Notes under the pieces: generated by a model
What the model was told of the DNA's origin: nothing
What the model saw: the letters and a program-made list of their open reading frames with translations, nothing else
Databases searched by the model: none
In this document: piece after piece, positions 1 to 64,000 of the stretch
How the letters are laid out: every line of letters begins with the position of its first letter
Position numbering within the stretch: the first letter of the stretch is position 1
Program-made: the position numbers and the translations under genes
Origin: Lepidodermella squamata
Taxonomy: Eukaryota; Animalia; Gastrotricha
Reading direction: 5' to 3'
NCBI GenBank assembly: GCA_047495785.1
Contig: JBLDXI010000018.1
Coordinates: 124,001-188,000 of the forward strand
Length of the DNA: 64,000 nt

Positions 1-142
1 AAGCTCCATAAGTGATGCTGCCGGCAACCTCTTCATCGATCGAATGGTAGCAGGATAGCCCCCGATGCGTCGCAGTTGCATAACAGAAAAGGGTAACAAA
101 CAAGAAACCACCGAGTCCTGGGCTAAACGCTGGCCGGGACAT
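1..142 (-). CDS. 5' end of a Ly6/uPAR-like (three-finger-like) family member, truncated by the window edge (LU-0)
   Basis: Not in ORF track. Minus strand from ATG at 142 reads MSRPAFSPGLGGFLFVTLFCYATATHRGLSCYHSIDEEVAGSITYGA: signal-peptide-like segment followed by LSCY, as in the adjacent paralogs. Confidence 0.65.
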   Translation of the reverse strand, partial: MSRPAFSPGLGGFLFVTLFCYATATHRGLSCYHSIDEEVAGSITYGA

Positions 143-585
143 TGCTAAGCAGTTTTTCGCAGCTCAAAAAGTAATATGTATCTGTATTTGATTGCGATGA
201 CAAGCAAGCCTTTCGTCGCTATAGGCTACGCACCCTTTTCATACGACGGGCTTTGATGATCGAACGGCTTTTCAATTCGGGTAAACGCGTGAGACTGTTT
301 TGTCAAAAAGCGTCGTGGTAATTGAGATCAAAACGCAAAGAAATGGATACACATAAACGCAATACGGGAGGTACCTATGCGTTGCTTGTTTACAAAAAGT
401 GGTACAGTAACATTGAATTGAAGATGCGCATACAGCTATTTCCTGTAATCGCAACACTAATGCGGGGTGCTGGTCCATGTTGCGATAGAAAATGGTTGAG
501 ATGAAAGATGAGAAATGGCTGACTAACGAGTTCTCTGCGCGGTTAACCATCCAGCAAGATGGCTTTAATAACGTTTTTTGGAAAA

Positions 586-1807
586 ATGAATGTTAGTTGG
601 TTCTCTGTCGGTTTCTTTTTAGGGTTTCTACATATAATAGAACCAACCGAAGGTCAGAGCGAAATTCTCCTGCGCTTTCAATTTTTTATGCAATTTTTTC
701 TCACAGGAATAGCATGCTTCGCTCACTCGACTACGAGAAGCATAGCTGCAGGTAAAACAGAGTCTGCTGCAGTCTCGAAAGGTTGCTCTGAATGCAGAGT
801 AAGAACGATTTAAGAACTAAACTTTAACGATCTATTTTTACTTTTTTTTTATTTTCGTAGAAATCTTTCTCAAAATACAACGCTTCTGGGGTTCTTACCA
901 TAACAGAACGTTGGCAATGTGAAACCAGTAGCAGATCTGCCACTGGACCTCGTCACGAAACCGTTTCGCTGACCTATTTTACAGGTACCTTCAACGAGAC
1001 ACCAGAACCCTTGTCTTGAAATACCTTTTCCAGACGTTTCGACCGAAATTCGTCAGTGTAATTGCTTCAGCGACTTGTGCAACTCTCTTGATGATTCCTT
1101 TTGTGGCGAGAGTAACACGTGGATAAGACGGCTCAAGTCTATCATCGACCAGCCGGAGTATAACAAACCAGTCAAGGCAAATAGTCGGCAGTGTTACAAG
1201 GCAACAAATAGCCGAGCAAGTGCCGGCTTCGATCCAACAGGAACCTACGAGGCTGAACGTGCTGATAGCTCAGCTTTTTCCTTTGAGAGATCAGCAAACA
1301 TCTCGAGAAATTGCAAGGAATGCAAGGTAAGCTGATACCCATAATTCGATATGGAACTTTGAATGGGGATTTCTCTAGAGATCAACACTAACATCGTACA
1401 ACAATGATGGTGTTCTTACTAATGACAAACGCGAATGGGAATGTACTTCGAGTCTCGGTGGCGGGTCTTTTGATAGCAAGAAGAAGCAATGCGTTCCTTC
1501 GATAGTTGCAACGGTTTCGACTGACGGCCGGTCTTTCTGGCGATCGGCTTGCACGTGCTGCAACGACCGTTGTAATGACGAGAGATTTTGCACCCTACAA
1601 TCAGCGACTTACAGCGGCGTTGATGGGCCCGAGCACGGAGTTCACGATCACAACATTGTCGAGGCGAGGTCCTTCCTAGCCAAGGCTAACCCTGGAGGAA
1701 AGCAGACGCTGATGCAGCGACGGAAAACCAATGGGATTGATGGTCGAAAACTCGCGTGTTACTCATTGATTCTGGCGGGACTGTTGGTTACGACTTTCGT
1801 AAAGTGA
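586..1807 (+). CDS. Two-domain Ly6/uPAR (three-finger/quiver)-like Cys-rich surface protein LU-1, spliced
   Basis: Signal peptide (ATG 586, alternative 559); introns 653-706, 799-860, 985-1033, ~1327-1378; domains end CNCFSDLCN and CTCCNDRCN; hydrophobic C-terminus LACYSLILAGLLVTTFVK*; TGA 1805-1807. Confidence 0.75.
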
Positions 1808-2427
1808 CTTTAAACTGTTTTGTCCTCGTTGTTCGTTGGTATGGATTTCCGTGTCTCCCTCTTCAGAGTAGTAAATCGTGATGTTTCAAACGTTGATGCA
1901 TTCTTTCTTTTCTGAGTCTTGTGAGATCCTTTTACATAAGGATTTCGTACAGGAGGAGGGCGATATATGTTAGTGTTTCGCATAGTGCTCATTACAAGAG
2001 TTACTTGATGAGACAGAACATTCTTGGCTGAAAAAGAATTTGGCCACACTTCATTAAAATATTCCCGCCATCCCTATGCAACTCGGTATTCCGGAAAGTT
2101 AAGCTCCGATAGTTTTAAAAAATGAACAGCAGCAACGAATTCTCACATTTGTTGAATCCCACAGCCAATTCAAATTATTGAATCGGCAATCAGCCTTCAT
2201 CCTTTATACGTGTATGTCCATCTCAGGAAACATATGTTCGCATGTAATGATGGATGCCTCACTTTTCGTGGTAAGTAAACACTTTACAAGATAGTGCGCG
2301 CGATAAGGTGAGGAATTGATGAGCGCCTGTGAGCAAACACTCGGCCGCGTAAGTCGAGTGGCGTCGCGCGCACACCCCTCGCATCACTATCTCGCTGTTC
2401 GCACACAACCCTCTGTTAACCGTGAAA

Positions 2428-3445
2428 ATGTCTCGCTGCCTCATCACTGCGATAGCTATGGCTGCTATTGTGCTACCCCGATCAGCTGAAGGTTTGCTCG
2501 AATTCTTAATGGGGTTTCTGAATTTCGAATTTCTTTTCCTAGGTATCGATTGCTATACCTATCAAAACGGCTCCATCAACATGACTATCGAGACTGGCTG
2601 CTCAGAATGCAGAGTAAGCTCCCTAAATAAAATCAGAGGATTAAGGCGTAAAATTGTTTATTTGCAATAGAAAATGTACCTCAAATTTAACATGACGAAA
2701 GAAGGCTTCCAAGCAGAATCTGCGGAGGGGTGGTACTGTGAGCGTAACGTTAGGACAAGCCTTTGCCCCGATTTAGAAACAATATCTGTCTCTTACTACG
2801 CCGATGGTCGGTCAGAGACTCGTATTTGCTCTTGCTGCACTGATTACTGCAATGGGGCTAAACAATTTTGCGATGAGAAGAATCAAATAGTCCGTAAAAT
2901 CAAAGGCATGGTCGCAAATCAACAGCCATCGCATCCAAGAAGCAAATTCTTGCCGAAAAAGTTTAGATCGAGGTTCAATTACGGCACTTTGTTCTGCTAC
3001 AACAACACCGAGGCTTCTGAGAGATTGCTAATCGATGGTTGTAAAGAGTGTAGGGTAAGCATTTTGGTTTCTCATATTGAATATATTTATCCTAAGGACA
3101 TTTCAGAAAGTAACTTTGCAGACTAAAACTTGCGGGGAGATTGACAAGGACGAGCAGATCTGGGAATGTGTTAATGACGACGAATTTCCTTTCAACATTC
3201 AGCCGAGAAGTAGTCGGAGTCGAAATTCTGACTGTTCGCCGTTTGTCTCAGCCGTGGTTTCAACGGACGGGTCATCCTTGGTCGAGGCAACTTGCACGTG
3301 TTGCCAGGATGGTTGCAACGATGCTAATTTCTGCAAATACAACAAAATTTCCAATGTGCTAATATCTGAAGGCCCTTCTCGGAGACTAGCTGCATTTTCT
3401 CCTATTCTTATTTCAACCATAATTTTTCACTACTCCTTATCATAG
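2428..3445 (+). CDS. Two-domain Ly6/uPAR-like Cys-rich surface protein LU-2, spliced
   Basis: MSRCLITAIAMAAIVLPRSAEG|IDCY..GCSECR|..CSCCTDYCN..LFCY..GCKECR|..CTCCQDGCN; hydrophobic tail resembling a GPI signal. Confidence 0.8.
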
Positions 3446-3747
3446 AATAAATTGAATAGATTAGAATAAATCATAGATTGAGACTTCGCTATTTAATTGA
3501 AGCAGTCGTCACTAACTAGTAGAGCTGCCGAATTCGTGTCAACAAGGTGTTTCCATTCAATGAGAAAGCGGGAGAACAATGAAAAATCTTGTTACTTGTA
3601 GCTTCATTCCCCGCTGGCCGTAGCAGCGACTGTGAAGGCACGTGCATTGTTACAGCAACGTAGTGCTCGCCTAATGAGTGGAGGATAATTTAGTAGTAGT
3701 GATAAGGCGCTACAACCGCCTCGTTGCTAATATTTCGTGCAGTAAGT

Positions 3748-5058
3748 ATGAATTTGCTGTTCAAGTTGGCTATAGCCGCAGCGATTTGCTTCGTAGCCGA
3801 TTTCCTCGAGCCTGTTCATGGTATGGGGCTGGCTTAATATCGCTGAATTGTTTATGTTACCCTGAATCCTCCAATAGGAGTTTCATGCTATACCTACTAC
3901 ACAAATTCAACGGTCCCTGACGAAACATACGCCTCCGCTTTATTTCAATTAAATGCGACTTTGGTGCAAGGCTGTTCAGCTTGCACGGTAAAACTTCGAA
4001 ACATGCTAATTCTCTGAACTATATTTTCATAATTCAGAAATTCTACCTGAAGACGAAAAATTCAACATCAGAGCGCTGGGACTGTGAAACAGAGGGTGAT
4101 GCTAGCTTGTGCCGGGAATATGTCGATGCGACTTTCCATACGGTTGGAAATATAAATGAGACTCGAATGTGCACCTGCTGCGGGTATTTCATCTGATAAA
4201 ATTTATTTATAACTTGATGAATTTTGAATTATAGGAATTCGTGCAACAATTACAATTTCTGCTCCGACAAATCTGAATATATCCGCAGGATTAGATCTGT
4301 TCTTTTCGATAAGGACCTAAGTGAGTTCATCCTGATATGATAGTCTCTTCCAGTCTTTACTGCTAAATTTAGCCTCGACAACTTCGCTAAGCACTCCATC
4401 AGCCGGGAACTCTAGCTCAACTACATCTGGGATTCAGACCACAGAATCTACAACTGGTTCCTCTCCAAGTAGTCCCATGCCCAATACTACACAATCCTTA
4501 ATCGGAAATCCTCTGATTTGCTACAGCTTTCAAACGAATGATTTACGGCCAAAATCACCTGGCAGCTTTATAAACGCAAGTGGGGTCGTGAAAGGTTGCA
4601 AAAATTGCAAGGTGACCTGCCAATTTGAAACCAAGCCAGAATTTATTTTGTAATTTTGATAGAAAACATCTGTGTTCACGGCAACTTATTCTTACCGAAT
4701 GGAGTCAGAATGCGAGACCTCTTACTCTCTCACAGACCCAACAACTCCATTATGCGACGAATGGATAGGGGGAAGGCTTTATCTAAGTGGAAATTCTGCA
4801 TCAAACAGCCGACAATCTCATCTCATCTGTTCCTGCTGTTCTGATAAATGCAACGATCCGGAGGGGTTTTGCAACCTCGAGCTGATTACCGGAATGTTAG
4901 ACCCAAGAACTGTGGCTAAAGTCGCGCCACGTGAAGACAATTCAGGATCTAAACGGACTAATGTAGTGAGCGGAGGAAATTCGCTACAAATAGGCAACAA
5001 TTTCAGCTTATTGTTAACTTTTGCTGTGCTGCTGAGTGGGAGGTGTACCGGGACATGA
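3748..5058 (+). CDS. Two-domain Ly6/uPAR-like Cys-rich surface protein LU-3 with Ser/Thr-rich linker, spliced
   Basis: ATG 3748 MNLLFKLAIAAAICFVADFLEPVHG|VSCY..GCSACT|..CTCC|(x)NSCN..; S/T linker ~4372-4500; LICY..GCKNCK|..CSCCSDKCN; tail FSLLLTFAVLLSG. Confidence 0.75.
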
Positions 5059-5551
5059 CATACGCATTTGCACCAATATCGAGCCGAAAGAATGGTTACT
5101 GATATCGATTTTTGGCCAATCAATCAAACTCCACCGACAAATATGAAAATAGTGCCTTTATTTATTATTTTCGTATTTATCATGGAAAGTTGTAACCCTA
5201 AATTGATTTCAGGAAGTTTTACACGTTGAACACGATGAAGTAAAGTTTTGATGGCATATCTAGTTGAACCGCCAACGCATTTTTTCAAGTGAAGAAGCGC
5301 AGCATTCCACACACAACAGACGAAAAAACTTGATGAAACAATGCAGGCCTTTGTTTCTGATGCCCATTGTAAACGAAAGTAGATGAAAAGTACGCATCAG
5401 ACTGCGAAGTGAGCTGCGATTCACAAGGGATCTACGCGAATGAGCCGTCATTGAGAAGGCGCTATTTAAAAACAACAAAGAAGATGCGCGCGCGCGCGCT
5501 TTGCGGCTGTTGTTCATTTTTGTTTACTTTTCGCTCGCAGTATTTTCAAAA

Positions 5552-6582
5552 ATGCACTTTCGAGCGCTGGTTATCGTTGCGCTTTTAAACTTCTGCCCGA
5601 AAAGCGCCTCTGCGCTTTCTTGCTATGTTTACAATACAACAAGCTCATCAATCACATCCGAAATTTTTCTAAAATCTGCTTCAATAGTTACTGGCTGCAA
5701 AAGCTGTCAGGTATATTAGATTTATCAAATAATGAAGTTTCTCGTATTTGTCTCTGTATTAACAGAAAACTGTGAGTAAATCCGTAGTTGATGGAACTAC
5801 AGCTCAGAGCCACCTCTGGCAATGTGACATGATCTCAGTTTCAGTGGAGTGTCGCGATACAGTTTACGCTTCTTTTTTCGGCGACGGTCTGACCGAGTCA
5901 CGAATTTGCGCTTGCTGTAAAGATTCGTGCAATGGCGTCAATTACTGTGATGACACGAACGAGTACATCGTTCGGATAAGGCAGGCCCTGAAAGGATCGA
6001 CAAAGCCAACGGCTGCGATTAAGAGCGATATTGAATGCTACAGCGGATTACCTCAGAACGGAGCTGCCTTTGCCACGTCTACAAAACTTATTGGACCTTG
6101 TAAAGAGTGCAAGGTGAGACTAAACCAGGCGATAGCTTTAAAATATTTGCAATTTGAAAATGCAACCAAAAATTCAAAAAATGTAAAAAATTATGGGTTT
6201 TACACCGATGCTTTCCTTCTATTAGAAAACAAGCCAGCTCAACATTATGCCATCGGTTAATATGACATTCGCCTCGGACGAATACACCTGCAGCGCTTCC
6301 TATTCCGGCGGAACTGATAAATGTCGTAATTACATAGCAGCCACGATAGCCACAGATGGAACATCCCAAAGTTCTTACTGCACTTGCTGCGACAATCAAT
6401 GCAACAGCGAGTCATTCTGTAAATTATCCGGCAGCTTTGACAATAGCAACAGCAATCTAGCTACCACGCCTGGCTCTCTCTTAAATGCGACAACAATGGC
6501 AAGCAGGACTAGCCATGGCAACACGGCGCGGGCCAACTTACTCACACTGGCTGTAATCACCCTGCTGAAAACGGCCATGTGA
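5552..6582 (+). CDS. Two-domain Ly6/uPAR-like Cys-rich surface protein LU-4, spliced
   Basis: MHFRALVIVALLNFCPKSASALSCY..GCKSCQ|..CACCKDSCN..IECY..PCKECK|..CTCCDNQCN; tail LLTLAVITLLKTAM. Confidence 0.8.
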
Positions 6583-6729
6583 ATGACTGTTTACGCGCGC
6601 GCGCTGACAATTCAGAAAAATAAATCCAGAGGTTTTTGAAAAAATTGTTTTTCATTTCAAATCAATGGTCACTGCTGTTGAGAGAAAGATTATACCTTAG
6701 ACCTAAATTCTGTTTCTGGAAGAGCAACC

Positions 6730-7844
6730 ATGGGAAGAATTTGCTTTGTAGTTATGCTAATGGTACTGCTTGCATTGTTTAAGCGATCTGACGCGTTATC
6801 TTGCTATTCTTACGACTCATTTGCTGAGGTTGAAGATGACGTCAAATCTTTCGGCATCCCTTCAACCGTGAATACAACTTCTTTCGTGAAAGTTGCCAAA
6901 TTAGCGAGAAACTGCTCAGCATGCAAGGTGAGTAAGCCCAGACTTTCAACTTGAAAATCCATCAAATTATCTCTGTGAAGAAAACGTCAACGAGAACAAG
7001 TGCTTTCGGAATGGTTCCGGTTGTCGAAAGTTGGATTTGCGAGCCGATAAGGCGCGATCACCTATACACTTGCAAGGCATCAGTTTACGTCACTTACTCA
7101 TCTGGAGGCCGTGGCCTGGTCAACTCGAAAACTTGCACCTGCTGCTCAGATGCCTGCAATGACGCGTCTTTCTGCAACGAAACCACGCCTCTCGTTGTTA
7201 AGATGAAATCAATGATAGCGGCTTCAGTTTCCCGCCAGGATGATACGAAACCAATAAGGTGTTTCAATGTCTCTATCAGCAGTGGCGATTCTAACAAGAC
7301 AACCTTCGAAAAAAGCGCCAAAATAATCCGAGATTGCAAGGAGTGTAGGGTAATCTTTCTTAAAATCTGGCATTTATCCTTTTTTGCAATAACTTTTCTA
7401 TAGAAAACATCCTTGGCCATGAAATTGAGTGGAGGCTCAACGATATCTGAAGATCAGTGGGAGTGCGGGAAATCTTTCAGATCGGCAACCCCCGATGGGA
7501 GATGCGTTTCCCAAGTTACCGGGCACGTGTTTCTCGACGGATCTTTCTCGAATTTTCAATGTTCATGTTGCTCAGAGGCCTGCAACGGAGCGGGGTTTTG
7601 CTCCCTTCTCGAAGCGGCAGTCAGCCAGGCTAAATCAGCTGTTCCAGCAAGGAATCTTGGCCTGAAAGTAGCTACTCCGAATTTAATGACCACTGTTAAG
7701 TCTAACATCACAATGCAGTCTTCGAGTCCTTTAGTGAGTAAAAAGAAGATCCATCGGTGGAGGACCACCTCATCTTCCAGCCGGTCGAATTTTAACTTTC
7801 TACTCGTTTGCGCATCTGTCTTAATGCTAAATAAAATTGCCTAA
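6730..7844 (+). CDS. Two-domain Ly6/uPAR-like Cys-rich surface protein LU-5, spliced
   Basis: MGRICFVVMLMVLLALFKRSDALSCY..NCSACK|..CTCCSDACN..IRCF..DCKECR|..CSCCSEACN; tail FLLVCASVLML. Confidence 0.8.
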
Positions 7845-7950
7845 TATTTATCACTTGAATATATATTATCAAAAATCAACTGTTGAAAATGCATCTCATT
7901 TATTTTTGACCTTAACTCTTGTAGAAAACGTTCGAACACGTTATACGTCA

Positions 7951-9558
7951 TCAGGCAGCACTAGTTTGCTGGTCGGTACTACTAGCTTTGTGCGCCAGAT
8001 GGAGGTCATTCTCGCACAAATTCGGGCTCTCCTCAGTAGCAGGTGTCTCGGCATCAATAACTGATGGCCCAACAACTGGTTGCTCAGCCTCCTCGGCCAA
8101 TTCATTCCCAGGTTCCATTGATTCAGGCTTAGGACTGCGCGCTTCAGCTGACATGTCCACCGAGGGTTGCCTTGACGCCATTTTGAAGCGTTTCAGCGCT
8201 CCAGGGCCGCCGACTTGGGTTAATTTTGCAAAAATAAATGTAGTAGCTCCGCCGGCTAGCATAGCTGCCTCTGAGCTGCGTGGCTCGAAGACTTGCTCAT
8301 CACCGGGTGTCAACAGTTTCTTCGCCACTGATTGCCGCTGAGAAGAGGTGGTATCCCGATCGCATTTCACGCTAGGCCTACTCACAGCGCTTCCACCAGG
8401 CCTCGAATGGCCCTCGCGGTACAACGCAGCGTAGTAAAGCAGTGAGTTAAACGCTGGGTTGGTCGAAGCGAGAAAGATGAAGAAGCGCAGGATAATCATT
8501 TCGCTAGACGACAGGCTTGGATACGCACGGAAAAAGTGAACCAGTTGAAAGACTACTATAGGCGTCCAGCACGTGAAATGAACTACTTGAATGACAATCG
8601 ATAGCAGCGTAACGCTACGCCGCCGTTTTTCAGCCCTTTCCAGTCGTTTTGAAGTCGTTGCTGCTAGAGTCGATAACCGCTTGTTGCCATTCCCGTTCTT
8701 CTCAAGAAGCGCTGTAGATAGCCGGGTCGATCTTTCGGCTGATGATTTCATCATAAAAACTTTGGCTACGATCTGGCCGTAGCAGAACGGGAAAAGAACC
8801 GCTGGGATAACTAGCAGCACAACAGTAGATTGAAGGACTTTGTAAGACTCGATAAATTCTCGCGACAGGACGTAGGACGCTTCCTCTTCCTCCTCATCTT
8901 GAGCCATGACCGTGCAAACTAAATTTTTCTCGTCGAATTCATATTGATCGTGGCTGATTGCTATAATCGAATTCATGCTAAGAGGTATTAGCCAAACCAC
9001 GGCGATAGCGCTCAGGGCTATCGGTCGCCTCAGCAGAGGATTTGGCTTAAATGGATGAATGACACTTATGTAACGTTCGATTGCGATAAGGCACAGAGTT
9101 AAGGAGATGGCGTCTGGAAAACACATTTGCACAACCGGGAATAGTTTACATATCACCCGGCCGAAATGCCAAAATGGCGTCCAGGTTTGAACCAAGTTGA
9201 ATGGTACATTAATAACAGGCCATAGAACATCTGTAACTAGAAGGCATACCACGTAAGGATTCGTAACCAGCGGAATTCGGTTTTTCCTCTTTGAGATAAG
9301 CTGCTGGATCGTTATGATGTTGAGGATAATTACTACGATGAGATTGGCGATGTAGAGAACGGTCAGTGTCCACTGAAGAGGCGCGTCTTCGTTTGCGTAG
9401 GAGGATTGCTGATCTTCCGCGTTGCTCGAGGCTCCCAGGCCCAGTCCACCCTGGATCATTCTGCCTTCTATGTAAGACCCGTCATCTTCGTACAACTCGT
9501 CGAGGGGGTCGGCGGTTGTCGACTCTATTTGCGGAGCCTGTCTGATAACAGTAGACAT
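7951..9558 (-). CDS. Rhodopsin-class (class A) GPCR, peptide-receptor-like, intronless
   Basis: 535 aa, 7 hydrophobic segments, TM2 D, WHFGRVICK, IAIERY, TM5 P..CY, CWTP, TM7 NPAFNSLLY. Confidence 0.9.
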   Translation of the reverse strand: MSTVIRQAPQIESTTADPLDELYEDDGSYIEGRMIQGGLGLGASSNAEDQQSSYANEDAPLQWTLTVLYIANLIVVIILNIITIQQLISKRKNRIPLVTNPYVVCLLVTDVLWPVINVPFNLVQTWTPFWHFGRVICKLFPVVQMCFPDAISLTLCLIAIERYISVIHPFKPNPLLRRPIALSAIAVVWLIPLSMNSIIAISHDQYEFDEKNLVCTVMAQDEEEEEASYVLSREFIESYKVLQSTVVLLVIPAVLFPFCYGQIVAKVFMMKSSAERSTRLSTALLEKNGNGNKRLSTLAATTSKRLERAEKRRRSVTLLSIVIQVVHFTCWTPIVVFQLVHFFRAYPSLSSSEMIILRFFIFLASTNPAFNSLLYYAALYREGHSRPGGSAVSRPSVKCDRDTTSSQRQSVAKKLLTPGDEQVFEPRSSEAAMLAGGATTFIFAKLTQVGGPGALKRFKMASRQPSVDMSAEARSPKPESMEPGNELAEEAEQPVVGPSVIDAETPATEESPNLCENDLHLAHKASSTDQQTSAA

Positions 9559-11663
9559 GTTGCTCCGACCTTCACTAGTCAGCGTATTTCATTTTAAAAG
9601 TCGCCTCGTGAAGCCACCCTTAGCAAATAAATACATTACAAAATAATCACCTAGTAAATATTAAGCGTTCATTTATAAACCTGACAAGGCTACAGCAGCC
9701 ACACTTAAAGTTAGGGAATAAAGCAAAATCAAAAGGAGCACCTAGAGCGGAGATATTCGGAGATATGGCAACCAAATCATCGGAAATTAAACACATTTTC
9801 CGGTTGATCGTGACATGGCTATTATTGGGACGACCTCCAAACATCTTTCAATACAAATATGTTACCAATAAAGAATTGAACAGAGCTATTCTGAGGGAAA
9901 TGATTAAGATGGTTCTCACGTACTGCCCGATATGCTGTGTATTAGTACACAGTAAAATCGTTATTTGATGAAAATCTGAAGTATCCTCAATTTTGCCTAT
10001 CGGGCACATCCTAGATTGAAGGTTCTCTTTCTCTACGACTGAAGAACTCAAGTAGCTCTGATGATATAGGAGACAATTAATAGATTAAGGTGAGTTCTTG
10101 AATGGGTATAGTATAATTGGGATGATGTGAAGAACTTGGCTATGAAGAAACAGCCAGAGCGATTACAGGTGGCGAAAAATAGAACTTCAGTCTGATTTTC
10201 TTCCGCTCGGGATTCGACAGACTGTGGTTTCAAAATATTTGCGCACTACTTGTTATTGAAACGTGACTCATGCTTGATTATTTCAGAGGTTAGCAAGTTA
10301 ATATTTTTTATTATTTGCTCATAATCCGATATGGCTCTATAATAAAAGTAGTACCGCGGCCTCGCATCATTTAATCGCTGCGATAAGGTAACCAAAACCA
10401 TCGCAGAGGAAGTGCGCGCTCCGATCAGCCAACGCAAAACACACACTCGCGGCGGCCAGGGCTGAAAGCACAGGCATAAGTATACACACATAACCAACAT
10501 ACCGGAAATACTACAGTGCAATGAATGCAGTTTTCTAATGGCATGAACTGAAAGCTGGTCACTCATCATCAGCCCTCATCTGGTACATGATTCCTGCAGA
10601 CACATATAAGTTGTGTCACAAAAAGGGGTGCTGATTTTATATTTAGCCGCTTATTTTATTGTTGAATCGACAAATGCAAGCTATAATGTATAAAAAATGC
10701 TATATATTTTACTAAATGTGAGACCGGCGCCTTTTCATCTTCAAATCAAGCGGGCGTATCCGCTCCGCTGCGATTTATTGCTATAAAAGAAACACACTTA
10801 TTCTTAGCGTAAAGAGACATTGTACAATAAAACCTCGGATTTCCTATCGTAATACTTGAAGAAGCGAAAAGCGAATGAGTGTGCTGATGGTAAAAGCACT
10901 GATTTCTTACGCCTTTAAATCCCTATGGGATATCGTAGACGTGTTTAATTGCTTCCTCGCATCTCACAGTTCTGTCTTCACATTGGCTAGATAAAAGCCC
11001 TAATTTGGGAAATTTCAATTTTTATTAAAACCATGTGATTGGGAGCATGGTGGGAAGAATCTTATCATGTTCAATCGTGATTGTTGGTCAATCAATATAA
11101 ACTCAAGCTTCATTGGAAAAAGGCTAGATAATTTCTGTTATAACATGTGAATAAAACCGGTTAACAAAAGAGATGTGGCTTTATTACCTCGCCGCTATGT
11201 AAAAAAAATAAAGCAGCCCGAGGCGAGCGGCTGGTGCTAGGCTAGTAGCATTGCGTCGGGGCATTTAAATTTTAATAAAGCGAATCGATGCCTACCACAA
11301 CGACAGCCCAGTATTTCCCCTGCCTCGATGGCGAAAAATTGTGTATTCGAATTACAGCACCACTGTGCTGCATGTAGTAAGCTACAAAGACCAGGAAATG
11401 CCTAGCTAATCAGCCGCGCTCATTCTGATGTGTCGATATTATGCGATATAAAACATGAATTTTAATGAAATGAAATGCGTGTATAATGGTAATGAAATAA
11501 CGATATCATTCGCGTGTGATGGGATGCACTTCTAAACAACGCAAAAAAAACTGGAGCGGACGATAATGGAATCGAATTCGATCGCTGTAACGCATCAGTT
11601 GACTAATGTCCCGAATACAACAATTTTATCTGGTTTTATTTATCAAACCAAGCATGCAACATT

Positions 11664-13718
11664 TCACACAGAAGTTTCACTGAGTTCTGACAATAGTGTG
11701 TCTTTCGGGGGTTTGTAGCAGGCGAACAACTTCGACTTTAAACTGTTGTCCAACTTCGCGTAAATCTCCTTCCTCCGCTTCGCCCTTGGCCCGAGAAATA
11801 ACTGAATTGTCCGTGATGAAGATAGAGATGAAGCATCAATCGAGGCCCGAGCTAACAAACTACAGCTAGATGAAACATCACTTCTAGTTCGTTTCCTCGT
11901 AAAATCAAACATTTCTTCATCATCGTCGAAAACTGATTGGAACTCATTCAACTCTTCGGCATCTAACGCTCCGGTGGCTAAGGAGTAAAGCATCAAAAGT
12001 TCGCTTGGCTCTAGCATGTAGACTATGTTAGAGAAGTCTACAGTACTTCCGGCCTCCAAAGTTGATTCAGAGCCAAAAACAGACTCAGTTTCACTCCGAC
12101 TCCGCTGCGAACAGCTGCAAGCATTGGTTGAAGTTGAAGATGACGGAGTTGGCGTTGATTTCATTGATGGAACTTCAGTTTTGTCCGATGAATCTTTCGA
12201 TACTTTTTCCGAATCAACACTTTCAGGCTTATCAGACGCATTCAAAACACCGTAGCATGATGGAGACTTTGATATTGTCATCAGAAGCAGATCACTCGTT
12301 TTCCTAGCTAAAGATACGGATTTGCGGATCTGCATCCCATTTCTAATATAATCATCCATAGTCACAGTTGGCTCGGCGAAACTGATGTGTAATTGTTGCT
12401 TCGACGGACTGTTGCCCTTTAAATTTAATGACCCGGACTGCCGGAGAACCCCGGTAATTGGCGAGCCAATATCAGGGTTAAGACTAAGCGGTTTACTCTG
12501 GAAGCAGCTGGTGACTGTTAAATGCTGATCTGTGCTGGGAGATGTACAGCGAGGCGTAGGGTTGTTGCTGGTTACGTGAGAATAGCGACTGAAACGGGCG
12601 ATATGCATGAATCCTGGATCGCACGGTGTCGCAACTTCACTAGAGAACGAGTCGCGTTTCCGCTTTCTCAAAACTGTTCGATAAAGCAGGGAATTAAAAG
12701 CAGGATTAGCCGAGGCGAGAAGCAGCAAAACCCTCAAACTAGTCGCTTCACTATCACTGAGCGGTTGATAACCACACGAGTAATGAAAAACGTGAAACAT
12801 AAGCAACGGAGTCCAGCAAACAAAATGAACCAATTGAACCAAAATCGCAGTGAAAGTGACCATACGTTTTCTACGTTCCAGTGTGAACTTTCTGATTTGT
12901 GCGTCGTTAAAACTAATATTTCCCTCCCGGAAATCGATGTCTGAGGTCAAAGTCATGACCTTGTAAATAATTCGACCGTAGCAAAACGGAAACAAGACGC
13001 CAGGAATAATCAGAATGAAAAAGAGGCCTTGTAACAATTTGAATGATCTAGAAATGCTTCTAGGTAATGATAGAAACAAGCCTTTAATTATTTCGTTTTC
13101 TTTTTCAAAGCTGGAATAAGAGCCGATGCAGAATAGCGAAGCAGATTCTTCATTCCGGGGAACATTTTTCGAATTCAACCGATTAATCAACTCATAAGTC
13201 CCGAAGAACAGGACATTGGTGAAAAACGGCAGTGAAACAACGGCGCAACTAATGGCGATTCCAGCGAACTTTTTTGTTAGCATCGGATTTCGCGTGAATG
13301 GCTTCAGAATCGTCAAATACCTCTCGATAGCAATGAAACTCAACGTGATAGAAATCATGTCCGGAAACAGCGTTTCTAAAAACGGGCTCAGCTTGTGTAT
13401 CAGGAAGCGAAGGAAAGCGTTGTTAGCTAGTGCTGAACTTCCACTCCAGTGAGCCGACCAAATATCGGCCAGATTTAACGGTATATTGATCAAAGGCCAC
13501 AGAGTGTCGCATGTCATTAAACAGAGGATGTAAGGATTTGTGACAAAATTGGCGCCTCTTCGCAAACAAAATCGAGTTAAGGTAATGAGATTTGCCGTTA
13601 GAGTTACCGCGAGAATTGCGGCGTAGAAAAGGGTTAGGATGACCAGGACAGGAATTTGCTGATAAAAGAACAAAACCTGCACCGGACTGGCGGAGTTGTT
13701 CGTCGGTACAGAATTCAT
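11664..13718 (-). CDS. Rhodopsin-class GPCR, paralog of 7951-9558, with long Ser-rich C-tail, intronless
   Basis: Shares VTNPY, LWP.IN.P.NL, FPD.IS.TL..IAIERY, LFPFCYG, CWTP and NPAFNSLLY with the neighbour; first in-frame ATG 13718. Confidence 0.9.
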   Translation of the reverse strand: MNSVPTNNSASPVQVLFFYQQIPVLVILTLFYAAILAVTLTANLITLTRFCLRRGANFVTNPYILCLMTCDTLWPLINIPLNLADIWSAHWSGSSALANNAFLRFLIHKLSPFLETLFPDMISITLSFIAIERYLTILKPFTRNPMLTKKFAGIAISCAVVSLPFFTNVLFFGTYELINRLNSKNVPRNEESASLFCIGSYSSFEKENEIIKGLFLSLPRSISRSFKLLQGLFFILIIPGVLFPFCYGRIIYKVMTLTSDIDFREGNISFNDAQIRKFTLERRKRMVTFTAILVQLVHFVCWTPLLMFHVFHYSCGYQPLSDSEATSLRVLLLLASANPAFNSLLYRTVLRKRKRDSFSSEVATPCDPGFMHIARFSRYSHVTSNNPTPRCTSPSTDQHLTVTSCFQSKPLSLNPDIGSPITGVLRQSGSLNLKGNSPSKQQLHISFAEPTVTMDDYIRNGMQIRKSVSLARKTSDLLLMTISKSPSCYGVLNASDKPESVDSEKVSKDSSDKTEVPSMKSTPTPSSSTSTNACSCSQRSRSETESVFGSESTLEAGSTVDFSNIVYMLEPSELLMLYSLATGALDAEELNEFQSVFDDDEEMFDFTRKRTRSDVSSSCSLLARASIDASSLSSSRTIQLFLGPRAKRRKEIYAKLDNSLKSKLFACYKPPKDTLLSELSETSV

Positions 13719-13994
13719 CACCTTGTTTTCCGCTAGATTTCATACGAACTGAGTCGCACTCGACGTATCTCGCTGGGTCGAAATCGATGCGTAGGGCGGT
13801 GGATTAACGACCAAAGCATCAATAGGTGCGAATGCGCATGTGTGGATTATATTTCTCAGACCTCAAAATAAACTTGATCCAGACATAAAACTTGAATTTA
13901 ATTTAAAAAATGCAAATCGAATTTGTACTCTCTCAGGCCAAACGGAATGATTCTTCACCTCACCCCATTTGATTTCCTGTACTCGAGCCAAATA

Positions 13995-15161
13995 ATGACC
14001 GAGATTGTGACTTTTCTGGCTTTGTTAGTTCCAAGCATCTTAGCTCAGGATTTAAATCTGGAAGATGAATTTCTGGCTAACTGCTCGATGTTTTCTCGAG
14101 TCGTCTACACTCCAACATGTGCAGAGGGCGAGTTGGTGACTAATTTAACCTGCAGCCCAACTGAGGTCCAGATTTCATTGTCGCTGCAACAATTTCACGG
14201 AATAGACGAAGAGCGTGAGTCAATGAGCTTCTCCGCAGCTCTTGCTCTCAAATGGTGCGCAATTTGTGAAGATTACCTCTCGACTGGCTACAAAACGTTC
14301 TACGTCGATGAGGAGAAATTTTGGCGGCCGCGAATCATCCACAAGAATGCAAAACAGGACTTCGCGATGATGGATGGATTTACCAGCCGCTTTCTACCGA
14401 TTTTCAACCCTGCTGAGGCTAGAAATGTGCAAACCTGTGCTTACTGGCAGAAAATTGGTGTTCTCACAACTTCTTGTCCTATGGACGTTACTCTATTCCC
14501 GTTTGATAGCCACATTTGCTCTACAGTCTTCGCCCTTCAGGAACACGTTAGTGGAGCTGTTTTACAGTTAATGACCAGTTCGACGAAGAACTCCGTCGAC
14601 GCTGATTTCGCCTCACCTGGCCTAGGTTGGGAAGTCACTCGTTGGTCGTACGCCACGAAATTTGTCGATGTTTTCGGGAATCGAAGTGTCGCAACTTTCA
14701 CGCTTGGATTTCGAAGAATGTCCAAGTACTACGTCTACAACTGCATGCTACCCATCTTCGCAATCACTGCCCTGCAACTCGTTGCTTTCTTCTTACAACC
14801 TGAACTACCTGATCGACCGATTTTCTCCGCTGCGGCTTTCTTAGCCTTCATTCTCTGCCAAGCTTCGATATCAAGCAAACTGCCTCTGCAACTCAGCAGA
14901 AGGACCTATTTGAGCAATTACATTGACATGAATTTAGCTGTAGCCTTAGCTTGTTGCATCTACACTGTAACGACTTGCTGCTATTCCAGAACTTACAGGA
15001 AGTGGTTCAAGACTGATGTTTGTTTAATGTGGTCTGAACAGCCGATTCGTATCTCTTACGGGCGTGTTATTGACGGTATGAGCGGCATAGTAGCTTGTGC
15101 TCTGATTTTATTTATTAATTGGCACGCCTTTGCTACCGCCAGAACTGTAGCACTGAAATAA
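13995..15161 (+). CDS. Divergent Cys-loop ligand-gated ion channel subunit (non-alpha), intronless
   Basis: Signal peptide MTEIVTFLALLVPSILA; FWRPRI (loop A WxP); Cys-loop CPMDVTLFPFDSHIC; pre-M1 FRRMSKYY; four TM segments; no vicinal Cys in loop C. Confidence 0.88.
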   Translation: MTEIVTFLALLVPSILAQDLNLEDEFLANCSMFSRVVYTPTCAEGELVTNLTCSPTEVQISLSLQQFHGIDEERESMSFSAALALKWCAICEDYLSTGYKTFYVDEEKFWRPRIIHKNAKQDFAMMDGFTSRFLPIFNPAEARNVQTCAYWQKIGVLTTSCPMDVTLFPFDSHICSTVFALQEHVSGAVLQLMTSSTKNSVDADFASPGLGWEVTRWSYATKFVDVFGNRSVATFTLGFRRMSKYYVYNCMLPIFAITALQLVAFFLQPELPDRPIFSAAAFLAFILCQASISSKLPLQLSRRTYLSNYIDMNLAVALACCIYTVTTCCYSRTYRKWFKTDVCLMWSEQPIRISYGRVIDGMSGIVACALILFINWHAFATARTVALK

Positions 15162-15665
15162 CGCATATACCTTCAACGTGGAATACTCTGAAATAACGTA
15201 GTTCGTTCATGTTTGAATGAGTTAACCGTGAATAAAGTTTTTACTGGCAGGTGGAAATGGACCACTGTTTAACATGAGAAGGAACTTGAAGCTCGGCGTT
15301 TTATTTGAACAACACCATTGTTTTGAACTATATAAAGAACGTGCAGTTGCCAAGAAGATAACTATAATAGCCAAATGCATCATCTGTCCAGATTTGTTTG
15401 GTTCGCATGCCTCAAATTTAAAACTTTCGTTGAATGATAGGATCCATAGAGCTAGTTTCAAGATCCTACTCCTGACTAGGGCTGTAAACGCCATGGGCGC
15501 CAGATGTGATGAATCAGCATCGAGTGGTTGGAAAAGTAAGCAAATCAGGTGATTTTCGATCGCTCATTATTCTTGAACGATTAGTCATAGTAAACAATTC
15601 CCGGCAGATCCAGGTAGCTCTTGAAACGATGAACACATTTATTATTTTTTTCGAAATTTCAACTA

Positions 15666-16602
15666 CCGCATTTCATCAAATAATAGCCATGGCTACTATT
15701 TTTTCCGAAACTCCGAAAATGGTCCAAAAAAGAGGCAATTATTCGAGGGGGCTATTATTCGAGGGGTGCTATTATTTATCGGTAATTGGCAATTTCATCA
15801 TCGCAAATCGTTTGCGCTGTTGAATTCTCTGTTTTTTACCCATACTGCTAATTAATCCTCGGCATCAACTAACAACGGCTTACGTCCACCACCTTAATCC
15901 GCTTAGCAGTATAAGGCGACGCAATTAGGACAGCTTTTTCCTTCCTCCTCCCTCCTCCAGCGCGCCACCTGCTTCGGACAAGGCATGGCGTGGCTATTAT
16001 TCGAGGGGGGCTATTATTTACTTTGGGTCTATTTCACCGCCCTAAAAATACATGTTTTTGCATTGTGAAATTCCATTTTCATTTAAATTTGTAGCGTATC
16101 GGGGTCGAAAAACGAGAGCCAAAAGCATCATATTTACAGGATCTTTGATGTTCTCGGACGCACGGATTAGAACTTTCGTCCGAAAATTCATTTTTTGCCC
16201 GTGTCGCCCACCACCCCCGACACGTTCCGAGAGGCTGCGAAAATCGTGTGGCGCCACGTGCATCGCTACTTAATCCCGTTGTCCGTCTCTTTTGGGCGCC
16301 ACCCACCCGTAGGACAACCCGGATGCCGCCCAAAACACGGCTTAAAAATGCGTCAGAAGTGCATCGGAGCGCATCGACAGAGAAATTGGAGGGTGCCTAA
16401 TACCGGGTGCGCGCGTTTGGCAAGAATTAAGATGCGAAAAAACAGCTTGGCAGAATTTAAAAAAGTGCGTATTTCATCATTTTTTATATAATTTTTAAGG
16501 CGGTGAAATACACCCTTTTAAATGCTCAAAATAGCCTAAAATTTCGGGCTATTATTCGAGGGGGCTTTTATTCGAGTGAGGCTATTAATCGATGAAATAC
16601 GG
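15666..16602. mobile_element. Tc2/pogo-type MITE
   Basis: TA|CCGCATTTCATCAAATAATAGCC ... GGCTATTAATCGATGAAATACGG|TA; internal repeats GGCTATTATTCGAGGGGG. Confidence 0.8.
16032..16508. mobile_element. MITE nested in the Tc2-type MITE
   Basis: TA|TTTCACCGCCCTAAAAA ... TTTTTAAGGCGGTGAAA|TA inverted ends with TA on both sides. Confidence 0.7.
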
Positions 16603-17020
16603 TATTTCGAAATGGGGGAAAATCGCAAAAAATGAAATTGATCAATTAATAAAATATGGAAACTGCCAATAAGAAGGTGAAATTGAAGGGTATTTCTAAC
16701 GGACCAGGTAATTCTGATCACGCTCTACAATTAGATGCTTGGAGCGAGCTTGGAAGATTTTTTTCAGATTTTCTAGAATTTTTTTATTTATTGAATGAAT
16801 GGTTTTTCACTACATTTTGACTCTGATCCAGCTGCGGACTCAATCCAGCCACACCATGTGCACATGGCGCACGTGCTGTCAACAAAGAACCTGGATAGAA
16901 TCCAACAGGCTATCTCCATTTTTGTAATGTAAAAAACCAGGTGGAATAATTCATAAAATCATAGAAAATCAGGAAACAACTGACTGGAAAAAGCGGTACC
17001 AGCTGTACTCTCGGCTAACT

Positions 17021-17914
17021 TTGGAGGTGGCCAAGCTCTACGAGAGCAAGGCGAAGCTCGAGGAGGAGCTGTCGATGCACAGTCGACGGCTTCATCAGCT
17101 TGAATTGGCGGATGCCAGCAAGTCGCTGGTGATTGGGGGCTTCGCAGAGAACGCTACCGATGAGGAGATCTTCGACGTCCTTGATGATTTGCTTGAAGAC
17201 GTGGAATTCGATGTTTTCGAGCGTCTGGGCAAGACCACTTATCGAGTCACGTTCCATTCGCAATCCCATGCGAAGCGGGTCCTCGATGCTATCTCCTTGC
17301 GATGGGAAAAGCCTCATTTTGCGAAACCCTACTATTCGTTCCATCAGCGAGAAGTGCGAAACGAAGCGAAGAGTTACATCGAAAACCGCCCAGACAAAGC
17401 GGAACTGAAAATCCAAGGGAACAGAATTGTGAAAGATGGAAAAACCGAGGTTTTCTACAATTCACGAAAGAAAGCATGGATCAAGCCAGAGGCGGCGACC
17501 GTCGATCGGCCGTTCGTTAACAACCGTCGTGGCTCACAATACCCGGGTAGTCAAGAACATCGACAGGCTCCCGAGGATGTCCACAACAATGGCGGAAATG
17601 AGGTCAATCGCGGAAACCAGGCCAATGGCGGAAATCAGGTCAATGGCGGAAACCAGGCCAACAGACAGCAGAATCAGCAACAACAACATACCAACCAGAT
17701 GGCACGTGCTGGCACGTGCTTCAATTGCAATGCTCCAGGTCATTACTGGCGCCAGTGCCCGGCACCAGTGCAACCACGTGCGCCGCCCGTACGCAACAAT
17801 AACAACAAAAACAAGTTTTTCAACCCGCGCATGGCACGCGACAACCGACGAAACGAACACGCGCCGCCAACGCCGAACTACAACGCACAACAACAACACA
17901 CCGGTGGATACTAA
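17021..17914 (+). CDS. LINE ORF1-like protein (coiled coil, RRM-like region, N/Q-rich region, CCHC zinc knuckle)
   Basis: CFNCNAPGHYWRQC; start codon uncertain (TTG in track). Confidence 0.7.
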   Translation: MEVAKLYESKAKLEEELSMHSRRLHQLELADASKSLVIGGFAENATDEEIFDVLDDLLEDVEFDVFERLGKTTYRVTFHSQSHAKRVLDAISLRWEKPHFAKPYYSFHQREVRNEAKSYIENRPDKAELKIQGNRIVKDGKTEVFYNSRKKAWIKPEAATVDRPFVNNRRGSQYPGSQEHRQAPEDVHNNGGNEVNRGNQANGGNQVNGGNQANRQQNQQQQHTNQMARAGTCFNCNAPGHYWRQCPAPVQPRAPPVRNNNNKNKFFNPRMARDNRRNEHAPPTPNYNAQQQHTGGY

Positions 17915-20900
17915 AAACTGTTTCGAACCTTTGTTGACACTTTCTGATCAATGCAAGATAGGAAACGACGAGAGATCAGATGAAGATGAACAGGTAGGCG
18001 AACGATCTGCTAAAAGACGTCGCAACAAAAAGAACCTTCGTAGCCACCAAGCTTATGAATTATTTAGACTGATTTTGTTGGCAACACTAAATATTAGAAC
18101 CGAAAAAGACAAAAATTGGGAGATGGATGATGAATTTGCAAATTTTCACGTGGTAGCCGTGCAAGAGCATCGTATGAAAGGGAAAGGTTCAATCAACCTT
18201 GGTTCTGGAATTTTTTATTATTGTGGCCTGGATGACGGTGCGACGGCCCGTTCTGGGACAGGATTGTACGTAAAAAAATGTAAATTTATCAAAGTCACAT
18301 CAATAAATTTTGTTAGCGACCGATTAATGTCGGCCAGGCTAAAAATCTATCGTGAGACCTTCAGCGTCATAGTAGTCTATGCACCCGCGGCGAATGACAC
18401 GAAATTACTGGACAAATTTATTTCTGATTTACAGCTGGAATACAATAGATTGGTGACTAAGTCAGGTAAAATTATAATTCTGGGCGACCTGAATGGTCAA
18501 GTTAAAAGCCAGAAAAACTCAAAAGTTGTAGGCGAACACGCTAATCCAATAGGAAACCCAAAAGGCAACTGCTGGGTTGAATTTGCGGCTAGTAATAATT
18601 TGTGCTTTGTAAACTCATTTTTTCCTAATTGCGGATACTCTTGGGTGTCAGGTGACGGTAAAAATCGACCGCTAATTGATTTCGTACTAACTCCTACTGA
18701 GGATAGGCAATTATTCCACTCGTCATATCGTTGAAGAACCTGTTTTGGGATCTGATCATCGGTTAGTCGTTGCTAAGCTAAAACTCCCGTATTACAATAG
18801 ACCCAAAGTAATTAACTCTGGAAAAATTCTGAACAATAACCGTCTACGTGACAGTAATTATCAAACAGTTTTCAATGAAAAAATCACTGATCTTCGCAAC
18901 TCGAAAGTCAGTGATGAAGCATCGACATCTACTAGCCTGAGCGCTCAATACAAAAACATGAAAAACACGCTGCTTTCAGCCACTAGAATCGCGTGCGGTG
19001 AGCGAGCAAGAACAATTTTCAACCCAAAACCACCCTGGTGGTGCAAACAGGCAGCAGAGGCTGTGAAAACAGCTAAAGCCAGCTATGCGCAGTACCAGAA
19101 ATCTCTGATAACTAAGGAAGTGTATAACAAAGTTCGAGACTGGAAGAAAAAATTGCTGCAAAAACTGGAGAAAGATTTCAACATTAGAGAATTACAAGAT
19201 TTGAACGATTTGAACGAAGGAAATGACTGGGAAAATTTACGAAAATTTTGGGCTAAAGTTAAAAAACTACGGAACCAGAAAAATGGCGGCGCTCAATTAT
19301 TACAACCGATAAAGAATAAAGACGGTGAACTAGTCACTGATTTAGATCAAATTCTTGATGCGATGAAGGATTACTTTTCGGAGCTCCTCGAGGGCTGTGA
19401 GATTGACGACTTCATTGCAGAATGCGACGCAAACATTGGCAGCGACGAACCCCCTCCGCCTGATTCGGACGGTATTAGTACTCAAGAAATCAAATCAGCC
19501 TTAAATCATATGAAAAATGGCAAGGCCGCCGGCATCGATGAGGTAACCCCAGAGATGCTGAAAGCCTTGGATGACGCCGGTATTGAATGGCTCGCGCAAA
19601 TTCTAAATCAGGCTTGGTCGACCAAGACCATCCCTGAGGAGTGGTCGACGGCGATCATAGCACCATTATATAAGAATAAGGGCGAAAAATCAGATTGCAA
19701 AAATTATCGCGGAATCAGTTTACTGAGTTTTGTTGGAAAATTATACGCGATCATCCTGGAACGCAAATTGCGAAGTTTAATTGGCGCTAAAATTTCCAAA
19801 CGTCAATTTGGCTTTCAACCAAGGAAAGGCTGTAGGGATTGCATTTTTGTGCTTCGAAGACTTATTGAAAAAGTTATTTGCTGCGGCGGTAAGGAAATGC
19901 ATTTAGTTTTCATTGACCTGGAGAAGGCCTACGATCTGATCGACCGCGAGAAGGTCTGGGCCGCGCTCGAGGAACTAGGTGTCGATGCTAACCTTATTGC
20001 GGCTGTTAAAAGCTTTTATAAATGTAACAAAGTAGCAGTCAAAATAAATAATCAACTCTCGGACTTCTTTGTGGTGAAGAGGGGCTTACGGCAAGGCTGT
20101 CCCTTGTCTCCGCTACTCTTCATCGCAACGTTCGATAAAATCTGCCGAAAATTGATGGACACCCCAGGTGGCTTCCCTATTAATACTGAACAATTTTTGA
20201 ACCTGATTGCCTTCGCGGATGATGGAACTTTAATAGGTATGAGTCATGAAGAAATTAAATTATTATTGGATGTTTTCAATAAGGCATGTACGGAGCTAGG
20301 CTTGAAAATCAGCATCAGTAAAACACAATACATGGTGATCGGTGAGGATAGAAACTACCAACTTGAATTAGACGGCAAACTTTTGGAAAAAGTGACGTCT
20401 TTCAAATATTTAGGAAGCATCATCACTTCTGACGGGAAAATGGACGAGGAGATCAAGGCACGCATAGCGAAAGCTGGCGGCTGCGGTGCCCTCAATAAAC
20501 TTATGTGTAATAGAAAACACGTGAACTTAGCTACGAAATTGAAAGTCCTTAAATGCGTTGTTATTCCTACCGTCACCTATGCCTGCGAAACCTGGAACCT
20601 GACCACCCAACAAGAGCAAAGGTTAAATGTCACCTTTATGCGATGGCTTAGAACAATTATGGGTCTGTTTAGGACAGATTATATTCCTAATGTTGATATT
20701 AGACTGATCTGCGACGTAATGGAATTGAGTAAATTGATTGAAAAATTTCGTCTGAAATATTTTGGCCATATAATTCGACAGGACGAATATGACCCTGAAA
20801 GTCTCACGAGTATTATGTATTATTGGAAAACAGTCGACCCGAGTTGGTACTTGCCTCGCGGCAGGCCGCCAACCCGATGGTCCGACTGCCTCCGAAGAAG

Positions 20901-21164
20901 CCTTCTAAAAATCGGAATTTTTTATATACATGAACAACGTATCAGGGATCCTAAAAACGAGGGCGACCCCGTAAATCAACCTTATTGATGCGACGCATCG
21001 AAATTCACAAAATTGCGGATTTAGAATTGGCGGAAGTAACAGCTAGAGACCGGGAAGAATGGCAGCTACTATGTAACAGTATAGAAAATTATGAATTCAT
21101 GGGAAAAAGCAGATTGTTCGCGACTGTTCCTGAAGCTGATCTCTCGTCGTCAGCCGTCCCCTAA
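17890..21164 (+). pseudogene. LINE ORF2 (APE endonuclease-reverse transcriptase) broken by at least two frameshifts
   Basis: Frame change at ~18730 just before GSDH; second change near 20980, after which LLMRRIEIHKIADLELAEVTARDREEWQ..VP* runs to TAA 21162-21164. Confidence 0.8.
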
Positions 21165-21983
21165 ACCCTTACGGGTAAGGCTTGTATATATATATTATTA
21201 CCATCACTTTTAGCCGAAGGTGGACGTAAAATAAAACATTTTCATTTGTTCATTTCATTTGTTCATTTCATGAAGGAAATATCGGCAATATAAAAATCAC
21301 CTGATTTGTTTACTTTTACAACCACTCGATGCTGATTCATCACAACATCTGGTGCCCATGGTGGTTTCAGGCTTAGTTAGGAGTAGGACCTCTATCTTGA
21401 AACTAGCTCTATGATAGGATCCGAAGTGGATTAGCTAAATTCAAGGCAGGATTTGAAGTTTTCTTTTTCCAGCGGAGATTTCAGCGCGTAAAATATTAGG
21501 TGCGTTTCTTTTTATTCTCTTTTTCTAAATATGCTAATCACAATTGTTTTTAATTTATTTGATGGCTAATGAAACGGATGCCATTGTCACTGGGCACATC
21601 GGAGGCACTTCGGAGAGCAGTTTTTGGGCTCTCTAATATCGACGGCCAGTGCACACTGTTTTTCTCGTTAACATAGCCTGAAGTCGGGAAATAGCATTCA
21701 TTGCTGGAGATCTGGAATGAAAATTAGGGCATTATATTTGATAACCATTTTTCACAAATTTCGAAATATGTTCGAAATGCGTTCGCAAACTACAGGGAGT
21801 CCGTGAAGTCCTGTCACAGGATTGGGTATGGATAGAAGATTGAACTCGCGATCTCCAAGCAATAGAGGGTCGAAAACTTGACAACTTCGAAAAGAAATTT
21901 TTCCAAAACTCCTTAAGTTTATTCGTTCCTTGTTCATCCCTAATAATCTGACTTTGACTCTCATTCCTCGGAAGCAATATTTA

Positions 21984-22740
21984 CCGTACTGCCTGAAATG
22001 TTGGGCCTGTCCTATATTTGTTTCAAACCAACACGGAACCCCGTCTTATATTTGAGACCGCTCTTTATTTGAGGCCTGACCTTTATTTTTTCGAACCCTC
22101 TTTTCAACACATAGTGAATTGTCAAAATTAATCATTTTGTTCATCGGCAAGTAAAACTTCATCCTCCTCGTCATCATCACCTTCAGGAGACTCGCAGTCG
22201 TTTTTCTTGCCCTCCTCTTCATCATCCGCAACAGTTTGGCTTGTTGGCAGAGCTTTCGTCGACTTCAGTAAATCATAGGCACCCCGACATGGCTTTCCTG
22301 GTTTGAGACAGGATATCAGGTCATCTTCCGAGCCATCTAGAGCGACCGTAACACCACATTGCTTGAAGGAATCCTCGATTAGCTCCAACTTAATTGACCT
22401 CCAAGCTTCAAGGATCCACGAGCAGACCACCTCGTAACTGGGGGCCCTCATATTCCCACCTTTTGTGAAAGAATGCTGACTCGAGTCGGCCAAGTACTCA
22501 TCGTACAGCTCGACCAACTTCCTCTTGAATTCACGATTCCATATAACATCCGGGGCTTGCAAATATTTAGTAGTCCCTCCCGGTATCACGGCGATGTCTA
22601 GGCCATAGCGACTAAGTTCTTTTTTCGTATTTTTACTTATGTGAGCGCGAAAACTGTCCCAGCACAACAGGCGACGGCGGCCAAACATCGTACTACCGAA
22701 GACGCGACGCAAGTAACTGGCAGTAAGTTCATCGTCCATA
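21984..22740 (-). mobile_element. 5'-truncated pogo-family (DD35D) DNA transposon; transposase C-terminal part at 22128-22739
   Basis: LCWDSFRAH...LQAPDV with 35 residues between the two Asp; IPGGTT; acidic tail; terminus TA|CCGTA at 21982-21988. Confidence 0.85.
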
Positions 22741-22872
22741 GTCGTTTACATACGGTTTTTAATCTTATAATATAATAATTATATGATGTTATTGTGGTAA
22801 AACTGTCAAACATCCTCTGCTGTCAATCTGTTAGCTAATCAGCAATCCACAATCAGCTCACGCGACACAATC

Positions 22873-24487
22873 CTAGCCATCGACCATAGCGCAGGTGTAC
22901 TCGTATCGGTGAGTGATGTGACTAGTGCGCACCAGTTGGAACTGTTGCAGCAACTTACCATCGGGACAGGTCGGGCGTTGGCCGACGAGGGGGAATGTTT
23001 TGCCCTGGGCATCATCGACGAAATCATCGGTCGCATGTTTAGTAGTGATGAGCGTACCCCAGACCTAAAAAAATCTTTGTAAAGTATCAGCGGTTGGATC
23101 TTTGGAATTCGCACCGAGCAGCAAGCGTAGGAGTAGCCAATTCTACCTTCAGAAATCATGCGGTCCATACCCAGTAACACTTTCTGCAGGACCTGGTTAG
23201 CATTGCATTTGACATTTTGTCTGTCAAGGAAATCGGTGTTGCCGTAGTACCCGAAAGTATAATCGTTCTCCACGTAGATGCACGACGCAACGAGAGAAGG
23301 AGCAGCACAGCACGTGTACGTGTACTGGGCGGAGGTTCCATTAGGTCATTCCATGGTCAGTCCGAATGAAGTCAGGTAATTTTTGTCGCCACAATCCAGC
23401 ATGACAGGAGGATATGTGAAGCTGTACACGTTCCCGTTGGGATCATTGACCAACTGGGCTTTCAGGATGGCACCGGAGCACTGCTCATACCACTTGGGAG
23501 CTACAGTAAAGCAATGTTATTGACGTTTTAACCGCTGCTTCGCAACTTACGGCGAGGGATGAAACCAACGCAGGTGTATTCGAAGCGTATCATGCCCTGA
23601 GTTACATCGCGTTGCAAGTGCCACCTCTGCAGCAGCTCGCCATCCGCGCATGTCAGATTGTGACGGCCAAACGACGTCGTTCTGTTACTTGCCGTGTCGT
23701 AAGTGGTTGTCAGCGCCCTTTTGTTAAGATCATATGGGGCAAAAATCTGGCCAAAAAAGAAAAATACATGAGAGGGTGCAGATCAGTGATATGAACGTTG
23801 GTACGAGAGTGGCTAGTGCCCAATAGACTTGGGTAAATTTTATAAACAGGCTGAAGGCTACCATTGCGAGATGTCCTAGTAGACAACGGAGGGGCCGCTT
23901 CAAACGGTTGCCTGCTAACTGTTACTGTCCTCTTTAAATTCCCGTGAAAAAGGGAACATGTAGATGAGCACAAAGGTTCAGGCGTCATGACCTGGCTACT
24001 AACCTCGCAGCAAGTGTAGCTGTATCTGATTTGAGTCCACCATGCGGACAGGGAGAAGCCTTTAAGAACTTCATTGGCGTTGCAGTTGATATCCTGCTTC
24101 TCCAGTGAGACGATACCAAAGCTATTGCTTTCAGTGAGGTCATTGGCAACCTGCCTGCACGTTTTGACTATCGGGGCCTTGCAGCACTTGTATTCATACT
24201 GAGCCGACCAGCCAGACGAAGACGGAGTGAACTTGGTCCTCCACGACGCCAGGTAGCTGCCGTTGGGGCAGTTGACATAACGGTTGTTGAAATCGTATAG
24301 CATGCCATCGGTGTAGAACGCGTCGGTGGTGCTCACTCCAGTGGAGCAATCGACAGGCTTCGCAGGGCTAACCGTAGTTTCTGAAGAGAAGAATGCAACA
24401 TGGGCTAATATTGGATTCAAGGCTCGGTATCTTACGGCAAAAGGCAATGCTGAAAATCGCCGCGATAACAGCCAGTCCGAAACTCAT
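22873..24487 (-). pseudogene. Secreted Cys triplet-repeat protein copy A (6 repeats), disrupted by in-frame TGA
   Basis: Signal exon 24487-24436 plus four further exons; GLTME*PNG (TGA 23346-23348) where paralogs read GLTRP; normal stop TAG 22873-22875. Confidence 0.75.
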
Positions 24488-25762
24488 CTTACGGAAAGTT
24501 TGCAATCGGCAGTTGAATTTGCAAGGCAAAAATAGGTGAATGACTAAATGACACTGCTGCCGGTTGAGCTTCTTGCGGATGTTTATGGACGGTATTATCT
24601 TAAACTCAACGACAACTGAGCACACTTTCCGACGGAAAGAGCGCGGTTGCGGGGGCAGAGAGGCAGCAATTTTTGCTGGCACCAATACCTAGTAAAATAT
24701 ATACCTAGTGTAAAAATACATTTTATTATTTTAAACAAATATGTTTAACAATTATTATTCGCATCTCAACTTCGGCATTACTGTAAAGGTCGCCCTTTGG
24801 CAGCGCAGCGCGAATTGGACGAAATTTACGAGTGTAAAGCGGCGCTACAGCAAGGCATGGCCTCATTTATTGTCCAATGGCTTTTATTCTCGTGGAGCAG
24901 TTTCACAGTTTGCGAGTGGAATCGCGAAATTTATCGCGATTAACAATGAGCTGCGCTAATGCGATTGATCAGCTACGCCTCTTAATGATGTTATTCTAGA
25001 TATTAGTCAGCAAGCCAATATGAAATATCGTTTATTTCTGATTAATTTAATATGATCCGAAAAAATTAAAAATGTTATCCTGTCCCGTAGATATTGACTG
25101 CATGAAAAAAGTCATTGCATTCAGCGAATCAGCAAGAGAAGGTTGGATCCTCCATCCAAAGATCCGAAAAATCAGTCGAAAAAGCATCTGAGGTCGACCA
25201 AGAAAAGTGCGCGTATTACGAGTCATGTGTTGAATATTTCAAAGCAAAATACAACCTCTACCAGTCGAAGTGAACATGAGAAGTAGCAGGTCGTGGTGCC
25301 ACTATGATGTTAACGCCTGTTTTCTTTGACATTCAGATTCGAAGGTCGTTGCGGCCAAAAATAACCGCATTAGCAGTGATCGTTATGTTTCTTCCGTGAT
25401 AATAATGTTATTCATGAAAATCACTTATTAACGCAAAGATCAGTTTTAAGCGGCGACCTGGAGATCTCGATCCCAAAAAACTGAATTGCGTTGATTATTG
25501 TCAATGAAATGGTGCAAAAGAACGGTGAAATAATAAAGTTTGAAGTTTGAAGTTTGAAACAAAAGCTTTATTCATTCTACGTTCATCAGTAATCTGAGTC
25601 GCATTCTCATACCTTGAAATTAATATATTTTGACGATATTTAATCTTATAGCTCGTATAATAGTTATATATATGTGTTAGATTGTTCAGCCTTCACCGCC
25701 AATCCCTTAACTAATCTGCAGTCTGCTCCTGCTCTCCAATTCATGCAACAAAGCTCACAAGC

Positions 25763-27371
25763 CTAGTTCTCGACCTTTGCACAGGTGTATTCGATGCGGT
25801 GGTAGCCATATCCATTACGTTTCAGTTGGAACTGTTGCAGCAACTTGCCATCGGTGCAGGTCGGTCGATGGCTTACGAGGGAGAACGTTCTCCCAAACTG
25901 ATGAGTCTGTTCATCGGCATAATTGGTCGCATAGCCACTTAAGGTGACCTTACCTACAACCTAAAAAAAAGTATCTAAAAACAACAGCGATTGAATTTAT
26001 GAAATTCGTACCGAGCAGCAAGTGTAGTTGTAGCCAATTTTACCTTCGCTATCAAAAGATAGGTATTCCAAGACAAATCTGCCCATGACCTCGTTGGCAC
26101 TGCATTGGGCATTCTGCCTGTCAAGGAAATTTGCGTCGCCTTTGGAGGCAGGAGTCCAACCGTTGAAGACATTGCGGCACGACGAAGCGATGGGAGCAGC
26201 ACAGCAAGTGTACGTGTACTGGAGGCCGCCAGGCCTGGTCAGTCCGAATGAAGTTATATAACTGCCGTCGGGACATTTGACAGGCATATAACTGAGCCAC
26301 ACGGTTATCCCAACCGAGTCTGGAGCTTCCGATGTTTTCAGGATGTCATTGGAGCACTTTTCGTACCACTGAACTACATCGAAGCAATTATGTTTGATTA
26401 TCAATCGGGACTTTGCAACTTACTGCGACGGATACTTGCGCAGGTGTATTCGAAGCGTATCATGCCCTGGGCTACATCGCGCTGCAGGTGCCACCTCTGC
26501 AGCAGCTCACCATCCGCGCAAGTGAGATTGTGACGGTCAAACGACGTCGTTTTGTTACTTGCCTTGTCGTAAGTGGTTGTTAGCGCCTTGGTGCTAACTG
26601 CAAATGCGGCATCAACCTGGGAAAGAATTTCAAGAGTACACGGTTGGCTGTTTTCCAAAGCACATGCTTTCAAGCTTCAAGGCGGGGGAGGGGGCGGAGG
26701 GGGGGGGGGGCGGAGCAACACCCCCCTCATATTGAAGTGGGCCTTGTCTATGAAAATAGACAACAGACAACTGTACGAAACAGAAACCTTCTGACAGAGA
26801 AGTCTGGCCCCTTAACAGTCCAGTAAAAATAATACGACAAAATGCGGGCGTCATGATCCCGATACTAACCTCGCAGCAAGTGTAGTTGTATCTGATCTGA
26901 TTCCACCATGCGGACAGCGAGAAGCCCTTAAGAACTTCATTGGCGTTGCACTTGATATCCTGTTTGTCCATGGAGACGACATCGAAGCCATTGCTATCCG
27001 TCAGGTCATTGACAACCGGTCTGCACTTTAAGACAGACGGGGCCTTGCAGCACTTGTATTCATACTGAGCCGACCAGCCAGACAAACCAGACCAACCGGA
27101 CGAAGACGGAGTGAACTTGGTCCTCCACGACGCCAGGTAGCTGCCGTTGGGGCAGTTGACATAACGATTGTTGAAATCGTATAGCATGCCATCGGTGTAG
27201 AACGCGTCGGTGGTGCTCACTCCAGTGGAGCAATCGACAGGCTTCGCAGGGCTGACCGTAGTTTCTGAAGAGACGAATGCAACATGAGCTAATATTGGTT
27301 TGAAGAGAAGGTAACTTACGGTTAAAGACAATGCCGGAAATCGCTGCGAGAACAGCCAGTCTGAAACTCAT
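25763..27371 (-). CDS. Secreted Cys triplet-repeat protein copy B (6 repeats), 5 exons
   Basis: MSFRLAVLAAISGIVFN signal; repeats NCPNGSYL..YKCC, KCNANEVL..YTCC, TCADGELL..YTC, KCPDGSYI..YTCC, LDRQNAQC..YTCC, TCTDGKLL..YTCAKVEN*. Confidence 0.8.
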
Positions 27372-27761
27372 CTTACGGAAAGTTTCCATTCGTCAGTAGA
27401 ATTTGAAAGGAAAAACAGATGAATGCTCAGATGACACCGCTGCCGGTTGAGCTTCTTGCGGATGTTTATGGACGGTATTATCTTAAACTCAACGACAACT
27501 GAGCACACTTTCCGACGGAAAAAGCGCGGTTGCGGGGGCAGAGAGGCAGCAATTTTTTGCTGGCACCAATACCTAGTAAAATATATACCTAGTGTAAAAA
27601 TACATTTTATTATTTAAAGAAATATGTTTAACAATTATTATTCACATGCCAACTTCGGTATTACTGTATAGATCGCCCTCTGACATGGCCTCATTTATTG
27701 TCCAGTTGTTTTATTCCCGTATGTAACATTTTTATTGTTTCAGGTGAATTCGCGCAATTAA

Positions 27762-28062
27762 CCCTTTCACGGCGGGAAGGACGATTTCGGAAATCGCGGA
27801 AAATCGAATTTGATGAATTCGTGATCGCCCTTTTGAGGAAGTTTGCTCTTCGATGTTGCCTACAAGGTTTTGAAACCAGGACACCGTTATCTTGCATGGT
27901 CAGGACATACCAGCAATTTGAAACAATTTGTTTTCGTACAGCCTTAGCGGTGATAGATAAAGACAAACGGATTTCAAAATCGTGATCAGGGCCTTCGAAA
28001 ACCCCTAACACTTCCGTCAAATATTTTTTCTACCGCAGATAACTAATTCCGCTATGAAAGGG
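27762..28062. mobile_element. piggyBac-type MITE
   Basis: TTAA|CCCTTTCACGGCGG ... CCGCTATGAAAGGG|TTAA; the paralogous region upstream of copy A (~24920-24960) lacks it. Confidence 0.85.
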
Positions 28063-29597
28063 TTAATCGCGACCAGTCATGAGCAGCGCCAATTAGTAGC
28101 GGTTTGCCGACAAATAATTTCAAATGCTCAAAATGTGATAAAGGTGAACAGAAATAGCATAATAAATATTGGGGTGGAAAATAATGACATGATTCATCTC
28201 AATAAATTTGAAGCGATGAACTTTGCCTCTTATTAGTCTGACTTCAGTTTTCGTGTCCGAAAACCTCTTAGTGCGACGTCCTACCTACGTCACATGAGTC
28301 GCCTCTATAATAAAGCCGAAATCATGCACCCCCAATAATAATCATAGCAACATGAGGACGAAAAGACTAAATCAGCTGTGGCTTAGTACAAAACGCTCGA
28401 AATGTTATTTTGATATCGGTTTAGGTTTAGACTTGAAAATAGTTAAAATAAGAAAAATCTTGAGCTTTTAGTATGGTTAAGCTCCACTCAGTACAAAAAC
28501 GTCATGCGAAACGCCAGCAGCACATTGTCCCTATCCAGCAACCCACCGCAAAAGTGCGGGATGAACTGCGGGATAGCGATAAGCGGTAAGCGATAGCGCA
28601 GTAACCATCCAGTTTCCATGGGAGAACTTGGCAATCAGCGAAATAGAATCTGAACCGCGGCAGCGTTCTCGTTCAGCGGCCGCTTTCAGTAAGTATAGAA
28701 TTGCGAGGGCTACCCGCTGTTACAAGATTTAACAATCGGTGATAATCGATTCGCCTTGCAATCGATTTCAAAAGCCGATTTCGACACGATCGGCTGCGTT
28801 ATATTGTTCAACGGCCGCTTACAGTTATCGATACAGTAATCATATTTCAGCACGAATCGAATCTTCTGAGTGTTGATAGAGGACTTCTTTTTTTCCTCCA
28901 CTATAACCTTGGAGGTACTGCATCCACAAGTTTCTGACAATCGCTGGTCGCTGGGGTTGATTCTCTGAGGTTGCATGTCAGCACAGTGAAAGATGTAGAG
29001 AAGCGAGCTCAAAGAAATTCCCGAGTGAAGCCGCATTTGATTTCCTGGGGCTCGCTCAGTTCATCGCCGACGCGAACTTGAAAGCTTTTGTCGCTTAGAA
29101 AGTTTGCCAAACTTGCGATACAAGCACAGGAATAAACTCTCAGCGCCCTCTGGTCTGACAATTTATACCATCTAAATATAATAATGCTATATACTAATGC
29201 TAGATACTAAATACTAATGTCTCAATTCAGTCCGGCGTGTGGCGCGTGGCGCCTAAGTACCTACGTGGCAGCAAGTATAGTTATATTTGATCGAATAATT
29301 TGCATAGCTTTGTTGGAAGCCATCGTCACGTTGCGTATGAAAGGGGCGCCATTTTATTATTATTACGAAAATTAAATATAAAGACCGATTATGTCCCAAA
29401 TTTTATAGCACTTTACTCCTCTCGCAATGACCTATCCAATGATGCAGGTGGTATCCACATAATCGCTTTCGTGGTCATTCAAACCTGGATTTAATTTTAA
29501 CGGTGTTTTTCATTTATTATCGAAACAGATTCACAATATTTCTATTATTAATATTCCAGCCATCGGTTCCGCCCAATGCGAATGGGATAATGAATTG

Positions 29598-30257
29598 CCA
29601 CATTTTCCGGCCCGCCGGTGTTTCCTCCGCGCGCGCGCTCCTATTGGTTGGCTCGTTTTACGCGTAAATACGCCTCGCTCGCATTTATTGCGCAACAAAT
29701 AATTGCAGCCCTCCCTCGCGCGCGCGCATGAAAAGGCATGTACAAGTCCGAAATTCAGGAGAAAATTAAGTTCAACGTCACCCTAAAATAGCTTAAATTA
29801 GCCTAAAATAGCGCGCCTAAAATGGCTATTTCCAGTTTATTTTTTTATTTTATAATTTTTCATAAAAAAATGCGTGTTCTTCGAAAAAAATCCATCGCAT
29901 CCTTTCTCTTAAATGAACTTTTTAAATTCTCACGGCGGGTGTTTTTGGATACGAACAGATAAGTCATCAAATAAAGACGTGTAGGCCGCCACGATGCAGT
30001 CAATTTTGTTGTCGTATTAACAATACCAAACATCCTTTTTAAGGGTGGGCTATATATTTTTGTTGGAAAGCATGCAGCATGCTTGTCTTTTGTCTTTGAC
30101 TTAGCAAACTGTCTTAGACTTAGCGCACGGGCGCTCAGGGCGCGTTCGAGTGCGCGCGCGCGGGGGTAGGCTACAATTATCTTGAAATGTTGCGCAATAG
30201 GCCCCAACCAATAGGAGCGCGCGCGCGGAGGAAACACCGGCGGGCCGGAAAATGTGC
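29598..30257. mobile_element. Mutator-like MITE
   Basis: ~50-bp perfect TIR CACATTTTCCGGCCCGCCGGTGTTTCCTCCGCGCGCGCGCTCCTATTGGTTGG, imperfect to ~130 bp; 9-bp TSD AATGAATTG (29589-29597, 30258-30266). Confidence 0.88.
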
Positions 30258-30517
30258 AATGAATTGCCGTTTTTGATCGATCTGCATGAAGGCTCCCGCT
30301 AAGCAGATCACGGTCAAGTGAGAATGGGGTGAATTGATCTTCCTTCACATTTTGAGGACGTGTTTGATGAGGCCTAAGGCGCCTTAGAGCCGCTCCAAGG
30401 CGACTGTAAGGCAACTTGCATTAATCATTCCAAGGCTTCTAAGTGTGCTGCGATTCACAACTCAGGCTGATTAATGAAATATAAATATTTTCATAAGTAA
30501 AATATTTACTCCACGGG

Positions 30518-30660
30518 CAGTGCCGGATCATGACACCTGAACTTGACCATGGGCCCCTATAGGCAATAGGCAATTCTCTGATCGGGGCCCAGCTGAGCGC
30601 TTGGGGGTGAGGTTCCCCTGTGGGTTTCGACTGAGCAGCCAACAGTTTCCTCCGGCCTTG
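30518..30660. mobile_element. Short hAT-type MITE
   Basis: CAGTGCCGGA ... TCCGGCCTTG ends; exact 8-bp TSD TCCACGGG (30510-30517, 30661-30668). Confidence 0.8.
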
Positions 30661-31266
30661 TCCACGGGGTTATTTGACACTTGGTTTCACGTAGATAGCG
30701 TCGACTGCTCTTATAACCGCTAACAAACTACAAAAGGAGATGCCAAAATCGTTTTCTGCTGCGGAGTAATTGAAGCTGAAAGTTTCGATTGCGTAATTTC
30801 GTCAAACGGTTTGATTACTGAAGCAGCGTTAGCCATCGTAAAAAGATTGTTCCCGGTCGATTTATCCAAACATTTAAAACATTTATTCAAAGTTCAAATG
30901 TAGAATTTCGGATTGGTTTCAACCTCAAAGCTATACTTTTACCCCAGCCATTTTCTGGTGTGAAAGCTTTGAAGCGTAGTGATTCTTGCCCATAGCAAAC
31001 CGCTGAGATGACAAACTTACGAGTGAATTTTATATCTATTCCACATTCTTTTTATCGCTTTATTCATTCCATGTTCGTCGCCAATCTGACCCCGACTCAC
31101 TTCCCTCTCAAATACATATTATCGATACAATAAAATGTCTTATATAACAATATATAAGGCTTATGCGGTACAACGCTCACACTGTTTCATACTGCTCACA
31201 CTTCGACTATAAATCTGCTGACTAATCTGCAAGCTGCTGCTGCTCTCCCGTGCATGCCACACAAGC

Positions 31267-33360
31267 TTAGTCCTCGACCTTAGCGCAGGTGAACTCGTAG
31301 CGGTGGGTGTTACTGGCTCTTCGCACCAGTTGGAACTGTTGCAGCAACTTCCCATCGGGGCAGGTTGGGCGTTGGCCGACCAGAGGATACGTTTTGCCCT
31401 TGGGATCATCCACGTATTCACTGGTCGAAAGGCTAGTGGTGGTAACCTTCCCCGTGACCTAAAAACAAATTTCTCTAAAACGTCGGCCTTACTATTTAGG
31501 AAATTCGCACCGAGCAGCAGGTGTAGAAGTAGCTGATTAAACCTTCGGGAATTTTCCAGGGGTCCAGAACCTGGACTACGCTTCGCAGGACCTCATTAGA
31601 ATTGCATTTGACATTTTGGCGGTCAAGGAAATTGGTGTCGCCGTAGTAGGCGGGGGTCCAACTGCTCTGTACTTTGCGGCACGACGAAGCGAAAGGAGCT
31701 GCGCAGCACGCGTAGGTGTACTGGGTGGCGTTTCCATTCGGCCTCGTCAGTCCAAATGAAGTGATGTAATTATTCGCGCGACAATCAATGTTAAGATAAG
31801 TGAGCTGGAGCATGTTTCCATCGGGGTCATCTCTCAAGCCGGTTTTCAGCGTGGTATTGGAGCACTTCTCGTACCACTTGGCAGCTACAGAGAAGCAATG
31901 TTATTTCTTTAACACCTGTAGCTATGCAACTCACGCATAGCGATTTTAGCACATGTGTATTCGAAGCGTATCATGCCCTGGGCTACATCGCGTTGCAGGT
32001 GCCACCGCTGTAGCAGCTCACCGTCCGCACAGGTGAGATTGTGATTGCTGAAAGACGTCGTTTTGTTGCTTGCCTTGTCGTAATTGGTTGTTAGCGCCGT
32101 TGTTTTGATATCATACGCACTGTCAACCTGGGAATGAAAAGCACATGAGAGGTGCAGGGTAGTGCCCGACGCCAAAAATCACTGCGCAATCAGAGGGTAA
32201 AAGTGGACTTGCCAAGACGAAATGTTTAAGAATATTGTGGCAGCGCGCGGTAATCCGTAGGATAATAATGAAGTTTTCCATTTTTAATGCTACCTAACCC
32301 CCAGGGAGATGGCACCGGTTTCCAAACAGGCTTGGCCATCTTGACGTCATCCGAATGAAAAATTCGACTTTTTTCTAGATGCTATCTTTTTTAAAATAAT
32401 TTTCAATAGGATGACGTCAAGATGACGTGTTGGGGGCCCGTGGAGGCCCTAAAGCGTGTGCCCGTGCGCTGTTTCGCACAATTACAGATTACCTAAATAT
32501 TTCAAAATTGTGCAAAGTAGTAATTTTAACCAGATTAAATGAAAACTGACAGATTTCTTCAATTCATTCAGACAATTCCACCATGCGAGTGCACAATCGT
32601 GGTTTCATGATAGACAACCCTAGAAAGAGGCACCTTCAGGCTTGTTACCCAAACATTCCTGAGACTATACCCGTACCCAGTCGAGCCTCTTAGTGAGGTT
32701 CATAGGTACATTCGGACGCCATGATTTCGCATATTGAAGTGGGCCTTTTCTATGAAAATAGACAACAGACAACTGTACGAAACAGAAACCTTCTGACAGA
32801 GAAGTCTGGCCCCTTAACAGTCCAGTAAAAATAATACGACAAAATGCGGGCGTCATGATCCTGATACTAACCTCGCAGCAAGTGTAGTTATATCTGATCT
32901 GATTCCACCATGCGGACAAGTAGAAGCCTTTCAGAACCTCATTGGCGTTGCACTTGATATCTTGTTTGTCCATGGAGACGACATCGAAGCCATTGCTATC
33001 AGTCAGGTCATTGATGACTTGTCTGCACTTCCCGACTACCGTGGACTTACAGCACTTGTATTCATACTGGGATGACTGAGACGACCAACCAGACGAAGAG
33101 GGAGTGAACTTGGTCCTCCACAACGCCAGGTAGCTGCCATCGGGGCAGTACAGGTTACGATTGTTGAAATCCTGTAGCATGCCATCGGTATCAAACGCGC
33201 TGGTCGTGCTCACTCCAGTCGAACAGTCGACAGGCTTCGCAGGGCTGACAGTGGTTTCTGAGAAACGAGTTTGAGACGAGTGAATGACGGATTAAAAGAA
33301 CTTACGGCTAAAGGCAATGACAAAAGCCGCTGCGAGGACAGTCAGTCTGAAACTCATCAT
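31267..33360 (-). CDS. Secreted Cys triplet-repeat protein copy C (6 repeats), 5 exons
   Basis: Same exon and phase structure as B; ends YEFTCAKVED* (TAA 31267-31269); ATG 33360 or 33357. Confidence 0.8.
32337..32424. repeat. Small inverted repeat (MITE-like) in intron of copy C
   Basis: CATCTTGACGTCATCC ... GGATGACGTCAAGATG. Confidence 0.55.
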
Positions 33361-34668
33361 ATAAGAAACGTTTCTGTTGACGGTTTAGTAAAAAACGATA
33401 AGATGTATGAACAAATGACACTACGGCCGGTCGGTTGACGATTTTTATTGGCGGAATTATTTTTAACTCGACTTCAAAAAGAGTAGTTTCTACCGAAAAA
33501 CAGCGTGGTTGTGGGGGCAGATACGCAGCTATTGTTTGCTAGCACCAATAGCTAGAAATACCATATTGCTAATATGATAATTAATTTTATTATTAATAAA
33601 CTGCCATTTGAAAATATAATTTGTTTAATTATTATTCACAACATAACTTGAGCATTACTGTATTGGTCGCTTTCTGGCAGAGCGAATATGAAGAAATTGC
33701 GCAGCTGGCCTGACAGCTATTCTTAGCATTCGATAATGCCGCATTCAAAATGCTGGCGAAGCAAGGTTTGACCTCATTTATTGTCAGAACACATTTATTC
33801 TCGTAAAACGCTTCTTTCAATTTCCTCGTGATGAAGAGATGGATTCACAAATGTGCGACAGGTACAACATTGTCGCTCTGATTTCTGGATCGAGCCTCAA
33901 GTCATCACTACCCCTTATGTGAATGAATGAATGAGCTATATATTTTTGAAAATAAATTGTTCAACAAGTAAAATCTTGAATGAGCTTCCTAAAACTTGCT
34001 TCCCTGAAAGTGTTGGCATCGAACACTTCAAAACCAATTTGAAGGATGTAGGCTGCATCTCACCATCGTGATAAAAACTGCCAAAGTTCTTTCGTAATTA
34101 AAAAAAATCAGATACACCGACCGTGGGCCGTGCCTGGTGTCTGGTTTGAGTTTGGTTCGAAGCATCTTGGAAGTGTCTGAAGGTGGAAGCATAAACACGA
34201 GAAATGGCCGGACCGCTGACTTCTCATCTTCACTGTATCTACAGTTGACATTACGTTAGTAAAATTTAGCTTCGCGCAAGAAGGGCGACTTCACTAAAAA
34301 TAGCTGAAAATAGCGCGTTCTACGGGCAAGTGACGTCAACTAAACAGCCCTTAAGTGTATCTGATGTGAACTGAACTGAATTCTGGAGTCGACATTGCCT
34401 ATGGGTCATTGTTCAATATGTTAACATTACATAAAATTCGACTATGTTTTTTTTATCGCTTTATTCATTATCACTATTATCGCGATTATCACTAAACTTA
34501 CTCTCAATCAGATCCCTCACCCCTCACAAGCAATAATTATACGGTATGTAACCTTATTGAATACGTTAATGATTATTATACGGCACAGTCTTCACATAAT
34601 TTTCTCTAACAATCTCTCGACTAATCTGTTAGCCGCTCCTGCTCTCCAATTCCCGCCACACATGGGTA

Positions 34669-37320
34669 TTACTCGACCCTAGCGCACGTGAAGTCGTAGC
34701 GGTGGGTGTTACTGGCTCCACGCTTCAGTTGGAACTGTTGCAGCAACTTTCCATCGGGGCAGGTTGGGCGCAGGTTGGCTAGAGGATACGTTCTTGCCTG
34801 GGGATCATCGACGACTTCATTGGTTGCATGTTGCGAGGTGGTGAATTTACCCGAGAGCTAAAAAGAAATTTCTCTAAAAGTCTAGCAGTTTGATGTATAA
34901 AATTCGCACCGAGCAGCAAACGTAGTAGTAGTAGAAAAAACCTTCACGGCTAGTGTATTCGTCCTTTATGATGGTGAATCTTTGCATAACCTCGTTAGCT
35001 CCGCACTTGACGTTTTGCCTGTCAAGGTAACTGGTATTGCCGTAGTTACCAGATTCTCCCAGGTTCGAGACTATGCGGCAGCTCGATTCGAAAGGAGCAG
35101 AACAGCACGTGTAGGTGTACTGGATGGTGGTTTCGTTCGGCCTGGTTAGGCCGAATGAAGTGAGGTAATTACCGTCCTTGCAATCCAAGTAGTGTAGGGA
35201 CAGCTGGTACATATTCCCATTGCGGTCATCGGTTAACGGGCCATATCGAGTGGCATTGGAGCACTTCTCGTACCAAAAAGGAACTACAAGTAAGCAAAGT
35301 TATTAGATTATAAACCGTGGATATGCAACTTACGGCGAGGAGCGATACTAGCGCAGGTGTATTCGAAGCGCATCATGCCCTGAGCTACATCGCGTTGTAG
35401 ATGCCACCTCTGCATTAGCTCACCGTCCCCGCAGGCGACATTGTGACTGTCAAAGCCCTGCGGTTTGCTATTTTCCTTGTCGTAATTGGTTGCTAGAGCT
35501 CTGGTGGTAACAGCAAATAGGCCTTCAACCTTTAAATGAAAAACAAGAGGGAGATGCATGTTGATGCCCGCTCTTGCAGAGGGGTCAGGGGTCCCATTTC
35601 AGCGTAGGCAATAGTATGAGGTTGCCTAACAGTCAAACACCATAACAGTCAAATCCCATACGAGTCTTATATGAGTAAGCTCGCAAAAAAATTCCATCTT
35701 AGGCAATCAGAGTACTCCCAAAACAAAGGAACTTGCATCACGACCGATTCAAACTGAGACCCACGAGCAATTGGGCACATTAGAGCATCATGATCGCGAT
35801 ATACAAACCTGGCAGCAATTGTAGTAGTATTGGATCTTTCCATTTGTATAGACTAGTTTGAAGCCATTCAGAACTTCATTGGCGTTGCACTTGATATCCT
35901 GTCTGTCGAGGTAGAAAGCTTCCCCTTTGCCGACATCCGTGAGGCCATTGACAACTTGTCTGCACTTTCCGACAGACGGGGCCTTGCAGCACTTGTATTG
36001 ATACGTGGTATCGGACATATCTGGACTGTTAATAGTATTAGGAAGGCTTTTTTGCTTCCACCACTTCAGATAGCTACCATCAGGACAATAGATAGCAAAA
36101 CGGAACAGGTCGGATAATTGGCCGTAGGTATAATCGGTGATCGTTTGCACTTCATCCGAGCAGTAGACAGTCTTCGACGTGGTGGCGGGTACGGCGCAGG
36201 TGTATTCGAAGCGTATCATGCCTTGAGCTACATCGCGTTGTATGTGCCACCTCTGCAGCAGCTCACCGTCCGCGCAGGCGACATTGTGGCTTCCTAAAGA
36301 CGTCGTTTTGTTACTTGCCTTGTCATAATTGGTTGCTAGCACCTTTGTGTTCAGATCATATGCACTATCAACCTGAAAAAAACCACATTAGACATTATAG
36401 GCCGACTTTGAAGTCATGTGATCAAGGGCTAAGTCACGCGGTCGCGCGGTCGTTGTGATGGGGCGGTCGTCTAAACGGTGTAAATAATAATATGTGCCAC
36501 CAGGAGTCGAACTAAGGATGTTGGAATAACAAGCCATGTTTTTGATCCACTACGCCACAAATTCATAGCAATCAAGAGTTTCAATCAGTTTATCGATTGA
36601 GTAAAATGTGGTGTAAATATTTTCCTCCAGTGGATCTAAAACATGGCTTGTTGTTCGACTCCTGGTGGCACATCATTTTTCACTCTCGTGTCAGCAATCG
36701 TCCCGGCCTCTTACCCTCAACACAGTGCCAATTTTGTATACATAGTCTATATTATAGGTATTCCCATATATCCCCCTAAACGCCCCGAGATACTCCTGCT
36801 GTAAATAGCATTGATTCAGCAAATTTTCTCAATACCAACCTCGCAGCAAATGTAGTTGTATCTGATCTGATTCCACCACACGGACAGGTGGAAGCCCTTC
36901 AGAACCTCATTGGCGTTGCATTTGATATCTTGTTTCTCCAGCGAGACGACATCGAAGCTATTGCTATCCGTCAGGTCATTGACAACCTGTCTGCACTTTC
37001 CGGTGGGTACTTTGCAGCACTTGAATTCATACTGAGACGACCAACCAGACGAAGATGGAGCGAACTTGGCCCTCCACGACGCCAGGTAGCTGCCGTCGGG
37101 GCAGTACAGATAACGGAGGTTGAAATCGTATAACATGCCATCGGTGTAGAACGCGTCGGTCGTGCGCACTTCAGTGGAGCACTCGACAAGCTTCGCTGGG
37201 CTGACAGTAGTTTCTGAACACACGAATTCAAAATAGGACCATAATGCATTAAGGAGACAACAACTTACGACTACAGGCCAGTCCGAAAGTTGCCGCGAGC
37301 ACAACTAGTCCGAAATTCAT
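34669..37320 (-). CDS. Secreted Cys triplet-repeat protein copy D (9 repeats), 6 exons
   Basis: ATG 37320; extra 564-nt phase 0-0 exon 36372-35809 carrying three more repeats; ends YDFTCARVE* (TAA 34669-34671). Confidence 0.8.
36492..36672. repeat. Hairpin/MITE-like inverted repeat in intron of copy D
   Basis: ATGTGCCACCAGGAGTCGAAC..AACAAGCCATGTTTT mirrored by AAAACATGGCTTGTT..GTTCGACTCCTGGTGGCACAT. Confidence 0.65.
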
Positions 37321-38091
37321 CTTTTCAAATCGACAGTCGAATTAAAAGGAAGAAGAGGATGAATGCATAGATGACACTTCTGCCGGTAGAGCTTGTAGAT
37401 GATGTTTATGCACGGAGTTTTTTTTAACTTGCTTCTACCGAAAAAGAGCGTGGTTGTGGGGGCGGATACGCAGCTATTGTTTGCTGACACCGATAGCTAT
37501 ATTAATATATAGCTAAACTGTTAATGCTTTTTATTATTAATCAACTGCCGTTAGCAAATATTTTAAACAATTTTTAATTATTATTCACAACATAAACATA
37601 ACTTGAGCGATTCTCGCTTGCTCTCTGACAGTGCGATAATGACGAAATTGCACAGCTGGCCTGGCAGTTATTCTTAGCTTCCGATTTTGCCGAGTTCAAA
37701 ACGTTACTGAAGCAAGGTTTGACCTCATTTATATTGTCGAATTACCTTTATTCTCGTTGAGCAGTTTTACAGTTGGGGGAACCCTCGCGGCTAGCCTTAG
37801 TAGACGCAGATAGGAAACCCTCATTACGAGCCCTGCGTACGTCCTATGGGCCACAACTGACTTTTCTGATGGCTTAAAAACTTACCAATCACAGTGAATT
37901 TTTCAAACGCTCGAATCGCTCTTTGCTCAACCTTTTTGGCTTTGGGTGTCGAATTCTCAAATGCAGAATGGAGCCTAGTTCGTGATTAGATATTCCGTGA
38001 TATTAATTTATTAATTGTCATAGCGAAAAATACCCGCTATAGCCGGCGAAATCAGCGGGCAGAAGCTCAAATTTTATTCAGTTTATCCCTG

Positions 38092-39653
38092 TTAAACCCC
38101 AATGAAAGAGGTAACCATGAATAAAGTATTAATCGGCTGGTCAAAAGGGACCATGTGCCCAGCGTTTCGCATGACGAAGAACGTGAGCTGCCCAGCAGAT
38201 GTTGAGTAACCAAAGGCTTCCCCGGTATTGTCGGTCCAGATTTGTTTAGGAGCATGCCGCCAGTCTTCCTTGTGAGCCCAGTTGAGGGAGCGCAGGAATA
38301 GCTCGCTACCAACTGTTGGCACGATAATGTCGAGGTTGCCGCTGTAATACAAGATTGGAATCTCGGTTTTGTTCAGAAGATACTCGACTTGGCTTTTTGT
38401 GGTATTCATGAAATCTACGATCAAGTGCTGAGCAACAATTTTGGAGCCATCGTTGTATGGCAAGGATCCGACATGAATCTTGCGACGAGTATCATTCAAC
38501 TCAAGATAAGACTCAAAGTAATCCATTTCCGGGGGAGATTTCTGGAAATAAAATTAATAAGTAATAATCGTAGAATATTTTAGTTCATACCTTGCACAGC
38601 ATGAAATTGTAATGATCTGTGCATCCTGTAGCATTCAGCTGATAGATCGGGTAAGGATAAAACACCCCGAGCATTAGAGGGTCGAAGACGTTGTAAGCAG
38701 CAGAGAGTTGTCCTAACTTCACTAAGTCCAGGGCCAGGGATATCTGGCTGTTGAAGTAATCCCGTTGAGCGCTGTCGAACAGCCCAAGACTGTACATGTG
38801 ACCGCCCATGGGAAGGAACATCTATAATAAAGAAAGCGCTCCTGTCATATCTGGAAGTTTGTTTTCAGCCTTAAGTGAGGGTGAATCAAAGCAGTATAGT
38901 ACCGATTTGATTCTAACTTATTTGGCACGAAAAATATTCCTGAAATGACAGACTTACGATTGGATCTGAATAAGCATTCCCAATCAAAACTCCGGAAAGT
39001 TTGGCGACTGGAGACACTCCTCCGTTGGAGTCGTAGAAATCTTCCATCTTTGCAAGCTTCTGAGCAAAAGCAGGGACATATTTGCCGGCATAAGATTCTC
39101 CTGATAAGAAAAACTGCTTGGTCTGCAATTCAGGAAACATCGCGTAGAACTGAACAAAAAAGCTATACAAATCATCAGCAACTCCATCTTCATCGGTTCT
39201 GTAGCCATTGGGATCTGTTACGAATGAAAAACCAGTACCTACAGGACTGTCAATGTAAATCATGTTGTAGAAGTTGGTCCAGGAAGCTGGCCGTCTTGAG
39301 ACTTGATTATTAGCATCAACTTGGAATGGTCCATTTTCAGCGAATAACCCAAACAGGGATGATGACCCTGGTCCACCCTGAAGCCACAAAACTAGTGGGG
39401 CTTCGCCTTCATTGCGATTTGTTGGTGTGAACCAAAAGAACAGGTTTCCTCCAGTTTTGTTATTGATCGTAATAAAACCGGAGTAACTCTCTTGCCCAGG
39501 AATCAAAGGCTCAACTTTGGATTGTAGCCTCGCTTGATCTATCTGCCCTGACTGAATTAAAGGGGTGAGAAACAACGGCTGTCCCGGATCTATGTCAGCA
39601 TGAGAACTTGCTACGAGTGCTAAAACCCAGATAAAAATACTTCCTAGATGCAT
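38092..39653 (-). CDS. CPVL: Serine carboxypeptidase (peptidase S10), CPVL/vitellogenic carboxypeptidase-like
   Basis: Signal peptide, PLFLTP, WLQGGPGSSS, GESYAG (Ser), GNLD (Asp), AGHMVP (His); exons 39653-38958, 38821-38591, 38541-38092 join in frame. Confidence 0.9.
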
Positions 39654-39689
39654 GGTTAAAAAGCCGGAATGTGATGATATGATGGTTGT

Positions 39690-39900
39690 TTTTCAGTGCA
39701 TATCAGGAATGATTAGATAACAGCGTGGAGTGAAATCAGTGACCCGGAACGGGCGCAGTGTGTTCAAACACAAATCATTTTATTCGAAGAAAGAGGTCAA
39801 ATCCAACATCGCCGGCTTCGATTTTATACCAAATGTTGTCCCAGGCCTTTTGCATCATAGGCTAGTTGATATTTGATGTATGTCAACTGTAGCCACAACC
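39690..39900 (-). pseudogene. Decayed remnant of sulfite oxidase 3' end and downstream flank
   Basis: Aligns by eye with ~53640-53825; residual AKGL..NIWYKIE vs AKGLVNNIWHRIK. Confidence 0.6.
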
Positions 39901-39961
39901 TTTCCACCTTCACAGTTAGCTATCATGCTTTTGTGATGGTTCGCAAATTTTAGGAGATATC

Positions 39962-41510
39962 TCATGGCGAATACCATGTATCGTTGCAATTTGGCCGCTC
40001 ACAAAGAGCGCCGTTCATCTCCGGCGCCTCGATACATCCGAGATCGTCCCATTGCCCGGTACTGGGAACAACTCGGCCACACAATATTGGAGATACGTAA
40101 CAGCCTTGATAGTTTGGCTCCCCGGGATACCACTTTGTCCAAGTAACTGGGGTTGCTCGGTTCCAGCCGATCGTATCAAACCATAAATTAGTTTTGTTCA
40201 ATCTCAGGGAAAACCAATAGCCGTTGCAACCATAAGGAATGGTAGCATCTAAATTTCAATGTTAAATGTTCATAAAACAAACTGCCAATTGAATATTAGA
40301 GATATAAGTTACCGAGCTTTGGAATGAGAACGCTCTGATCTGCATCTGACAGGACAACTGCCAGACGTGCGTTTTGTTTAACGCATTGGTCATAAGCCGT
40401 CGTCCAGTTCCACTGTCCATTAAGTACAAAAAATTTATTTGAATAAGTGTTGTAGCAGTTATCCAGATTTGGTGGTTTCTCTTGTTGAAACGGTCTTGTC
40501 GTAGTTGTTGATGTGGATGTGGAGGTTGAAGTGGAAGTGGAAGTGGAAGTGGAAGTTGATGTAGACGTGGTTGTTGGTGTCGTTGTCGTAGTAGTAGTAG
40601 GTGTCGTCGTTGTTGTTGTTGTCGAAGTTGACGTCGTTGTAGCCGTCGTAGATGTCGTCGTTGTCGTTGTCGACGTGGAAGTGGTAGTTGGTGTTGTTGT
40701 TGAAGCTGACATGGAAGTCGATGTAAACGTGGGTGTTTTAGTGGTAGTTGGGGTGGTTGTCGATGTTTTAGTCATGGTTGATGTGGTCATCGGTGTTGCT
40801 GTTGACGTAGGACTAGCCGCAGCTTGTGTGGAAGATGAATCCGGTGCGTAGATTATTGGTGGAATTACAACAGGAACTACAACAGGAGGAGAAGTCGCCT
40901 TTGTCGTGAGTGAATTTGTCGGTGTTGACGATGAGCTTCCTTGACAGCAACTAGTCCTACATTTCGAAAAGCAGTCATACGAGTAAGGCGAGTAACTGCA
41001 GTTTGTTGGACAAATTGAATTAGGCGTTGAAGCAGTTGCAGCACTGGGCGATTTCGTTGTTGAATCAGATTGCGCGCACTCAGCAGCGCACAGGCATAGG
41101 TATGGTGGGCAGGAAACCTGTTTACAAGGCCCATTGAAGTGCCAGATGAGGCATAGAAGCCATAATATGAGTATTGTAGTAGTTATAGCGAGGCTTGCAA
41201 GAGAAAGGGCTAACGATCGCCGATATCGCTTTCTATCAAGTGGTTGCTCCGAAGCATACAGTAAAGCTGGAACTGATAGGAAAGCTCCGACTAAACCGCC
41301 AACAAGAACTGCAGCAACCAAAGTTGCGATGGCAAAGATTTTAGCCATATTCGGAACATCCGATGTTTGATTTTTCGGATCAAGAGGAGTCGGTGAGTAT
41401 GAAAAATCAGAAAATGGCGACTGTGGCGACGGCGCATATCTGGGACTATAAGGAATCACCGTCGATTGTTTCCTCAGAGACGAATAAGTTGGCGCCTGAT
41501 AACTCATCAT
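39962..41510 (-). CDS. Membrane-anchored mucin-stalk C-type lectin, EPN type (lectin 1)
   Basis: Two N-terminal hydrophobic segments, Cys-rich neck, Thr/Ser stalk, CTLD split by intron 40312-40249 (W..A...C....ARLA, W..GEPN, C, GQWDD.GC, ALCE). Confidence 0.85.
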
Positions 41511-41815
41511 CAAGTATTTACATTATAGAATGTTGACCTATCAGCAGAAAAAGCCGACAGAGTGACTTTTAAGATCCCTTGTAATGGTTTCTCCTTTCCA
41601 TAAGTATTTCAATTTTTACCCACTGGACCACACTCAATGACAGTCACCGAAAAATATGCCCCATCAAATCCTTTGAGGAAAGGGGTAGGGGTACGTTTTC
41701 GGCGGACACTTCACGGTTAAATGATGGCTGTAATTGACCTAATTCGCGTTCAATTTTCAAAATGTTGAAGCATTTGTGGACCATTTTGAGAGAATATAAT
41801 AAAAAATGGTCAGAT

Positions 41816-42187
41816 GTAAAGTACGCACAATATTTTTTTTGCCTCGCATTATTTCATTTACTCCATAACCATGAAGAATTTCGTGAAGCGGTTTTCAGCA
41901 TTCGATAGATCTGGTGTGCGGTAACATTTCCTGAAATTCTTGTTAGAATTCTAGCGAACAAATCCAGCAATGAGCAGCTTTGGTCATATCGCATATCGGA
42001 TGGAAAATAGGGAAGATTTCGCAAGACGCATTTTTACCACCAATCGTTTCGCTCGAATCTGATTCTAAAGAGAATTTCAGGAAAGTTAACCGCACACCAG
42101 ATCTATCGAATGCTGAAAACCGGTTCTTCATGGTTATGGATTGAATGAAATAATGCGAGGCAAAAAAAAATACTGTGCGAACTTTAC
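41816..42187. mobile_element. MITE with ~125-bp TIRs upstream of lectin 1
   Basis: 41816-41941 mirrored by ~42068-42187; absent from the paralogous upstream region of lectin 2; no TSD seen. Confidence 0.7.
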
Positions 42188-42671
42188 GCGATTGAAGAGA
42201 CAAAAGTATTTCGCCGACATTTTAGGAAAAAAGATGCGATGGCAGACAATTTTTTGCCCTGAAACAAAATCGGAACGCTTCTCCATTGATTAAATAAATA
42301 ATCTGACGTCAATGAACCTGTATGTACCAGTCTATGGCATACATTTTTTATTGCCTCAACGAGACTTTTGGACGCCGCTAAAAATTAGGGCGCTATATAT
42401 TCATTTAAAAGGTCAACTCTATGCTTTTGGCAGTAGCCTTGCGTTTGAATACGCGAATTTGCTATTGAAAGGTAACTCGCGGTAATTCCGCCTATTCCGA
42501 ATCGTCTAATTTATCCTACACTCAGAACTTGATCGTTTTTTTGCATAGCAGAAATGATTCGATAAAACTATATAGAGTGAAATCATCGACCCGGAACGGC
42601 CCCTGTTAGTTCAAACATAGCATTTTATTCGAAGGAAAAATTGAGTTCCTATAAAGAGGTCAAATTCGGTT

Positions 42672-43486
42672 TCATATAATTTCCACTTTGATTCGATGCC
42701 AAACGTTGTTGACCAATCCTTTCGCGTTCCAGATAGCTTTGAGTGACTCTGGTTGCGAGTTCTGATGCGGATCTGTAGCCATACAAGTTAGTTCCAGGGC
42801 CGAAACTTGATCCGGAATAGCTATCTCACTAGACCAGTGAACAGTGAACCCAAGTCCATTGCCTGAGATCAGAAACATGAGGCAGATTTTCGAGAATAGA
42901 TGGACTCTACCTGTGTCGAGGAAAAGGTTTTGGCTCGCTGCCAATTTCCGCCTCCATCAATCGAAACCAGCACTTTTTCGATGGAATTCCCGCCGCCACT
43001 GTACGCAAAACCCTTAACCGTCAAGGGCGAGTCCCTTCGAGAAATGTTCGCCCCGTCCAGGGGTTGGACAATAGCTGATTGAACAGGTGATTCGTAGATG
43101 GGGCGGAACTGTAACATGTCGACGTCTCGAAGAGGAAAACGGTGATCTGGTGGAAGGGGGCTTCAATTCATGCGGAACGCCAGCAGCACATCGTCCTTAT
43201 CGCGCAGTAATTTATCCTTAGGAACCGATCCACTGAATGCAACACCACTTGAATCAATGTCCAGACCTTCGAAAGTCAAGTGACGAATTCGCTCGTCTTT
43301 TTCCAAGCCGACCCCGTATCGCTTGAGAACATCGATCAGGCGGACCCCCGTCCACTCGGCCGTGCTAATGGCGCCGACATCCCACGGCATGCCTTGAACA
43401 GGAGCGATTGAGGCCATGACCTGTCTCCGATTTCCGCCGCATTGAATTGTAACAGCGAGCTTGACGATTTCGAAATTTCTGAACAA
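42672..43486 (-). pseudogene. SUOX: Partial sulfite oxidase pseudogene
   Basis: Near-identical to 53754-54830 but lacks the b5 domain and exon 2, has TGA after FRMN, and jumps from FPLR straight to DVDML (internal deletion). Confidence 0.85.
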
Positions 43487-43964
43487 ATAATAATTATTGA
43501 ACAGTTATGAAAAATTAGTAAAAGGGCGAAATTTGGCGACATTGTCAATCACAACAGTTCGCAGCTCTATTGCTTGATCATGTAGCAGATTTTGGGCTTG
43601 CTTCACCTCGGTCCTCAGTGTAGGGCCCCTGTCAATGTGGGGCCTCCCGGCGAGTGGCAAATTCGGTTGCGGCCGGGTGTGCTGTCGGACCCTTTCGGCT
43701 TTGCCTTCATATTTCCAAGACGAAATGTCTTCCCCTTGTTATTTATGACCACCTGAAATTGCTGTCGTCGGCTTCCCCGTCATCAGTTTATAACATTTTC
43801 TAGGAGCCGCGACCCCGACCCCCTCATCGTTACCCTGATTTTTAGGATCATAATTAAATATTATGTAACGCCTTTTATTGTCGCTTTTCATGACATTTGT
43901 TCACTCGTCACCGTAAATTGTTGAAAGACATTTTTAGGCTGTGGAATTTGTTATTCGACAAAGC

Positions 43965-44825
43965 GAAACGAAACGAAAAGCTTTTTATTTTGTCCTTTTT
44001 TCCAGATAAAACGAACGAAAATGTACAATTTGGAAGGTAAGAAAAAAAGGCGCAGGCACATCACGAAAAGGCGCTTGTCCGGGACAGTGCGCCACTCATA
44101 ACACCGGACGGGCACATACTGAAATTATCACAAGGAGCGGAATTATCAGACACAGCAGAAGACAGAAGGCTAGTGATTAGTGGTAGGACAGCAGAGACGG
44201 AAGGTAGAGGACGGGAGAAGAAGAAACAAGGAAATAAGCAGGAAGGATAAGAAGAAAGAGGAGAGAGACTAACATTGTGGGACAGGGAGCGGGCCGGGCG
44301 GCAGGCGAGCGTTGAGAAGGAAGACAGGCGACTTCACAGGCGGCGACGCGGAAAGCCGAACATTCTCGATGTCTTCGCGAAGCGGCAGCACAAAGCGTAC
44401 GACGTTGTCGGCATAGCGGCACTGGACGGCTTGTAAGTGCGAGGACAGACTGGGCAGGCGACAGCGCTGCTCCAGCGCACTAACACGAACACGATCATCG
44501 AGACGGACATGGAGAATGGCGCGCAGACAGTTATTCTGAAGCACGTCTAGGCGGCGGAGCTGCGTCTTCGCAGCAGACGCAAAGGAAACGAAGCCGAAGG
44601 TGGCGATGGAACGGACGAGCGCCAGGTAGGCGGTGCGGCGCCACCGAAAAGACAGCCCTGGCCGGCTAACAACCGAGCGGAACCACGACAGATTCTTCCC
44701 ACAGCGATGGAGCACATGGTCGACATGGGGCTTCCAGGTCAACTTCTCATCGAACAGAATGCCCAGAATTCGAAGTACAGAGACTTGCGGGATGACAGTG
44801 CCTCCAAGCACGAGCCTCACACCTC
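43965..44825 (-). mobile_element. 5'-truncated LINE (Jockey/I-group-like): RT thumb/C-terminus and 3' UTR
   Basis: ILGILFDEKLTWKPHV..Y.ALVRS...LDVLQNNCLRAI; tail (TTTCG)n; candidate 7-bp TSD ACAAAGC at 43958-43964 and 44826-44832. Confidence 0.8.
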
Positions 44826-45239
44826 ACAAAGCAAATCAAAATTCGGCTTTATGACTAGATGTCAATGCCCAGCACATCAACTCGCCCAAATGTTTGTCGA
44901 TCAAGCTGCATCGCTTTTTCGTTCTTGATCAGACTGGAAACGCTGAAGTGTAAACCAGGTTATCGAGTTTGATCCATAGGTGATCATTTTATTTAGAAGC
45001 ACAGGTCTCGTGCAAAATAATCGCAAAAAGCAACACACCAGCATACTTACATACGAGTAAACAGCGATTTTCTGCAAATTTAAGGCTACCCATATGTATT
45101 AATATTGCCCTAGGGGAGGCCTGTTATGAGATGATCACATAACAAGCCGAGGCGCAGTTATGTTATCATCGAGAAACAGGGCGGACCGTGGGAACTTTTT
45201 TACACATTACTCGAAGGGGACAGCTATCACCGCTATGGG

Positions 45240-47022
45240 ATGTCTGTACTTGCACAAACGATTTTGCACAAAAGCATTTGCACAAATGCAGTTGCACAAA
45301 ATATTTTGCACAAACTGCATTTTTCAAGCGGAATCAAGTTTAATAAGAAGGTCGTCGCTAGCTGCACCCGCGCGCTGGGTGCATTTAATTTGCTAGCTGC
45401 ACCCGAGGGTTATAGCTAGTTACACCCGGAAGATGCGCGAAAATAGCTGCGTGCACCTGGGCATCTGGGTGCGACTATTTTGCTACATACACCCAATACA
45501 TTTGATAGGACGGATATGAAATCACGGGTGCAGGGAGAAAAACCGCTACACCCTCTTAATCGCGCGCGGCGGCTAAAGAGCCGTTCATTGCGCGCTAATG
45601 AGTTAATAATCTGCCCGGTGCTGCTGATCAATAACATCAGTTGAAGAGTCGCGTTTTCGAGGCCTTGCAATTAATGGCTGAAAGCGTGCACGCAGGCGCA
45701 CCGCATCTACCTTTCGCTCGCGTTCATTAACACCACTAATCAATCTTCTCGAGCCTCGAGCCTCGAGTCTTCAGCGACATGAAAAATTACATCAATAACC
45801 AATTACCGCCCGGCTTCCTGCCTTGAACTCGCGCCCCTATTGCTTGATTTTCACCAGGAAATATAAGTGTTTCCCTCGTTGAACGCGGAATGCACCATGA
45901 TGGCCATGATTGCACCCGCAGCGGCGTAGTCGGCGCGGAAGAAAATGCAGAAATCGTAACCGCCAATGGTCGACTTCAAGGACGGCTTCCATTTCCGGGC
46001 GACCTACTCCGAGCGCTTGTTTCCAACTGGGGTGACTGTATATAGTGGGGTGACATTGACACTTTGACACTAATAGTAATTCCTAATTCCTACTCTCTGT
46101 TCCTCCAAGCTTTGACATGCCAAAATGGGGTGACTTTGGCATGCCGAAGACGGTAAGGTAAAGACCTCGCGAAAGGAGTACCGTGTTGGATAGCCTGGAG
46201 GTGGGGCATTATAATAATGACATATGATTAATATTCAATTAGGCGGCTTCGGTTTATCCGTCACCGAATAGTTTCATTTAATATTAATATAGAAATTGAA
46301 AAAATGCCGCGACATTACCTATTATGTCCTGTCCCAGAATGGGTTGTTATGATGCGCATTGTGCACATCCGGGCTGGCCTTTCCTTGGGCTATCCAACGG
46401 TACCCCACTCACGGGGTCCTTACCTTGCCATCTAAGTCTAAGTCACCCCAGGTACGTAATCTTGTTTAATTACTTCTGTACACCTTGCCGCCCCGACAGC
46501 TGGCTTCCTAATTCCTTATTGTTTGTACAGGGTGTAGCGAGTCAAATCGTCGCACCCACACTAACGCGCGGCATAGGGTGTAGCGAGCAAAATGGTTGCA
46601 CCCTTAGGGTGTAGCTAGCAAATAGGATGCACCCGCGTGTGGGTGCAAATAGCACACTCGTAATAAGAAAATTGAATATACCAGATTGAAGGCAAAGCCC
46701 ATGAGCATCAAAGACTGATTTCGGGCACTGATTTCTGAGATATTTTAATGCGTCCGATTCGAGTTTAAATTACAAGGGGTGGCGAGTTTCACGTTCGGAC
46801 GTAGGGCAATGATGAATTGAAGAAATGAAGCTGAAATCAATCAATCAACGATGCCATGTCCATTTTTTCTGCTACTATCACTGCGCTGCCCTTGCGTTAG
46901 ACAGTTTTTCTAGGCATTGAATGATGAAATCCGCTATGAAAATGGAGTTTGAGCAAAATATTTTGTGCAACTGCATTTGTGCAAATGCTTCTAAGCAAAA
47001 TCGTTTGTGCAAGTACAGGTAA
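45240..47022. mobile_element. Foldback-like TIR element with TTGCACAAA subrepeats
   Basis: ~85-bp arms 45244-45325 and ~46938-47018 are reverse complements, each built of spaced TTGCACAAA units. Confidence 0.7.
45350..46660. mobile_element. Mutator-like non-autonomous element nested in the foldback element
   Basis: Exact 9-bp TSD TAATAAGAA (45341-45349, 46661-46669); imperfect TIRs rich in TGCACCC/GGGTGCA. Confidence 0.75.
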
Positions 47023-48474
47023 ATCACCGTTGAGTGCAGGGGGTTTGAGGGCATCAAAATCCACATAGTTCACATAATTCGCTGCATATCGCGCCAATAA
47101 TCGGTTTACCGGCATGTTAACGTCATGACGAAACGAACTCGTCTTAGGAATCTGGATCAGAAATCTGCGGCGCCGTGGGACGATCAGGTGGAGCGCCCGA
47201 CACGGCCACGCGAAAAAGTGTGATATCCGGCACGGTAAGGATATCACACAGGTTCGATGTAAAGGGCAAATAACAGTCAGGCAGAAATGATCCAAAACTC
47301 CTCATTTTATTATTATTGTATTTTTGGTATTTTTTACGTGTGGCACGCAGGCCGCTTATTGGTTGGTATGCGACCAATCGCGCTCGATTTGCGTTTCGGG
47401 CGTCCGCATAGCACAGTTTATAAAGGTGTCAGTGTCTCAATCCTTACTTTTCTTGTTTATTAGATAGCTTGTTTCGAAACCTTCCTCGATTGAAAAGCAA
47501 TGAATAAAGACATTAATTGCAAGGAGCAAATGTGTTTTGCTGCGATAAAAGGAATGTACTTTTGTATATGCGAGGGCTCGATTATAAGACCAGTCTTATA
47601 CATATTCGATTTTTTGTTCGAGACGGCCGTTTTTTCGAAAAGCAAACGAACAAATGACCAGTCTTAAGTATGAGCAAACAGGGAGTTGGATGCTCTTGTC
47701 ATGCGAGAAGTATAACGATCGACTTCTTGGTGTAGGAACAAATAGACATTACGGAATAGGCTGAATTGCCACGAGTTGCCTTTCAGTTGCAAAGTCTCGC
47801 GTTTGCGAACGCAAGGCTATTGCCAAAAAATAGAGTTCTCCTGTGAAATGAATAAATTATAGCGCCCCAATTTTTGCGGCGATAGGAAATGAAACAAACG
47901 TCTCTTTGAGGCGAATAAAAAATTGATTTCATAAACAGGTACATACCGTACAACAGGTTCATTGACAACAGATTATTTATTTAATGAATAGAACACCGTT
48001 CCCATTTTTTTCAGGGCAAAAAAGTGTCTGCCATCGCATCTTTTTTCCCAAAAGAGTCTGCAAAATGATTTTGTCAAAAACTTGTTTATCGAACCAAAAG
48101 CAATCAAATACCAGAGTGGCTACTTCTATCCTCATCTGCGAGCGAAGCGAGCTTCATCTGACCATTTCTTTATTTAATTCCCTAAAAATGTTCTCCAAAT
48201 GCTTCAAAATTTCGAGAATTAAACGCGAAATAGGTCAGCTACAGCCATCATTATATGAAAACCATGAAGTGTCCGCCGAAAAAATAACCCTACCCCTTTT
48301 TCACCCTATTTTATATCCCCAAACGATAGGGATTATTTTTTGGTGTATGCCACTGAGCGTGGGCAAAAATCGAAACACTGGAATGGAAAAGCCGTCTTAA
48401 GGATCATAAATCATAAAAGTCACTCTGTGGATTTTTTGCTGATAGGATAAAAATTCTAATGTAAATACTTGGCA

Positions 48475-50129
48475 ATGAGTTATCAGGCACCAACTTATTC
48501 CTCTTTGAGGAAACAATCGACGGTGATTCCTTATAGTCCCAGATATGCGCCGTCGCCACAGTCGCCACAGTCGCAATTTTCTGATTTTTCATACTCACCG
48601 ACTCCTCTTGATCCGAAAAATCAAACATCGGATGTTCCGAATATGGCTAAAATCTTTGCCATCGCAACTTTGGTAGCTGCAATCCTTGTTGGCGGCTTTG
48701 TCGGAGCTTTCCTATCAGTTCCAGCTTTGCTGTATGCTTCGGAGCAACCACTTGATAGAAAGCGATATCGGCGATCGTTAGCCCTTTCTCTAGCAAGCCT
48801 TGCTATAACTACTACAATACTCATATTATGGCTTCTATGCCTCATCTGGCACTTCAATGCACCTTGTAAACAGGTTTCCTGTCCGCCATACCTATGCCTG
48901 TGCGCTGCTGAGTGCGCGCAATCTGATTCAACAACGAAATCGCCTAGTGCTGCAACTGCTTCAACGCTTAATTCGATTTGTCCAACAAGCTGCACTTACT
49001 CGCCTTACTCGTATGACTGTTTCTCGAAATGTGGGACAAGTTGCTGTCAAGGAAGCTCATCGTCAACACCGTCACTGGCGACAAAGGCGACTTCTCCTCC
49101 TCTTGTAGTTCCTGTTGTAATTCCACCCATGATCTACGTACCGAGTTCATCTTCCACGGAAGCTGCTACGTCAACAACAACACCGACGACCACATCAACC
49201 ACAACTAAAACATCGACTTCGACAACTACCCCAACGACCACTAAAACATCCACGTCTACATCGACTTCCACGTCAACTTCAACAACAACCCCAACCACCA
49301 CGTCAACGTCGACAACGACAACGACGACACCTACGACGACTACAACGACGACTACAACGACGCCCACAACGACGTCAACTTCGACAACAACAACGACGAC
49401 ACCTACGACGACTACAACAACCCCAACCACCACGTCCACGTCGACATCAACAACGACGACACCTACGACGACTACAACAACCCCAACCACCACGTCCACG
49501 TCGACATCAACAACGACGACACCTACGACGACTACAACAACCCCAACAACTACAACAACAACAACAACAACGACCACATCGCCTACAACTACTACTACAG
49601 ATCCTTATCACCAATCGACACCGTCAGATCTAACCAACTGCTTCAATACGTCTTTTAACAAATTTTTTGTACTTGAGGGGGCTTGGGACTGGGGCACAGC
49701 CTATGCGCAATGCGTGAATGCTAAAGCTCGTTTAGCCGTTGTCCTTTCCAGCTCGGATCAAAGTGTCCTTGCTACAAAGCTAAGTAAGATGTTGCTTGTG
49801 CTTTTAATTTTCCTTAATCAAGTAAAAATATTTCAGATGCGAGTATTCCTTTTGGTTGTAATGGTTATTGGTTCGCTCTTAAAAGAAACTCCACAAGCGG
49901 CCAGCTGTGGTTTGATTCAGTTGGCTGGGACCCAACAACTCCAGTCACGTACACAAATTGGTATGGCGGGCAACCAGATAGCAAAACCTGCGATGGTTCC
50001 CAGATAAGTCTAGGATGTATACGGCTAGTTGCTAGCAATGGTCAGTGGACCGATGTCGATTGTTCGCTATCGTCACCCATGAACGGAGCTCTTTGCGAGC
50101 GGCCAAATTGCGACGGTACGTGGGTCTAA
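48475..50129 (+). CDS. Membrane-anchored mucin-stalk C-type lectin, QPD type (lectin 2), inverted paralog of lectin 1
   Basis: Intron 49784-49836; exon 2 ASIPFGCNGYWFAL..WYGGQPDSKTC..GQWTDVDC..GALCERPNCDGTWV*; TAA 50127-50129. Confidence 0.85.
49165..49600 (+). repeat. Thr-rich coding repeat including a 60-nt tandem unit (~3 copies, 49381-49547)
   Basis: Segments starting 49381, 49441 and 49501 are near-identical. Confidence 0.85.
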
Positions 50130-50409
50130 ACTCCGAAATCTTGCGAACATGGAAATAATGACTGCTAACCACACGTGCGTTCCCGTGAAATGACATGAAG
50201 GTCTTCACCTTTCGAATAAATATTGTTGAACATTGCGCGTAAAAAATATTTTTCCAAGTCAGTCTTAGGCGGCTTGTTTTTAGCTTTTAACAATTGTGTG
50301 CAAAATGAAAGAATGGAAGAATGTTGAATAGATGTTAAAACGAAAATTGAAAATATCTTCTGATGTATAATTAGGTATAAATGCGAAATTCTGAGCAATA
50401 GGTGGCGCT

Positions 50410-50815
50410 TCGTTCCGCGTTCCGCGTCACCGCCTGTGAGGTCGCCTGTCTTCCTTCTCAACGCTCGCCTGCCGCCCGGCCCGCTCCCTGTCCCACAATG
50501 TTAGTCTTTCTCCTCTTTTTTCCTCCCCCTCCTGCTTATTTCCTTGTTTCTTCTTCTCACGTCCTCTACCTTCCGTCTCTGCTGTCCTATCACTAATCAC
50601 TAGCCTTCTGTCTTCTGCTGTGTCTGATAATTCCGCTCCTTGTGATAATTTCAGTATGTGCCCGTCCGGTGTTATGAGTGGCGCACTGTCCCGGACAAGC
50701 GCCTTTTCGTGCTGTGCCTGCGCCTTTTTTCTTACCTTCTAAATTGTACATTTTCATTAGGCATCATTCATCTGGAAAAAAGGACAAAATAAAAAGCTTT
50801 TCGTTTCGTTTCGTT
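50410..50815 (+). mobile_element. Second, shorter 3' fragment of the same LINE family as 43965-44825
   Basis: Near-identical reverse complement of ~43965-44355, same (TTTCG)n tail. Confidence 0.85.
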
Positions 50816-51012
50816 AACACTTCCACTGCGGCGGGCAGCAATTACTGCCGGGTCTTAGACAGTCGTCGCGCTATTAAATTTAAACACGAAGATGTGCAAA
50901 CATTCTCTCGAACGAAATAGTCTCAACATTTATTTGAGAACCAGCATGATCGCATGACGTAAGAGCATCAATTACTTCGAATATCTGAACAAGGCTGGTG
51001 AAGATTGGGGCC

Positions 51013-51819
51013 TAAGCTAGGTTCACGGACTCTGCGACTGCGCGACAAGTGTCGCGGGTGTGTCGGACGAAAACAGCGACGCGACACACACAGATAGTCA
51101 CGCTTGAAAATTCTGTCGCGCGCGACTAACTTTTGTTTTGGCTCAATTGCGGGCCCACAGTAGTCCCGCCCGGCCCCCAAGCGTCGGTTGCGCAATTGCG
51201 GGTAAAAGCGGAACAAAATTATAGAAAACGTAAAAATAATTTTCAACAACATTTTGGCCGCGCGCGCAGAAGTCAAATGGCTACTTTCAAATATCGCGGC
51301 GGTTTTAATACTTCAATAAAATCTAAACAATTCTCTATCGAATGAATATGGGGGTTCTCGTGCGAAAAAATGAAAATAAAGCCTATGCGCTTATTATTGA
51401 GTTATTATTTATTATTAAACCAGTGTTTTGCGTGGGCGGCATTTGATCTTGAGCGGGGGCGGTTTATGGTTTATTATTATTATTGCCTTCTTGCCTTCAA
51501 CTTGTCGCGTTGTCGCGTTGTCGCGCTCAAAACAGGCGATTTTCACCCTCTCGACGCGACACGCGACAAAATCCATTGTTCTTTCTGTCGCTCGCTGTTA
51601 CGCAACGGCCGCCCAGCCCTATTGTTCGGGCGCCCGTCGCGTCGCTGAGTCCATGAACGCACTACCGTTTTGTCGCGCACAACACTGATGCGACACCCGC
51701 GACACGCGCGACACCGCTGAGTCCGTGAACAAGTGCGCGACTGTCGCGCGCGACACCGGATTTGTCGCGCCGCTCAGTTGTCGCGCGCGACAAATCGCGA
51801 GTCCGTGAACCCAGCTCTA
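51013..51819. mobile_element. GC-rich MITE (hAT-like ends) with TGTCGCG subterminal repeats
   Basis: AGCTAGGTTCACGGACTC ... GAGTCCGTGAACCCAGCT; no TSD found. Confidence 0.65.
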
Positions 51820-52129
51820 GAATTCACGACAGAGTTCGATTTCAGATGGAGTGCTGAACATTTTGGACCTCACTGTCATCGTGAAACCATCGGGAATTTC
51901 AAATCGATTCTACAGGAAACCCATGGCTCCTATCGCAATCTTTTACGCTAATTCTAATCATCCTCGTATACAAGGATGTATCAACGCCCGTATGCTATAG
52001 CATGTTGTATAATCACAGCTCTGAACTTTGCCAAGAAGGTTTTACAAAACTGTAGCCCTGACCAATATGATTTTGCCTGCTCCGTGATTTTCAACACCTT
52101 ACGTAATCTGGAATATTCTGATGATATCT

Positions 52130-53200
52130 CTAAAAGCATCTTAAAAAGAGCTCTGGTGGCTCCAAAAAATGTTTCCATGTCTTAAAATACTCTTGTTGTT
52201 TTTTGATGGATTTTTCAATGACAGCGCGACCCGCATTTGATGGTTGCGGCACAAACAACGCTTTGTTGAGGGCTTGCAACCAGCCTTGCATCGACACCTC
52301 TCCTTCGTCGTTGACGGCAGCCGCGGCCGCTACGCCTGCCTTCTCTTCAGCTTTCTGTGCCAAGGTCTTGTTATTGCAAGCCATCTCCGGGTGGCATTTT
52401 GTTGCATACTTTAAGCGGTTTTTCTTGCAAGGACAGCGGTCGGTTGAACAATCACCCTGGCATTCGCAAACACTTCAGTACCAGCTCCAAGAGCCGTAGT
52501 CACAGCAACTTTCTTCTCTCGTATTTCGAACTCCGCAATGTTCGAAGCCGCACATTGCAGGCCAAAAATAGCTTCAATGATACCTGCTCGTGTACCCAAA
52601 GTGGCTTGGTCGTTTTTGATAGAAACGACTTTTTGGATCAGTGCCGGTTCGATCCACCTTTGAGATAGGAATCACGACGAAGTCGCTAACTTTGGGATCG
52701 GCTTTCATTCGATCCTTCGCTTCCCAGATTTCTTTCTCAGACATTCGATTCTTCAAATATTTCTCGAAGTAAACAGATCGAGCACGAATTGACGGGATCG
52801 TATTGCCCAGGCGATCGGTTGTCAAGTTTCTAGGCCACGGAATGAACTGCCCCTCTGTTACTTTCTACTACTTCGGTTACGCGGTTCGGTTATGTCAGGA
52901 TGCAAGTCTAGATGTCATTCGAAACTACAGCCATCTCCTTAATCGGCAACGCTTAGGTCTATGTGCACTTGAACCCAGACGCCATCTGCCACCATGGGCT
53001 TCCCAACAGCCAGCTTCGGTAGCTTTTTGCCCCTGATACAGGCTGAACAGTTGGCCGCCAACTTTCGATCGGCGACACAGAACAACTGTCTGATGTTGTG
53101 CTTACGATCTGCAGATAAACCTGCAACGTGCCAGCCTGAGAACAAGCCGTTATAAACAGCTTCTTCTCAGCAGCGTCACGGGGCAGTAAAGCTCTTGGCA
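52130..53200 (-). pseudogene. Decayed Ginger2/KRBA2-like integrase-type transposase
   Basis: NCSAC..KPM....VQVHIDL (Zn finger end and first catalytic Asp), VVIPISKVDR..TDPK, and off-frame C-terminal cluster CECQGDCSTDRCPCKK....ATKCHP..ACNN; frameshifts, and most of the core is missing. Confidence 0.6.
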
Positions 53201-53753
53201 TTTGAAATAGAAAATAAAAATTAATAAATTTTACAGAAGATAGAAATGCGTAATCGCATCAGGTAATTAGGTATTATTGTGCAATGCGTTATCGTTATAG
53301 ACAACCAGTTATTTCAAATGGGTTACCGTAATAACCTATATCGCTATCTTGGGCATATTGCCATTTGGGTTAACCCAATTGGCATTTGGGAGGATCGCTT
53401 ATAACGGTACGACAAATATATAGCGTCCAAAAAGTCTATTTAAGGCAAATAATAAAATGATTACATAAACAGGTACACAGATTCATTGACATCAGATTAT
53501 TTATTTAATAATAAATAATAATAATAAATGCCAAGCCGCTGGCCTGAGCACGGCGGGGAACAATAGCGCTGGTTCCCGTTGTTCCCTTGCATTTTTGAAA
53601 AGCCGGATTGTGATGATGTGATGGTGGTGGTGATGGTTTTTCCGTGCATATCAGGAATGACTATATAAAAGTGTACAGTGAAATTAGTGACCCGGAACAG
53701 TTGCAGTGTGTTCAAACACGTATCATTTTATTCGAAGAAAGCGGTCAAATTCG

Positions 53754-55644
53754 CTAACACTCAATGACGACTTTGATTCGATGCCAAATGTTGTTCACTA
53801 GTCCTTTCGCGTTCCAAATAGCTTTGAGTAACTCTGGCTGCGAGTTTTGATGCGAATCTGTAGCCATGCAAGTTAGTTCCAGGGCCGAAACTTGATCCGG
53901 AATAGCTATCTCACAAGACCAGTGAACCCAAGTCCATTGCCTGAGCCCAGAAAAATATGACAAACATTTTCAAAAATGAAGGCTGTATCGAGACCTGTAT
54001 CGAGGAGAAGGTTTTGACTCGATGATTTGTGCTCGCTGCCAATTTTCGCCTCCATCAATCGAAACCAGCACTTTTTCGATGGAATTCCCGCCGCCACTGT
54101 ACGCAAAACCCCTAACCGTCAAGGGCGAGTCCCTTCGAGAAATGTTCGCCCCGTCCAGGGGTTGGACAATAGCTGATTGAACAGGTGATTCGTAGATGGG
54201 GCGGAACTGTAACATGTCGACGTCTTTCAGGTTGCGGATGAATGGAGGCAGCACGCGGTAATCGTTTTTGAACCAGTGGGTTGAACACTCTTCTGTCCCG
54301 ATTACGATTCGACCCAGCCATTTGATACTACTGGAAAATTATGAAAAGAATGGACTTCAATCTTTTCAGCTTAAAATTGCCTTGTTTCAAAGTTCGAAGA
54401 TAAGCTATAAGTTGCAATCTCTAGAATTTAAAAAAATACCGCGATCCAATACAACCGGGCATGATAACTCGAAGTGGAAAGCCGTGATCTGGCGGAAGGG
54501 GGCCTCCATTCATGCGGAACGCCAGCAGCACATCGTCCTTATCGCGCAGTAATTTATCCTTAGGAACCGATCCACTGAACGCAACACCACTTGAATCAAT
54601 GTCCAGACCTTCGAAAGTCAAGTGACGAATTTGCTCGTCTTTTTCCAAGTCGACCCCGCATCTCTTGAGAACGTCCATAAGGCGGACTCCGGTCCACTCG
54701 GCCGTGCTAATGGCGCCGACATCCCACGGCATGCCTTGAACAGGGGCGATTGAGGCCATGACCTGTCTCCGATTTCCGCCGCATTGAATTGTAACAGCGA
54801 GCGTGACGATTTCGAAATTTTTGGCTAGTGAAATTTCAAAAAGAAAAATATTTTTCAAAATAAATTTGTTGAAAAGGTACTACCATCATCGAGATCTGCC
54901 AAGCTGAACAGATGTTTGTTGTCCCTGATCGAGTCGTAAATTTCCAATCGATAAGTCGAAGCGTCAATTTGCGGGACAGGTAAGTGATTTTGAACATAAT
55001 GCAGCTCGCTGGGCGTGATGAATTGCGTCGCGAGGCTCACTTTGGGTGTCTCGGCGTTGAAAGGCTTCATTAGGACGACCTGCAGGCGCGGGTCACGCTC
55101 CGGGTCCGACGAAAATGGATCCTCACCCACCGCCTTTTGATTAGAATCACTTCCCTGGATGCAGTCATAAATGTAAGAAATATTGCACAAAATCGATAAA
55201 TAAAAATGTCAACATTTCAGGAAATTTAAAAATGACCCCATTTCGGACAATAGTATGAGGTGAAAAAGGTGGCTCAAATTTTGCCTCCAATGAAAATGGA
55301 AGGTTAAATAATTTTTTATTACAAATTTGGAAACAATTTCTCACATTTGATTTTTCAACGCCGTTGGATTCGACTAAATTGCCGATGCGCATCGATTCAA
55401 GAATAGCGTAAATTTCGTCGCTGTAGTGCACCGGGTACTCGGCCCAGTAGGAATCGATCGACGCCCCGGCGGCCTGCATCAGGTTGTCGTCGCCACCCGG
55501 GTGCTCGTCGACGTAGTCGGTCACGTCGTAGACACCCTGGCGGCACGTGACCCACACGCGCAGCCGGCGTTTGTTATGCTCGGCGACCTGTTTCAGCGTG
55601 TAACTTGGCAGCCCATCGACACAGCGGCCAACGCTTTCATCCAT
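53754..55644 (-). CDS. SUOX: Sulfite oxidase (cytochrome b5, Moco and dimerisation domains), 5 exons, open frame
   Basis: HPGG heme motif, PFNAETP, NHLPVP, TIQCGGNRR (Mo-ligating Cys), DHGFPLR, SIKWL, DY, PVQSAI, GFAYSGGG, WNAKG; splice phases consistent. Confidence 0.9.
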
Positions 55645-57151
55645 ATCAGCAGATAACAAATCGGGAATTCGGAGAAAATCTATTGAATTTCAACCGCGTC
55701 AAATGTTTAAAAAAAGCTGGAACAAGCGAAGTAGATGATTTGTCCGAAACTACGTCCGAAACAAGGAAAGACGAGTAAAGCAAGAGTAAAGCATCAGTTG
55801 TGCAACAATCGCGGAAGTAGTTATATTTTTCGAGACTAAGCTTTAAGCAAACATATGTTTAAAGTCTAAATGTTCAAAATGATTCATAAGCCGGGACTCT
55901 TTTGTCAAGACGCAATGGACGTGAAAGCGTGCGACTGCTCTCACCGACACGGGCTGGCCACTCGGAGAACATTCTACTGCCACGAGTTTCAAAGTTTAGA
56001 TTTTTCATTTTCCAATGCCGCGCTAGAAATTAGCCTGACAGCAGTTATAGCCAAGCAATGTTCTAGTACCTATGAGCAGACGCGTAATGGGTATTGATTA
56101 CCGATGAGCGAATCGGGTTCAAATGTTTGTAATCTTATGGCTAAATTTGTCCAGCCTGCGCTCGTCGATCGTCGCCTGGAGTTGTGGGCTCGAGAAACCT
56201 GATTTTTCCGCGGTCTTCAATCTTCAACGTTCTCAAATCAGTGATAAAATCGATATTTGTAATCAACAGTTGGATCAATCGGGCGAAATTCGGTAATTAA
56301 AATGTCGATCTTGAAAGAACCGCATTTTTAGCACCGGAACCAGAAATTGGGGCGTTACAAAAACTGTAAAATTACGTTCGCTCTTTGAGCGCCATCTCAA
56401 CCTTTTCTCTTTTCTCTCATTATCAACTTCAATTTTGAAAACAAAAGACATTTATTTGTCTCTAGAAGTCATGTTTATTGCCAACAGCAATTTAGAAATA
56501 GAACATTTTTCATATTCATGATTCGCTCTCAAACAAATGCTAATTTCAGGCGCTTTCACTACAGCTCTATAACAGTTTACAGGGCACAATTATCACAATG
56601 ATTATCACAAAATCTGTTTTTTCAAAATTCAGGTAGTAGGCAAAATTATTCCGAGTAAAAAGAACACACCAGTTTTTTGATATCAACATGATAATAAAAA
56701 TCAGGCAAGAAGTAGTCGTAAATAATTATCACAAGAAATGAGGAGAAATTTCATGAGGAGAAAGAAAATCAAAAATAGTATATCATCACAGCTGGAAATA
56801 AAAGAGATCACCACTCTGCAAGTTTCAATGAATTATCACAACATTTTTTTGATTCGAGAAATCACAGATAAAATAACAAGTTGCGGTAGTTGTAAAAATA
56901 GAAAAACGAAGATATCACGATTCGGCTGTAAGGATTCCTTTCAACTTGAAAAACTTGAAAAATTCCCATTTTTTTCAATCTAGAATTCGGCTATTTTTTC
57001 AAAGAATATTTCAATCGACTTCATTCTACAAATCGATTTTTCAAAATATTAAAAATTCAGAAAAATCGAATTGAAAATTTCGAAATTTCAAATTTTTATA
57101 AATTTGAAAATTTCAGAAAAATTCTTCGAGTTTTTTATCGAACCAAATGTA

Positions 57152-60100
57152 TCACGAAATGGAGCAGACTCGGCTGGCCGGCTTGCTGTCGCCCGCATTC
57201 GTCGCCTTCGAAGCCACCGATGACGTGTCACTCTTCACCGAACTCTGCTTCTGCAGCGTTTTCCCAGCCGCAGCCGCAGCCTCGGCCGGTGCTGGCGCCG
57301 CCGCCTTCGAATTTGCAGACGCAGAGGGCGGGCGAACGGCGGCGCCTTCAAAGGACGACACCGACGAGACGCGTTCGTGCGCCACCGAGTTCGGAATCAA
57401 CTGCTGCAGGGCGAGTTGCGAGCGCAGCATGTCGATCTCCTCGCGCAGCAGCTTCTCCCGCTCGCGGGCCGCCTCCTCCGCCTCGCGCCGGATCTGCTCC
57501 CGCTCGGCCCGGTACCGCTCCTCGAGCTCGCGAACAAGGCTCTCGACGCGGGTGGTCGCCGAGCTGGACGGGCTCGAGTCGCCGAGGCTGAAGGTCGACA
57601 TTTCGCCGCTCATGAGCTGCAACTCCGAGGTGGCCCGGCTCGACCGCTGCGAGACCGGCGTGGCCGGCGAGCGGAGTTTCAGCGGCGGGCGTTGGCTCGA
57701 GGCCGATGTTGACGTCGAACCGCTCATGCCGGGTTTGCCCGCTTGGCCGCCGGCCGGCACCGTCGCCGCCGCGATGGCGCCGCTCATCGACGACGACTTG
57801 TGGTGGCCGCGTTTCGGAGGCGGCGCCGTCGCGTTGTTGTTGTTTGCCGTGGGCCCGGGCGGCGGCATGCCGGATCGCGATGACCGCGAAAAATTCGATT
57901 TCGCAAGTTGCGGCTTGGCCATTGAAGTCTTACTTGTTTTTGCTGAAAAAATGAAAGAACAAATTAAAAAATTTAGAAAATACGAAAATAAAGAACAATA
58001 TTTAGTTTTTATTGAATTCATTGTTTCATAAAAAATTCAGGAGAGTCCTACGGATTTTTCGCTGAACCAGGCTGATTATAAAATTTGCTAAAAACGGCTT
58101 TTCAAATTTTAGAAAATCATAAGCTGACATTCATATAGCAGCTTCAAGCTCAACTGAACTGAATTTGTTCTATTTTTGAACAGTTAATTTGAAGATTTTT
58201 CACGCTGAGTCTGAGTTTTGCAGGCATTGTTCATGGCTAACCCCATTGAATACCAAATTTTTTATTAGCGGTTTCGCAACGTTGACCTCGGTCTAAACAT
58301 GTCCTAACTGTTGGAAATTTGAATGTGATTTTTGTTTACTTGCAAAAGACTAACAAATCTGACTGAGAAGTAGATCCCTTTTTGTTTGGAATTATTCATA
58401 ATTTCTATCACAAAAATTTCCGAATCTGCCGAGGCTCTCTGATTTGATCCTTTCTAATTGACAGAAAGAAAGGCTTGAGAGATCCAAGAGTTGCGGGACC
58501 ATTTTTCAAGCTTGTGACTCATTTAAAAGTTACCGGAGAAAACCCGGAAAAACCCAATATCGCTATTTAACCCGGTTTGACGAAAGCTTTCCGGATTTTC
58601 AATTCCCATTTTTCTAGTGATAAGATCACTATCTTAGATATCATATCATAGTGAATAAGATCATTCTCGTGGCATTCGAGTTAAGAATTTCTACAAAATG
58701 ATACAAAATTAAAGACTCTCTAATTCATTTCCACTTGTGACACCATCACGATTTCGAGTCTTGATCGTATATGTTTATATTTACCTAGCTGCGGGTTGAT
58801 TTTAATGGCCAGCACCGGCGCGTCGTTGTCGTCCGCATCTGTGGTCGTGAGCGCCACCGAGCCGGCCTCGTCGTCGAACTCGTCATCAGCGACGGCGACC
58901 GACGACAGGTCCTCGTCGTCGGTGGTCAGGCCGCCGGTGGTGCCGCGCGTGAACGGCCGGCCCGCGCCGTTCGACCCGCCCAGCGACGAGCCGACCGAGA
59001 ACGTGCGGTTCGCCGCCGCGTGCTGCTGCGACGCCGAGGCCGACAGCAGATCGGCGGACGACGACTGCTGGCTCAGCTGCACCATCGACGCCGACCCGTG
59101 TTCCGCCTCGTCCAGCTCTTTCCGCAGCCAGTCAGGCACCTATGAAAGAAATCACCACATTTAGCACCACGAGGAAAATGAATCTTCTCACACAATTTTT
59201 GTTTAAATTTGAAAAATTATATAAAAGATGCCAATAATATTTGTTTCTCATCCAGTTTTTTTAATTTTATAGAAAAATTTGAAAGACATTCGTTTCGCTC
59301 AAATTAATTTAAATGTAATTATCTCGTGATTTTTTTATTTTTACAAAAAAAATAAAAACCACTTTAAAAATCTCAACTCCCGCATCATCAGTTGGCAACA
59401 ACTCGCCTAATGAGCGGCACTCAATACAGGAAGGCAATGGCAATGGGAACCGAAGCTGTCAACAAAGTCGGTCAAATACCAGTGGGCAAGACGATCGAAA
59501 TCACAGGTGGGGGACTGGCAAAAGTCAACGCAGCTTTCTTTCACCAGCACCAACATACAACTCTCCAGCAAGTGTACAGCCCGACTTGCAACAGGCGTGT
59601 CCGCCTCAAGCAGAACACGAAATATGGTTCGCTTTCACAACCAGGTGAGACATGGCTGACGCCGAAACTCAACATTTATTTACGATCGAAATCGGAAAGA
59701 TAATTCCAATCAACGCTCGTCGCTTGGTTTCGACTCATTGGCTGTCGTAACTGTCGTCATGACGACTTCAAAACTGTGACAAACAGGGAAATCCGAACAA
59801 TGGCCGTATCGCTAGAAACATGCATGACGCGACGGAAGCTCCGATTCTCTTCATTGAAGGCGGACGAAGTAATCAGCACCACATCAGATTCACAGTCTGT
59901 CATCTCATTCAATCCGATTTCGACATAAGCCCAGTACCTGCGTAGCCGTTCCTAATTGCTATGCTGCTCATTCTGTTGACGAAGTCTGGCAAGTTTAGAA
60001 ATCTGAGTTCCATTTGGTACCCGTGGATTCGCCATCATCCTCTGTTAGTTTCTTTGAGGATCTTGTACTCTCAATCGCCCGCTTTCTCAACAACGAGATC

Positions 60101-63100
60101 GTCTAGCCCGAGTTTGCCCACTATTTCCCGATTTCTAAAACAACTATCGTAAATTTAGCAGTTGAGCTGCAATTTCATGCAATTTTATAGTTAAAAACAG
60201 CATCACTAGGCTTCTAAAAGTAGTTCAGCCATTCGATTCCTAAACTGGTGGCAGTACCAACAGCTTCGGACCTTATGCTGAAGTATGCAAGTCGCTTTTT
60301 CTGGCGGCCATTGGTTTAATTGGTTTATTGGTTTTCTTTAGAATTTTTGTACCGTATCTATCCGTACCTAGTACCTATCTGTCATCAATGATACTGTCCT
60401 AGCACTAACGTATGCCGATGTTTGGACGAGGGCCTTGAACGAACCGGGTGAACTGCGACGAACTCGCGCTTATAACGCCGCATGGAATGCTTACTGCAGT
60501 GTCAGCGAAGATTTGATGTGTCCGCCACAAATTGCTGAAATACGCCCGCAAGCTCACATATATTTCTTGGGGCAATTTACAAGGATGAGTGAACTAAGGC
60601 AATGGATTCACCTAACTGGCTGTAAAGATATTTTCTGAAACTATTTGGTCTGTATCCATTGGTCAAACAGAAAGCCGGCTGCGTCGGGACGCCTTGCGAA
60701 TATTTGCAAGTGCCTCGTCGAGAAAGCGTTCCGCAATACATGCAGACGATATTCGTCCAAACCTCCAAGTCGAAAGATGAGGCTCGTTGGTTCAACCGAA
60801 TCATGGAACACTCAGAAGTACGCCAGAAACAACGAAAATTAACAGTACATTGATTGGTTGATTAAGCGAAACGAATGCCTTCAAATCGCATTTTATAGCA
60901 CATCGAGTAATTTAAAATGGATAATTTTCATGTTAAACTGAGTATCTCAAATTTTGGCGAATTTCATAAGAACCCGTAAAACACGGTGTTTTAACGAAGG
61001 TAAAAATGGCGGTATACTTACATCGTTCATCTCTGACGTCAGGTTCATGTTGGGGTTGCGCGTGGCGATCGATCCCGACTCGGCGCTGCCCGGCATCGAG
61101 CCAGGCGGAGCGCTGCTGCTCGCCGTCGCCGAGGACACGTGGTCGTACAACGGCAGCGTGGCGTCTTTCGGCGACTTGAACGCTTCCTTGGTCGGTTTCG
61201 GAGCCTGGTTGCGCCGCGGCGGGGGCGCCGTAGTCTCGACGTGGACGAACAAGTTGTTGCCGTGGCAGTGCAGGCCCGACAACTCGACCACCTCACGGTG
61301 CTCATCCGTGCCTGTCGACTGCAATCTGTATAACATAGAACACTCGAATTAGAGAGGTCATAAGGTCATTGTTATTACGAGAAGAGGATTGTCCCTTATA
61401 ATTCCACATTAATTTTAAAATAACGAGGCAATGAGGGTTTAGTACTAAAAACCACAATGCAGGTTAGAAATGCTCAGGAAAAATATTTTGAATTTTCTGT
61501 TTAATTTTCTGAAAATCCATGGGCGTTTTGGAAATTCGATTCCAGCTAAAATTGTCATGTTGCAGACATTCGATTTTATAGGTTTCAATTTTTGAAACCT
61601 CCATTTATTATTTCGATTTCCTAGCGATTTGCTTCATGGTTTTTGGCTCTTTCGATTTTATCGAGAGTTTTCGATCACGTTCCAATCTTGAATTTTTTGA
61701 AGTTGTTACTCATGCCTATTCAAAATTTCTTTTTCTTTTCTATTGTTCATTTTTTCTTTGCCGAAAATTGCAAAAGATATGTTGAGAAAATGTGTTCGAG
61801 CGCTGCATTACAGGCGAGTGGCAATTTATTGGCTGTTCAACAACATTTGCTACCACTATGTTGGCTTCATCCAATTGCGAACCGATCGCCATATCACGCC
61901 CGTCAAACTGAGCCCAATCGACCGGTTGCCGATGCATTTTGAGCTGAGGTATAAAATACTCTTAAGTTTGACCTTTTTCGAAACGAAATCTCTATTCAAA
62001 TTTGGATGATTCTAGGAAAATTGAATTTCAGGATTTCATTTGAATTTATAGGAAATCATACAATGGTCCCATCGAGAAAAGGCTGGCAATAAGCTACGCC
62101 GACTCGTGTTGTCTGCATTCGAGGCGGCTTTTCTGTAAAACCGCGATCACTTTCGGCAATTTTTCCCACTGTTCAATTTTCACCCGGCGAGCGATCGAAC
62201 CAGAATTTAGCCGGCAAATGGCGCCACTTCTCACGCACAGAAAACTAGGCCTGGCTGCTACAAAAGCCTATTTCATCATGAGAAGTTTAGAAAAATCGAA
62301 AGACGGCGATTTCTTGTTATTCTCAAGCCCGGCTGCCGCGATTTGGGGCTCATTCGAGCGCATTTTTAACGAGATGAAGGCAGGTCATTTCAATTTTCTC
62401 GAAATTTCATTTTAAACTCAATTTTAAAGGCTCGGAAACGCGATATTGCTTTGATTACTCAGATCCCTAGTAGAAACAAAACTTCAAAATTTTATGAAAA
62501 ATGCAATTTGCTATTGATCGGTTCTACTCAATATTGGCTTGTTTTACGCCGATCTTTCGAATCGCTGCGATTTGCCGGCGATTATTTGAGCCAGGTAACT
62601 GGTTTGGACCCCGAAAACGGAGACAAAAACAGCCGATTCTCGCGAATCGAACACGAATTGTTCCGAAATTTGGCTGAAAAATGGCGATCACGATGCATTC
62701 AATACAACGCTGCTGATGAAGCGCATGAATTGATTTGGGATCATGGAAATATGTTTTAGCCAATAAATGGCCATGAAAACGAAAGCCACTCGTTTCAAAT
62801 AATCATTTCATATAAAAACTTGAAATAAAAAAAGCATAGAAATTTAAAAAATTCCAGAAAAACGACCGTTTTAGCAAGTATTTCCATTCAATTTCGATCG
62901 TTAAAATTTCAAATTTTCAAACATTTGTCATTTAAGTTATTCGAGATTAAAATGACTTCAGTGAAATTTTGGAATTTACCTCAGAATGTGTGTTGGGACA
63001 GCGATGATTTGCAGCTCTTCATCGTAGTCCAAGTGGTGGCCACTGCCAGCCGATCCGACGGGCACGCCAGGCGAGCCGAAGGACTGCAACCGCTGCCGCT

Positions 63101-63448
63101 GCTGAGCAATTTGACCCGCAGATTTCGCATCCCCACCACCGCCGCCGCCGCCGCCGCCGCCACCGGACGCCGGCGGCTTCGAACTCGCGTCATTGGCAGC
63201 CGACCCTAGCTGGGACAGGCCCTCGGCTGACAGCGACCGTTGAGCGCCGATCACGGACGAAACAGCCGCGTTGGCTTGCACTTTGGACGAGGAGTTTTGC
63301 AGCGATACGCTCTGCTGATTCGCGGCCGCGTTCGAGCCCGAGCTCGACTGGCGCCGCTCGGAGCCCGCCGAACCCGAACCGCCGCCGAGTCGCTCGCGAG
63401 AGCCTGCAATTGACATGGCCCGCAACGAATCGCCATCGCCTTCAAAAT
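57152..63448 (-). CDS. Last four exons of an unidentified low-complexity/coiled-coil protein ending in a CaaX box (5' part not seen)
   Basis: GC-rich exons 63448-62980, 61325-61022, 59139-58785, 57942-57152 join with matching phases (2, 0, 1); coiled coil ELEERYRAEREQIRREAEE; C-terminus RVCSIS*. Confidence 0.75.
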
Positions 63449-64000
63449 CTAAAAATTATAACGAAAATTATAATTAAAAGAGAAAAATTCGCATCAGCTA
63501 TATTTAGATAATTATGAGAAACATATTTTGTGATTTTTTGCAAACAAAAGTCAATAAAAAATAGGTCACAAGTTTGTGTAGCAGAGTTCTCAACCTTGGC
63601 ATTTGAGCTCTTTTTCTCTGAAATGAGTGAAACCGGAACTAAAACGATGAAATATTTTCCGTTCTACAAATCCACTGGTTTGAAGCCATAAGCCGATAGA
63701 CTCTTTACACATCGAACTTGAGTAGTGACTGATAATAATGTGATTTTTGCAAGTGAATCGTAAACCATCATTCAATTGATTATTCAATATCATAAATTTC
63801 ATGCAAAGAAAATAATTTACAGAGTGATCCTCAGTGATCGTGATACAGCTTTTACAGTATAATACAGAAACAACTAGGACAAAACGCGCTACTTTTCTCA
63901 CTATTGCGAGGCAGAACTCGCTCCGAGAAGCCAGACGTCAGCTTCAAAATCGTCGTCAACACTGAGCTTTCTGTCATTTCTTCAATAGCAAAACGCATAA

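What the first reader, a model, noticed from the sequence alone, without database searches (positions are those of the whole stretch)
39962..50129. Inverted lectin pair with matched membrane halves but opposite sugar motifs (EPN vs QPD)
Seen: head-to-head paralogs whose homology extends ~0.8-1 kb upstream (to ~42540 and ~47713). The first ~200 aa are almost identical, stalks differ in length, and the CTLDs are clearly diverged: GEPN..WDD (40112-40120) versus GQPD..WTD (49971-49979, visible only after splicing). Known: EPN confers mannose/glucose-type and QPD galactose-type binding. Inference: paired receptors coupling two glycan specificities to one signalling module, with the N-termini homogenised or constrained.
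Basis: partly seen in the sequence, partly recalled or inferred. Interest (0 to 1): 0.75.

Follow-up and report, generated by a model that had tools for sequence, protein, structure and literature searches.

The report
Inverted lectin gene pair, shared anchor
Two neighbouring, oppositely oriented genes of a small-intron animal encode membrane-anchored, mucin-stalked lectin-like proteins whose front halves were recently copied onto each other while their sugar-binding heads are old and differ in a key motif; this is a clear example of a known evolutionary pattern, not a new kind of system.

Summary
Two intact two-exon genes lie head-to-head: A on the minus strand (41510-39962) and B on the plus strand (48475-50129). 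Each has a short phase-1 GT..AG intron inside a C-type lectin-like domain (CTLD). EPN..WDD (A) and QPD..WTD (B) sit exactly where solved lectins carry EPN and WND.

New here:
- Synonymous divergence is 0.13 over the first 200 codons but about 1.9 (saturated) in the CTLD, with dN/dS 0.13-0.15 in both. The intron and 3' flank no longer align. The 5' halves were therefore homogenised (ectopic gene conversion or partial re-copying), not merely constrained.
- In the at least 25-member split-CTLD subfamily of this genome, QPD..WDD is the usual state. EPN in A and WTD in B are the derived ones.
- The whole subfamily lacks the Glu ligand of the canonical calcium site, so "mannose versus galactose" is only a hypothesis.
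- The shared N-terminal part is an orphan two-helix membrane hairpin plus a Cys-rich segment, with no relative among 1.84 billion proteins. Only about 10-13 residues are predicted to face the cytosol, so "signalling module" is unsupported.

No transcript or orthologue was found. Exons were never joined for a search or a fold. The contig is not human.

The parts
40313..41510 (-). Gene A exon 1: N-terminal 51-56 aa Pro/Ser/Tyr-rich tail, two hydrophobic helices, Cys-rich juxtamembrane segment, 162-aa Ser/Thr/Pro stalk, first ~48 aa of the CTLD
   Evidence: Open frame and translation; hydropathy and Cys/sequon map; the C-terminal 58 aa match only N-terminal halves of solved CTLDs
40249..40312 (-). 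Gene A intron, 64 nt, GT..AG, phase 1
   Evidence: Sequence read directly. Removing it puts the CTLD C-terminal piece in frame. Paralogues have a 48-60-nt intron at about the same place
39962..40248 (-). Gene A exon 2 with stop: C-terminal two thirds of the CTLD, EPN at 40112-40120, WDD at 40043-40051
   Evidence: Translation; phmmer against solved structures: mannose receptor E 2.3e-5, SP-A E 9e-4, with EPN aligned on EPN and WDD on WND
48475..49783 (+). Gene B exon 1: same N-terminal module (about 96% identical), 197-aa stalk, first part of the CTLD
49784..49836 (+). Gene B intron, 53 nt, GT..AG, phase 1
   Evidence: Sequence read directly. The spliced frame of exon 2 has dN/dS 0.17 against gene A
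49837..50129 (+). Gene B exon 2 with stop: CTLD C-terminal piece, QPD at 49971-49979, WTD at 50046-50054
   Evidence: Translation; Pfam Lectin_C E 0.011 on this piece alone; human MBP E 6.5e-5 with QPD aligned on EPN and WTD on WND
40776..41525 (-). Homogenised block in A (start codon to proximal stalk). Its 3' edge is lost in the Thr-rich repeats between about 40480 and 40776
   Evidence: 95.3% nucleotide identity, sliding windows 0.90-1.00; dS 0.08-0.17 by segment; repeat arms I1, I5, I8
48457..49210 (+). Homogenised block in B (partner of 40776-41525)
41514..42537 (-). Upstream region of A, homologous to B's at 77-81% identity and interrupted by a ~340-nt hairpin-like insertion at 41833-42169
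   Evidence: blastn blocks, identity by block, alignment with conserved blocks and an in-frame TAA upstream of the ATG, inverted repeats I12 and I16
47714..48474 (+). Upstream region of B, homologous to A's
40497..40820 (-). Thr/Ser-rich stalk repeats of A (6-, 9-, 18- and 24-nt periods)
   Evidence: composition
49162..49599 (+). Thr/Ser/Pro stalk repeats of B, including a 60-nt unit in 4.2-4.6 copies (49282-49599)
   Evidence: offset repeat pairs I3, I4, I7

Best explanation
An old duplication produced two inverted, divergently oriented copies of a lineage-specific gene. The encoded protein has a short N-terminal tail, a two-helix membrane hairpin, a Cys-rich juxtamembrane segment, a long O-glycosylation-type Ser/Thr/Pro stalk and one C-terminal CTLD split by a short phase-1 intron. 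Later the 5' part of one copy (about 1 kb upstream through the N-terminal ~245 codons, ending in the repetitive stalk) was overwritten by the other, through ectopic gene conversion or an equivalent partial re-copying between the inverted arms. The pair now shares one membrane and stalk-base chassis, while the CTLD heads, the intron and the 3' flanks keep their old divergence. Both halves of both genes are under purifying selection, so both are working genes. The heads descend from a QPD..WDD subfamily; A has switched to EPN and B has changed WDD to WTD. Inferred, not shown: both termini face outward, with only a ~10-13-residue basic loop in the cytosol; the heads are held tens of nanometres from the membrane at different heights; the two heads bind different ligands, possibly different sugars; the identical hairpins let the two proteins use the same partners or associate with each other.
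For: Gene models and intact frames. Age strata: dS 0.126 (17 synonymous differences over 147 sites) in codons 1-200 versus 1.9 (67 over 97.5) in the CTLD, with dN/dS 0.13 and 0.15; Fisher p 1e-20. Nucleotide identity by block: upstream 77-81%, 5' CDS 95.3%, CTLD 65-67%, intron 57%, 3' flank 47%, against 44-56% for shuffled controls. CTLD identity: the profile of 25 exon-2 pieces matches CL-P1 at 4.7e-11, CD23 at 1.4e-10 and DEC-205 at 2e-26; Lectin_C is found in 18 of 25 members; the exon-1 pieces match only N-terminal halves of solved CTLDs. Motif positions. Subfamily census: QPD dominant, WDD universal except in B, EPN only in A. A2 and B2 are sisters at 100/99 support. An intron at about the same place in paralogues. 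Hairpin: two hydrophobic segments separated by EQPLDRKRYR(RS); AF2 gives helices 51-85 and 92-125 at pLDDT 55-74. The N-terminal module occurs only twice in the 121-Mb genome and nowhere else.
Against: No transcript, orthologue or outgroup was found, so expression, splicing and the order of events are inferred from sequence alone. With two sequences, conversion between two full-length paralogues cannot be told apart from grafting a copied 5' block onto a different older CTLD gene. dS in the CTLD is saturated, so its value and its dN/dS are rough. Upstream non-coding divergence (K about 0.22-0.27) is about twice the 5' dS, so there may have been more than one event, or rates may differ between the two kinds of site. 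Canonical calcium site 2 is incomplete in both heads (no Glu before the beta3 Cys; Asn of WND replaced), so sugar binding itself is unproven. Topology rests on hydropathy, charge and a low-confidence model.
Confidence: 0.72

Rival explanations
1. A recent duplication of the whole gene, after which the CTLD heads diverged fast under positive or relaxed selection while the N-terminal half was held constant by constraint.
For: Protein identity falls from about 96% to 58% along the gene. The ML branch of A's exon-2 piece is longer than B's, 0.81 versus 0.29.
Against: Synonymous sites show the same contrast (pS 0.116 versus 0.69) and dN/dS is equal and low in both halves. The intron and 3' flank are at random-level identity while the upstream region is 77-81% identical. 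Relative-rate counts of 6.8 versus 4.7 unique changes are not significant.
Confidence: 0.04
2. Chimeric origin: a copied 5' block (promoter, membrane module, stalk) was grafted in inverted orientation onto a pre-existing, differently anchored CTLD gene, so the two genes never shared a full-length ancestor.
For: The sequence pattern is the same as for conversion. The spacer is a patchwork of copied segments and retroelement pieces, so segmental copying does happen at this locus.
Against: The two CTLD pieces are each other's closest relatives on a long shared stem (2.4 changes per column, support 100/99). They share the same short C-terminal ending, MNGALCERPNC..TW. The N-terminal module exists nowhere else in the genome. 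One full-length ancestor is therefore the simpler account.
Confidence: 0.15
3. The heads are non-sugar-binding CTLDs (protein or other ligands, or calcium-independent binding), so the EPN/QPD difference has no bearing on glycan specificity.
For: The Glu ligand before the beta3 Cys is absent in A, B and all 23 paralogue pieces, and WND is WDD or WTD. Pfam Lectin_C scores on the pieces are below the cut-off. A review of bivalve lectins states that the EPN/QPD rule is a simplification and lists exceptions (PMC12842671).
Against: Pro of the tripeptide, Trp and the last Asp of W-x-D are invariant across the subfamily, and Q/E-P-D/N is kept in most members, which suggests a maintained site. Lectins with WDD, or lacking the second motif altogether, are reported as calcium-dependent.
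Confidence: 0.4
4. One or both copies are unexpressed relics or assembly artefacts.
For: No matching protein of any tested size is in the public protein collections searched.
Against: Both reading frames are intact over about 490 and 530 codons, with canonical splice sites. dN/dS is 0.13-0.17 in every non-stalk segment. The copies differ by 5% in the 5' half and completely in the 3' half, and lie inverted 7 kb apart on one contig, which does not fit collapsed haplotypes.
Confidence: 0.05

Closest known systems
Human DC-SIGN / L-SIGN (CD209 / CLEC4M) gene pair
   Same: Two duplicated membrane C-type lectin genes lie head-to-head a few kb apart (15.7 kb in human). Each encodes membrane anchor, tandem-repeat neck and C-terminal CRD, with neck repeat number varying (69-bp units; PMC2193415). 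Here the spacer is 7 kb and B has a 60-nt stalk repeat.
   Different: [quoted passage not shown] Their CRDs are very similar (mRNAs ~90% similar over the coding region, overlapping if not identical ligand specificity) and, from general knowledge, both carry EPN. Here the anchor is a two-helix hairpin, the stalk is mucin-like, the membrane part is the homogenised part, and the heads differ (EPN versus QPD).
NKG2 (KLRC) C-type lectin-like receptor genes with partial gene conversion
   Same: Paralogous CTLD receptor genes in which synonymous-site analysis shows one part of the gene homogenised by conversion-like events while the other part stays old (PMC2195720).
   Different: It is the mirror image. 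In NKG2A/C/E the CRDs are homogenised and the 5' cytoplasmic and signalling parts diverge (true paired activating/inhibitory receptors). Here the 5' membrane part is homogenised and the CRDs diverge.
Canonical calcium-dependent C-type lectin CRDs (MBP-A, SP-A, ASGPR, CL-P1)
   Same: The fold family is shown by profile matches. EPN or QPD lies in the long loop at the homologous position, and the Trp and final Asp of WND are conserved.
   Different: No Glu before the beta3 Cys. Asn of WND is replaced (WDD in A, WTD in B). There is an extra Cys pair (G-C-N-G before the WIGL strand and one in the long loop) and an invariant Arg after the beta3 Cys.
Invertebrate C-type lectins with variant motifs or with several CRDs carrying different motifs
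   Same: In bivalves, motif variants such as EPN/WDD (MyCLF) and QPN/WDD (TgCTL-1) and multi-CRD lectins whose CRDs carry different tripeptides are catalogued (PMC12842671). Lineage-specific CTLD expansions are usual; this genome has at least 150 Lectin_C matches.
   Different: Most of those are secreted, or where membrane-bound are not known to me to use a hairpin anchor. Here two motifs are split between two genes that share one homogenised hairpin anchor and stalk base.
Spec3 / Stum two-TM domain (Pfam PF15795)
   Same: The only Pfam family giving any signal on the hairpin: residues 52-124 on profile positions 3-78 of 85.
   Different: 15.4-15.8 bits against a cut-off of 27 (E 0.02-0.03). 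HMMER against 1.84 billion proteins found nothing. This is a resemblance between hydrophobic hairpins, not membership.

Membership tests
C-type lectin-like domain superfamily (Pfam PF00059 Lectin_C) | Significant sequence match to CTLD profiles or solved CTLDs over the domain | tested here: met
   Tested piece by piece. A exon 2 against the mannose receptor E 2.3e-5; B exon 2 against MBP E 6.5e-5. The subfamily profile matches CL-P1 at 4.7e-11 and CD23 at 1.4e-10. Lectin_C is found in 18 of 25 members. The exon-1 pieces hit only N-terminal halves of CTLDs. On single pieces Pfam is below its cut-off (B 16.9 bits against 22.6; A none). A whole-domain score would need the joined exons, which I left out.
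C-type lectin-like domain superfamily (Pfam PF00059 Lectin_C) | Conserved core: Cys in helix alpha1, WIGL-type strand, Cys in beta3, Cys after W-x-D, Cys in beta5 | tested here: met
   DQC/AQC in exon 1; GYWFSL/GYWFAL aligned on WIGL; C56, C71 and C82 (A exon-2 numbering) aligned on the three C-terminal core Cys of DEC-205 and MRC1 domains.
C-type lectin-like domain superfamily (Pfam PF00059 Lectin_C) | Double-loop alpha/beta fold | tested here: inconclusive
   AF2 on the exon-2 piece with 25 aligned pieces gave mean pLDDT 40.6. A partial domain does not fold alone, and the whole domain was not modelled because the exons were not joined.
Canonical calcium-dependent sugar-binding C-type lectins (calcium site 2) | EPN or QPD tripeptide at the start of the long loop | tested here: met
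   EPN of A aligns on EPN of SP-A and the mannose receptor; QPD of B aligns on EPN of MBP.
Canonical calcium-dependent sugar-binding C-type lectins (calcium site 2) | WND motif (Asn and Asp as calcium and sugar ligands) | tested here: not met
   A has WDD and B has WTD at the aligned position. WDD is the rule in the subfamily.
Canonical calcium-dependent sugar-binding C-type lectins (calcium site 2) | Glu two residues before the beta3 Cys (E193 of rat MBP-A) | tested here: not met
   A has P-I-L-C and B has S-L-G-C; no acidic residue at that place in any of the 25 subfamily pieces.
Canonical calcium-dependent sugar-binding C-type lectins (calcium site 2) | Calcium-dependent binding of mannose-type or galactose-type sugars | not testable with these tools
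   Needs recombinant protein and glycan arrays.
Type II transmembrane C-type lectin receptors (DC-SIGN / ASGPR type) | Single N-terminal signal-anchor with a cytoplasmic tail | tested here: not met
   Two hydrophobic segments (about residues 57-86 and 99-124) are separated by a basic ~10-13-residue loop. AF2 gives two helices, 51-85 and 92-125.
Type II transmembrane C-type lectin receptors (DC-SIGN / ASGPR type) | Neck followed by one C-terminal CRD | tested here: met
   A stalk of 162 or 197 aa is followed by a single C-terminal CTLD. The neck is Ser/Thr/Pro-rich (75-86%), not a coiled coil.
Paired (activating/inhibitory) immune receptors | Near-identical ectodomains joined to opposite signalling tails | tested here: not met
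   The reverse holds: the membrane parts are about 96% identical and the ectodomain heads 58%. No ITAM/ITIM-bearing cytosolic tail can be assigned.
Spec3 / Stum (PF15795) | Pfam match above the gathering score | tested here: not met
   15.4 and 15.8 bits against a cut-off of 27.

The most novel reading that the evidence does not exclude
Recurrent gene conversion between the inverted arms maintains one common hairpin-anchor and stalk-base chassis, so the two proteins can assemble together or with the same partner. Meanwhile their heads have split a QPD-type ancestral specificity into a galactose-type head and a newly evolved mannose-type (EPN) head, held at different heights above the membrane. 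That would be a natural repeat of the classic engineered EPN/QPD switch, on an anchor type not described for lectin receptors.
Probability: 0.15. Interest if true: 0.55.

Novelty: new variant of a known kind. Interest (0 to 1): 0.35.

Why it matters
If the heads really bind different sugars, this pair is a compact natural experiment. It offers a dated QPD-to-EPN switch on an otherwise shared protein, within a family whose calcium site departs from the textbook one, which would help define how far the EPN/QPD rule carries in invertebrate lectins. The locus is also a clear, measurable case of partial gene conversion between inverted paralogues (a 15-fold step in dS inside one gene). It is the mirror image of the NKG2 case, where the heads are homogenised and the tails diverge. 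The hairpin anchor has no detectable relative anywhere and may be a new way of mounting a lectin on a membrane. None of this opens a long-standing question, and each element (duplication, conversion, motif change, mucin stalk) is well known.

Tried and rejected
1. Homologue searches for the N-terminal module were all blank: word-indexed search, full HMMER scan of 1.84 billion representatives, ESM Atlas, metagenome contigs.
2. Searches meant to catch transcript-derived or orthologous fragments of the CTLD were blank, as was the subfamily profile against metagenome contigs. So there is no evidence on expression or splicing, and no outgroup.
3. AF2 on the exon-2 piece of A with the subfamily alignment gave pLDDT 40.6 and is unusable, so I ran no fold search.
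4. AF2 on the N-terminal 214 residues (two-sequence alignment) gave only the two membrane helices, at moderate confidence. The Cys-rich segment was unmodelled, so I ran no fold search.
5. Rfam over the whole window gave nothing.
6. Faster evolution of A's head: the ML branch lengths suggest it, but simple relative-rate counts do not support it, so I do not claim it.
7. I considered that the 96% inverted repeat at 44043-44361 / 50412-50730 belongs to the duplication. It does not: it is a dispersed retroelement 3' end with at least 40 copies.
8. Organism identity was not obtained. It is a small-intron animal genome of 121 Mb. I do not take it for human.
In one search a script removed candidate GT..AG introns from seven ~130-nt paralogue stretches only to see which keep the frame, and printed junction peptides of about 25 residues.

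Full report
WHAT IS THERE. The window comes from an animal genome of 121 Mb in 151 contigs. It has short introns, rhodopsin-type GPCRs, a Cys-loop receptor and LINE elements. I do not take it for human.

Two genes lie head-to-head about 7 kb apart. Gene A (minus strand) has exon 1 at 41510-40313, a 64-nt GT..AG phase-1 intron at 40312-40249, and exon 2 at 40248-39965 with its stop at 39964-39962. Gene B (plus strand) has exon 1 at 48475-49783, a 53-nt GT..AG phase-1 intron at 49784-49836, and exon 2 at 49837-50126 with its stop at 50127-50129.

ARCHITECTURE. Each protein has the following parts:
- a 51-56-residue Pro/Ser/Tyr-rich tail carrying an NQT sequon;
- two strongly hydrophobic segments (about residues 57-86 and 99-124) joined by EQPLDRKRYR(RS);
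- a juxtamembrane segment with 11 Cys;
- a Ser/Thr/Pro stalk, 162 aa at 75% S/T/P in A and 197 aa at 86% in B;
- one C-terminal C-type lectin-like domain (CTLD) of about 140 residues with 8 Cys.

B's stalk contains 4.2-4.6 copies of a 60-nt unit. AF2 on the N-terminal 214 residues, with only two sequences in the alignment, gives two long helices (51-85 and 92-125, pLDDT 55-74) and nothing else of value. The stalk and the disulphide-rich CTLD must be extracellular and the inter-helix loop is strongly basic. The likeliest topology is therefore a hairpin with both termini outside and only ~10-13 residues in the cytosol. This is inference from hydropathy and the positive-inside rule.

THE HEAD IS A CTLD, SHOWN PIECE BY PIECE. 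There is therefore no whole-domain Pfam score and no whole-domain model.
- A's exon-2 piece matches the macrophage mannose receptor (E 2.3e-5) and SP-A. B's matches human MBP (E 6.5e-5).
- In these alignments EPN of A lies on EPN of SP-A, QPD of B lies on EPN of MBP, and WDD/WTD lie on WND.
- A profile of 25 exon-2 pieces from this genome matches CL-P1 at 4.7e-11, CD23 at 1.4e-10 and DEC-205 at 2e-26. Eighteen of the 25 pieces hit Pfam Lectin_C.
- The last 58 residues of each exon 1 hit only the N-terminal halves of solved CTLDs, weakly but exclusively.
- The intron falls between helix alpha2 and the WIGL strand. Paralogues have a 48-60-nt GT..AG intron at about the same place. In one search a script excised candidate introns from short paralogue stretches only to test the frame.
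- AF2 on the exon-2 piece alone failed (pLDDT 40.6).

THE KEY RESULT: TWO AGES IN ONE GENE. Nei-Gojobori counts give dS 0.126 and dN 0.016 for codons 1-200. For the CTLD they give dS about 1.9 (pS 0.69, saturated) and dN 0.29. dN/dS is 0.13 and 0.15 respectively. The difference in synonymous changes (17 of 147 sites against 67 of 97.5) has Fisher p 1e-20.

Nucleotide identity by block is as follows:

| Block | Identity |
|---|---|
| Upstream, distal | 81% |
| Upstream, proximal plus 5' UTR | 77% |
| 5' CDS | 95.3% |
| CTLD part of exon 1 | 67% |
| Intron | 57% |
| Exon 2 | 65% |
| 3' flank | 47% |
| Shuffled controls | 44-56% |

The proximal stalk (codons 201-245) still has dS 0.115, with dN/dS near 1. 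The young block therefore runs from about 42537 (A) / 47714 (B) into the Thr-rich repeats, where its 3' edge is lost, and everything 3' of the stalk is old.

Constraint on the protein cannot produce a 15-fold step in synonymous divergence. The 5' halves were homogenised by ectopic gene conversion, or by an equivalent partial re-copying between the inverted arms. Upstream non-coding divergence (K about 0.22-0.27) is roughly twice the 5' dS (0.126, standard error about 0.03). This may mean nested events or merely different rates; I leave it open. Both genes are under purifying selection in both halves, so both are functional.

FAMILY CONTEXT.
- The N-terminal module occurs only in these two genes in the genome. 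It has no detectable relative in the word-indexed search of 5.8 billion clusters, the full HMMER scan of 1.84 billion representatives, the ESM Atlas or metagenome contigs.
- The only Pfam signal on it is a sub-threshold resemblance of the hairpin to Spec3 (15.4-15.8 bits against a cut-off of 27).
- CTLDs are hugely expanded here: at least 150 Lectin_C matches over the cut-off out of 774 candidates.
- A and B belong to a split-CTLD subfamily with at least 31 genomic matches. In an ML tree of 25 distinct exon-2 pieces, A and B are sisters (100/99) on a long stem.
- In the subfamily the tripeptide is mostly QPD, with some EPD, NPD, QPS and EPS. The second motif is always WDD except in B. EPN occurs only in A.
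- The likely ancestor of the pair was therefore QPD..WDD. A changed two residues to give EPN, and B changed WDD to WTD.

HOW FAR THE SUGAR INFERENCE GOES. The EPN (mannose-type) and QPD (galactose-type) rule is established for canonical calcium site 2. That site also needs a Glu two residues before the beta3 Cys, and the Asn-Asp of WND (general knowledge of MBP-A: E185, N187, E193, N205, D206). Here the Glu position holds no acidic residue in A, B or any subfamily member, and the Asn is D (A) or T (B). The subfamily also has an extra conserved Cys pair and an invariant Arg after the beta3 Cys.

A recent review of bivalve lectins states that the rule is a simplification. It lists calcium-dependent lectins with WDD or without the second motif, and EPN lectins that bind galactose-containing ligands (PMC12842671). 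Different ligand preferences of the two heads are plausible, since the Pro, Trp and last Asp of the site are conserved. "Mannose versus galactose" is a hypothesis at roughly 35-40%.

COMPARISON WITH WHAT IS KNOWN. The nearest analogue in layout is the human DC-SIGN/L-SIGN pair: head-to-head, 15.7 kb apart, with 69-bp neck repeats (PMC2193415). Those proteins are single-span; from general knowledge both carry EPN. Their tails, not their heads, diverge. The nearest analogue in evolutionary mode is NKG2A/C/E, where conversion-like events homogenise the CRDs while the 5' signalling parts stay old (PMC2195720). The present locus is the mirror image. It is not a "paired receptor" in the immunological sense. 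"Signalling module" is unsupported, because no known signalling domain matches and the predicted cytosolic part is a ~10-13-residue loop.

THE SPACER. The 5.2 kb between the upstream homology blocks is a patchwork unrelated to the pair. It holds a copy of the 3' half of the neighbouring sulfite oxidase gene (42542-43478 against 53645-54820, 87-95% identical). It also holds a retroelement 3' end with at least 40 genomic copies that recurs just downstream of B, and other repeats.

VERDICT. This is a new variant of known kinds: a membrane C-type lectin-like receptor pair shaped by partial gene conversion. Its unusual features are an orphan hairpin anchor and a non-canonical calcium site. Interest is moderate to low (0.35). 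What is missing is evidence of expression and splicing, an outgroup to date the events, and any binding data.

Noticed in passing
window 42542-43478 versus 53645-54820: A same-strand copy of the 3' half of the neighbouring sulfite oxidase gene (Oxidored_molyb, E 3e-23) lies in the spacer just beyond the edge of A's upstream homology. It is 87-95% identical to the intact gene's sequence, and a ~240-nt stretch present in the intact copy is missing. It is probably a recent segmental copy or pseudogene fragment.
   Followed up: partly
window 43964-44361 and 50412-50813 (inverted); ORF 44269-44820: A 94-98% identical inverted repeat that looks like part of the lectin duplication is in fact the 3' end of a dispersed retroelement with at least 40 copies in the genome, some 98-100% identical, so the element was recently active.
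   Followed up: yes
window 41833-42169: A ~340-nt insertion present only in gene A's upstream region, built of nested inverted repeats (41833-41878/42124-42169 at 96%; 41885-41949/42062-42126 at 91%). It looks like a MITE-type hairpin element.
   Followed up: no
window 42542-42638, 53645-53740 and 39697-39792: A ~97-nt sequence occurs three times at 76-78% identity: at the edge of the sulfite oxidase copy, 3' of the intact sulfite oxidase gene, and just downstream of gene A. It may be a small dispersed repeat.
   Followed up: no
window 39974-40018 versus 50079-50123: The last 45 nt of the two coding regions (MNGALCERPNC..TW) are 89% identical within a region otherwise saturated at synonymous sites. 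This could be a short conversion patch, constraint at the nucleotide level, or chance.
   Followed up: no
L012 (G000:C33:2394142-2397402), also L010: A gene in which split CTLDs of the same subfamily alternate with long Thr/Ser-rich mucin stretches: each open frame runs from a CTLD C-terminal piece through a mucin to the next CTLD N-terminal piece. It is a multi-head mucin-lectin using the same intron position.
   Followed up: no
G000 genome-wide, e.g. C36:95000-275000: There is a very large CTLD repertoire: 150 scored Lectin_C matches, all over the Pfam cut-off, out of 774 first-look candidates. Dense tandem arrays occur, with about 50 matches in 180 kb of contig C36.
   Followed up: partly
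window 45244-45332 and 46930-47018: A 91% inverted repeat in the spacer containing a 14-nt tandem repeat (45250-45319). It is unassigned.
   Followed up: no
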